Below, in pieces: positions 1 through 64,000 of a stretch of DNA of 64,000 nt; within the stretch, counting starts at the first letter, position 1; each line of letters begins with the position of its first letter. The translations under genes and the position numbers were made by a program. The notes under the pieces were generated by a model. The model saw only the letters and a list, made by a program, of their open reading frames with translations. It ran no database searches and was not told the origin of the DNA. The stretch is from Podarcis liolepis (taxonomy: Eukaryota): NCBI GenBank assembly GCA_965112155.1, contig OZ218099.1; one strand, 5' to 3'.

Positions 1-95
1 TGTAAAAACACGCTGATTCCCGGACCATCTGCGGGCCAGATTGAGAAGGCGATTGGGCCGGATCTGGCCCATGGGCCTTAGGTTGCCTACCCCTG
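1..95. mobile_element. End of a hAT-Charlie-like non-autonomous DNA transposon (cut by window edge)
   Basis: Ends GGCCCATGGGCCTTAGGTTGCCTACCCCTG, the near reverse complement of the left end of the 11848 element. Confidence 0.7.
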
Positions 96-769
96 CTCTT
101 GATCCACCCAAGGCAAGGGAATCTGGCTGAGCAGCCTGAAAACTGGGTAGAGCACGCTGGCCTGAATGAAAAACTCCATAGCTCACCTCTAGCTATGAAG
201 GTCTTCTGGCTACTGGTGTCTCGGGTCACCTGAGCTGGATCTAGACACATCAAAGAAGTGTTTCAGGGAAACGCATTGTAAACTTTGTATGGGAAATCAC
301 GTTGGCAAGAACAGAACTCCACATCACCATCTGGTGTCACAGTATTATAATGCATATACAACACATATAAAACACTTTTTCTTTGCCAATCTAGCTGAGT
401 CCCTGCATGGAGCAAAGATGAATTCCAGCAGCCTATGTAGAAGGCATGGGAATAATTATATTGGCTTTACAGATAGATAACTGGTTCAGAGCCAGTGTTG
501 TTTCCACAAATGGGAGGGTTCCTTCCATCTATTGCTACACTGTACGGTTTTCAGGAGAGCACAGGAAATTACAGTGAAGGCGGGTGGGAAATGATAAAAA
601 AAATTCCTCTCCCCTTTTTTGTTCAGTTGAAATCTCCCATGAGCCAAATTCTGCTTACAAAGACTGAGGACCCAAGCTAATATCTTGCATCTCGTTTGTT
701 TATAGCGTAATTGTTTCCTTGCACTCAGGTGGGCAGCCAGACATTTGCTGGGCTTGGATTTATATATTA

Positions 770-938
770 CTGTATTTTTCGCTCTATAACACACACCTGA
801 CCATAACACACACATAGTTTTTAGAGGAGGAAAATCCGTAGGCATGCCACCTGTAGGCATTCCCTCCGTAACACGCACAGACATTTCCCCTTACTTTTTA
901 GGAGGGAAAAAGTGAGTGTTATTGTGCAAAAAATACGG
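770..938. mobile_element. pogo/Tc2-like MITE, short member of the CCGTATTTTT-TIR family
   Basis: TA/CTGTATTTTTCGC ... GCAAAAAATACGG/TA; subterminal layout matches the 13163 and 27948 elements. Confidence 0.8.
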
Positions 939-3252
939 TACTTTATTCATTAATAAAAGGCCAGGAAACGTGTCTGCTCACTGAGTTCAGGCAACACACA
1001 CTCTCCTTGAGCACGATGGGGCCAGCTCCAAAGCCTCCAGGCAGGCAGCATGATTAATGTCTTCAAGGTGACTTCCTAGGCTTTCATCAACATCACCTGC
1101 CTGAAGTTCAAGGTGGCCATCCAAGCTGCCTCTCGTTTCCAGCTCTAGGCAGATCCTGCAGAGACTAGTTGGACTGTCTCCCTTGAAGTCGTTTCTCTTG
1201 TGAGGGAAAGCAAGCTCAGAGAATCAGCAGCATTTTCATGATCTGCTTTGTGTTGCATGTTTCTACATGCGTATCAGATATTTATCATGAGCAAATGAAA
1301 GAAGGGTTCTTTTATATACCCGTATCTTTTCTTCTCTCTGTGAGACAAAACCTTAGGTATCTCTGAATTCTCCTGCTTGGGGTTTGGATAGTGTTGTAAT
1401 CTATTCTAGCTATTTACATTCCATTCACAGAATTAATGTTCTGGGCTTGGATCACTGTCAGATTTCAGTGGGTATGGCAGGATATTATGGCCTCATTCTT
1501 CTCCAAAGCATCCTCTGAGATGAATAATTGAGCTATTCCCATCACATTTTCAGATGGTGAAACTGTGCAATTATTTAGTGAGCTTGCTGGCTCCAACTGA
1601 ACATTATCGATCTAGTCAAATAAAGAGTATCCATTATTATTTTTTATCTTATCTGAAACGTAACTGAAATAGTAAGTTTTGTAAAAGCAAAAAATATATA
1701 AATTGTCCTGAAGGTAAAAAAATAGAGGTTTTTCTGCATCAATCAGTGCTTTAATGTGGGAAATTTATGGCATAAATTGTACTACAATGTAACATAACAT
1801 CCTGATTTCGTGCAGTAACAATAGGTTGTGTCCAGTGCTGTCCATCTGTTCACAGAAGGCTCTTTACTGCAATAGAAGCTGTGTGCCACGATGTGAAAGT
1901 ATTTGAATGTTTTTATGTGGTCTTAAATGTTTTAGATGGATATAATTGTTCAAAATATGATTTATTTTATTTTAAGTCGTATTTGTTTAACATTTTGATC
2001 TTTGCTGCCCTGGGCTCCTTTGAGAGGGAAGGCATACAAGCAATCAATGCTTATTTTTGCTGCTTATTTAACTGCAAGCTGAACACTTGGGTCTTCAGTA
2101 CAGGGGGAATGTTAAGTTCTCCCACAGCTTTCCCAGGATAACTTAAAGACCATGTGCTCACAGAAAAGGGCAGCAGAGGATTTGTCAAGGTCAGGGAGCT
2201 TGTACTATCAACTATCGGAAAGACTCAAAATGGCCTGAGATGATTCTGCTGTTTCATTGTTTTGCCTTCTGCCTTTTAAATGTTTTTTGGCTTTAAATTT
2301 CAAACCACTCTGAGTGCCATAGCACTCAAGGCAGTATATAAATGAAGTAAGTGAGCAAGCAAGCAAGCAAGCAAGTAGATAATGCATATTTTCTAGGCTC
2401 CAGAGTCATTATTGGATATGTACATTATGCCTATGGCAAAACAGAAGTTCTGCGTAATTAACCCATAATCATTTTTGCTAATCAGATGCATTAGCAAAAT
2501 TAGTTCACGTCAGTTATGATGAACTGATGTCCTTACTTGATATTCCTTGCTTTCACAGAAACGTATTTGCAAAGACTGATATTATTTACTGATACTACAG
2601 AATGAAAGCCACAGAAAAGGGACTAAAGCATATGTGCATATTTCACTTGACTAATTAACGTCTTGTACATTGACCAGTTAGAGACCTGGAATGATCCCTC
2701 AACAATGGCCTTTAAACAGTCAGAATCAGTAGAATATTTTCCCTCTTTTTTGCATGATCGACCTGACAGGATTCTCCAAGCATCATAAGGAAATGAATGT
2801 TGGTTCCTATGTAAATAACTGAGGAAAATACAGGGTCACCCGACCCAACTTGGTGCGCTCCATATACTTTGGATCACAACTCCCATCATCCTTGATCATT
2901 GGCCATGCTATCTAGAGCTGATGGGAACTGCAGTGTAAAACATATGGGGGGGCGCAGATTGAGGAAGGGTGATGTTGTAAGGTCAACAGTAAGTTTGCCA
3001 CATTTGTACCATTGTTCAAACAGGCTCCTTAGCAGTGGGGCTATACTCGCAGTAAGATGCTGCAATTTTACACCATCGTGACGACTAATGGGGATTCTAT
3101 AAAGGGAATTATATTAAGGGACTGTTTCTTACATCTCTACATTTGCACATTCTTGGTGGTTGCCAACTACTGCAAACTTCCTCTGGTCACTCAAAATCCA
3201 AGGGAAGAAACGTTTTGTTATGCCAACTAATAGCAGGATGGCATATTCATTT

Positions 3253-3253
<1 letters not shown>

Positions 3254-3289
<36 letters not shown>
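3254..3289. repeat. (GTT)n/(GCT)n trinucleotide microsatellite
   Basis: Direct reading. Confidence 0.9.
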
Positions 3290-3549
3290 ACTGGAAGAGT
3301 AAAACATTTCATCGAGTTTTTATGTTTTTTTTTTTAAAAAAGGCAAACAGCTGGTGCCCTAAAACATATGATGACAAAATTAGAAATAGCTGCCTATGGT
3401 GTTGCTCTTAATCTTTGTGTGTATCTTAAAATAAAGTGTAGGTAGTCATTAGCTAATTCAATATTTCCTGAACTGCTGTGAATCTTTTGAGCTGTTTTTC
3501 TTCTTCTCACAAGTGGGTTGAATACACAGGTACTCCTTAATAAAAGCCA

Positions 3550-4505
3550 GTCACCTCACCTTGAAAAGGATATTGTAGGTTCAGAAAAGGGGATGGGAAT
3601 ACCTCCCTATGAGGAAAGGTTATAGTTTATTGGGGCTTTTTAGTTTAGAGAAAATGTGAGTAAGAGGTGACAGAAATGTATAAAACCAGGGATAGCATGA
3701 AGAGAGCGGACAGAGGAAAGTTTTTCTCTATCACTCCTATCACTAGAACATGTGGACATCCAGTGAAGCTGAGGGCTAGAAGATTGAGGACAGACAAAAG
3801 AAAATACTTCTTCACAGAGACCATTGTTAAACTATGGAACTCTCTCCCACAGGAGGCAGTGATGGCCACCACCTTGGATGGCTTTAAAAGAGTCTTAGAC
3901 AAATTCATGGAGGATAAAGCTATCAATTGCTATACACAGTCAAAGGCAGTATGTTTCTGACTACCACTAGCTGGACACTGCAGGAGGGGAGATTACTCTT
4001 ATGCTCACATCTTGTTTATGGGCTTCCCATAGGGCATCTGGTTAGCTACTGTGAGAACAGAAAAAGGTAAAAGACTCCTGGATGGTTAAGTCCAGTCAAA
4101 GGCGACTATAGGGTTGCGGCCGTCATCTCGCTTTCAGGCCGAGGGAGCCAGTGTTTGTCCACAGACAGCTTTCTAGGTCATGTGGCCAGCATGACTAAAC
4201 CGCTTCTGGTGCAATGGAACACCATGACGGAAGCCAGAGCTTACAGAAACGCCGTACCTTCCTGCCACAGCGATACCTTATATATCTACTCGCACTGGCA
4301 TGCTTTCAAACTGCTAGGTTGGCAGAAGCTGGGACAGAGCAATGGGAGCTCACTCCATTGTGGGAATTCGAACCGCTGACCTTCTGATCGGCAAGCCCAA
4401 GAGGCTCAGTGGTTTAGACCACAGCATCACCCCCATGTGAGAACAGAATCCTGCACTAGATAGGTCTTTGGTCTGACCCAGCAGGGCTCCTCTTATGGTG
4501 TTAAG
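3550..4505 (+). mobile_element. CR1 LINE 3' fragment (interrupted by a Sauria SINE)
   Basis: ORF2 C-terminal-like text RTCGHPVKL...RTDKRKYFFTETIVKLWNSLPQEAVMATTLDGFKRVLDKFMED, followed by CR1 3' UTR. Confidence 0.85.
4063..4435 (-). mobile_element. Sauria SINE
   Basis: Reverse-strand tRNA-like head and ACCTTT tail; 13-bp TSD TGTGAGAACAGAA (4050-4062, 4436-4448). Confidence 0.9.
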
Positions 4506-5165
4506 TCTGGTTAAAATGAATAATATGGAGTTGATCAAATTAAAAAATAAAATGCCAATACATGAAAGGAAACAAAAAACATAATTTAGGTCCAGGAAAA
4601 AAATATGTTTTTTATTACCGTAGCTTTTGGAATAGCGAGCCTGTACATTTGGAAAGACTAAATATATGTTCCTCTAATAGATTACAGCACAACAACAACA
4701 AATGGTTGGTTGGTACAATAATTATTTCAGATATACAGTATGTAGCTCTGTAGTGGCAGTGGAAAGAAGAGAGAAGACGTATGAAAAATGGGCCATTCAG
4801 CTGGCTGTGCTTACTTTCCTAGACTTTTCAAGCAATTCTGCATGGTAGCACACTGAGCACTGTGTCCTATATGTGCTCAGCCTAGGAGGGGAAAGTGAAA
4901 GAAATTACTTGGGAAAGAATTAAATGCCACAAAAATGGCAGCCATGCCCTCAGAATCCTTAGTAATGCCACCAATTAGGAGTTGCGTGGCTATGACTCCC
5001 ACATGCCATCCACACACAGAGGGAGACAATGAGTCCCCAATGACAGGGACACCCACCAGAACACACATGATAACGCTGTTGTACCCCCCTTTCCATGATC
5101 TCCTGTGCACAAGCACCGGCAACCCCACTGCTGTGAGTCTTCAGGCAAGGGTTGAGTCCTTTGAA

Positions 5166-5285
5166 CAGGCATCCCCAAACTCAGCCCTCCAGATGTTTTG
5201 GGACTACAATTCCCATCATCCCTGACTACTGGTCCTGTTAGCTAGGGATGATGGGAGTTGTAGTCCCAAACCAGCTGAAGGTCCA
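5166..5285. mobile_element. Palindromic squamate MITE (GACTACAA-TCCCATCATCCC family); decayed copies near 2830-2970, 20548-20670, 22820-22960 and 57930-58010
   Basis: Internal hairpin TTTGGGACTACAATTCCCATCATCCCT ... AGGGATGATGGGAGTTGTAGTCCCAAA. Confidence 0.7.
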
Positions 5286-6592
5286 AGAAGAACACAACTC
5301 AGATGATGGGACACGCTTCATAGGGCTACATCTCTCCAGCGCCATGTTGTGTGTGTTACAGCATCACTAGCTACCAGCTTATTTTCAGGCGCAATTGTGA
5401 TTACTAGAAGATGTACAACCAATGTTGTGGACAGGTGGAACAGACGTCCTCTTTGCTGAGCTTCTAGTGCATGATTGAGACTTTCTTGTTCCTGCAGGCA
5501 TTCAAAGGTAATGTTTGGCTTTATGACAATTTTAAAAATCATTTTATTGTCCCATTTTCTGTGGATTTTTTTTTTAAAAAGTTTGCTTAGAAATGTGAAT
5601 ACTTAAGTGTTATATAAATGTATTAAATACATAAGGAAATGCTGGTTAGGACCTACAAAGCCCAAAGAGTTTGGGGTTATGTTACCTGATGGACTGCCTT
5701 CTTCCATACAAGCCTGTCCAAGTTATGAAACTTCCCAGTTGCTTCTCTCAGTCCCACCCATAGCAGAGGCAGATTTGACAAAAACACAAGAAAGGGCCTT
5801 GTAAAAGGCTGCACCCACTGAATTTCAGAACTCAGACTCTATAGGGCCCCTCTATTTATTTATTTTTAACCCTCAGGCAGGCCTATCCCAAGGGCTCAAC
5901 AGTGTATAGAAACTATTTAAAAACAACAGAAGAATTTAAAACGGGGGAAAAACACTATAGATTTACATGTAGCCACTTTGCATATGGGCAGCTATGGCAA
6001 ACTTAACCTACCTTTGTGTGAAAATAGAAAGAAAATAAAGTTCTACTACAATATTTAAAAATAAAATCACCTCAATTTAATTAGAAAAGGGGAATAGAGA
6101 ACAGGAAAAGGTAAAGCACAAGAAATTATGTTTCCTTTATGAAAAAGAGGTTGCCATAAGGACAGTTGTAATAAGAAATTCATCAGTACTTGGGGAAAGA
6201 ACACAATGATACCTAATAAAAATATATACTTCTCTCTCTCTTACTATCTGTTGGCTGCTAACATCATGTAGCATTTAAGTGGCTTTTTAAAAAAGAACAA
6301 GGAGATTCATCAACAGCATCTTTATTACGACCACAGACCAACATAAGTTAAAATAGAAACACACAGTAATTTAGGAAATAAAACAGATAAAAGGAGTGAC
6401 TCAGAGAAGGGGGGATGCATGAGGGAAACTTCTTAGAGAGTTAAGAGCAAGCAATTGCAAAAGTAACTACAGAAGGGAGGGTGCAAGAGAGGGCACAGGT
6501 CTGGCGTATGAGCCTTCAGTTTAAGTCTGGTGCATGACCCAAAGCATTCTTCCCCGAATGTCCATCATAGCAGCACAAAATCTGGCTGCCGA

Positions 6593-6641
<49 letters not shown>

Positions 6642-6993
6642 TTATTATTTATATCCCGCCCATCTGGCTGGGCCTCCCCAGCCACTCTGGGCGGCTTCCA
6701 TAAAAACCAAAAATACAGTAAAATATCACACGTTAAAAACTTCCCTGAACAGGGCTGCCTTAAGATGTCTTCTGAATGTCAGGTAGTTGTTTATCGCTTT
6801 GACATCTGCTGGAAGGGCGTTCCACAGGGCGGGCGCCACTACCGAGAAGGCCCTCTGCCTGGTTCCCTGTAGCTTTGCTTCTCGCAATGAGGGAACTGCC
6901 AGAAGGCCCTCGGCGCTGGACCTCAGCGTCCGGGCAGAATGATAGGGGTGGAGACGCTCCTTCAGGTATACTGGACCGAGGCCGTTTAGGGCT
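6593..6993 (-). mobile_element. L2-clade LINE 3' end with (TTA)n tail
   Basis: Minus strand encodes ...[41 protein letters not shown]...; (AAT)n at 6593-6640. Confidence 0.8.
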
Positions 6994-8627
6994 ATGTTAT
7001 GTCTAGGTTTCCATCTTGAATTAGCAAGGAGGTATAGTGTTGCTCTGTCTATCCAGGGAATTCGTGTAGCTGACTGTAACTAAAACTATTGTAAAAATAG
7101 TTTGATGATAATTAATAATAAATATTCTTCTTATTAAGAAGTTTATTGTACAGGAACAACCTTTATCGAGCAATACACTAGTCTGCAACACTTTGGGTAA
7201 GAAAGTAGATATAAGATTCACTGGGTACATTTAGAAACCATGTATATTTTACTAAGAAGTTAAATATCAGGCTAAATAATAATTGTCAGGAATATTTTGC
7301 CCTGCATATCGTTCATCCATCCTACATGCTGAACAGGTGTGTCAATGCCAACCACAATAAGAAGCAAGTACATTGAAGACAGGCTGTTCCGGTTAAATTT
7401 TTCAATAGTCATTTTAGCTGACGAATGAAAGCCCAGGAAAGTGCTTTGACTGATTTTTTAAAAAATTCAATATTCCTAAAACTTTTTGTAAGCTTATGTA
7501 TATAGGAAATAAACAGAAATCTAGATACTTGTCCCACTTCCTCTTCACTTTCTTGTGTGACATACCACCACATAATCCTATTTTACGCATGAAAACTACA
7601 TGTGTATACACAGGTGCACATGAAGGATACATATCCATTCTGTCAAGTGTGGAGATGTATGTGCAGAATTGTGGGAGAGTTGTTTTATCTATGTATGTAT
7701 GTATCTACCTACCTGCTTATCTATCTATATAAAAGCAACAGATTTTTCTCCAGCACTAGTGCGATTTGGAAGTAAATGTATATACACACACTTATGTTTG
7801 AGGAAGAGCAGATGGAATTCTAGAAATGCAGCTCCCGTTGAGAAGAGCATAGAGGGCAATGAAGCTGAAATGAACAAAGGACTTTAAAATTCCAGAATTT
7901 ATGTCTTCATTTTTCAGTATAAATATTCAAGAGTTTAGCTGCTTTAAAATATAACTGAATTTTGAATCATTTTATGTTTGAAGCATTTTAATGAGAAGGA
8001 TTTATTATTAATTTATTATTATTAATACTACTTATTCCTGATTTGGTAATTCTGAATAAAATATTTTTATAAAAGCCCACAATTGCTTATAGAAGTTCAC
8101 ATAACACAGCTTCTTTGGTGGCTTCTGACTGAATAGGACATAAGTTGTTAATTTTCCACTCTGTTATCGAAATAACCTTATCTGATTTCTGTGGAAGAAA
8201 TGATAAAAGTGTTGCCGTTACGAGTGGATTTACAGCTAGTTAATTCAGTTTTTTTCTTTTCTGTTTTCAAGAAATACATACTCCAGGAGTCTTGCAGAAT
8301 AATGTAGCCAAATGCATCACATTATGTCTACTATATATTTTAGGAAATGGTTTGTTCATTTGCTCTCTATAGGATTTGGCCTCCTCTGTAGTTATCATTG
8401 CCAAACTTAGCACGTTGGTTCCTGAGGTGGGGGCAACATGCTTTATTGCCATTTGGATGCTGACCACCATTTTGAATCAAGATGGCAGACCAAAATGTCA
8501 CTTTGGCATGACTTCACCTGTTTTTTGACATAGATTTGGCTGCCTCTTGAGATATCGCTGCCAAACTCGGCATCCGAGTTCCAAAAGCGGGGACAGTGGG
8601 CTTTACTGAGGCTTGGGTGCTGAGTAC

Positions 8628-8774
8628 CAGTGGCGTAGCGTGGGGGGTGCAGGGGGGGCCGGCTGCACCAGGCGCAACATCTGGGGGTTAGGGTTAGGGG
8701 GCGCAAATCCACAGGTTAGGGGGCGCAAATTACTTGCCTTGCCCCGGGTGCTGACAACCCACGCTACGCCACTG
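8628..8774. mobile_element. hAT MITE (TIR CAGTGGCGTAGCGTGGG) with TTAGGG repeats
   Basis: 17-bp TIRs; 8-bp TSD CTGAGTAC (8620-8627, 8775-8782). Confidence 0.92.
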
Positions 8775-10827
8775 CTGAGTACCATTTTGAATCAAGACAG
8801 TGGACCAAGACATGACTTTATTTTTGGTGTGAAGGATCAAAATTAACAAATTACACTATCATTTAAAAAAAAATCCAGTATTTTTTGGTTTTTAAGAATT
8901 CCTAGGTAATACCAGGCACACCCTGCTAGTATTCAACACGTTTAACTATAATCTGCCTAGTAGAAGTGCATTTTTAAACAATTCTATCAATATGCATAAA
9001 CTAGCCTTGTTTCATTTTACTCCTTAACTTTGAAATTGACTGTAACTGTAACCTTACAACCATTACCAGGCAGTAAGTTCTACTGAGTTCAATAGGACTT
9101 ACTTCTGAGTAGACATGCATAGGCTTGCTCTGTAAGATACATGAGAAAAATCTTATACTTGAAAGGAGAAGGAAGCTCCATAAATTGAGAAACCAAAATA
9201 CTGGAAGTTATGTTATTTTAATATTTATTAGCATGATATGAGAAGGTGGCAATGGTGTAAGTCTTCAAACCCATCTCCCAGATTGAAGAAGCAGACTTTA
9301 GAAAGCATTTTCAGAAATGGTAGTAGGAATGGAACTTCACATCGGTGTGTTTTGGCAAGCAGGGTTTTTTATTAGGATAAACAAACCATTTATACAGTGG
9401 ATCAGAATTTATCTGCAAATTGAGTGACCCAGCCTGAGTGACCCAGCTTAACAATCAAGTCAGCATGGACAACAGCCCAGATCTGTGCCCTTTCCTCTGA
9501 TGCTGGAGGACCAAGCTCCCCTTATAGCCCTTAATTTGCATCTGGAACACATCCCAGTTCCTCCTCCAGTTATGAAAAGAATATTGCCATCCTTCTCCCT
9601 AACTCACTACAGCTGCAGTCACATTCTGAAGCTGTGCTTTCCAGACTGTAAAAGCAGAGTAAGCATACTGCACCTACTAAACAAAAGCAATATAGTTTCC
9701 TTCTTCTTCCCAATGCTTAGGGAACTATTAGAGGGTACAATTGCTGGATAGATCAATTTAGCCATAGAATGGCTGTGAAAATGCTTTTTAAAAAAACGTT
9801 TTGAGAAATACATTGAATTTTGCATAGCTCAGTATCGCCATCTAGTGTCACATTTGTATATTGCCCTTTACAACACATTTAAAATGTTTTATTTGCAGCT
9901 GAATAGCTGGGTCCTGGACTTCTCTGGTAACAGGTTGGTTCAGTATGTTTATTCTGTAGTTTGCTGAAGTGGTTTGAAGTGTTTTACAGAAAAACTATCC
10001 AGCCACCTAAATTAGTTTTGACTCCTGCCAGAAACCTACATCCTCTAAAATTTAAACTTCTCCCACAGGCACTGCAGGGATCACAATCCCAAGTTCTGGG
10101 ATCACACTGAAATTGGGATCCCTGCAGGTATCACAATCACAATGGCTAATTGCTATCCTCGGGAGTGAAGACAAATCTGCTAAATTCAGCTGCTGGAGGG
10201 ATTGACCTTGTGGGCTGAAGGAAAAAATGGTTCAACTTTGGAATCATAAAATGTACACTTTTCATTAGTGTCAAATTTCACTTGCTACTAAAAGTTAAAA
10301 AGTTCCTGGTCAACTAACCTGAGGCCTTGGTTGAGGTAGAGGTACAAAAATTCCTGCATAAATAACTATTCACAGTTGTATATGTACGCAGAACAACTTC
10401 AGTTGCCAGACATAGGTACCGTATTTTGATTCTGATGCTCTTAAATAATTGAGATTTATACCCATGCTAATAAATGAGGTTCAGTAATATATTGTGGACA
10501 CACATTTATTAGCCAGTACTTGGTCTTAACCTTTTTTTAACTGTAGGAAAAATATAATTCTTCAGTATAGATTAATATACCTAAGACTAACACATAATTA
10601 TTCTCTTAATTATTTACCCAGGTGCTGGATTTTCAGTTATCTGAACTGACAAGTGATACTGTAACCACAAACTCGCCTTCTGAAATTTTACAAAGAAAAT
10701 ATAGATTGTATCAGGATAAGAAATGGTTTGTGGATACCATGCTGCAATTAACCTCTGTACTATGCTTGTTTGCTCATTCAGAATATTTTTATATACTTTG
10801 CTGCCTTGTAGTGTTCGAGGTTCCTTA

Positions 10828-10971
10828 CACAGGCATAGTCAGGATTTATGTTTGGGCGAGGGGGCAGAACAGAGCTATCCGCCATGCAATTGGTTAGTTA
10901 ATTAAGTATTTTTATGTACTTACTTGATTGGGGGGGGGCTGCCCCCTCTGCCCCCCTTGGCTATGCCTGTG
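10828..10971. mobile_element. hAT MITE
   Basis: TIR CACAGGCATAG; 8-bp TSD GTTCCTTA (10820-10827, 10972-10979). Confidence 0.85.
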
Positions 10972-11847
10972 GTTCCTTACAAAAATTGCCTGCATGTTGC
11001 AGGAGACGATGGTATAGAGGCAAATCAATATATTATTTCATCACTTTAATAAAAAGGTCTGTTTTAAAAATATATTTATTTATTTGTCACAAACATTACT
11101 TAGGCAAAAGGGCACCTTCCCTCTCTGTTTCCTAGCTCTGAGTGAGCATTTTTGGTGAAGATATCAAGTAAGAAGATATGATGTAACAGAGAACTGTGGT
11201 TTAAAAGAAACCATACTAAAATCAGGATGAAAGGAAGGGGCAAGGGGGAGCACATGGATAGTTTCCAGTTGAATAAACGTTATATTTTGTCAGAGTTCCT
11301 GAGATCCTTTAATACAAAATTAGGCTGTGTACACACCATACATTTAAAGCACATCCCCTCCGAAGAATCCTAGGAACTGTAGCCTGATAAGCGTGCTGGG
11401 CATTATAGCTTTGTGAGGGATAATTCTGGGGTGGGTGTGTACTTGAAATGTGCTTTAAATACACGATGTGTGTGCAACCTTGTTTTTGTATTCCATTATC
11501 TCAGTCTTCAAGATACTTATCTAGGGTATATTCATTCTCCTTTGAAAACGAGTATAACTATTAGGCTGCCATGTGAACTTAAATCATTTTGTTTGAATCA
11601 CCAATATCATTTGTAATGTAAGATCGTTTAGCTATAATTTATTACATTTTTAACCCACCCTCCCTCCAAATTCAGAGTGGCCTACATTGTTTTCTGCCCC
11701 ACCACATACGCATACATTTTATCTTCCGAACTACCCCATGGAGCTAGTTAAGCTGAGAGATAGTGATTGGCCCAAGGTCACTATGAGCTTCATGGCTGAG
11801 TGGGGATCTGAACCTGGGTCATCCTAATCCAGCATTAACCACTACAC

Positions 11848-12177
11848 CAGGGGTCGGCAACCTAAGGCCCATGGGCCACAAGCAGCCCATGGGGGTCGTT
11901 TAACTGGCCCATGGACCCCCGCTGCCCACTTGGTCGGCTCCCGTGCGCCACACTAAACCAGTGCGGAGCAGAGCAGGGACCGCCTTCCGTGACGCTGGCT
12001 GGCTTCCCATTGGCTGCAGGAAGCTCCTGCAGCCAATGGGAAGCCGCGCATGCCTCCTCCGTGTCAGAAGGAGCGCCGGAAATAGCATCTGCACATGCGT
12101 GCATGCGCAGTCCGGCCCACCACACCATCTGAGGGCCTGTGAACCGGCCCAAGCCACAAAAACTTTGCCGACCCTTG
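11848..12177. mobile_element. hAT-Charlie-like non-autonomous element inserted in a SINE
   Basis: CAGGGGTCGGCAA ... TTGCCGACCCTTG; 8-bp TSD CACTACAC (11840-11847, 12178-12185). Confidence 0.9.
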
Positions 12178-13059
12178 CACTACACCACTCCATCTCTCTG
12201 GTTTATGACATAATCCTCTGTTTGAAGTTCAAACATCAGCTTGAATCTGCTGTTTTGAAAGGGTAAAGGCGAAAATAAGTACAATACATCGCAATGTGAT
12301 TTCTGAAGCAAGGGCTCTTGGACACCATGCTTTTGACATTTCAATAGGCTCCACAAAGCACACTATCAATGTTATTTTTACTATAGAAACGATTAAACAG
12401 GCACACTTCCTGTTTCACTCAACACTACTATTGAAAAAACAGTTTTGAAAAAAATGAAAGATAATGGACACAGACACACCAGTTCTGCATAGTTTGAAAG
12501 GGCTTAATGTAGACTAAATATTGCAATTTGCAGTATTTTTAAGAAATGTAAAGTGAATGAAATATAAAAGACAGGTTAGGCCAAAAGAACAATGTTTTCC
12601 AATTTTGTTGCTTACTTGGTTCTGAAAATATCTACCACCAGACAGACACCCACCCACATCTCTCTCCCTCCCTCTGTCAGGAAAGAGGAAGTGAGACTTT
12701 GAATGACATAACTGCCAGTATTTTAAGGCCTAACAGCAGAATCCTATGCATGTTAACTTTGAAGTAAGTCCAGTTATTTCAATGGGGCTAACTTTGGGCC
12801 GATACATGCTGGTAGACTGGCATGCAACCTACTTGAGCTGTACAGTTGAATGTTTGACTCTTGCTGTTGAGTACAAGGATGTCCCAGAGGCAAAATACGC
12901 TTATTGTGTTCCTGGTTCAGCATCAATGCACTCCACTTGTCACTTTTTTCCAGAATGATGAGGAACCATTAGTGAGCACTGTTTGCATTTGGTCAGTCAA
13001 CCTACTACAAATCCATCTAACAGTTACCACAAATCCATCTAACAGTTACCACATTTTCT

Positions 13060-13162
13060 AGGTTCTGCACAAGAGTATAATGAGGGGTTATGTCAAAAGC
13101 CTTACTGAAATCAAGATGTACTGCTGCCACAGCATTCCTTTGATCCATCGAGCTTGTAACTA
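13060..13162 (-). mobile_element. CR1 reverse-transcriptase fragment (host of the 13163 MITE)
   Basis: Minus strand VTSSMDQRNAVAAVHLDFSKAFD (LDFSKAFD RT motif); the adjoining IFFD codons lie on the other side of the MITE (~14007-14019). Confidence 0.7.
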
Positions 13163-14003
13163 CCGTATTTTTCGCACCATAGGACGCACCGGACAATAGG
13201 ACGCACCTTTTTTTAGAGGGGGGAGAACAAGGGAAAAAAATTCTTCTGCTCTCTGCCCAGTGCCCCTTCAGTGAAGCGGCAGGAGGCGCTGCGCAGAGAG
13301 TGGGAGAATTTCCCCCCTCTTGTTTTCCCGCTCTAAAACAAGGTGCCGTTTAAGGTGCGTTCAGGCGGCTACCTTGGAAGCCTGGAGAGCGAGAGGGGTC
13401 GGTGCGCACCGACCCCTCTCGCTCTCCAGGCTTCAGGTTCCTTTCAACCTGCTCTTTGGGGCTGGCGGGGGGAAGCCCACCACCAGCCCCAAAGAGCAGG
13501 TCAGGGAGCAGCGGAAAGGCGCAGCAGAGAGGCTGCTGCCATAGTCACGCGTCACTTCTCCAGCTGGGAGAGTGTCGGGGGGCTATGGCTTCTTTAGCCC
13601 CGCGCGCGCTCTCCCGGCTGGAGAGGTGACGCGCGCCTATGGAGGCTCCTGCCATAGGCGCACGTCACCTCTCCAGCCGGGAGAGGGTCGCAGGGGGGCT
13701 GCTTTAGCCCCGCGCGCGCTCTCCCGGCTGGAGAGGTAACGCTCGGCTATGGAGGCTCCTGCCATAGGCGCACGTCACCTCTCCAGCCGGGAGAGGGTCG
13801 CAGGGGGCTGCTTTAGCCCTGCGCGTGCTCTCCCGGCTGGAGAGGTGACACGCGGCTATAGAGGCTCCTGCCATAGCCCCGCGTTACCTCTCCAGCCGGG
13901 AGAGGGTCGCAGGGCTATGGCGTCTTCGCTCCATAGGACGCACACACATTTCCCCTTCATTTTTGAAGGGGAAAAAGTGCGTCCTATAGAGCGAAAAATA
14001 CGG
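13163..14003. mobile_element. pogo/Tc2-like MITE with internal ~110-bp hairpin tandem array
   Basis: TA/CCGTATTTTTCGC ... GCGAAAAATACGG; units start at 13538, 13651, 13761 and 13870. Confidence 0.85.
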
Positions 14004-15400
14004 GATATCAAAAAAAGATCATTGCTGCTTTGCTGCTTCCAATATGACTCTTGGGTATAAAACATTCAGGTGGAATATTACAATGAATTAACATTTGTGT
14101 TTTCCTAAGAGCCACAAGTGTCCAAAAAGCAGAGAATCCTTTACAAACTGGCAGTAGGATAGGGGTTCTGCTAGATCTGGCAGTAAAGGAACAAGCAATA
14201 ATTAGCAGATGGAATGCCAGTAATAAATTCAACAACATATGGCCTGCATTCTTGGAATTATTTGAACTGTGGTCTGTTTTTATATAGACTCACAGCTAAC
14301 TTTCCTTGTTTCCTTCTTCCTCTTCCTCCACCCCATTTCTTTTTTTGCTTTCTGTGTAAGATTTTGTAAGTGTATGTGACTATCAATTTTGAAATAGGGC
14401 TAAGTGAGTTAGGCAACAGGAAGTGTCACTTGTTAAGGAAGAAAGTTTATCATTTATCGTCATTTATTTTTTAAATGCATATTCCACCCTTCCTCTCAAA
14501 GGAGACTAGTTTAATGTGGGATTGCTCTGCATTTTATACAAAAATAGAAAACATACATTTCTCCAATGTTAATGTAAAACAGAACTATGTGTGCCCTTTC
14601 CCCTACTAAGCTAGCCTTAGGCCCTCAGGAGTAGCAGAGGACACTATCCCATCTCTAGTGTTGAAGTAATATTCAGCTTTTCTACATGGAACGGGAAAGA
14701 CACCATCTTGTCCTTTGCCTCAGGTAGCAGTTAGCCTTGGGCCAGCCTCCTAGATTCCACGAGAAGAGAAATCGATAAACTGCAGAGAGCAGAGTAGAAA
14801 GGCCTTTATAGGTACCAGATGAGTCATGCAAGCCAGCCAAGCCAAATGTTGCAGAGCGAAAAAATAAAAGTAAAAATGCAAACTTCTATCAGACCTAGGT
14901 CCTCATTTTTCAATTCAGCTCTACACTCTCACAATCAACTGGAGATCCCTGTAAAGCTGCAGACTCCATCCACGGTTGGCTCTACCCTGACTGCCCCTCA
15001 CAGAAAGTCAAGCACCTTTCCAGGGCAAATGCATCACATAGGTCAGCTGACATTGCAACATTAACAATACAGTATGTTAGGGGTGGTAACACAGGAGAGG
15101 GGATTCTATGTGGCAGCCCCCACCTTGTTGAACTCCCTTCCCACCAAGGGGGATCTGGCACCTCCATTATACAGCTTTTGGTGAATGCCTCTTCACCCTG
15201 GCTTTTGACACCAGAGGTGCATATTTTTAGAACCCACTGCCCTTAGGGAGAGAGACAATTAATAAATAAACAACAACAGCAACAATTTAATAAACAGTTT
15301 TACTAAATACTGCATTGTCAATAAATACATTTTACTCTTTGTTTAATTATATTTATGAATGACTTCCCACAAGGCATATCAAAGCGATTTACAATATAGT

Positions 15401-15860
15401 ACACGAAGGTCTGTATAGTTAAAACTATGGTTTCCCCAGTAGTGATGTATGGAAGTGAGAGCTGGACCATAAAGAAGGCTGATCACTGAAGAATTGATGC
15501 TTTTGAATTATGGTGCTGGAGGAGACTCTTGAGAGTCCCATGGACTGCAAGAAGATCAAACCTATCCAGTCTCAAGGAAATCAGCCCTGAGTGCTCACTG
15601 GAAGGACAGATCGTGAAGCTGAGGCTCCAATACTTTGGCCACCTCATGAGAAGAGAAGACTCCCTGGAAAAGACCCTGATGTTGGGAAAGATGGAGGGCA
15701 CAAGGAGAAGGGGACGACAGAGGACGAGATGGTTGGACAGTGTTCTCGAAGCTACCAGCATGAGTTTGACCAAACTGCGGGAGGCAGTGGAAGACAGGAG
15801 GGCCTGGTGTGCTCTGGTCCATGGGGTCACGAAGAGTCGGACACAATTAAACAACAACAA
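15401..15860 (+). mobile_element. BovB (RTE) LINE 3' end
   Basis: RVPWTARRSN..LKEISPECSLEGQIVKLRLQYFGHLMRREDSLEKTLMLGKMEG.RRRGRQR.RWLD, ending GGGGTCACGAAGAGTCGGACAC + (CAA)n. Confidence 0.92.
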
Positions 15861-16249
15861 AATACCACTTGGAAATTTTAGGCAAGGGTGGCATATACTT
15901 TTATAAATAAAATCATGGGCATAGAAACAGTTCAAACAATTGCACAAATAGCAACTAACCCCCCCACACACATACAGAGAGAGGACAACACATACGTAAA
16001 ATAGTATCAATTCCAATGCCATACGGTCTAAAATATCGGTAGGTAACAGGAAACGCGATATTAAAACAGCATTGTTGCACCAAAGGCAGCGGCTCCAGAG
16101 CCGCAAAGATACTGATGTTATTAATTACCGGTAATTTGTTTTTAAGCAAACCTGAGAAATAGTGATGCAGAGGGTATGGTAAAGGAAGCGGAGACCACCT
16201 CCTTCCCCGGGCCAGCCTCTGCCACCCAGCTTTAATCAAACGAGACACT

Positions 16250-17570
16250 TTTCCCCGCTCGGCCATGACCTCTTTGAGCACCGAGCGACTGCGAGGTCTG
16301 TCCCGCGTGGCTTCGAGAGCCCGCGCCCGCAGCGTTTCCACGGGGAAACCGCCCGGCCGCGACAGCCCCACGAGGCGAGACGCCGCTTCCTCCCGGGGCT
16401 GAGAGAGGGAAGGTGGAAGGTGGAGGCCGACCGACTTTAAAACAAAGCGAGAAGACGAGGGAGTTGCCGGGTCAGGTAAAGGCGCGCGGAGCTGTGCGCG
16501 CCACACACACCCGAGCAAGAAAGGCCGGCCGAGCACAGGCCAACCGCGAGAGGCCCGAAGCCGCGAACGAGCTCCATTCGTCCCGGGAAAGTTCCTCGAC
16601 GGCGACGGGAGAGACCGGGCGAGCGGCAGAAGAAGCAGGAGGACGGAAAAGCGAAGGGAGACGCTGAAGCCTCCAAGCGCCTGTTCGGTTCGATGTGGCC
16701 CGCGCGAAGCAGGGGATTCCCGCCCCTCAGCGCGCGCCCCCGCCCCGCTTTCTTCCCCTGCCCGGCTGCAAGAGCAGCAGGTGAGCGCGTCCGGCAAAAG
16801 TTGAGGCGGAGCGCGCGCGGGCGGAGGGCGGAGCGAGCGAGCGAGGGGAGGGCGGTCCCGAGGCGGAGGCAGCGCCGCTTGACTGCCTTTCTCTTTTCGG
16901 GGCAGCGCTCTCGGCCTCGGAGCGCCGAGCAAGTCCTGCGCTTCCTGGCGAGGGTCCTTCTCGCGAAACGGGTGAGTGACTCGTTGGCGCGCGCGGGCCG
17001 CCTCATACCTGCTGCTGCGGCGGGCCGCCACTTTCGCGGGGGGGGGGGGAGTAAGGAGGAGGGCGAGGTAGTTCCTGCTCCGCCTGCCTCCTCGGTGAAT
17101 GAGGAAGCGGCGCGGGCAGCGCCTCCCCATCCCTTTTCGAAGTGAGCGAGTGTGTTTGTGTGTGTGAGAGAGAGATTTTATCTCTCGCCCACCCCACTTT
17201 CCGGCGCTGAGGGGTTGTGCGAATGGGCTGAGCACTTCTTCTCGTCAGAGGAGCGGGACCCTCCGGCGCTCGAGTCGCTGCCTGGGCTGGGTGAGTTGGG
17301 CGCTTGCCTGCCTCTCGTCTGGGTGTGCTGGGTGGCACACTTTCGCGACAGGCGCTCGGAGTTGCCCTTTCTCTCTTTCTCTTTCTCGCTCCCTCTTTCC
17401 TGCTTTTCGCTTCGCAATCGGGGGCAGCCCGGCACGGGGCAAGGCGCGCGCGCCCTCGAGCGGGTCTTGCCCATGGCGGAGGGGGCGCGTTGCACAACCG
17501 GGGCGAGAACACAGGGCGACTGAGTTTTAACATCCCGCGGAGGTTTGTCTCCACCGGGACTTCCTCGTTT
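16250..17570 (+). promoter_or_regulatory. PRKCD: CpG island / probable PRKCD promoter with non-coding first exon(s)
   Basis: Non-repetitive, very GC/CpG-rich 1.3 kb in AT-rich surroundings. Contains GC boxes, a kappaB-like GGGGATTCCC (16712-16721), and consensus splice donors at 16781, 16972 and 17291. It is the only non-repeat CpG island upstream of the ATG exon. Confidence 0.85.
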
Positions 17571-17807
17571 TAAGAGCCTCCATGTTTTCTTTTAAGTGCT
17601 CCGCCAAATTCTTGCAAATCGAATGGTTGACTTAGTCAGGGGAGGGGGTGGGGCTGATGGGCTTGGACTTTTCTCTCTAAGCTCACTGCATATACTTGTA
17701 TGGTGCAAGTTACCCTCCTCAAATTTCTTTTCTGAATGGTCTCTAGCACCTTTAGGGGCTTTGTTTTTTTTAAACCCAACAAACTTAAAGACAAACTTTG
17801 TTTAACT

Positions 17808-17812
<5 letters not shown>

Positions 17813-17845
<33 letters not shown>
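17813..17845. repeat. (CA)n microsatellite
   Basis: Direct reading. Confidence 0.95.
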
Positions 17846-17849
<4 letters not shown>

Positions 17850-18720
17850 CACTCCCAACTTATCAAAATCACTTGTAAAAGCTGCTGTCTTTGAGTGTGC
17901 CAGAATGGCACTGTCTGAAATCTGGCCTCTGCAGCTTGGCGTTTGTAGGAATTTGGTTACTTTGGCAGAAGCGACGCAGGAGTCAGGACAGGGAAAACAC
18001 AGTGACAGTGTTCTTCAGCTGGCAGTTATTGACAGATGTTAAAACTGAAAGGCAGCCTCACATGACCACACTATCTGATAGAAGCATTCAGCATTTGTCT
18101 GTTTGCCTGATCTTTAGACTTACTACACCAGTGGGTGCCTGGGTGGAACACAATGGCTGTCATCTGTATTAACAATATTCATTGCATTTATGAAGTGCGT
18201 ATTATGATTGCTATTTCAATTGCCTCAGTTGTGCTTCACTGGAGTCCTGATGGTTTTCACCCCATTTTCTCTACCCCACAGCTAGAAACAGCATGTTGAG
18301 TGGTTTGGGGTTGAGGATTAGAAAGGGTTTCCCCCCAAGCTTGGTTAGTATCTATAGGCGTTTGCTTAGTTTGGAATGTGTTTGTCTTCCCATGCAGCGT
18401 ACAGCTAGGTTTGCTTGCATTTAGTCATCTCAAGTTGTTTGCCATCTGAGTTTGTTTCTGTTGTGCACCTGTTCTCTTGAGCAGTGGGTGGGATGATGTT
18501 CATGGACTGGATGTTCATTTGGTATCTTCCAACAGCTTCATTGTCCTGTGAATGCAAACCATGTTAAGTGTTTCTATGGTGCTATACCAGCATTGCTGAG
18601 AAATTTATCAGATGCTTCAAACAGGTACAGGAGTAGTGGCCAAACGTTTTGATATATGTGCAGCAAATGAACTCTCAATTTGTGTAACATGGACACTTAA
18701 GGGCATATTAATAATAATAT

Positions 18721-19092
18721 AGAGGGATGCGGGTGGTGCTGTGGTCTAAACCACTGAGCCTCTTGGGCGTGCTAATCAGAAGGTCGGCAGTTTGAATCTG
18801 TGTGACGAGGTGAGCTCCCATTGCTCTGTCCCAGCTTCTGCCAACCTAGCAGTTCGAAAGCAAACCAGTGCAAGTAGTTAAATAGGTACTGCTGTGGCGG
18901 GAAAGTAAACGGCATTTCTGTGTGCTCTGGCAGTCCTCCGTGCGCCAGTAGTGGTTTAGTCATGCTGGCTACATGACCCGGAAAGCTGTCTGTGGACACA
19001 TGCCAGCTCTCTTGGCCTGAAGTGAGATGAGCACCACACCCCATAGACACCTTTGACTGGACTTAACCGTCCAGATGTCCTTTACCTTTACC
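18721..19092 (+). mobile_element. Sauria SINE
   Basis: GGGATGCGGGTGGTGCTGTGG head, CCTTTACCTTTACC tail; TSD TTAATAATAATAT (18708-18720, 19093-19105). Confidence 0.9.
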
Positions 19093-21699
19093 TTAATAAT
19101 AATATGTAGCTAGGCACAAATGCTTGCTGTAACAAATTTCCAGTTGTGAGACCCATGCCGCAGGTTGACTGCCTGCAAAATATGCCAGCAGCTTTTATTT
19201 ATTTATTTTATTTGCCTTGATCTTTAGACTTTCTATACCCGAATATGACATTTTTGCACTAGAGAAAAATCAGCAGATTGAGCAATATGTTGCTTCTTCC
19301 TGACACGCTAGCCATTAAATTTCTAAATGAAATGGCTGAATGATCCGAACAGATGGGTTAGTCTAGGCTTAAGCCATAAAATAATTAGTTCCAGGAAGTG
19401 TAGCTAGCTGTGTCTGGGGAGCATACATGGATGAGTTAATAACTTTAGTCCTAAAGATCCGGGAATACGTACTATGGATTGCTGCAACTTGCTTATCTCT
19501 AAGTTTGATTTAATGCAGATTGTGAAAATGCTGTGCCATTAGGTTAATGGGAAGGCGAAGCAGCATGTTAAACAATGTAATTCATTTACTCTTTGGCTAC
19601 AGTGCTATGTACACTTTTCTGGGAGTTTCATCCGTTGAATCCAGTGAGACTTACATCTGACTGAACATGCGTAGGATTTTCCTGTATTCGCTGCACAAAT
19701 TGAGCATGATAATCACTTCTTTAGTGTTACTTAAATTATCAAAGCACATGCCGAAGAACATAGGGTTCTGAGTGAAGAGAATGCATGAGAACCTATGTGG
19801 TGTAATGGATGGAATGTCAAGAGTAGGATTGAGGAGGCCCAGGTTGAAATCCCTGCTCAGCCATGAAGCTGAATGGGTTACCTGGGCCTCTTGCTGCCTC
19901 TGAGGGTAAAAATGCTGGGGTGGGGTGGGGGTACGTTTTGATCATATTTTAAAATGTAGGAAATAAAGGTCTACATTCTTGGTATTTGTGTGTATGTTGG
20001 GTGGTTGTACTTTAAGCTTACATTTATTAGAATGTATTAGCCACACCCACCCACCCTCAAAGCAGTTTTTTTTTAAAAAAAGTAAAACAATAAAATTATC
20101 AGTAAAAACAGTTTTAAAAACTCAAATGTTTATTGCAATTAGGTCAAAATTATATGTTTAAGAATGGAGCATATAATAGGAAATCAGATTGTGTACACTT
20201 GGTGTATAGAATACTAAACTTTATTTGTTCCTGAGTAGTCAAATGGCTTTCAGATTTTGAGATGTGAATCAGTGAAGGGTTGCAGCCTGCTGTTATTCAT
20301 TAAATACGAAAATGTCCTTAATTTTGTCTGTTCCCTTGATCTGGCAACTTGAGCCTATGAAGTACTGTAGCTTTCAGGAAGGCAGGTGAAATGGCATGTT
20401 GTACTTGTCAAGTAGTCCCTTTATATAATTACATATTACGAAGGCAAAGTAGTGCATTCCTGACTCTTGGGCTTGTGGATGATTGGATGCTCTACATTGG
20501 AGTCAGTGCACAAAGCAGGAAATGAATCCACCTTGAAGTGTTCAAAACCAGCCTTTGCCAACCTGGTGCCCTCCAGATGTTTTGGACCACAACTTTCATC
20601 AACCCTAGCCAGCAAGTGCACCGGCTGGATCTGATGGCAATTGTATTTCAGACCGGAGGGCACCAGATTGGTGAATATTGGTTTAAGTAAAGAAAAGAAG
20701 TAAAAGAATGTGACCCCAAGAGATTTTTAGTAGCAGCAACTGCATCTGTGGACAGGAACAAGACTATTTCCCTGGAGAGCTGGGAAAATTCAGAGGCATG
20801 AGGAAGCAGAGTGGGATGTGCGGCGAACACGAGACCAGATGAATAAACAAAGGGAACAAACATGTCCAGAGTTGGGCTTATTCACACTGAAGCAATTCAT
20901 CAAAGGTGCCTTCGGCTAATCAAATGTATTCTTTGTTATTAAAAATAATTACCAAAGAAACTTTTTTTTTATGCTGTTGGTTTGCATACAAGAATTGACA
21001 CTTGGTGGTAATATTGTAGTTGCAGCAACCTTTTCTAAGACCTTGTCTGTGGTGGCACCCTCTCAGTGGAACTCTTTCCCACCCTTCATAGCTTCCAGAT
21101 GTTTTCAGATCCAATTAGTTGCACTTGTTGTTTTATACCCCACTACCACCACCCCGGCAGGTGCTATGATGTTGTCTTAAGAGTGTAGTTCACCTGTTGG
21201 GCCTTTTGAGGCCAGAAGAGCAGCTCATAAATAAATTTATAAAGAAATAAATATAAATGCTGTGGGCTCTAAAATGTCCCTTATCAGTTTAGGAATTAGC
21301 ATATACATATGTGTGCGTAGCATTTCCTGTTAATTTCCTGGAGATGTCTGTAATCTGAATGCCAGAAAAGATTCTCAAAAGTATGATTGCTGTCGTGGCC
21401 ATCAGCCAAAATGACAATGATAAACTTGGGTGGAGAGGAAAGTAAATAAGATTAGAAGGCAGCTTTGAAAACCATAGCATATTTAGCTTTTGTAAATCAA
21501 GGTGCTTATTAAATCCATATAAAAAGCTCAGAAAAATATATTCTTATTTTTATAATTATTTTGTTACTTACCTATCAAAGATAAATGTCTGCATTTGAAG
21601 ACAGCAAAGTGATATTAAAAAGTAATGTTTGAGTTTTATTCTATAAGTTTTGACACCACAAATGTTTTATAGTTCGCCGAAATGTGTGTTGTTGACAGT

Positions 21700-21965
21700 T
21701 ACTTGCAACTACTCCTGTGTGGCTGTAGAGACCAGTATAGGAAAGACAAGTTTGGTTGCAGCTGGGGCAGATGAAGGCATCTGGTTATGCTGATGTAGAT
21801 GTACCCTGGTGTTGCTTCTTTATCCGTTCCTCCTGTGGTTACTTCTATGGATTCATTACCTGACTGTGCATCTCCAGGCACTGTGATCGTCGTCATGGGA
21901 TTTGCACATGACGGGTTTGATGTCGCCAGCCTTCATGTCTTGTTGCATGCGCGTGAATACTTGTT
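21700..21965 (-). mobile_element. Decayed RTE-clade LINE ORF C-terminus
   Basis: QQDMKAGDIKP...DDHSAWR, then FICPSCNQTCLSYTGLYSH (RTE C-terminal zinc-finger-like). Confidence 0.6.
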
Positions 21966-22293
21966 TAAATCCACCTACAAGTTTTATAAATTGTGTTTGT
22001 GTTTGTGTTTGTGCCTGCTTGCTGAACTTCATGCATTGAATATTCCTTTGGAAAATGAGGAGATCCCACTCCAAGCACTTGCAGGTATTAATGTGTCATC
22101 TTCAAAATCTCTGAATGGGAAAATGAGGTTTTGAAAGATGTGAACCGTATTATGCAGAATAGCATGCATATACAACTGAAGCTTCATTTATTCATTATAA
22201 ATGAACACTATCAATGTTGTATGCATCAGTATTCTAGCAGAACATGTTTGATAGGCCAAATTCTTCTTCACCATTTCATTCTGTAAATCATTG

Positions 22294-22533
22294 CAGTGGT
22301 ACCTTGGTTTACGAACAGTTCTGTTTACGAACTATTTGGTTTGCGAACTCCGCAAAACCAGAAGTAGTGTCCCGGTTTGCGAACTTTACCTCGCTCTATG
22401 AACGGAAGCCAAACAGTGGAAGGGCACCAGTGGCAGGAGGCCTCATTAGGGAAAGTGCACCTCAGTTTAAGAACGGATTTGGTTTAAGAACAGACTTCAG
22501 AAATGGATAAGTCCATAAACCGAGGTACCACTG
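22294..22533. mobile_element. Tigger/pogo-like MITE (CAGTGGTACC TIR)
   Basis: CAGTGGTACCTTGGTTTA ... TAAACCGAGGTACCACTG/TA. Confidence 0.85.
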
Positions 22534-23554
22534 TATATTGCTGAGATCTAATGTGAAAATTCACGATCCATTTCCTTAAAATCACAACTTTGCTTAATAT
22601 ATGGCTTTCAAATAATTTAAGAGGCTACTGCATTTCTCCTTTCTTCTTGCATGCATTGCTTCTATTTCATTTTCAGCCACGTACCCTACTTCTCTTACCA
22701 TGGCAGAGAGCAGACTGGCTAGTCCTGCCTCAGGCTGTTGTACCTTTGATGCTGAGATGGAGAATTCAATTCTCTTTTAAAAAAACAAAAAAAAACCCTT
22801 TCAGATTTATATATGCAGCTGTATCAGGAAAGGGGAGCCTCTGGCTCTCAATTGTTGTTGGGTCCCAACCTTCAGCCTCAGCCACCAAGATGAATGGTCA
22901 GAGATGATGGGATATGGAGTCCAGAAACACATGGGGGGGGGGACACAGGTTCCCTCATCCCTGAACTGCATCCATTCAGAGAAAAACACAATCTTCATGT
23001 GGAACAATAAAGCCCTAAATCAGTATAGCAGCTGAACTTGTCAACATACAGTCCTTTTCATGCAGTTGTTACTGGCAGGCTGCTATAAAAGTAACACCAG
23101 TTTCTGCAAGCGGAATTTGAGGGCAGTTTAGCATAAATAGAAACTTGGCTTTTAGGTATTTTAGTTCTCTGAATTACTATGCAATTTGTTTACCACACTG
23201 CCCAGTCATGTATTTTGGTGTTGTTTATGTAAGGTACCTTCTTGGACATATTTAGTGGTGATTATATTGCGATTGATAGTGTTATAAATAATTGTGATGG
23301 CCATGTAAAACTGTAAGAATCTTGCATTGCTGCATTTACTATTCCTATTCTAAGTGTATCTAAAACATTTAATTCACTCTGGAAGTGTGCTGCTCTGCAT
23401 AATCTAGTTTATGATTATGCCTTTTAAACAGATAAGAAGCAGCAGGGAATCAAGCCTGTGTGAACTGCCTATGAACAGTAAAATAATAAATAGTAACAAA
23501 ATGTATGTCTCTTCTAATTTGATTGTCACATTCTCCTGCTAGATCCAAGTTCTT

Positions 23555-23740
23555 GCTCCATCCTCCATGTGACAGCCCTTCAGATATTTGAAGATGGCTC
23601 ATATCTCCTCTCAGTCTCCTCTGTTCCAGGCTAAACATACCCAATTCCCTCAACCTTTCTTCATAAGGCTTGGTTTCCAGACCCCTGGTAATCTTGGTCA
23701 CCCTGCTCTGTGCATGTTCCAGCTTGTCAATATTCTTCTT
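23555..23740 (-). mobile_element. CR1 ORF2 fragment
   Basis: [33 protein letters not shown]. Confidence 0.85.
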
Positions 23741-23968
23741 AGAACACCACTGACACGTGCTTCTCTGCCTCCATGTCTTCCAAGAGGATTTGTCACCTTT
23801 CGTTTTTGTACATAACCATGTTTAGCATTATTTCTACACTAGCATTTTTGCTAACCATGGACATGGCTGATCCAGTTTTTCAATCATGACTAGGACAAGG
23901 TTTTCAATTTGTGGCTTGATATAAAAATGATTATCGTGGTTAATTCATAAAATTATTTTAAATGAGTA

Positions 23969-24120
23969 AATCATAGAAATGATTATCATGGGTAAAAATG
24001 ACCATGGGTAATTAAAAAAAAAAAGGAAAGGGGGTCAGTTTTCTTACACCAAACTGACCCCCTTTCCTTTTTTTGAATTACCCATGGTCATTTTTACCCA
24101 TGATAATCATTTCTATGATT
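23969..24120. repeat. Long near-perfect inverted repeat (foldback)
   Basis: ~70-bp arms with a 9-nt spacer (24042-24050), flanked by the direct repeat ATGAGTA. Confidence 0.95.
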
Positions 24121-27100
24121 ATGAGTACTATAGGGTGCTGATGACGCAGTTCACAATTCCCAAAAATGTATTAAATGAGTGGATGTTCCCTAGCATGAAT
24201 AAAGGAGGACACTCAGAAATAACCATGCTGTTGCAGAAATCCCAAGCTAGGCAAATCACATTCTTTCCTCCAATAGTTCTTCTCCAGCTTGTAATCCAAG
24301 CCCTGCTCTGCTCATTTATCTCTCTGTGGATGGTGCAGGGAGGAAAGTCTCACTCCCTCTTTCTTTTAGCAATGTTACAAGGGTGACATTGTAAGCCCAG
24401 TTCAGCCCTGGACTTAATCCTAAGTAAGCACAAATATGATCTGGTTGGGTCCTTAACTCCAGCGTTTGCTCCACAGTTGAGGGAAACCACAAAACTCAAA
24501 ACACCACCACCTGTCATTTGGACACTTTAATATACTCTTATGACATAACATAAAAAGAACTGTGCTAGATCGGACCAAAGGCCTATCTAGTGCAGTTTAT
24601 TCTTCTAGTGGCCACTGGCCAACTAGCAGCTGGACATGAGTGGATTAGCACGCTCCCACTTGTAAATCCCAGAGGCATGCTACTTCTGATACTGACTAAT
24701 ATTCATTGAGGGCCATATCCTCCTGAATTGTGTATTTATACATTAATAAATAATAACAATGCATTTGTTGTCTGTGAGACAACATGCAGTGCCATCTTAA
24801 AAGAAGTACTGCATCTCTCTACCTCTGTGTGCTGCTGTTGCCATGTGTGGTATTGCATTGGGAGCTTCTTGGTGTGGAACTGAAGCAAGCTGTAAACCTT
24901 CCATCTCTTGAACGGCTTGCTTCATCTTGCTTGACTTATGATAAGGCTGCCTCTGTGTCCTATCCGAAATGTGATTATTTTGGCTGCACTAATATGGTGA
25001 CTGACTTTGTAGTGATCCCACTTTATTGACAAAGTTGAAGGTTAGGTGCCATGATGCATGTGACAAATGTTGTGTCTTCATGAGCAGGAGAGTTAAAACT
25101 CCTGTGAGGTGGTGGTAGTCTAGAATTGTGCATTTTGCTAATTAACAAGAGTTTTCTTTCTTCTGTGCTATCCCCTTTAATTCTGAAAGTTTAGAAGAGG
25201 GACATGATCAAGAGCCTTTATAGATACATGAGTAGCTGTCTAAATGCAGTGATTGGAAATTGCTTGGTTTTGTGGGTACATTTTTGTACATGGGAGAAGA
25301 GCACTCAGGTTTTTAATTAAACAAAGAGGGGGGCAATTATGCTTGGACACTTGACGAGCTTAAAAACTGAGGCTGTATTTTTTAAATATTAATGTTGTAA
25401 GAACAATAAAAGAAGATCATTATCAACAAGTTTCATACTTAGGTTAATAACAAAACCTGAATCAAATAACTATTATTGTGAAACAATATGATTTCTTTTA
25501 AAGTTAATGTTCATGAACTATTGGTTTTATTACTTTTTTATTCTGCGCTCTTCTCCAACCCTGTCATTGAAGGTTGTGTGCAAGGTCTTCTTCTCCTCAC
25601 AAAAAAAAAATCTGGAGGGAGGCTAACCATGTGGCTGGTCCAACTTCACCACTGAATGGCATGGCTGAGTTTCCCTCGTTCTAATCAATTTACCCATGAA
25701 GCAGTGACCTCTGTCACTGATGGTTGCTCGTGTTCCTCCTGTTCATATAGCTAGTAGTTATTGCCTTCTTGCTGCAGAGGCAAGCTGTACCTGCTCCTAT
25801 CCTTTCTAGCAAATAATACCATTCTTGATTTAAAATAAAAATAAAAATGTGTGCCATCTACATAATGGTGTTCCTGGAATATCTAACAGGCCAAATGGAA
25901 AGAGGGCCCATTGTGGTAGAAGGCTGTAGCTAGCCTTGTTGTCATTTTCTAGTACTTCCAAAAATAAACAAATAACCTATTTTCTGTATCTTAGCATTTT
26001 ATCTATAAACAAAGCATTACTAATGGCAAACAGTAGTTGTAAGGAAAAACAACCACCTTAGTTGCTGCTAGTACATAAAAGCACAAGTCCTGTGCATGTA
26101 TTCAGTGGGCCTTATTGCAGTGGGAGTTATTACTTGAAGTGGAACTTATTCCTTAATAACTTATTGCTGCAAATATGCAGAACGACAGTTTCCTTAAAAT
26201 ACAGGTTTCGGGGACATGCAAGGCTATTCTATGTTTGTTTGGAATGCAACATTCCAGTTTCATTACTCATGCTTTCTAGAGTCTTGTTTAATAATCTGGA
26301 AATTCATTTACCATTGGACACATTTTTTAAAAAAACAAATTTACAAGCCTTAAAAAATAATAATACTCAGAATATCCTTTAAATGTTTTGTAAAACAATT
26401 TTGTTGAGTTTACGTCTGCTGCTAATGGGTGATGTAATTAGAATACTGTGGATTGAACTAGTGCAATTTCACCCCCCACCCCCTGTATTTGACTACTGAT
26501 ATAAGAATTACCTGTACTTCTGAGACAGTAGCACTTTCAAATGAAGGGAGAAGTAATCTAGTGTTGCTCACTGGAAGGACATGGCATGGGGAGGGTCTAT
26601 AAATGTAAGGATCTATGTAGGGCATAATACAATTATTCTCACATCTATGTAGCATCAGGCTATGCACATTAGAGCAGTGTGCCTCTTTTCTGTAATTACC
26701 TTGTGTGCTATTATGTATGTGCAGCCAAGGCAGGCAAAAAGGGAGTTTTGTATTGTTCTGAGGGAATCCTGCCTGTATGAGGCAGAATCAAGCCCTAAGT
26801 GTAGGCAAATTTAGGAGTCAGGCCTAAAAACCCCCATGAAATTTGAGAATGAGATTTTTCTCTAACAAAATATATTAAAGGCTCCTAGCTTTGGTTGCTA
26901 TAGTGTGACAGTATAAACTATGTAAGTTCCACTGTATTCAGTGGGGCTTACTTAACCTTAGACATCTTTATTTTGGATGGAGCAGGGGGGAGAGAAGCAA
27001 TTTTGTTTTCTGCATGAATGTGTGTCTGTTCAAATGGCTCATGAATGAATGCTAATAGGGATATTCTTGTGCCCAAATAGTTAATATATAATGCAGATAT

Positions 27101-27140
27101 GTAGTTATTTGGGATGAAACAACTTGAGTGCTTTCTATTA

Positions 27141-27382
27141 CAGTGGTACCTCGGGTTAAGTACTTAATTCGTTCCGGAGGTCCATTCTTAACCTGAAACT
27201 GTTCTTAACCTGAAGCACCACTTTAGCTAATGGGGCCTCCTGCTGCTCCCGCGCTGCTGGAGCACAATTTCTGTTCTCATCCTGAAGCAAAGTTTTTAAC
27301 CCGAGGTACTATTTCTGGGTTAGCAAAGTCTGTAACCTGAAGCGTATGTAACCTGAGGGGTATGTAACCTGAGGTACCACTG
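27141..27382. mobile_element. Tigger/pogo-like MITE (CAGTGGTACC TIR)
   Basis: TA/CAGTGGTACCTCGGGTTA ... TAACCTGAGGTACCACTG/TA; near-identical to 40158-40373. Confidence 0.9.
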
Positions 27383-28045
27383 TATAACTAGCAGCTCTCT
27401 ATATTAATTAAGCATGCATGATATAGAGCATTTAAAAAATAGATTTTTAAAAAATCCAAAGACACTGATCATATTTCTAATCTTTTTCTTTAAGCGTTAC
27501 CTCAGCCCAGCCATATGCAGATTTAAGTGGGATGCACAGTGCAATCCTAAACAATGTCTATGAAGAAGCAGGTCCTATTGAGCTCAGTGGGTCTTAGTAT
27601 GAGATAAGCATGCAGAGGGTCACAGTCTAAGTCTATGGAAATAAATGCCTTTAAACCCATCTTAATGCTGCTGAGGATCAGACTGTATTGATATAAACTC
27701 CTTAAGCCACGAAGCAGACATCTCTCTGGTTTACTGAGTTCTTTTAAGATCTTAAGTTTTAAAGCATTTAAATGTTGATACACCCTAGAATAGGGTGGTG
27801 GCAGAGACACACAGTAAGGGTGGGTGCAAATGGTTAAATGAAAGCAGTTTCAGTGATGAATTAACAGTAGTTCTTAGTCTTCCAGCAAATATCTGGGATA
27901 ATTTTTGCATGTAGCCATGACACAGTTCCTTATTGTACATATATGTACCGTATTTTTCGCCCCATAAGACGCACCGGCCCATAAGACGCACCTAGTTTTT
28001 TGGGGGGGAAATAAAGGGGAAAAAAATTATTTCCCCCCCAGGTGC

Positions 28046-28758
28046 GCTGCGCTACACCAGGAGCTTGGGGCGTGCGGAGCTCAGCACGCCCCAAGCTTCT
28101 GCGTGCCGGCAAGCAGTCCGCTAGCCCTGGGAGAGCCGCGGGGCTCTCCCAGGGCTAGCGGATCGCTGCGCTACACCAGGAGCTTGGGGCGTGCTGAGCT
28201 CAGCGCGCCCCAAACTTCTAGGTGCGCGCAGCACTCCGCTAGCCTTGGGAGAGCCGCGGGGCTCTCCCAGGGCTAGTGGATCGCTGCGCTACACCAGGAG
28301 CTTGGGGCGTGCTGAGCTCAGCGCGCCCCAAGCTTCTGCGTGCGCGCAAGCAGTCCGCTAGCCTTGGGAGAGCCGCGGGGCTCTCCCAGGGCTAGCGGAT
28401 CGCTGCGCTACACCAGGAGCTTGGGGCGTGCTGAGCTCAGCGCGCCCCAAGCTTCTGCGTGCGCGCAAGCAGTCCGCTAGCCTTGGGAGAGCCGCGGGGC
28501 TCTCCCAGGGCTAGCGGATCGCTGCGCTACACCAGGAGCTTGGGGCGTGCTGAGCTCAGCGCGCCCCAAGCTTCTAGGTGCGCGCAAGCAGTCCGCTAGC
28601 CTTGGGAGAGCCGCGGGGCTCTCCCAGGGCTAGCGGATCGCTGCGCTACACCAGGAGCTTGGGGCATGCTGAGCTCAGCGCGCCCCAAGCTTCTGCGTGC
28701 GCGCAAGCAGTCCGCAAGCCCTGGGAGAGCCGCGTGGCTCTCCCAAGGCTAGCGGACT
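28046..28758. repeat. GC-rich minisatellite A, six ~119-bp units
   Basis: Units start at 28046, 28165, 28283, 28402, 28521 and 28640 (GCTGCGCTACACCAGGAGCTTGGGGC...). Confidence 0.95.
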
Positions 28759-28778
28759 GCTTGCGTGCACCTAGAAGC

Positions 28779-29200
28779 ACAGGCTGCCGCCCCAAGCCTC
28801 GCGCACCCGGTGGACCTCCTGCCGGGTGCGCGAGGCTTGCAGACACTCGCCCGAAGCAGGGGGAGCCCTCCCGAGGGCTCCCCGTGCTTCTGGCGACAGG
28901 CTGCCGCCCCAAGCCTCGCGCACCCGGTGGGACCTCCTGCCGGGTGCGCGAGGCTTGCAGACACTCGCCCGAAGCAGGGGGAGCCCTCCCGAGGGCTCCC
29001 CGTGCTTCGGGCGACAGGCTGCCGCCCCAAGCCTCGCGCACCCGGTGGGACCTCCTGCCGGGTGCGCGAGGCTTGCAGACACTCGCCCGAAGCAGGGGGA
29101 GCCCTCCGCAGGGCTCCCCGTGCTTCGGGCGACAGGCTGCTGCCCCAAGCCTCACGCACCCGGTGGGACCTCCTGCCGGGCGCGCGAGGCTTGCAGGCAT
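28779..29200. repeat. GC-rich minisatellite B, ~3.6 x ~118-bp units
   Basis: Units start at 28779, 28896, 29014 and 29132 (ACAGGCTGCCGCCCCAAGCCTCGCGC...). Confidence 0.95.
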
Positions 29201-29280
29201 TCGCCCCATAAGACGCACCCCGATTTCCCCTTCATTTTTGGAGGGGAAAAAGTGTGTCTTATGGGGCGAAAAATACGGTA

Positions 29281-29530
29281 CATTTGTACCTTGGAAGTCG
29301 AACGGAATTCATTCTGGAAGTCCGTTCGACTTCCAAAATGTTCAGAAACCAAAGTGCAGCTTCTGATTGGATGCAGGAAGTTCCTGCAGCCAATTGGAAG
29401 CCACGGAAGCCCCGTCGGACTTTTGGCTTCCAAAAATAGTTTGCATTCTGGAACAGTCACTTCCGGGTTTGCGGCGTTCAGAAGCCAAAACTTTCGAGAA
29501 CTAAGCTGTTTGAAAACCAAGGTACGACGG
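29281..29530. mobile_element. Tigger/pogo-like MITE abutting the previous element
   Basis: TA/CATTTGTACCTTGG ... CCAAGGTACGACGG/TA; shares the TA at 29279-29280 with the 27948 element. Confidence 0.7.
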
Positions 29531-29671
29531 TACTAGTTTTTGTAACAGCACTTTATTTATTCAGTTGCCGGCTGTGGTAGGTATGATAAACTTCCATCAA
29601 CACACATGAGCATTTGTTATTCTCTCTTATCAGTGTCTTATGTGACTTTATTAATACTGTATTACATTTAT

Positions 29672-30024
29672 GGGACACGGGTGGTGCTGTGGGTTAAACC
29701 ACAGAGCCTAGGACTTGCTGATCAGAAGGTAAGTGGTTCGAATCCCCGCAACGGGGTGAGCTCCCATTCCTCGGTCCCTGCTCCTGCCAACCTAGAGGTT
29801 TGAAAGCACGTCAAAGTGCAAGTAGATAAATAGGTACCACTCCAGTGGGAATGTAAACGGCGTTTCCGTGTGCTGCTCTCGTTCGCCAGAAGCAGCTTAG
29901 TCATGCTGGCCTCCTGACTGTATGCTGTATGTATGGCTCCCTCGGCCAATAAAGCGAGATGAGCGCCGCAACCCCAGAGTCGGCCACGACTGGACCTAAT
30001 GGTCGGGGGTCCCTTTACCTTTAC
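29672..30024 (+). mobile_element. Sauria SINE (different subfamily from the 4063/18721 copies)
   Basis: GGGACACGGGTGGTGCTGTGGGTTAAACCACAGAGCC ... CCCTTTACCTTTAC; TSD TATTRCATTTAT (29660-29671, 30025-30036). Confidence 0.9.
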
Positions 30025-30029
30025 TATTG

Positions 30030-30226
30030 CATTTATATCCCACCTTTCCTCTAAGGAGCTCAATTCCCCCTCTCCCCCTTTTATCCACACAACAGCCCTG
30101 TGAGGTAGTTTAGGTTGAGAGGCAGTGACAGGCCCAAGGTCACCAGGTGTGCTGGATCACCAAGTGGGGTTTTGAACCCCTGTCTCCCAAGTCCTAGTCT
30201 AGCACTCTAAGCATTACACCACACTG
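30030..30226 (-). mobile_element. MIR/Ther1-like (Squam3-type) SINE; related copies at ~11640-12190 (-) and ~19785-19910 (+)
   Basis: CACAAC-CCCTGTGAGGTAG...GGCCCAAGGTCACC...GAACCC...TACACCACACTG, a CORE-SINE-like reverse pattern. Confidence 0.65.
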
Positions 30227-33200
30227 GGAAATTCACTATTGGCCTTAGAGCTGTTATTGCTTATACCCAGCATACAAGTTTCTGTAGTGCAGTGCTGAGG
30301 AACCTCCAGACTGGGGGCCTAATTAGGTCCTCCAAGCCTCTTCATTTGGCCTGTTAAGCCATTTGGACCAAGCCACACCCATTTGTCGTACACCTGCTAT
30401 CACATAGTATCACATGCGACGTCAGGCATGTGTTGGGTAAACTAGTGGCTGGACCAATAAGGGGTTAGCAGGCACCGCTGATCACCTGATTGTTGACAGC
30501 TCCAAAATTCTATGTGCTGCTCTTTGCAAGTGAGCTTTTACAGAGCTGTGTGCAGTGCTTTGATGCCCCAACAACCAGCTGATTGCCAGTGCCCAATTGT
30601 TGAGGTTTGAGCCCACAGTGTTTACCACACAGGTAAAAGTTGGTCATCTGACATCAGATGATTGACAGTTCCCTTTTGATAGCTAGAGGTGGTAAGTGGC
30701 ATTTTGTGAGCCAGCTTTGCTCCCTTCAAGGGAACTTCCTGGCCCCTAAGCAGCCAACCCACATTCCCCCTTTTCTTCTTATTTTTTTGCATCTTTGAAA
30801 CTGCTGTTTCAGGCAATGGTAATTAAGAATGGGAAGGAGATAACTGATGCAGATGCTCCCCCCCTCCCCCAGCACTCCCCTCTTCCTCTTTTCTCTCCAC
30901 ACTGCTTGTGAGAGGGCGGGAGCGCAGATGAATGAGTAAAAAAGGATGGGTATGTTTTCATGTTTTCTCCCTCTTATCATTTATGCAACAGCTGCTTTCC
31001 AAAATGCTCCTTCCTGGAATGTGAAGAAAGATGAGAGGGAATTCTGGGCAAGCAGAGCCATTGTTAAGCAATGGCTTCTTGCTGCTAATAAGAAACATTA
31101 GGAAACTGTGTCACTCAGGGCTACAGTTCTCTACCAGAAGAAATGCAAGGGGGAAAGGAATGAGAGCTGGGAGTGGGGGGTGCGTCTTGAGAAATGGGCA
31201 GTGGAGAGATGGGGAAGGCGTTGCTTGCGAGAAGCCTATTATGGAATTAAATTGGTTTGTTCCACCACCTCCCAGCATCTTCTCAATGGAGTCTGCCACA
31301 GTTGTTAGAAAGTAAATTCTATTTTATGTGCAGGGCTGGGTCCAAGATATTTTGGTGCCAGGGGCAAAGGACAAAATTACACTTCTCTCCCATTCCATAT
31401 ACTAAAGGAAAACCAGAACTGAGAGCAGCAGACCAGCTGCACAGGGTGGATAGCATTATGCACACAGTTCTGTCTTCTACCATGAGACATTATTTGGGCA
31501 GTACTTCAGCATCTGAAATTTTTTTTTTTGGTCAGTTTAGTTGTCAGCAATCAAGCTTAAATACATATAAAATGTGACCCTCTTACTGGAAGATTAAGAT
31601 AGTTTCTGGGGTCTCCAGGTGGCCATTGTGGTGGAATGTGATAATTGTATGTACCGTAGGCTGAATCCCTGTTGCTGACTTAATAAAGCTGGCGACGCAA
31701 AAAGATAGGCCTGAACATAATGCATGACAGGACTCATCACAGCTGGAAGCTGCAAATATGCTTCCTGGTTGTTCCAAACATCACTGAGGTGTGGGCAAAT
31801 TAATAAGCACAGGTCTGGGTGGCACATGCTAGGCACATAGCTTTGGGTTTTTCCTTATTTCAGGTCCTAGTTTGAGTTTCCTGTCTTCCATTAATTTCTT
31901 CCCATGAAGATGAAAATGTATTTGTGATTCAATGTTGCCTCAAAGTGGTAGAAATCCATATCCCTTGGACACACCAGTTCTGATGTTTATTATTTTCACT
32001 TATTTAACAGAGCTATAGCATGCAGAAAAGCTCTGACTGAAACATAACGTACATGAGAGTATGTGGGTTGTGTTCAGTGTTCTCTATGAAATGTCTTCTC
32101 AGTTTCAAGAGTGCCTTGTGAAACCCATGTGTTCTTACCTTTAACAATATTATATTGATCCTGATGCTGTAGAGGAGCTTGAACCCTAAAACAAAATGCC
32201 ACTACATAATGTCTAGGACAAGGCATGCTGTGCCGAGATCACAATTTCAAACTAAGGCTTCTTTTTAAAAAATGGAAGTACTTTTCACTTTGGTGCTGTT
32301 TGTTTCTTTTAATCCTTGACACCAGTAGAGTACTACTGGAAGGAATATCTATGGTTCTTTTATGTTAAATTTCACCACAAATAATTGGTACGTATTTGTG
32401 AGGTTAAGCACGATAATAGCTGCTAACATCCTGGTTCATTACTTAGAAATGAAAGCCTACTAGTTATTTCTAGTAGAGTTTGTTGAGGACCAGAGCCTAA
32501 ACCACATGATCAACAAATAATTAGAAGTTGCCAAGAACTAATGCCTGCTTTATTCATGTCTGGAAGATAAGAGCATTTTCCTTTTGGCCTGGGAGATGCA
32601 TGCTCAAATCCCAGCCCAGTCAGTGTTGTTCAAAATCATTGTGCAAGCTGAAGGCAGTCATTTCATTGAAAGCCACTGAAATAATAACTGACTGCCACAT
32701 CTTTTCATGGTTACATGTTTAGAGGAGATGAAGCCTAATGCACTTGATAATTATAGGAAAAGCTTCATTTTAAGGCTCAGCTGGATATTGTACAGAGCTG
32801 TAATGCAACTGCCAAAATAAAAGTGACTATCTGAGAAACACTCTGATGATCAGTAGAATGATTCTTTTCTACAAATATAAACTGAATTTAATAGGCTGTT
32901 CATATGGGTATTAAAGTTTATTTGATATTGTTCCTGGCAACCTCTGAATTTGGTGTTGGAGAAGTATGTACAAGCTTATTAGTTCTAGGGCAGAGTGCAA
33001 TAAACAAAGAAAAAGAAAAGTTGAAAGGTGTTACCAGCCATTGATTGACATGCTAGGGCGTCATACTCAATTACTTCTAAGCTGTCCTCAGACAGAAGAA
33101 ATTGTGTATCCATCTGTTCCTCAAATTTGAAACAGAGTTTACAGTCAAGTGCACCAGCAGGCAGTTCTTAGTTCAGGACTCTGAACTAAAATGATATCCC

Positions 33201-33466
33201 TGACTAGAGAGGTAGCCACTCAATGGTACCAGCCAAATGATGCCCTGGTTTTTTTCTTTGAACTAGGAATCAATATAGGTTTTTAAGAAACAAACACTGA
33301 ATGTGGGCAGAATTTCTGTCCCATCAACAATTTCCTTGTAAAACTGCCAAAAGATTTCTTGGCTTTCTCACAGTGTTGTTATCAGTCCCTGGATTAGATG
33401 TGGAGCAGTGAGAGACGTACATCTTTAGGAACCCTCTGGAACTATGAAAGAATGTAATCCTGAGAA

Positions 33467-33522
<56 letters not shown>
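33467..33522. repeat. (GT)n(GA)n compound microsatellite
   Basis: Direct reading. Confidence 0.95.
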
Positions 33523-33525
<3 letters not shown>

Positions 33526-33563
33526 GGCATCATACTTTCCCCCTGCCCCAGAATGTATGGGGG

Positions 33564-33901
33564 CAGGGACGCGGACTTATAAAAAATATTGGGGGGGGGG
33601 GAGCTCATGAATAATAAATAAGCTCATGAATATGCAAATAAAGTGGCACCGCCTCCTCGTGAGTGAATAGGGGAGAGTGTGCTGCGCCTATTAATCAGCT
33701 CCGAAGGAAATTGGGTGGAGCTTTTGCTCGGGAGGGAGGGCAGGAGGCATGCAGCCCGACCCTGTGCATTTTGGGCTGGGGGAGGGGCGGCGATGGCGTT
33801 CTGCTGGAGGGGCGTCGGAGATTATTGGGGGGCGGAGCCCCCCCAAACGAATTTTTGAGGGGGCTCGGGCCCCCTCAAGCCCCATGGAGTCGGCGCCTAT
33901 G
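33564..33901. mobile_element. hAT-like MITE
   Basis: Imperfect TIRs CAGGGACGCGGACT / AGTCGGCGCCTATG; 8-bp TSD TATGGGGG (33556-33563, 33902-33909). Confidence 0.8.
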
Positions 33902-36118
33902 TATGGGGGAAATGGATTTTAACTTCTGTGTATTTTATCCATTGAGGATAAAGGAGGTTTGAGATGTGAGAGGTTGGATTGTGGGATAATTGGACTGGCT
34001 GGGGGTTGATTCATAGCAAGCCACTGATTCAAATGGAAATGCTGCTCACAATCAGCAGTGCAGGAAAATGGCCTGGATACTATTCCTCTCTAGTAAAGGA
34101 AGTATGATGAGTTGCCAGCTAATGCATAGATTAAAAAAAGAAATGATGGAAAGAAACTAAATTCTAGAAATGCTGCAGACAAGGAAGATCCATTCTAGAC
34201 TTGGACACCTATGAGATTCTGGCGATTCTATGCAAGTAGAGCATGAGAGTTGCACCCATAGCCCTGCAAATGAGGTCTGGGATTTTTAATTGGCAACAAA
34301 TTTATTAGAAAAACTCTGAAGCATCTGTAAATAGGTATTGCTGCTGCGTGAAGTGGTTCAAAACAGTGTGGGCTCCTGTAAGTCAGAGAATCATAATACA
34401 TAACCCTTGGTTTTTTGGACAAGCTTTAAAATGATTTACTTAGTTTATAGGTCTCAGATATGCATTTTCACTATGCAGCAGCAATAAAATAATGCAGGCA
34501 AAAATAATCTTAGTTGAAATTCAGCAAGATGGCACTCCATTATTTGCAGTGTGAAGAGTGGGGTGGATGACAGGAAACAGGCCTTATTTACTTCCTTTCA
34601 GGAGAAGAGAGAGTGTGGACTAAATTAGCTGACTGTAGCAATTAGAACTCTGTGGTCCTTAACTCCTTCATATACTAACTAGGAAATATGGATTGTTAGG
34701 TTTGACTGCAAATTTCCCACACCTGGGACCTTCTGCATGCAAAACAGAACAGATGTGTTACTTTCATCTCCTAGAAGGTGGCTCAAGATGTTCACCATTT
34801 TTTCCCTTCACGCCAATTCACCTAACCCAGCACTGTATCTGCCAAAATGGGGAAAAGGTGGGAGCCTGGACAATTGCCAAACTTCTCAAGCCCAGTGTGA
34901 CTTAGGCAGAAAACCTGTAAAATCCAGAAGTAATCAGGAACTCCAGGGGAGGAAAAATTCCTCTGTGGCTGCAACCAAAATTGGAAACCAGAAAAGGAAA
35001 AAAATCCCTCACTGGGTCAAGGGTAGGTGGGTGCGTACTGGTCAAGACCCCACCGCAGAGGCTGCACTGGATAAAACCAGTCCCAACCCGCATCCTTCCC
35101 ATCAAAACAAAACCAGTCATTTTGCAGTTAGTTCCAAGGTCATCTCTGGATGGTTGGCCGGGTGCAAACCATGTTCCCCTCCCCCCTGCAATTCTGAGGG
35201 AGGAGAAATAGTGTGATTTGATCTGCATGGAATGTATGTCACAGCAAACATGGTTATGGCAGCTAGCAAACAAAGTGTTTGTGCAATAAAGGGACAGTGT
35301 GAATTTCTGATCACGGGGGTGATATGAATGAGTGTTTACATCCATCTGAACTCTCATGTCAATGCTGCAGTCTTGCTGGGAAGCAGCTACAGTCTTCAAA
35401 CCACCCAGCTATGTGAGTGGGAGGAGATCGCTGATTACCATCAATTAGAAACTCAACATAGAGAATAGAAACTAGAAAGCTAGCATTAAAACTACATCCT
35501 CGGGCATGCTGCTAAATACGATTCCGTTCTTTTAGTAGCAGGCACTTATAGATATATTTATCTTTTCGCTTTTTGGGGAGGGCATGTAGGGAAGGAGCTA
35601 GAAAATATCTGAAGATATGTGCTTGGGGGGATATCTTATTACTGAGTACAAACTACACGTGCTTGTCTTTTGTGTTCTGTAAATATAAGCCAAGGGAAAG
35701 CCTGAGCAGCCTTGCCACTGTGGAGGATGGGGAAGAGAAATGTAACTCTTCCACTCCCTGACACAACTCTGACCATCTCAACATGTCTGGTAGTGCTGGG
35801 GAGCAGGAGTCTGTTGTCATTGTGCATGTCATCACCAATAACATGGGGGAAATGTAACCATGCAGTTCCTGAAGCAAAGGTTTCGATAAGAGATTAAAAT
35901 TCCATGTTAGGTATTGTTCAGGAAGAGATCAGAAATGAAGCTGCTAATATTATAATGCCTACAACGTGGCCACACTTGGCATGCTGTCTAAAGCTTTTGT
36001 CATTTTTGTCAAAACGGATACCGTGGAGCTGAAAAAGGCACAGAAAAAGGAAACTTAAAATGATCAGGAGCAACTCCCTATAATGAAAGGTTACAATGTT
36101 TGTGGTTTTTCAGATTAG

Positions 36119-36120
<2 letters not shown>

Positions 36121-36152
<32 letters not shown>
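36121..36152. repeat. (AC)n microsatellite
   Basis: Direct reading. Confidence 0.95.
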
Positions 36153-36158
<6 letters not shown>

Positions 36159-36165
36159 TTACCGG

Positions 36166-36610
36166 TAAGTGGGGAGATGATAGAGATGCATAAAATTACA
36201 CACAACGTGGACAGAGTGAGTAGGGTTACTGGAACCCAGAGTAATTCAGGGGAAATGGGAGATTCACAACAAACGTGTGGGAAAAGGTACTCCTTCATGC
36301 TCTATGTAGTTGCACTGGTGAAGCCAGTGCCACAAGATGGGATAATGGCCACCAACTTAGCTTTAAAGTAAAATTAGACGAATTCATGGAAGATAAGGCT
36401 ATCAATGACTACTAATCATGAGAATTATATGCAACCTCCAGGATTAGTGGTGACATTCCTCAGAATACCAGTCTCCGAAGGGGAAAAAAGTAGTAGATTG
36501 TTGTTGCATTCATGTCCTGCTATTGGCCTTCCCAATGACATCTAGTTGGGAATTTTGATGCTGGACTTGGATGGGTCTTTATTCTAATACAGGAGGGATC
36601 ACTTGTGCTT
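36166..36610 (+). mobile_element. Decayed CR1 3' fragment
   Basis: GEMIEMHKITHNVDRV; ATTAGACGAATTCATGGAAGATAAGGCTATCAATG matches the 3550 CR1. Confidence 0.65.
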
Positions 36611-39600
36611 TTATCTTCCTACGTGACTTCTAAGAGAAACTCCCATTGGACGCTTTCATTGAAATCAAAATGGTAACTTCAGAGATTAGATTTCCCCCCC
36701 CCCCCCGTACCTGGCAGAGTGATACTTAAACTCCCCCCTCTATAGACCCCACTGTTCCAGGGCTGCTGAGACTTCCCTTGGCCTTCTAGCACACATCCTG
36801 ATTGCATTCAGACAAATAATATATCTAATTTAGCCCTGAAAGCTTATTTGATTCTGGTTTCTCATACATATTCCAGAATTGTTTTGTCAAATAATTAATT
36901 CTTGAATTTCCGCTTTAAAAAGAAATAAAAATCAGTTTACAGTATATCAATGGATTACTCTGTAGTCATTATGACAAGTTCACAAATCTTAAATAGTTTG
37001 CTTACATCCAAGTATCTTACCTTATTTTTCTTTTTTCTGATTGATTATAAATCCTCTGAACAGGAACTGTAATCATTTCTTTGTTCTGGGCAACATCTAG
37101 TACAGTCAGTGCTTGTTCAAAAGAAATCTTGCCTATGAGAGGAAGCTAAAATAGAGGTTCAGGTTGAGAGTAATAGATTTAATCCTTGAATTAAGGCGCT
37201 TTATACTCTTTGGTTTGCTTTCACAGTTTTTTGGTGTACAGCTGGGAGAAAAATGATCTAGCTTGATCCCAAAAATTGATAAAGAATTGGTTTATTTCTA
37301 CATTCACCCCTCCCCCACCCATGCACTAAATTACGTGTATATGGTCCAGATGCTCATTACTCACACTTACGTTTTCTTTCTGTTGAGCGTAATCCCCTGG
37401 AGACTAGTAACTTTTCCACTGTAGATTTTGTATTTTATTAAAAAGTCATGTTATAATGGAAATGGACTGTTTATGGATTGTTCAAAACAATTTATCTGAA
37501 AAGAGCTACATCCAACTCTTTGGTCTGTGAAATTTCCATTTGGTCTTTGAGAGCGGGGAGGAGGATGTTGGAAAGCAAAATATAAATGGAAATTGCTCCA
37601 TTAGCTGTTTGGGACTCCTTAACATATTGGTGCAGCAGAATCCCTGTAGTTAATCCATTATTTCAATTATGTTAAGCATTGAAGTTAGACTTGTGAAGGA
37701 AGTTGGCATTCAGACGGAAAGTACTGCAGAGCATAACTGTAAATGGTAGAAGGCTAAAGGCTGCCTATGCAAAAGCATAAAGCAAAACCACTAACACTTT
37801 CTACAAGCATTCATTATTCTTAACATAAAGAAGCTTTAAGTTGTTTTACACATCTTGGGAGTTGAAGTACTTTAATGAGAGGAAAGAGGGATTCATAAAT
37901 AAATGAAGTACATTCTTTTAAATGACCACTTGAGACATGTAGGGATGGAGAATATTTTTTCTCATCAAATAAGCTGTTCTTTTCTTTTTATTTATTTATT
38001 TATTTATTTATTGTGTTTTTATATTTTGCTGGAAGCCTCCCAGAGTGTCTGGGGCAGACCAGTCAGATGGGTGGCATATAAATAATAAAATTGTTGTTGT
38101 TACATTGGTCACAGGACATATGCCAGAAAACCTTTTTTCCATATTTCCAGTCAAAATTACTGTAAGTTTGACACTTGCCCATTAAACATTCGCTCATTGT
38201 GTATATTGCTGCAAGTGGAATTTTAGTTTTGATTCATGTTTTAGTGAGAACAGTTGTCATGAAGTAACAGATCAATTCTTGATGTTGCAAAACTGTTACA
38301 TGAATCACATTGATTATTTGTAGGGAAGATCAAGCTGGTCAACAAATAAATGGTTTAATGTTAATTGGAGTTCAAATAATATGAGCTGAAACACAAATAT
38401 TATGTAAAGAAGCTTACAAATGTTACATTTGTCACTATGGATTTACACACTGCAAACAGAAAAATGCCAAAACAAATCATACAGTTCAACTGAATTAACT
38501 GCATAACTCTCTAGATGTGTTGTATTGCCTTAGCAGCCCCATGCTAAGGACAAATATAGGGGGGAAACCTATCCACATGCTATTTCTGCATGTTTTGAAC
38601 CCACTATTATTCACCAAGGGTAGGAATCCATAAAAACAACATGAAGAACTGGTCCTTCTGCTTAGTTCTGTTGATTTGAAGGCACTGAATTTACAGTAGT
38701 TTCAATGTTGGGTGTGCCCTGATTTCCTAGCACGCACCCAGCTACATTTCATCTTTTTTGAACTAGTCAATAAATTTTACATTGTGTGGCTATGCAGTTT
38801 TCAAGTGTGTAGCATACTGAGAGGGGAAACCTGTCAGGCAATGCTGGAAAAAAAATGGGTATAACCTTGGTATAAAGAATAGGAATAAAATTGTATTTCT
38901 ACTCACACTGTTAGAGGAAGGTTGTTGTTTTTAATGTAAGGTTGCAGTTTTAATATGACAAAAGCTGGGTGATTAATTTGCCAAGGAAAAAACAATTTCA
39001 CTTGTCTTCAGAATAGAGAACAAAATGTCACAGTTGTTGCCCTCCTGGTAGAACAAATTGTGAGATTAACATTCCAGTTTGCAAGAATGTCCCTAGTTGT
39101 GATTTTTTTACACAACAAATTATTTTAATTGTATCACTCACTTCAGAATACTCTTCTAAAAAGGAGCTAAATATGCTTTTTAAGGTAAATTTTATTCCGC
39201 CTTTTAAAACAAATGCTGGGAAACAAGATTTGTACATCACAGCCAGTGTTGCAAATTGAGACATGAAAGCTAAGGAGCTAAATGGCACCTTAAACCTAGG
39301 TTATGGGCACAACGGAATGTCTAGGCACACTTCTAGTCCTTCCCCTAACCACCCCCCTAATACTCTTAAGACGGTCTTTTGGAACTCCCGTCTTCAGAGA
39401 GTAGCTGCAAGTGGGGAGACAGAAAAAGGTCCTCCTTTCCTTCCACTCTGCAGTTTTAATTTGAAATCTTAGGCACAGTACTGCGCCCTGAGCTCAGAAA
39501 CTGCTCACACTAATGACATTCCCTCTTGCAGAATGCACCTAGAAGTTTCAAACACTGATTACAGTATAATTTGCTAATCAAAGCCTGCTACTGATCTTTT

Positions 39601-40157
39601 AATCCCAACCCTTTCCAAACACCAAAGCTTTGCATAATAAGTTGTGGTTCTAGTATGTTTATTATCTCATTTACACAAAAGCATCTATAGCAAATAGCAA
39701 CCTTTTAACTACTTGTATATTGGTAAAAACATAGCTTATACTGATACAGGAGAAAAACAAATAAACAGGAAAAAAGATATATAAATATTGATCCAGAGGT
39801 ATAAGTGGCTAACTTGTGAAATGGAAATACATATTTTATTTAAATACATATTTTATGTAACCAGCAAGTATATAATGGCTGTTTATATATAAAACAAAAC
39901 ACCTAGTCTCAGTAGGAGCTTGCTTTTTTCTTTTTCTTTTTTTGTAGACAGGGTTGGGGATGGGAAACTGGGAGATTGCCTGACAAGGTAGCAGGAAGGT
40001 CAAACTTGGGCCTTGGTAGCACTTTCAAATCCATTTTTGCCTTGAGAGTTGCAAGAGATTCTCCCTTGAAAACTGATGTCTGTACCTTCCAAGCTTTATG
40101 CATGTGTATGGAGTGGCTTCTGGGGGTCTTTTACCCAGATAAGAAAGTTCCAGTATA

Positions 40158-40373
40158 CAGTGGTACCTCAGGTTAAGAACTTAATTCGTTCTGGAGGTCT
40201 GTTATTAACCTGAAACTATTCTTAACCTGTTCTTAACTTAGCTAATGGGGCCTCCCGCTGCCGCCGTCGAGCAATTCATGTTCTCATCCTGAAGCAAAGT
40301 TCTTAACCCGAGGTACTATTTCTGGGTTAGCAGAGTCTGTAACCTGAAGCATCTGTAACCTGAGGTGCCACTG
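40158..40373. mobile_element. Tigger/pogo-like MITE, same family as 27141
   Basis: TA/CAGTGGTACCTCAGGTTA ... TAACCTGAGGTGCCACTG/TA. Confidence 0.9.
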
Positions 40374-41289
40374 TAGTTCCTTAAGATTTTTTATATCATA
40401 AATTCATATTTATTTTTTGACTGAGAGGTTTTCAACCTTTTTGGGTCCACAGCTCCCTTGACCAACTACATTCTTTCTGTGGCACCCCTGTGGGACTCAG
40501 GAGCCCAGTTAGGTCACCCCTTGCCTGCAGAGCTGGCAGCCTCTCACCCTTTTTTTGAACACCCTCCCTTGTTGTGGAGTGTTCCCTCAGCCTCCTCTCT
40601 TCTCCCCTCTCCTTAGGAGTCCTCTGGGCAGCTGCAGCTGCCACCCTTGGTCTCTGAGCTTCCCCCCTGCCCCAGGTGTACTATGTGCTGCTGCTTCTCA
40701 TTAAAGCATAGCTTATTTTTAATGGCCATTTAATGTGATTTGTGAACCAGGCCAATATATTTTCCACAATACACTGAAATATTGTGACTAAATCTTTACT
40801 TTTATTTCTCATAGATTACTGAAATATTGTTTCTACATTTTGTAGGTAGCTTATCCTTCTCCCACCTTAAAGCTATCACAAACAGAATATCTTAACATTT
40901 TGTTTTTGTTTTGTTTTTTTAACAGATAAAGCACTATGTTTCATTCCAGTAAATATTGTTTTGTTAGCAGCTGTTATGTTCCTTGGAGTGCTATGAGAGC
41001 TGCTGTAGAGACCTCTGAAATATAGGGAAAGCAAACAGTTTCCGCTCAGCTTTTGTCAGTCTAGCAGTACTTTGTTTTAAACATGGGAGCCAATAAAGAG
41101 ACATTGGTCCAGTTCATGCACAATGCTCAAACATGGAACAGCATAAATGAGCAAATGTGGGTTCCCAAGGTGAAGTTCGCATCTGCTGTGCTCCTCATCT
41201 GCTGCTGCTGCAGCTGCAGAAAACAAATATTGCTTACAGCTTGAGATTTGTCTGGACAAGAAAACCACAGCCTAGATTCAGATGTATTA

Positions 41290-41538
41290 CAGCCGTACCT
41301 CTTGTTACGTCAGTCTCCGGTTGCGTTTTTTCAAGGTACGAATGCGGCAAACCCAGAAGTGTATACTTCCAGGTTTCGCCATGCGTGCATGCACAGAAGC
41401 ACTCTGCGCGTCTCGCACATGTGCAGAAGCGCTCTATCGTGCTGTGCGTGTGCACAGAAGTGGCACTCTAGTTGCGGACTTTTTGGGGTGTGAACAGCAC
41501 CCTAGAATGGATCGAGTCCATAACTAGAGGTACCACTG
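41290..41538. mobile_element. Tigger/pogo-like MITE
   Basis: TA/CAGCCGTACCTCTTGTTA ... TAACTAGAGGTACCACTG/TA; three internal decayed GCATGCGCAGAAG repeats. Confidence 0.8.
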
Positions 41539-42408
41539 TACTGAGCCCAGCATCAGCAGGACTGGGAAAATAATGCAGCAGGTGTGATCTTCACTTTTGG
41601 CGCCCATTTGTGCACACTGAATCATGCTTATGTGTGAACCAGGCCAGCGAGTCACCAAGTAATTGGAAACTATCAAACCTGAATTCTTCTTTTCCTGTTC
41701 TTAACAGTCAATGACATCTTGAATAAAATTTGTGGAAAGCATGTTGGCTGTTAAATGTGTTTTAGGATCCTTGCTAAGCACCACTTGCTTGCAATGGGTG
41801 TATCTGTATACGGTACACAAACACTTATGCAAATGTCAGCTCAAAGACTAGATGGGAAATGCTGACTTCTCCCCCTAAATGGTAGTCGAATAATCATGTT
41901 GGCAATGATGAACATTAGTTTACTAGGAAAATGCTCACCACAGCAAAAATAAAAAGCATTTGATCCACATTACAATCTCTTCCTCTTTAAAATAATATTT
42001 CATTTATCTTCAGTTTTATAGCCTGCTGTAAGAGCTTCCATTTTCAAAGAAGGATATGTACCTTGGAATGAAAGGGTTTATAATAGTTTGTTTCCTACTC
42101 AGTAGCAAGCAAAGCACATTATCTGAGCATGTCAGTTCAGGAATATGTACTATATTAATTCAAGATTTGTTTCAGGAAAAAACCTTCGGTTTGAACTGTT
42201 TAAAAGGATCTGATTCATACTCTAGAAACTGTGTCTTTCATATATATGTTTGGGATAAATAGAAATAATTGGTGGGGGGGGGAGCTAAACTCACATAGTC
42301 AAATACACAGCTAGGAGATGTACTGGCAATACCAAGAAGTGCCTCTGAAAGATGAGTTGCCAGTGAGAAAGGCCTTTTCCTGGCTTTGTTTCTGGCCCTC
42401 CCCATCAC

Positions 42409-42499
42409 CAGTGCTGTTCTTCTAGAAAGAAAAGGTGCCAGTACTCACCATGAAATTGTGCCATACTTTTACCCTTGAGCACCCCCAGAAAAAGCACTG
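42409..42499. mobile_element. Small (91 bp) hAT MITE
   Basis: CAGTGCT...AGCACTG; 8-bp TSD CCCATCAC (42401-42408, 42500-42507). Confidence 0.8.
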
Positions 42500-42560
42500 C
42501 CCATCACTGATACTGTCTTAATTCATGACAGCAAGGGATAAATAGACCTCTGGCAAAGGT

Positions 42561-42704
42561 AAGAATCATAGAGCTGGAAGGGACCCTGAGGATAATCTAG
42601 TCCAAACCCCCTGCAATGCAGGAATATGCAGCTGCCCCATGCAGGGATCAAACCTGCAGCCTTGGCGTTATCAGCACCACACTCCAACCAACTGAGCTAT
42701 CCAG
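42561..42704 (-). mobile_element. tRNA-Ile-derived SINE with CR1-type 3' tail
   Basis: Minus strand: GATAGCTCAGTTGGTTGGAGTGTGGTGCTGATAACGCCAAGG...GGTTTGATCCC, then GGACTAGAT...GGTCCCTTCCAGCTCTATGATTCT; a tail-only fragment lies at ~54757-54812 (+). Confidence 0.75.
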
Positions 42705-42952
42705 GGTTATGTTATTACTGCAAAATGCATGTTCTTCTCACTTCCATTTTGCTTTGAAATCTACTCCATTCATAACATAGTCTGGAGTGAAACAAAAAGA
42801 AAGGGGAACTTTCTGCAAAGTGGAACTGGAAGAATCTGGAAGGTGGCATACCTGTGCCAATGACTGGAATGACCAATGGATGGGATGGTAGTGGTCTGAA
42901 TAATAAAGACTGGAAGAATAACCCAAGAAAATCTTTAATAAAAACATTTTTT

Positions 42953-43098
42953 CAGTGGCGTAGCGTGGGGGGTGCGGGGGGGCCAGCCGCACTGGGCGCA
43001 ACATCTGGGGGTTAGGGTTAGGGTGCGCAAATCCATGGGTTAGGGGGCGCAAATTACTTGCCTTGCCCCGGGTGCTGACAACCCACGCTACGCCACTG
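42953..43098. mobile_element. hAT MITE, second copy of the 8628 family
   Basis: Same TIRs; 8-bp TSD CATTTTTT (42945-42952, 43099-43106). Confidence 0.92.
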
Positions 43099-45545
43099 CA
43101 TTTTTTAAAAAATGAAAAAAGATTGGAAGAATCCTTCATTCACACCAGCCATTGTGTGAGGTGGCAAATGGTGGCAAGGAATTTGTGGCATCATTGTGTA
43201 TCTTATGGTTGGCTTTGCTTATAGTAATCAGGGTGTATTATCAGTTTAGGTTATAATATATTAAGTGTTGCTTATTTGAAATTATACACCAGTTATTTAT
43301 GGTTATGTTAAAATACAACATTAAAATACGACATTTTTAATGATAGCAAATCATTAATCATTCTTTGGTCTAACAAAACAGTATGCAAGAGTGTGCTGTG
43401 CATTTAAAAAAAATGGTTTTAAGCCAATTTAAGACAGAAGGGACACTTTGCAACAATTTGTGTTGTAGTATGTTTTCTGGAGATCAATTACTGATACAGT
43501 GGAAAGAGCGCCACCTACTGATTTGCCAGGATGAGCCACTGACAAGCGAGTTTTTTGCAGATCTCATGTGGAAATCTACCTGTGGAACAGAATTGCTCTG
43601 TGATTAAGATTGACTTCAGTGTAAGGAAGTAGGAAAGGTTATATTTGTGTGGTTGCTAATGCAGGACAGGTGAAGAGTGTTACTAAAAGCAATGGATAAA
43701 TTAAATATATATAGATATACTGTATAGATATAATGGGGATTACGATTGTGAATTCGTTTTTGTCTTTTAATTGAGGAAACCAAGATGTGTGTTTGCCTTA
43801 CAATCTCATGCCAAAATACACATCAGATCTGAAAATATTTTTATAATAACACGCATGTAATTGAGAGAACAAGCGGACAGTAGGAAATAGGGTACAAATA
43901 ATTCCGAATGATTTAAGCAAGCAAATTGGGGAAAGAAGAAAGACAGGATAGAACCTGATCTGATTTGTGGGTTGGAGTAGTTTTTGGGTTTTTTTAAAGA
44001 CTGAAACTACTAGGTGGCAGGGGAAAGTACTAAAGCCAGATGCTTTTGTACTTCATGCATATTTCACAAGTGAAATACTGGACTTCTTAATTATGCAGGC
44101 AAATAGATCACAGAAGTTTATCTGTGTAAAAGGTTTCCCATGCACATGAATGATGATTCAATCAAGCTTCACATATTTTGAGGTTTAGATCATAGTTTCT
44201 GGCTGTAATGCTTGTAGCTTGCACTGAGAATGTGCAGACTGAATGTCTTGTGATATGTTAGAAAATGTAAGGATGACCTCATGTCTATTTGTAAACATCA
44301 AACAGACTTCTTTTTAGTTTATCTTTCATTACAGATTTTGTTTTTCTTTTATAGTAATATTGGACCACAGGCTTTCTAAAGCAGAGTTTTCTCTTAGGTC
44401 TGAAATATTTGTCATCTAGTGTTGCTTTAAAAGATGTATAGCTAATATATCAAATTGGAAGCATTTTAACTTCAATGTTTATATTTAAGTATGTATGATT
44501 TGCTTATAATTTTATACTGTATTTTTTATTTATTCTATGATATGCTTTTATGTAAGCCACCTTGATTTCAATTTGGGGGTTGGGTAAGATATTAGTATTT
44601 TGAATGAGAAGACTTATAACATTAAAAGCTTGATACCAAGCCGTCTAGACAAAGTGGGGGTAGTGATTTATTTAAAGTAAGATGAAGCAAACAAATGAAC
44701 AACATTTGTGCTCTCATTTAGTCCAGAGAAGAATGAAACATTCTACTGATGACTTGTTTTTGGCGCTTGTGTCAGCCTTAAACACAATGACAGAACTGCA
44801 GGGAGCCAAACACATGTTTGCTTTCTGATAATAAATTTGTCATTAGCTAAATACTTGTGGGGCTTAAGTGTCTTATCAAGATGGACAGTGATCTAGAGCA
44901 ATACGTTTCCAACAGCAGGATAAGAAAAATGAAGAGATTTATGTATGATGTGTCAGTTAGAAAGGTTAATTATGGCCACTAGCCAAAGATATGTGGTTTG
45001 GTTCCAAAAAGTGTGCACTATGAGCAGAAAAGCACTTCTGCTCATCCAAGGAAGGGGTTCCTGCAGTTTTCAAATCTTCCAGCCATCTGCAGCCTCTCTT
45101 ATGCCATATCTCACAACGTTTCCCAGGGTCCTCAGACCTTATAGATCTGGTTTTTGGGGTACAGAAAGTGTGAAAACCTCTATTCCATGAGAAGAGCAAG
45201 ACACTTAGTTCTTAGGATATGAGCCAACACGCACACAATAACATGATGCATTTTGGTTTTTGGTTTTTAAAAAGCTATATGCGAACTAGAATGTCTGGAT
45301 TCAGATTTCCTCTGAATTTGATTTATTATAATTTTACTGGAAAGAAAGAAGCATCCAATCTTTTCCCTATAAATTTAGTCAACTCAGGAGATGGGTCTTA
45401 GAACACACCAGGAGTTGATTTCAAGCATGGTTTACTGAGTCCTTTCTTCGTCTTATTTTCTCCACACAGCCCAATTTTTAACTCTAGCCTTAACTTTTTT
45501 GTCTGTTTTCTCCCCCTGTGTAGGTTTACAATTGTGCTATGAGAA

Positions 45546-45660
45546 ATGGCTCCCTTCTTACGAATATCATTCAACTCCTTTGAGCTAGGACCTATGCCGA
45601 ATCAAGGGGAGCAACTACAGCCATTCTGTGCAATAAAAATGAAAGAGGCCTTGACTACAG
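45546..45660 (+). CDS. PRKCD: PRKCD coding exon 1 (exon begins at 45524 after polypyrimidine-TAG; ATG at 45546)
   Basis: [38 protein letters not shown](E); Kozak gaaATGg; donor G/gtaag at 45661. Confidence 0.97.
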
Positions 45661-45974
45661 GTAAGAAGATTGATCAGTTGAATTGATTCCATTTGTGGTC
45701 TGGAATTCCTCACATATGGTCTGGCAGGACCAGAGTCTAATTGTGTGCTTGTTTATGAGAAAGGAAATCTCACTGAGTCGGTAGCAATGTACTCCAAAGT
45801 AAATGTGTATACGATTACAACCTTAAGGTGTCAAAGGATGCAGTTTCTAGTCTAATGTATGTGGCATAGGCCAGTTTAATCCCAATGACAGGGAAATAGT
45901 GAAGAATATGGCTATTTGTGTACAGCATCATTTGGATTTAAGTCATCTGATCATAGGCAATGTATCAGGAAGAG

Positions 45975-46033
<59 letters not shown>

Positions 46034-49000
46034 TTATTTATTCCCCAGCCACTCTGTGTGACTTCCAACAAAATATTAAAATACCATAATACATCAAACA
46101 TTAAAAGCTTCTCTAAACAGGGCTGCCTTCAGATGTCTTCTGAAAGTCTGGTAGTTATTGTTCTCTTTGACATCTGGTGGGAGGGCGTTCCACAGGGAGG
46201 GCGCCACTACCGAGAAGGCCCTCTGCCTGGTTCCCTGTAACTTGGCTTCTCGCAGTGAGGGAACCGCCAGAAGGCCCTCAGCACTAGACCTCAGTGTCCG
46301 GGCAGAACGATGGGGGTGGAGACGCTCCTTCAGATATACTGGACCGAGAGATAAAGGTAGCTTTGAATAAAAAATTCAAATGGATGTACCACCATGCTGG
46401 TATGTACTATGAATTTTTAACACCTTATTTTTTAATGTGAAAGCTGAAGTTAATCAGTTATTATTTCCATTTTTATTATTTTAGTCTTGTTGCATTATTT
46501 TAAATCCAAAGCATAATGTGAGAATGGATTCGGTGTGAAATGCCACCCCCGTCATATCTTGAAAAGATACTTCCTTACTACAATCCATTACTAGAGCCGG
46601 AAGGCTTTGTTGTCCAATTAGCAGAAGATTGTTTTGTTGCCTGCTTTTCTTCTCTCTTCAGAGTCCATTATTCAAAAGTCACTTTTTTGGGTGGAACTCA
46701 ACTCATCAGCAGGAACTGTCTTGTGGTTCCACCTACATATTCTGTCATTCTTTTTAGAAGAAGACCACTGTACACAGGCATGCGAAGGATTATTATTATT
46801 ATTATTATTTTAAAAATCATAGTTCAGAGAAGGGGGTGCAAAAAGAATTTCTCCTTTCGTTACTGAAAGCCTAATTCAGGTTGTTGTTACCTTTCAATGT
46901 CATTTCCCATCCAGTTCAGTGGTGCACCCATCTGCCTTTCTGCTGCCTATAACTTCTGTGCTTTCCATTCAGTTTTCATGAAGGTTTTACATGTTGATAC
47001 AGTACTTCCATGTGTGTGGTGTGGTGTGGTGTGGTGTGTTGCGTGCGTGCGTGCGTGCGTATGTGTATGTGTATGTGTGTTTTGCACTGAAAACTCTCGG
47101 CATCTGGGAGGAAGGCTTTCCAACTAAAAAAAAGAAAAAAACCACACCTTTGGCTAAAGAGGTCAGGGAAACAAGGTATGCCTGCATCTTAGGAAACAGT
47201 ATCTTTGATAACCTTTTATCAGGATAAGGAGGTTCCCTAGAGCTTCGATGGATAAACCCTGGCCCTGTGTGACTCCTTTCTTAGAAGGCTCAGGAGTATT
47301 GCTGGCCTTCCTTGGTGAACTTTAGACCCTTAAAAATATTCTTGAGGCCTTTTCTTTTGCACTGCATGAAAACCAATTGTCACCCAGAGCTTGGACTAAA
47401 AATAGTTACATAATTAAGTGCTTTCTTTCCTTCTAACTTTAAGCTAATGGCTGTTGCTATTAGAACTAGAAAAGCTCGTTCGTTTCCATTCTGTATGTTC
47501 CATGGACCCTTTTTGGAAAGAAATGAATGGACCCTTTTTTTTCATTTATTATGGAACAAATGCATATCCATACTGTGAATGAAGATTTAAAAGTATTGCT
47601 CTGGTTTATTTTAAATATTTTGGGATACGCAAATAGTTCAGCAAAATGGATAAACTGAAAATCTTTAATCTTTTATCTGTTCATAAGTAATACATTTACA
47701 CTTTTATGTTAGTGTAATCAGTAAGGGAGAGCATGTTGAACTTGAACAAAAAAAATATCATTTGCCCTCTGTCTCATAATTAACATTTTCTAATTCTGGT
47801 CCATGTACCAGTAAAATTGGTGCACCCAAACGTCACTCAAGTGAACATTTTCTGGCCAAATGTAAAATGGGGAAAATATTTTCTTAGGCCCAGGCTGATT
47901 GCTGCATAGTTGGATTTCCTACTTTTAGGCCAACACAGTCAAGCATGTGTTAGATCACCATGACACCTTTAAAATCTTCAAGAAAAAAATGTAACAGATG
48001 CTGGAGGGGATACTAGAGCAGCATTTATCTTTATCTGGAAATTCATAGGCTGAGGACATTGTGACAGAAGTTGCCACAACAAAATTGCAGAAAGGGTGGA
48101 GGTGGGGAGCTCTGGGATTCACTTTGCATTAATTGAAAACATCTGCTCTGAGTAGCTGTTACTAGAAAGGATCTCTGAGACCAGGTAAAAGCTTTTTGGC
48201 AGAAGCAGAGGAGATAAAGCAGAAGTCTGCAGAATGCAGAATATCCTCAGGTGGCTATTTGTGAACATTTGGCAAGCTAACATCAGCCTGCTTGTCAAAT
48301 ACCTAATTTATAATGTTGGTTTTGGCAGTCCTTACCTAATAAAGCCAAACTGAGGTGCTATTCTTTACTACTGTTTGGACAGTCCATCATACTGAGAGAC
48401 GTGCATCAAACAAAACAGCTGTTGGATAAACATAAACTTAACTCTGAACTTAAATCCTATGTCAGAATATTAAGGAACCAATCACTCTCCATACAGTTTA
48501 CAGAGATTCAGCTATTTATCATGGCTCAACTAACACAGTTGCCAAAATTGGGCCTGGATATTAGGCCACATTTGGAAATCTGAGAAACTCTTGTGGGCAT
48601 CACTATAAAATGGCTGCCCTTGGGCATCTATCTAGTCACAGAAAAGCTGCTCAAGGGATCTTTGCTGTCATGGAGGACAAACAACTTTACAAAAGAGAGA
48701 GGGAGAGCATGCCTATAAGAGAGAAGTTGGCTCTGAATCCCAACTTTCAAAACAGACATTTCCCGTGCCCCAAAGCACAACCGCATAACCCATTTCACAG
48801 AAGTAACACACATCCACCCCCCAAAAGCAGCTAAACAATTTTGGCAATTCCCCGAATCTGGAAAAGCTGTGGGGGCATTGGGAAAATCAGGGGAAATCCA
48901 CTCACCACCATAAGGCACAAAAAACAGGCAAACTCTACTGAAGAAGTCAAACAAGTGAGGCCCACCCATGTACCCCAAAAAGCAACACACATGTAGAAGG

Positions 49001-52000
49001 CAAAATCCATCAACACATACAAGAGAAACATCCCATATGGGTCCCAGTGCCATTCTGGGGAAGGGAAGGGAAGAGGGGTGATGTGGTTGGAGGCCTGTAC
49101 TTGGTTTTCCTAGAAGCTCAGTGCCACCCAAAGCACAATAAAGGAAAATAAACTTTTTAATCAACAATGAGAAGCGCCAGCGTTCTCCATTGGGGCAATG
49201 GGCTGGGGACCCTAGGAATAAGGCAGTCTAAGCAATGACTAGAATAAGACTTATTCAATGTTCATTGGCTGTTATTGCAGTTGATGTGTTTGGAAAAAAA
49301 TCCTTCCTTGTTATCTTAACATTGTTGAGATTATTTCCTGGCTATAGTTTTAATAAAATTAAAATCGTCTGTTGGTTGTGATTGTGAAATTTAGTGTTTT
49401 CCTGGCAACTCTTCATTTATGCCTTTTCTGTGGCATTTCCAGAGAGAGGCAAAACCTTGATTCAAAAGAAACCCACTATGTACCCAGACTGGAAGTCTTC
49501 ATTTGATGCCCACATTTATGAAGGCCGCGTCATTCAGATTGTTCTCATGAAAGCAGCAGAAGACCCATTATCTGAGGTGACTGTGGGTGTATCTGTTTTG
49601 GCTGAAAGATGTAAGAAAGGCAATGGGAAAGCAGAATTCTGGGTGAGTATGACACCATGTGATTAATTATTTTATACTGTGTTACCCTAGGTCTATACAG
49701 CTTAGAACCAGATCTCTAAAGGACCACATGCTCATAGCATATGAATTTTTCACTTGTTAAGATAATTATCAGCAGAACTTCATGTTCTCAAAAAATGGGA
49801 ATGCTCCTTAGAAAAGGAACATAATGTGTGCTTCAATGTGCCTCATGTCCTTGATGTCATTACTGTGTCTTATTTCCACAACCTTGTTCTGTATCCCTGA
49901 CGGGGATAGAGAAAAGATTAGGCTAATATGTGATAAACTGACGGGCCTTGCAATTGTGACGTGTGCCCTCAGGATTTTAATCTGTCAGATGAAGTGCTGG
50001 TGGGCTAGTGGATCTGAGGCTGATAATTTACCCCAAAGTGAATTTGCCAGCAGTGGGTGGCGTTGTAACCTGGTAGTCCATAAATCTGGGCAAAGCTCAA
50101 ATGATGTTCTGTTTATTTAGAGAGGCTGTCAGTGGGAAACTGTGGGAATTGGTGGTATTTGGGTTAATGCAAATGATGTGGAACTTCCATACAGCCAGAC
50201 AATCCTTGTATGGTTTGTTTCCATTCAGCTGACGATAAATGAAATGTGGGGTGACTCCATAATAAGTAAGAAACTAACAGTATCAACATTGTTTTCATTG
50301 TGAAATAGATGTGAGAGAGAAGGAAAGTAGTTTTCAACTGTGACTTGCCCCTCTGCATGTGATATTTTCAGAATGTAAAACAAGATGGTTGCAGGAATTT
50401 TAGTGTAACTGAAAGGTAATTTGTTGATTTTCTTCTTCTTAGCTTGACTTGCAACCTCAAGGGAAAGTATTGATGGCTGTACAATATTTTCTAGAAGATG
50501 GAGGTAAGGAAATGGGTGAATATTAATATTAATATTATTCTTCAGTATCATTATTATTATCCAATATATAGTAAACATTAACTTTAAATTTGATGACGTT
50601 AGCTTGGATCCAGAGATGTGAGAATGGAAGGTGACTTCCCTGTTCCTCCTTCCCTCCAGCAGCCTCCTAAGTCCCCTGAAGAGCCTCTTGGGATAGCCTA
50701 TGGAATGGAGTGAGTTGTGGCATGGGAGCTGAGGAAGGGGAGATCTTCCCAGATTGAATGGGAGGTTCCCCAACCCTCAGAAAAAGTTTGGGGGCATCTC
50801 AGAGGGCTGCCAGGGGAAGAGTGTGAGCTTCTTTGCCTCACCCAAGTCAGACATGTGTGAGAAGAGGCTCTGTGCACATACTCACATGAGCATTCCTCCA
50901 TGCAAGGGGCCATAGCTTAGTGGTAGAGCATTTGCTTTTCATGCAGAGGGTCCCAAATTCAGTCCTCAACATCTCCAAGTTGGGCTGGCAATGTGTGAAA
51001 ACCTGGAGAGCTGCTGCCAGTCAATGTAGAGAAAGCTGAGCTAGGTGGAATGATGATGTAAGTCAATATAAAGTACTTTTCAAGGTTGCACATAAATGTG
51101 CGTAGATGCCCTTCTGATGTGTGCATGAGCATTGATGGATGGGTGACTGGCCATGGGATGTGGTGAGAGGCCAGCTGATAGGGACTCTTAACCACCTTAT
51201 GCACCCCTTTTACGTGTTGAGGTCATCTGGCACACAAACTCAGAAGCTTCTGCTTCATAAGCGTTGCTGAAAATTCATTTTCTATACCACAGGTGTTTCT
51301 CAGCCTGTTATCAAAGTGTTCTTGTTACCTGAAAGTGCACTGGCAGACACTTTGCTTCAGCAGAAGAAGTCACTTTGATCCTCTGCCACCCTCAAGAGGT
51401 TGCACAGGGGATGAACATTTCTACTGCTGCTCTTCATTTTAGCTCATCATGGTTGCTCATGAAAGCACACTAGTTTGGTGAATTTTCAGTGGGTAAACTA
51501 CCAAAGCACATCTTCTACTTGTCAGTCACCTGAGGTACCATGATCTCCTGTGAAGTGTATTCTTTTGCCCATTTGATTGCAAGCGACATGGACAAAGAAA
51601 TTCTCAAGGGCTTGCAGGCACCATGAATCATTGCCTGTAAAGCCTGCTCCCATTGCCTGCATGGTTTGATTTCTGACTATGCAGGCAAAGCCTTGGGGGA
51701 TTGCAGGCAATGATGGTCATATGGTTGGCATATGGGCTGCAAGAGGCCACATCTTTACTTGCCCCTATGTGTGGGGCAGGTGGGCATGTCTTGGGGGAAA
51801 TTACCTTGTGTGCCTAATTAGGACCTTTGCTGGGCCCACAAGCCAGAGGTTCCTCGTTGATGAATTAATCAGTTAAATGTTGTAGCCTTAGTTTTCAAAT
51901 GTGGGGGTAAATTAAGAATTGGAACGTGTAAGCATAAAAATAAGAAAATATTCTCATATATAGTAATTTATTATGCAAGTTTATGGCAAGAAATTTCACA

Positions 52001-55000
52001 ATACATCTGGTCTAGGAGCTCCCTGCACATATCTCCAATGCACACATGGCACTCTTACATGCTAAGGATCTTCACCTAATCAGTGGTATACGCAGCTTGC
52101 TGCACACATTTCATTAAAAAAAATTAAGACAGTTATTCAAAAGTTATAGTACAATTACTATACAATACGTTTTCAATCAATATATCCCCTCCACAGACAG
52201 TTCTGTGATGATGGTGGCATTAAAATATTCTGTTCCTCTTCAATAAAAGAGAAAAAGAGAGACCAGATTGTCTCAAAGCTATCTTTTTTGGAGATGTCTT
52301 TGATTAGTTGCTGATGGTATGTGAGGCATTCTGATAGACAATGCTCCAGATGTTATTAACCCAAGCCTCTATTGGTATATGAGAAGTTTTCTTCCATCAT
52401 TTCATGATGTACAGAGCAATTCGCTTGTCATTGAACTAAAATGGCATGTTTCCAAATTGATGTGCCCTAGATTAAATTCTCTTCTCCATATGAGAGCAGA
52501 AAGAATATGCCATCATTCCTGGAATTGAGGGGTAGAAGATGGTTGAACGCTAGACTTGGGGTCCCACAAATGAGTCTTCTCCCCTCCCCCCCATATAAAA
52601 ATGATGCTTATAAGAAGCAGAACTGGTTGCCAATTTCTTTGTTTATTTTAATGAAGTTACTGACCTTATCCAGTCACAGAACTTAGCACCTCAGTGGTTG
52701 GTTTACTTTCGTACTGAGTGTCTCACTCTCTGTGTTAAGCAGCTTTGGAGGCAGCAAGAATAGCTTTCTCTTTCTGGAATAATGCCGCGGACTTCAGCAA
52801 TAAAACGGAAGGGTTTGTCAATTGCTTTCTTTTAAAAATAGGTAGTTTCCGTAGGGAACAAAGTATTTTAGCACTTTCAGTGGGTGGGGAAGATTATATG
52901 GATAATCGAATGCTCATTAACTGCAGGTTAATGCAGGAAAGAGTTATCTGAAAAGTGTTGCCTATTTCTGTGTGATTTATAGATTGTATTAATACATATG
53001 CATGTTCTCCATAGCTAAATTTCTTTTTAATGGACCTACAGTAAATGACAATAACTGGCAATATTTCCATCTGATAAAACTCTTAATGGGAATTGTAGCT
53101 TTCTTGCACTGTTCATTCACTACCCCCATTCATTTCAATGGAAACTGTGCAAAAGGTCTGAGCAAAGGTTTTTCCTTTGTTTGGTAAGATGTGAAAGCTT
53201 GGTGGCATGTTCTAATATTTATAGCCTTTGACAGCTTTCCACAATTTTTTCATGCTAGTTGCTATCACTTGGACTGCTGTACATGGCAGAATTCCCTAAA
53301 TAGTGTGTAAGAAGTATAGATTTCCATTTTTAAAAAATGCAAGATTTTGCTAAAAGTTGTCCACATCTTCATAGCTTCATAAAAATAGAATGTGGGGAGG
53401 ATGAGGGGTAGGGCAAAAAGGGTAATTTTTCCTTCCACTTTGTTCCAGATGCTTCCTATCCTTGATTCAGTTAAATATAGAGGACAACTTCTGCTAGGCA
53501 TGTCACTTAGTGGATCAGGAATTACGTTTGTGAATTGCATCCAAATGCAGATCTGAATGTGCATCCCATTGAAAACAATGTAGTGTTTACAGACCACCTG
53601 TGCACGTTTTGGTTCATTTGTATGAACATCTGACACAGTGAGTGACTATGCATGGAGATGCATAATTCTGAGCATGGATCTCCTTTCCTGGATTGGTCCA
53701 TAGTGCTGGCGACAGATTCCATAGCCCACCTGGGCTTCAGAATGCCTATGAGGGTGGGGGATTCTATGTATGTCCTCCAATACCAGTTCTTCCCTTGTGA
53801 TCCTTTAAATGACAATGGGGAATTATTGAGGCCAAGCTCCCAGGCTGAAGGGGAGCAAGCACCAAGCCACTTTATTCACTTCAGCCAACCTCCCATTTCT
53901 GACTGGATGAAAGTTGATCCCTCAATTATAGGGGAAAGAGGTGTACAGTCCCTGCTCTTGCTAGCCTCTGGGCAGCTCGGTATTATCTTTTTTCCTGCAT
54001 ACCTCAGGAATCCATCTCCCCAAGTATGCAGGAATCTGCTCCTACCCTCTTCCTAGAACTGCGTTATGCAGACCTTTTTGGTGCCTTGCATTCATACATA
54101 ACACTACACCATTGTTTAATGCTAGATGAGCTGCCACTTTTCCTTTCCTCCTCCCTCATGACCAGCAGGAGGATTTCTGCAGTCATTAGAGTCCCTTTCA
54201 CATTAGTGTCATGTTGCCTGAACCAGAAATCCTGCCTTAAGCTCTGGGAAGTTTCGACACAAGCCACCTTCAAACCTGTGGGCTTGTTTTGAAGCTTCCT
54301 CAAGTTTGTCGTAAGTCTGGGTTCCTCTTCCATATAACATGACAAGCCGTCAACGGGAAGAGCATGTGAGCCCAGTGCATTGCGTTCTGCATCTCATTTA
54401 CATAGCGCTAAAATATGGCTTAGCATTATGCATAGATTGCAGTCAGTGTATTACATATAAAGCACTCACTTTACTGAAGGGGAAGTGATACTTTGTGATG
54501 TTAGCAAATACATGCAACTTCCAGCAGCATCTAGTATTACACCAGTTTCCTGATGTGTATATGTGGATGTATTGTAAAAAATGTTTCTTTAAAAATGTGG
54601 AAAATAAAACATCTCGATTTTGGGAGAGAGAAAGTTATTGCCACTCCTTTGACTTTGACTTGGCCAGTGGTGCAGCAGTAAAACTGCTAGTACAGTTTGC
54701 AAAGCTAAGCAGGCTCCAGTATGGTTTCAAATAGGATGGGGGACAGTGTGTTGAGTTTTCCTGCATTGCAGGGGGTTGCACTCGATGACCCAACTCTACA
54801 ATTCTATGATTCATCTGGTTACCAACCAGATGAATTGACTGGTTGCTTCAAAAACGGTTCTCTTTCTAATTCTAGTAATTTATTTTTAAATAGAGCATCA
54901 TTTTTGCATATATATTGTTAAATATCATTGGTATTTCAGAAGCATTTTATAAGTTTCAAATGTTACGAGCCACATACAAAATCTAATTCTGACTAGTAGC

Positions 55001-58000
55001 TGGAGTTCCTCCTGTTACTTCCTTCCTTTGCAACAGAGCTCTCTGTCACTTCTTCTTTCCCTGACACCCTTACTTTTCCTACTTCTGCTCTGTGTTCTTT
55101 TTCAGATGTACTTTTTATACACTTGATGCATACATTCGTAAAAGAGGAAAAAGAAAAACTTAGGGAAGCAGTATCCTTCCTTTCAGCATACAAAAGAGAT
55201 CCCTACTGGCATTCAGCTCTCATCCCCTGATCTTAGGCAGGCTTGCTGCAAAGCATTCAGCCATTCCACCTAATCCAGGGCCCTTCCGCTCCTCCTTAAT
55301 CAACTGCTGGTCTTCTCTTCTACAAGACTCCAGCCCACATCACTCTTGATGCTCTGAATTGTAACAGCTTGGGGAAGAGCCTGAAGAAAGCACTGGATAT
55401 AAGGGAGGCAGAGGGGGACTTGGGGCTCACGGGAATTGCTTGGAGTGTTGCAGTGAATTTGTTACAGTGGAAGCACACCTTCGAGCACCAGGATTGTTTC
55501 AAAAAATGTGTCACCAGAGCAGATAATTTTGTAATTTCTGGGCTGCAATGGAGAAATGAAACAGCTTGGACTTTTATCTTGGTCCTAAACACATTTGCTA
55601 GATTTAAGTGGAGCATGTATTTATTGAGATCAGTTTGAGATTACAAAAACTAAGGAAACATTGGAATAATTTTCCAGACTTGCAAATGTACTGGTTAGTA
55701 TCTTGCTCCTGTCTTCCAGCCCTCAGAGTTCACAGAAACTAGCTGCTGTTCCATTCACTTTGAGAAAGACAGAGTGCTAAAACTGAGTAAGCCATAGAGA
55801 AAATGGTGTCTATGTACTGATACTCTTTTAACGGGAAACTCATCAAACTCAGGTTGTTTGTAGCTTTCCATTGCACAAGAGGAAACAGCACTTGTGTCGG
55901 AAGATTGAAAAGGTCAGAAAGGGGATTTCCCCTTGTCTTTGAGACACATCCACAATTTAACTGTTTCCCCCCTATTGCTAAAGGAACACATTACATACAG
56001 CAAAACCAGATTAATTTGGCACTTTGCTGTACATGTTTTGTGCATGTGGGGATAATAAGGAGTAGGGAGATGTGGGAGAGAAAAGATAGCAGACCAAGCA
56101 GAGGGAAGCCAGGGCAAATTTTGCATGTTGAGTCAGTGCATTTGCCAAGTCCTTCAATATTTGCCTAAAATAAAACTGCAGGGGAACAAAACACTTTTAA
56201 AAAAACTACTACTCTTGTGTATTTACAGTGAAATGATTTCCTAATTCCATCAGTTTGAACTAATACTACCAGAAGCAGCGCCATCATGCTTATTAAAACA
56301 CACACACCCTTCTTTTAAATATAGTAGTGCCAGGCACTGTGGTGCCATTACTTCCCCTACACTGAAAGTAAGTTGTTTTGGATCCAAGCATCATTCTTCA
56401 TATTCTTGCCTAACTACAAACACTTTGCACAAGAAAACAGAAATTGTGCCCAATCTCTTGGTTGCATTTTCAAGTGATTTTAGCTCACATTTCAATCACT
56501 TTATTTTCTCCTCCTCTGTCTTCCACAGACTTTCTGCATCTGGGGTGGAGAACTTTTTTCAGCCCAAAGGTCATAGAAACTTGTGAGAAATCTTTTGTAT
56601 GCCTGTGTTGGGTGGGACCAGAAGCAGAAGTGGGCAGCAGAGCAATGGCTGTGATTCTTATCTGTATGCAGTAAGCAACATTCCAGCCATGTACAGAAAT
56701 CAAGACTTTCTGCACACGTGAATATATCTATACACATTTTTCTATCGTTTACACAGGCAAGCAAGAAGCACAAGTCAATACCACAGTGCCACCAGGCAAA
56801 AGCAGTCAAAAGTGCATGTCTGCTGGAAAGAGTCTCAAGCTGAATAGTGGGTCGGGCAGGGTGCAGGTTCCCTAAGCCTGCCCTAAATAAAATCATTTGA
56901 TTTCCCTTTGCGTACTGAAAGGGCATTTCTATAGCAGAATAAAAGAAAAATGATGTATTCATTAACCTAATTCCAGCCTTTTAAAGGTATAGCTTCACAG
57001 TAGTTTGGTTCCGGAAGTTGGCCAACAAATATTGTGTACCTTTTTGCTCATGGTAATATTTGGATATTCTAAACTGTCTTGGGTGCCTTGGCGGAACAGA
57101 AAAAAAAATGCAAAAAGGATGTATGTGTTCAGATCATTAAGTTTTAGTGGTCAGCATGGAAATAGGGGAAAGGTTGGGGTTTTGTGCCTTTCCCCCCAGC
57201 ACTGTAGTTGTGGCTAGAGTGCCTGCTATCTGATATAGAATTTCCATATTGCTGAGTTTTTCTAACACGCTCCATATCTTCAGTTCATTTTAATTTTTAT
57301 ATTACTGCAGCAGCACTTGACAGAAGACAGTCGAAGGAAAGGAACAAGCATGTGCTCTTCTTTTTTTAGTGATAGTGTTTTATCACTAAGTTAAAATGTA
57401 CCTGTTAAACTAAATAATGAAACAGTTATTCCTTTTATAAATACAAATTTCACTGTTTCATTTCTTTGCTTCCAGACAGCAAGCAGTCAATGAGAGAAGA
57501 TGAAGGAACTGTGACTATGAACAGGAGAGGAGCAATCAAACAGGCCAAGATCCACTACATCAAAAACCATGAGTTCATTGCCACCTTCTTTGGGCAACCT
57601 ACATTTTGCTCTGTCTGTAAAGATTTTGTGTGGTGAGAGCTATTGTCTGTGTTTTATCTATATGTTGCACACAGCTCTGGCCTAGAGCAAGAACTGGCGG
57701 ATTCAGTTTTACCATTTTCTTCTGCTAGCTTGAATACTACTCTAGCATTAGTTTTCCATAGAGTGACTGCCTCTAGGAAACCCTGAAGATTCTTTTTTTC
57801 TGACCTGAAAATGAGCTTTTTAACAGTTTACAAGGGTGGCTTAAGTGGGCTTCTTGAACCAAGAACCTTCAGAACCACGTCAAAACAGCCAACAACCCCT
57901 GCATCAACCACTGATGGATTTCATCAACAACCTTCCCCAACCTTGTACCTTCCAAATGCTTTGGACGGCAACGTCCACCAAAAACATCCAGAGGGCACCT

Positions 58001-61000
58001 GTTTGGGGAATGTCCAATCAGAACCACAGTTTATTTATTTGACAAATTCATACACTGCTTCTCATCATGAAGTCATCAGAGTGGTATACAAGATGCACAA
58101 ACAAGAAAAGCATCTCTACAAAATCTAGAAATCAAATCCAATCACTTCTGCTGATGTGCAGTTAATATTTCATACGGTGTTCTGAAGGTTTGTGGCAGCT
58201 GACTTCTTCAGCTTGACTGTTCTCTCTCATCCACTTGGGTACAGCCTCCATTTTCTAAGACAGCTTCTCCCATCTGGGACCACTTTGAAATGCAGGTAGC
58301 TAGGTATTAACAGCAGGTTGATGTTTCCCTACTTCAAAAGTGTATTGTGACTTCTCTAGGAAAAGAAAGATTCACGTGTTTCAGTGGGATCAGCTGCATA
58401 TTCTTAATAAGACCTTGGGCTGATAAAGCAACTTGTATGTCTGAATATATTATGTTTTATAAGTTTTGCTTGTGACTAAACCCTCCCCCCATTTCCTTTA
58501 CAGGGGCCTAAACAAGCAGGGATATAAATGTAGACGTAAGTTAATTGCATTGTCTTTTATTCTTGGGTGGTAATAGCCGGTGAGAAACTTTAGTAGATGT
58601 AGTACAAATTGTTGATAATCACTATAGGTAACCTATTCTTTTAGATGCCAGGTAAAACACTACTTTTTCTGTCAGGCTTTTAGAGGCTGATCATTTAAGT
58701 CATTTTTACAATTCTGTTATGTGGTTTATGAGAGTTATTTTAATGTTTCTGTTTATCTTGTTACCTTATGTTTGTAAACCACCCTGTGACCATTTTGGGT
58801 GAAGGGTGCTATAGAAGTAGCTGAATAAATAAGATTAAATTGCAGCAGTTCCTAATTATTCATTTTTGTTTTAACATTTAAACACCTGCTGAAAACATTT
58901 CTGTGCTAACAGGCTTATGCAGGCAATTAAGAAAACATGTTCCTGTAGTTGATGCTGGTTTAAAATTTTATGTAGTTTTAAAAATTATATCAAGATATTG
59001 TTGTAAACTACTTTGATTTTTTATGATATAGTGGTATGAATATATTTTTTAAATAAATAAATATTACGCTTGTCTAGGGCTACCATTTTCCAGATAACAA
59101 AAGGGCCTTTTATTTTTTTTGTCACAGAAAAACAAGAAGGCATCTTGTGATACCTTAAAATGCTAACAGATATCTTTAAAATTCAACCCTAATAGTAAAA
59201 GCTTTCCAATGTATCATTTCTACTGATGTATATAAAGTTGTAACTATCATACAACTGATAAATGAAAATCAGAGAAAATAACATTTTTGTGTAGAATACT
59301 TTATTTATATATATCTCCCTCCATGAAACTTAACTGCCTGTATCTTTCTATTCCTGTTGCTCTTCTGAAGAATGTAATGCTGCTATTCACAAAAAATGCA
59401 TTGATAAAATCATTGGGAGATGTACTGGTACTGCAGCGAACAGCAGAGATACAATGGTAAGTAATAAAACATTTTATATGTTCATTAACCGCAGTATGTA
59501 TTGTGTGTACAAAAAAAAGACATGCAGCGGTAAAGAAAACCAGATATGTGCTTTTCACATATTATGTAAATTTGGCATGCTTATTTACTTTTGCCTATTA
59601 TTTTGTTTCTTAAGAATCAAGTTATCAGAGATCTTGAGCGTGATTTATTTTTTGCAAGTGGGAAGGCAAGAAAAGACAACATGTGGGTCTGAGCAGCTAA
59701 GCAAATTGCTGTTCAGTTTAAAGTTTTGTCTTTTGGTCCAGGTCCTGCAGTTCAGCAGAAGTTATCCAAAAGGCCCAAGAGAATTTTTTAAAAGTCTTTA
59801 AGGAACTATGCAGTCTTGTTCCCTTACCCTGGGAGAAAGGGATTTGTGCAATCCCTACCTTAAGTCTGTCTGACCAAGCACAAAGAAGTTCCTGAGTTTA
59901 AAGAGACAAAAAACATATGCTTCCTTCTTTTGCATAATTTGTCAGAATAAAGGCATTCTTCTTGACTTGCTCAAAAACTCCTCTATGCATTGGCTCACCT
60001 GTCATTTCCCACATGTATTGATGTTTTCCTATATTTTGTGGCTGCAGATATATCTGCTCTAAAGAAACGCAATGTGTGTGAATGAGTGGGCAGGATACTG
60101 TGCTTCAAATTTGCCATTTCAGGCACAAAGAAGCACAGTATACACACAACACTGTCCATGGAGACTTTTTCTTGGACATTTTAGAATACATTTTTATTTA
60201 GAATTCTTGTGGGCAGGGTCTCTAATATGTTAAATTCTATAAATGGTTTTGTTTTTTTATTTTGTTCAACTTGTTGCTTGTGTCAACCTTCTGGCTACGT
60301 GATCGGATAAATAATGGATTTCTCATTCCCTCTCCTTGAAAATCTTGTGTGAGAGAAATCTCCAAATACTTGTTTTACTCCCCCCCCCCCAACATAAACG
60401 TGTCTTCAGTTTCAGAAGGAGCGCTTCCACATCGATATGCCTCACAGGTTCAAAGTTTACAACTACATGAGTCCTACCTTCTGTGATCATTGTGGTAGTC
60501 TTCTCTGGGGACTTGTTAAGCAAGGATTAAAATGTGAAGGTACAGTCTGTTTCTTTTGGCCATTACAAGCTTTGGGCAAAATAGCTGTGCTAGGGGGAAT
60601 TTTGAAGAGGGAAGGGATCAGTTTCTTGATTACAGTAGCACCTTGGCTTACATTACCCTTGGCTAACGTAAACTTCAGGTTGCGAAAGCAGCAAACGCGG
60701 AAGTGTTTCACTGCGCGCGCATGCGCAGAAGCGGTTTACCGCTTCTCCTCCGGTTGCGAAAACCTCAGGATCTGGCCGGACCTCTGGAACGGATCCCGTT
60801 CGAAACCGGAGGTACCACTGTATATGCTTGTACTGTATTTAAGAGTTAAACAGAAAAGTATGCGCATGGTTTGTGTTTTCTAAAGTTTTTTTTAAAAAAA
60901 CAAAACAAAACACAACTTAACAACCTTCAACTGTGTTCACAAGTAAAAAGAAATAGATGATCTCCAAACCAAATGCTTTTCTTGTTGTTGTTTTTTCATG

Positions 61001-63846
61001 CATGTAGTAATGTTTGCTTCTTTTTAATTCTGAGAGTAAAAATGGGGGAAAGGCAAACACAGATCTCAGTTCGGTTAAAAGACCCAGTGAGCAAACTGAT
61101 CACTGTAAAAATGGTAGATTCATCAATTGTGCTTATAAATTGCATTATGCTGATGCTGTTCATAACTGTATTTCTTCAGAATGTGGAATGAATGTGCACC
61201 ACAAATGTCAGAAGAAAGTGGCAAATCTCTGTGGAATCAATCAGAAATTATTGGCAGAAGCTTTAACTCAAGTTAGTCAGGTATGCTGCTTAGTCCTTTT
61301 CATCATATCATATTTTATGATCTAATAGTCAATACAAATGATAATTTTCAAGTGATAAATTCCGTATCATATGTATAACATTGACATCCAGTTTACCTTG
61401 TTAAGTGATGGGGATATTACCACCCCCTCGCTTACTTGGATTTCAGATGAAGTGCAGAATTGTGGTAAGATTTTCCTCAATATTTAGCAAGAGGTTCATA
61501 TGAACAGCTAAAGCCCTTACAAACGCCCCTTTGCAAATTGGCACTTGTGTAAATGTGCATCTGTGGTCACTCTGTGGCTGCATTTGGACATCTGGTGGAT
61601 CAGGGACAAACCCTGTGTTACACATTCAGTGGCGGAGCTTCATGCTCCGGCACCGGGGGTGGGGTAGAGAGCAGGTGGGGCATGGCTGGTGTGTGTCCCC
61701 GGGGCCGGGCGTGCCGCCTGCGGGGGGCGTAGCACCTAGTGCAGGCGGGGGCAGCTGCAATGGCACCACACTGGGATCGCGCTGCCAGGGGTGGTATGCT
61801 CCCCCTACCCCCCTTCCTCCACCAGTATACACATTATCTCCTGTTCCTCTTGCCTCAAACTTAGTAGAACATTTTCTGGTTTAATCAAGTCACAGTCTGC
61901 CATTTAATCCAAACCAACCAGTGGTGTAAGCAAATATTCCAGACTAGGGTTGCAAAGTAGGGAAATCACGCAGGCACAGAGCTGATTCACAATCCTCTAA
62001 ACCGATTTGGAAAACTGGAAACGTGACAACTGAACACAACCTCTGTCTCTAGAAATGCAAATTTATTGACATTCAAGTCAAATGTTCGAATGTTTTAAAT
62101 AAGAATCTGCAGTCCATTTCCAGTTTTCATAGTTGAAGATGGGGATGTGGGAGAAGCTTTTGGTGACAAGAGACACTGTTTCACAAACTGTCAGATTTAG
62201 CAGCTTGGTAACCATGAATTCCTAATGTGACAACTGCGTCTACAAGCATCATGCACAGAATACATAAGTTTGCCACTTTGCATGTAATTTGCATACACAA
62301 AAAGACTCTCGGTGTAAGAATTCATGTACACACTTGTGGCACATGCATGTTTCACATCATCAGGTGCCCATTCTCTGTATTTGTGTCCCCACAGTTTGCA
62401 GAAATGGTTTGCAGAAAATGGTCATGTGCAATCTATTCTGGTAAAATAAGACAACAAACCCAGTGGAAAATTAAAATCCTCCATTCTTCTTCTTCTACAC
62501 ATACTACTCATATTACATAAGAAAATGCCTTACATCATGCTAAACAATGTACTAATATTTAGCCTGGCTATTTTAGCGAAAAGCAATCATTTCTTAATTT
62601 AAGTATAAAGTAATTCTGAATAGTCATTGTTTCTTTTTAGAAATCTTCCAGAAAATCTGATTCTGGGTCAGTAGAAAGTGTTGGAATTTACCAAGATTTT
62701 GATAAAAAACCTAAATCCTTGAGTGGCGATACAACAGGTGAAAAACATTTTTTCTTTATTGTGTATGCATAATTCTAACAGTTAACACATTAATTTAAAA
62801 CTTGTCAATACCCATATAGTACAAACAATATTTTGTCACTTGGTTTGATGGTTTATTCTTAAAGTAATTATGCAAAGACATGGACAACAAGTAATGACTT
62901 ATGCACAACACTTTTCCTTCACATGTAACTACAGCATCCTACCTTGTAGCTGAGAGCCTAAATTCATAGACAAAGATTGTGGAGAGCTCTCAACTTAATT
63001 CAACTCTAATTCAATCTGACTATAACTTTTGTTGGTGGCGGAGAGTTTTTCAGAATCTCCTTGCCTATGAAATCACCTTTGGCTTAGTACCGAAAGGACC
63101 ACCAGCTTCCCACCTGAGACAACTGCCTCACCCGAGCCTCATGAGCAGGCTAGGAAAAGTGAACTGGCACAAGCGGATGTCATTTTTTGGCACCAGGCAA
63201 AAGTATTTGTTTTATTTGTAGATGCATTTCAGCATGTAGTGTAACATGGTTTGTTGTTATTAATGGCTTTAGCTTTTCTGCCAGATCCTTTCTTTATATT
63301 TTTTTTGTTTGTATACTTTTATTTTATGCCTTAAGGGTGGCATAACAATTATCTAAATAAAATCTTCTCCCTTCCATGCCCCTGTAAGCACTGTAGGCAG
63401 AAATATAACAGCTCCCCTAAACTTCAGTTATTAAAGCCTCTAGTTAAGAACCCAGTCAAGAACTGTGTGTATATAAGGCAGCTCTGATGTTTTGAATTTG
63501 TTTTGAATTCATGCCTGCATGGAATTTGAACTTATAATTCCATGCATACATGCACATGACAGCATACATTCCCTCTGTCCTTCACTTTAGTGACAGGAGC
63601 AGATTTATGGAATGGTCCGTGTGATACATCAACACTTCATAGTCATAGAATAGCATGCCATTTAGGGAGAAGAGAGAGAAGCTTCCTGGTCCTAATAGAA
63701 AAATTTGCATTTTGCTTTTTACAGATAATAGTGAGTATGATAAGCTTTGGGAGGGACGTTCACTGTCACGACCATCTGGTAGGAGGAAATTCAACATAGA
63801 CAGTTTTGTATTCCACAAAGTTCTTGGGAAAGGAAGCTTTGGAAAG
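45546..63846 (+). CDS. PRKCD: Protein kinase C delta, 5' partial multi-exon CDS (10 coding exons, 367 codons; continues beyond window)
   Basis: Ten GT-AG exons splice in frame (115+200+61+157+32+86+130+101+97+122=1101 nt). They give [15 protein letters not shown]...RRGAIKQAK (pseudosubstrate)...C1A/C1B...GIYQ...DTTD/N...VLGKGSFGK, matching vertebrate PKC-delta. Confidence 0.98.
45975..46347 (-). mobile_element. L2-clade LINE 3' end, same family as 6593
   Basis: Near-identical to 6670-6980; (AAT)n tail at 45975-46032. Confidence 0.8.
47012..47080. repeat. Compound (GTGTG)n(GCGT)n(ATGTGT)n microsatellite
   Basis: Direct reading. Confidence 0.9.
49443..49642 (+). CDS. PRKCD: PRKCD coding exon 2 (C2-like domain)
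   Basis: ccag/AG AGA GGC; [67 protein letters not shown]; donor gtgagt. Confidence 0.97.
50443..50503 (+). CDS. PRKCD: PRKCD coding exon 3
   Basis: ttag/ [20 protein letters not shown](D) /gtaag; 61 nt, phases match the neighbouring exons. Confidence 0.96.
50906..51080 (+). mobile_element. tRNA-derived SINE (Squam2-like)
   Basis: GGGGCCATAGCTTAGTGGTAGAGCA (A box) ... CCTGGAGAGCTGCTGCCAGTCA...TGAGCTAG body. Confidence 0.65.
57476..57632 (+). CDS. PRKCD: PRKCD coding exon 4 (pseudosubstrate, start of C1A)
   Basis: ccag/ [52 protein letters not shown](W) /gtgag. Confidence 0.97.
58504..58535 (+). CDS. PRKCD: PRKCD coding exon 5 (32-nt C1A exon)
   Basis: acag/ (W)[10 protein letters not shown](Q) /gtaag. 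Confidence 0.95.
59371..59456 (+). CDS. PRKCD: PRKCD coding exon 6
   Basis: gaag/ (Q)[28 protein letters not shown] /gtaag. Confidence 0.96.
60410..60539 (+). CDS. PRKCD: PRKCD coding exon 7 (C1B)
   Basis: tcag/ [43 protein letters not shown] /gtacag; the high-DAG-affinity Trp of novel-PKC C1B (LLWGL) is retained. Confidence 0.97.
60633..60820. mobile_element. Tigger/pogo-like MITE in the PRKCD intron after coding exon 7
   Basis: TA/CAGTAGCACCTTGG ... CCGGAGGTACCACTG/TA; CpG-rich interior. Confidence 0.8.
61180..61280 (+). CDS. PRKCD: PRKCD coding exon 8
   Basis: tcag/ (E)[33 protein letters not shown] /gtatg. Confidence 0.97.
61627..61827. mobile_element. hAT-like MITE in the PRKCD intron after coding exon 8
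   Basis: CAGTGGCGGAG ... CTCCACCAGTA; 8-bp TSD TACACATT (61619-61626, 61828-61835). Confidence 0.78.
62641..62737 (+). CDS. PRKCD: PRKCD coding exon 9 (V3 hinge)
   Basis: ttag/ [32 protein letters not shown](D) /gtgaa; GIYQ contains the Tyr311/313-equivalent. Confidence 0.95.
63725..63846 (+). CDS. PRKCD: PRKCD coding exon 10 (end of hinge, kinase Gly-rich loop)
   Basis: acag/ (D)[40 protein letters not shown] /gtagg. Confidence 0.96.
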
Positions 63847-64000
63847 GTAGGTAACTGGTAGGGCATGATTTTCTTTACATGTATAAACGACTGCCAAACT
63901 GCTGGTTGTATGTTGCTAGAATGCCTTATATGGTGTGGGGGAGAGAAAGTGATCCATGTGATTCTTCAGGCCACCAGCAAAGTGGGACCAGGGGGCTAAG

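Follow-up and report, generated by a model that had tools for sequence, protein, structure and literature searches.

A Passer-like non-autonomous transposon in the 5' region of a lizard PRKCD gene holds unrelated arrays of alternating hairpin half-units

The window, a 64,000-nucleotide (64-kb) stretch of Podarcis liolepis DNA, contains a 1331-bp element, designated E3, that consists of an outer shell enclosing two tandem arrays, A and B. What had appeared to be a double-hairpin repeat unit is a single half-unit of 52-62 bp repeated in alternating orientation, and the same design recurs, in a third sequence, in array C of a second shell copy. Most probably E3 is young and non-autonomous, descends from a lacertid Passer transposon and gained its hairpins by template switching and its arrays by slippage; no role for the host was seen.

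The element, its ends and its surroundings

The features of E3 were as follows.

27946..27947, unstranded: left TA target-site duplication (TSD)
27948..27974, plus strand: left terminal inverted repeat (TIR), 27 bp, beginning CCGTA; by eye, equivalent to the end with which the Passer rows of Anolis, Zootoca, Varanus and Vipera open
27975..28039, plus strand: left subterminal shell, common to the copies at 770 and 13163
28045-28756, unstranded: array A, 6.0 x 119 bp (Tandem Repeats Finder, 95% matches)
28757..28778, unstranded: terminal arm, extended, of the hairpin that closes array A
28779-29206, unstranded: array B, 3.6 x 118 bp (Tandem Repeats Finder, 97% matches)
29193..29251, plus strand: right subterminal shell, common to both other shell copies
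29252..29278, minus strand: right TIR, 27 bp, one CpG transition from the left TIR
29279..29280, unstranded: right TA, which also serves the abutting older TA-flanked element at 29281-29530

Both boundaries of E3 (27948-29278) were exact, with a TA on either side. The first-pass annotation had described a TA-flanked element with perfect TIRs; the flanks and boundaries stood, but the TIRs were near-perfect, agreeing at 26 of 27 positions with a CpG transition as the sole mismatch. The TIR pattern, with up to three mismatches allowed, gave four matches in the 64-kb window as compared with none in 100 shuffles, and no match in bacterial and archaeal genomes. A second copy of the inner TIR motif (27975-27993), followed by T, G and A runs, was located in the left subterminal shell, and the right shell held an inner copy at 29202-29219. 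The longest open frame within the span, 262 codons, was derived from the repeats and had no Pfam match, so a coding function was rejected; a transposase was absent.

Passer is a DD35D family of the pogo superfamily with a transposase open reading frame of 400-500 amino acids (PMC7386202; PMC9976928), and in its squamate rows the ends begin with CCGTA, most TIRs measure 24-29 bp and the target site duplicated is TA (PMC9976928 Table S1; PMC7386202 file 3). E3 likewise had CCGTA ends, a TIR shorter than 30 bp, a TA TSD, a doubled inner motif, and T and purine runs. The comparison with Table S1 covered the first ~400 nt of each row. By eye, the doubled inner motif and base runs of the left shell were found in the rows of Anolis, Zootoca, Varanus and Vipera, while the right shell resembled the row of Podarcis muralis, in which GC-rich tandem repeats lie just inside the end. 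The rebuilt target site of E3, a single site, agreed with the Passer consensus AAGTACTT (PMC9976928) at 6 of 8 positions. Unlike autonomous Passer, E3 had no transposase and its interior was replaced by hairpin arrays. Because the ends are of the Passer type and the transposase is missing, E3 is classified, on sequence grounds, as a non-autonomous Passer derivative. Ends of this kind would presumably be labelled Tc2 by RepeatMasker.

Tandem repeats or hairpins were also seen by eye in the first 400 nt of the autonomous Passer rows of Podarcis, Gekko, Cuora, Pelusios and Pseudonaja (PMC9976928 Table S1). A derivation of the units from autonomous Passer was not borne out: four of five short unit motifs had no match in the Passer table, within the ~400 nt given per row. 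One 10-mer from the B linker had four matches in the table, all four by eye in the Podarcis muralis row, but the motif was picked post hoc and the matches are a lead only. In the main text of PMC9976928 the words MITE, non-autonomous and tandem occur 0 times.

Self-comparison of the window revealed two more copies of the shell, giving three per 64 kb.

770..938, plus strand: E1, third shell copy, 169 bp, TA-flanked
13163..14003, plus strand: E2, second shell copy, 841 bp, TA on the left and GA on the right
13529..13914, unstranded: array C within E2, 3.5 x 110 bp, alternating half-units

The number of internal units per copy was 0 in E1, 3.5 in E2 and 6.0 + 3.6 in E3. E1, an older shell copy, was array-free and CpG-decayed, with an unstructured interior (z -0.7). 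E2 contained, in addition to array C, three single hairpins: a fold-back at 13203-13346 that includes its own left subterminal sequence, a perfect 58-bp palindrome at 13377-13434 and a further hairpin at 13447-13501. The shell is conserved and the interiors differ completely. The idea of arrays tied to this shell had been exposed to two checks, whether other copies have invariant, array-free interiors and whether the arrays occur mostly outside the TIRs. It survived both within the window: of the two other shells, E1 was array-free and E2 held an unrelated array of the same design, and no A, B or C sequence was found beyond the shells. The designation of E3 as a MITE was appropriate insofar as the element has TIRs, a TSD and no coding capacity, but copies of 169, 841 and 1331 bp are not uniform, and MITEs are short, about 400 bp (PMC9659126). 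E3 is MITE-like and not a member of a uniform MITE family.

The surrounding gene encodes protein kinase C delta (PRKCD).

16.1-17.6 kb (approximate): CpG island, observed/expected ratio ~1.0
45546..45660, plus strand: likely first coding exon of PRKCD, located by an N-terminal motif; its end is approximate
60410..60547, plus strand: PRKCD exon, part of the C1 domain, matched to PDB 7knd

Of the 35 residues of the exon at 60410-60547 that aligned with PDB 7knd, 34 were identical. The island at 16100-17600 is likely the PRKCD promoter, and E3 lies between it and the likely ATG exon at 45546, which is consistent with the earlier placement of the element in a 5' intron of the gene.

Several other repeats were observed in the window. 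An element at 11848-12177 has 13-bp TIRs and an exact 8-bp TSD; judging by the length of the TSD, we take it to be hAT-type. The older element at 29281-29530, which shares its left TA with the right end of E3, has degenerate TIRs (73%) that resemble the Anolis Tigger TIR given in PMC7386202, and two hairpins inside. A 45-bp palindrome at 12001-12045, within the hAT-type element, matched a hairpin of this Tigger-like element with 85% identity across 53 bp (p 0.003), which indicates that one hairpin module is shared across two superfamilies. An isolated AT-rich long hairpin (90% over 155 columns) with no visible element ends occurs at 23969-24120, and an imperfect hairpin of ~96 bp at 5186-5281 has a partial copy at 2855-2934. 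A repeat of ~370 bp present three times (4063-4436, 18724-19091 and 29672-30024; 73-80% alike) is probably a Sauria SINE. Four regions (6591-6980, 45974-46348, 15490-15906 and 23450-23821) are likely LINE 3' fragments, two of them with AAT microsatellite tails; those lacking the tails resemble RTE and CR1 ends. No Pfam match was found for three frames tested in the LINE-like regions.

Architecture of the arrays

Tandem Repeats Finder confirmed the two arrays that had been noted by inspection, six units of ~119 bp and ~3.6 units of ~118 bp. Two near-perfect palindromes had been reported in every A unit, and both were indeed present in all six, with 0-2 mismatches per arm pair. The parallel statement for array B was correct for hairpin 1, which occurs four times; hairpin 2 occurs only three times because the last B unit runs into the right shell. 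Folding of single units gave -58.2 kcal/mol for A (z -10.0) and -61.2 for B (z -11.1), and none of 200 shuffles equaled either value. The local alignment of A with B remained within the range of shuffled sequences (p 0.11 and 0.30), consistent with the original observation that the arrays share a fold and little primary sequence; common ancestry of A and B was thus not shown. The edge unit A1 and a P0001-type B unit (described below) gave p 0.017, a value that fails correction for the 72 pairs tested. Array C showed no relation to B (p 0.35-0.59); any relation to A was marginal at best (p 0.08 and 0.012) and came from a short GC-rich match.

When each half-unit was compared with the reverse complement of the next, the two agreed at 51 of 62 columns in A, 48 of 63 in B and 43 of 57 in C. 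Much of this identity resides in the hairpin arms; the linkers align partly in A and C and less so in B. Array A has 12 palindrome centers spaced 59-60 bp apart, and half-units in the three arrays span 52-62 bp. The double-hairpin unit is therefore one 52-62-bp half-unit repeated in alternating orientation, and the layout is that of an inverted triplication after expansion (direct-inverted-direct, with two hairpin junctions). The two palindrome centers per unit in otherwise unrelated arrays follow from this layout, which necessarily gives both. The two hairpins per unit reported at the outset are both real, although they constitute one feature. The equal periods noted for A (119 bp) and B (118 bp) are likewise real, but they are not a constant of the family; a fixed period was rejected because array C repeats every 110 bp. 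Of the 29 strong palindrome centers in the window, 20 were in E3 and 3 in E2, a count that for E3 is inflated by the array copies.

The units of A were 98-100% alike in the middle of the array and 89-95% at its edges. A3 and A4 were identical in sequence, so that five of the six units are distinct. A2 and A5 share a two-base variant, but a three-unit higher-order repeat was not established given four differences private to A2. The terminal 43-nt arm of A had one mismatch to unit A5 and five to the adjacent A6; the closer match to A5 than to its neighbor indicates that the units were later shuffled. The A/B junction was abrupt, and the linker that follows hairpin 1 of B resembled the adjacent shell at ~29192-29206.

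Origin of the hairpins and arrays

Arrays A, B and C all have two palindrome centers and direct repeats one period apart. The most probable route to this geometry would begin with a local template switch in which a short stretch is copied backwards, giving a near-perfect hairpin in a single event. A second, overlapping fold-back would then produce a small inverted triplication with the order L-hairpin-L'-hairpin-L. The two-hairpin unit would multiply when the direct repeats slip or exchange unequally, a step suggested by the homogeneous middles, diverged edges and displaced terminal arm. Now and then one arm may be re-copied from the other, so that a set of compensatory changes becomes fixed together ahead of the following expansion. 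Gap repair after excision and lagging-strand replication are two candidate triggers. E3 itself would have been mobilized in trans to a TA site in the PRKCD 5' region. Both the E2 fold-back and the B linker are shell-like, which indicates that some hairpins were built from local material. Several observations are less favorable to this scheme: no copy at the 1.5-unit stage was present among the three shells in the window, which counts against the triplication route, and the edges of A and B lack the full half-units that a pure triplication predicts, so that one has to suppose that sequence was trimmed or replaced at the A/B junction. The far larger segments of published small inverted triplications and the lack of a second array A in the searches described below also weigh against it.

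Template switching had been proposed from the hairpins themselves, and comparison with a second species strengthened the proposal. A search with the plus-strand frame of E3 gave one match among 5093 candidate proteins, P0001, a 152-residue hypothetical protein of Podarcis lilfordi (NCBI) that consists of approximately four B-like units translated in shifting frames. The minus-strand frame gave no match among 7744 candidates and the frame of array A none among 14. A library-wide search returned P0001 and two weak matches (E 4e-4 and 5e-4) to the right end of the shell, and a second array A was not found in the three protein searches plus the library-wide search. P0001 is probably a false gene model, as judged from its translated repeats, and it shows that B-like arrays exist outside this assembly, in agreement with a lacertid host. 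Copies 2-4 of P0001 were back-translated and compared with the B unit; one segment that required gaps was dropped and copy 1 was excluded as more diverged (15 minimal changes in 111 nt). Of the 11 forced base changes, none broke any of the 42 Watson-Crick pairs, three pairs were changed on both sides and one or two mismatches were repaired, one position being ambiguous. Among 200,000 random placements of the changes, none left all pairs intact and 0.016% gave at least three two-sided changes. The covariation comes from one translated record, back-translated from amino acids, and the three two-sided changes may represent one event. A single arm-copying event, of the kind proposed in PMC8794818, could account for all of the paired changes in a stem, and selection could do so too. 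The arm mismatches common to units A2-A6 indicate that arm copying is episodic and preceded the latest expansion.

Selection among copies, in which structured interiors raise mobility by bringing the ends together or by favoring replication-linked copying, also predicts the stem covariation. Strong hairpins in other DNA elements of the window, and the subterminal repeats or hairpins visible by eye in the first part of the autonomous reptile Passer rows (Podarcis, Gekko, Cuora and Pelusios), are in keeping with such an advantage. We nevertheless consider selection unlikely, since 1) E1, which is array-free, transposed too, 2) fixed arm mismatches were amplified across A2-A6, 3) A, B and C have no conserved sequence and 4) the origin of arms of 18-43 bp is left unexplained.

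Alternatively, the shell may have taken in pre-existing satellites or host sequence, with A and B possibly joined by recombination between copies. Capture was proposed for Xenopus miDNA4 (PMC12628747), and it would fit the unrelated sequences of A, B and C, the abrupt A/B junction and the hairpin module common to the hAT-type and Tigger-like elements (p 0.003), which implies that interiors are exchangeable. However, the B linker and one E2 hairpin come from shell sequence, A, B and C were not found in the window outside the shells, and three independent captures would be needed, all of them of alternating arrays of similar size. Capture is accordingly considered improbable, and template switching followed by slippage remains the preferred account.

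The CpG content raised the question of a host function. The observed/expected ratio was 0.79 in array A and 0.76 in array B as compared with 0.34 in the window, and E3 as a whole (1331 bp, GC 0.68, ratio 0.79) lies above the usual CpG-island thresholds for length, GC content and observed/expected ratio. Its island-like composition and its location in the PRKCD 5' region would suit an unmethylated CpG island or a regulatory RNA hairpin for the gene. When shared variants were counted once and polarity was taken from the consensus, between-unit transitions in A, B and C affected 10 of the 314 CpG positions, as compared with 13 of the 1200 remaining positions (odds ratio 3.0, p 0.016); for A and B alone the values were 5/234 and 7/894. 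E1 lost 8 of its 11 shell CpGs, four by transition, as compared with 15 of 103 other positions. Although the effect is modest, this pattern is closer to that of young, methylated DNA than to that of an island under protection. The description of E3 as a mobile CpG-island mimic thus holds for composition only. The enrichment of CpG transitions, the decay in E1, the CpG transition that is the only TIR mismatch in E3, the ratio of 1.0 in the promoter island and the lack of any Rfam match at the gathering score make a regulatory role for E3 highly unlikely. Membership in a known RNA family was rejected, the 81 Rfam matches, none at the gathering score, being nearly all to generic miRNA hairpins. 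The CpG richness of E3 is best explained by its youth and by the GC-rich DNA from which it was built. On the present evidence, E3 has no host function.

An assembly artefact would be suggested by the identity of A3 and A4 and by the difficulty of assembling GC-rich hairpin arrays, which could make the copy number inaccurate. That the arrays as such are artefacts is hardly credible, in view of five distinct units among the six of A, the independent array of the same design at 13529 and the B-like array in a separate Podarcis lilfordi record.

A broader and tentative extension of the favored account is that squamate Passer shells are hotspots of template switching, such that the transposition cycle repeatedly makes alternating-orientation minisatellites with half-units of ~55-60 bp out of any sequence enclosed by the ends, re-copies their arms, spreads the products and possibly trades modules with hAT and Tigger elements. 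If this were true, transposons would be driving the formation of structured, CpG-rich repeats, and a single genome would offer thousands of natural replicates.

Comparison with known systems

The origin of the first duplication of a tandem repeat is poorly known (PMC3879986). The unit geometry of E3 and E2 records the likely steps, and one transposon lineage shows the same design three times, each time in an unrelated sequence. Should the shell be equally common throughout the genome (three per 64 kb), many intermediates would be present in a lizard assembly, from which the rates of template switching, the tract lengths and the re-copying of arms could be measured in the vertebrate germline. 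The arrays also mimic CpG islands and yield false gene models, of which P0001 appears to be one, and in introns they could form double-stranded RNA.

Internal repeats in MITE-like elements have precedent, as had been pointed out for Xenopus: the available descriptions of DTC84, miDNA4 and Xstir all include them. In DTC84, from the clam Donax trunculus, the units measure 156 bp and contain a single 12-nt palindrome, and the putative TSD is AA (PMC3879986). DTC84 is like E3 in that its flanks enclose, as a cassette, a short array whose copy number varies, and in having two ordered repeat types with a palindrome in each unit. However, its two types are close variants of one another, whereas the arrays of the E3 shell are mutually unrelated, and the units of E3, unlike those of DTC84, are nearly wholly paired and alternate in orientation.

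Xenopus miDNA4, a Tc1/mariner element, and Xmix/Xstir are, like E3, vertebrate non-autonomous DNA elements with an internal monomer or array (reviewed in PMC12628747, PMC9659126 and PMC6947457). In the sections of these reviews consulted, there is one satellite motif per family, the proposed origin is capture or the joining of neighboring elements, and the descriptions include neither alternating half-units nor several unrelated arrays per shell.

Hairpins formed in one step and compensatory changes at several bases have been attributed to template switching (PMC8794818), and inverted triplications have been noted as substrates for slippage (PMC13334657). Small inverted triplications resemble arrays A, B and C in their direct-inverted-direct order, two hairpin junctions and proneness to slippage. 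They average 148/160/148 bp (PMC13334657), approximately 150 bp per segment, whereas A, B and C have half-units of 52-62 bp that have multiplied into arrays within a transposon shell. Inverted triplications and template switches are reported as single events, the settings being cancer genomes, FEN1 mutants of yeast and RNA genes (PMC13334657, PMC8794818); the triplications are ascribed to Okazaki junctions under FEN1 deficiency. A, B and C work like small inverted triplications and are not classed as such given their size.

No non-autonomous lizard Passer elements with hairpin arrays were found in the open-access literature searched, and a consensus may already be deposited in Repbase or Dfam. 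Cassette-like flanks around internal repeats are already known, as DTC84, miDNA4 and Xstir illustrate; what is new is the lineage, the occurrence of several unrelated arrays of one design per shell, the alternating layout and the paired changes in the stems.
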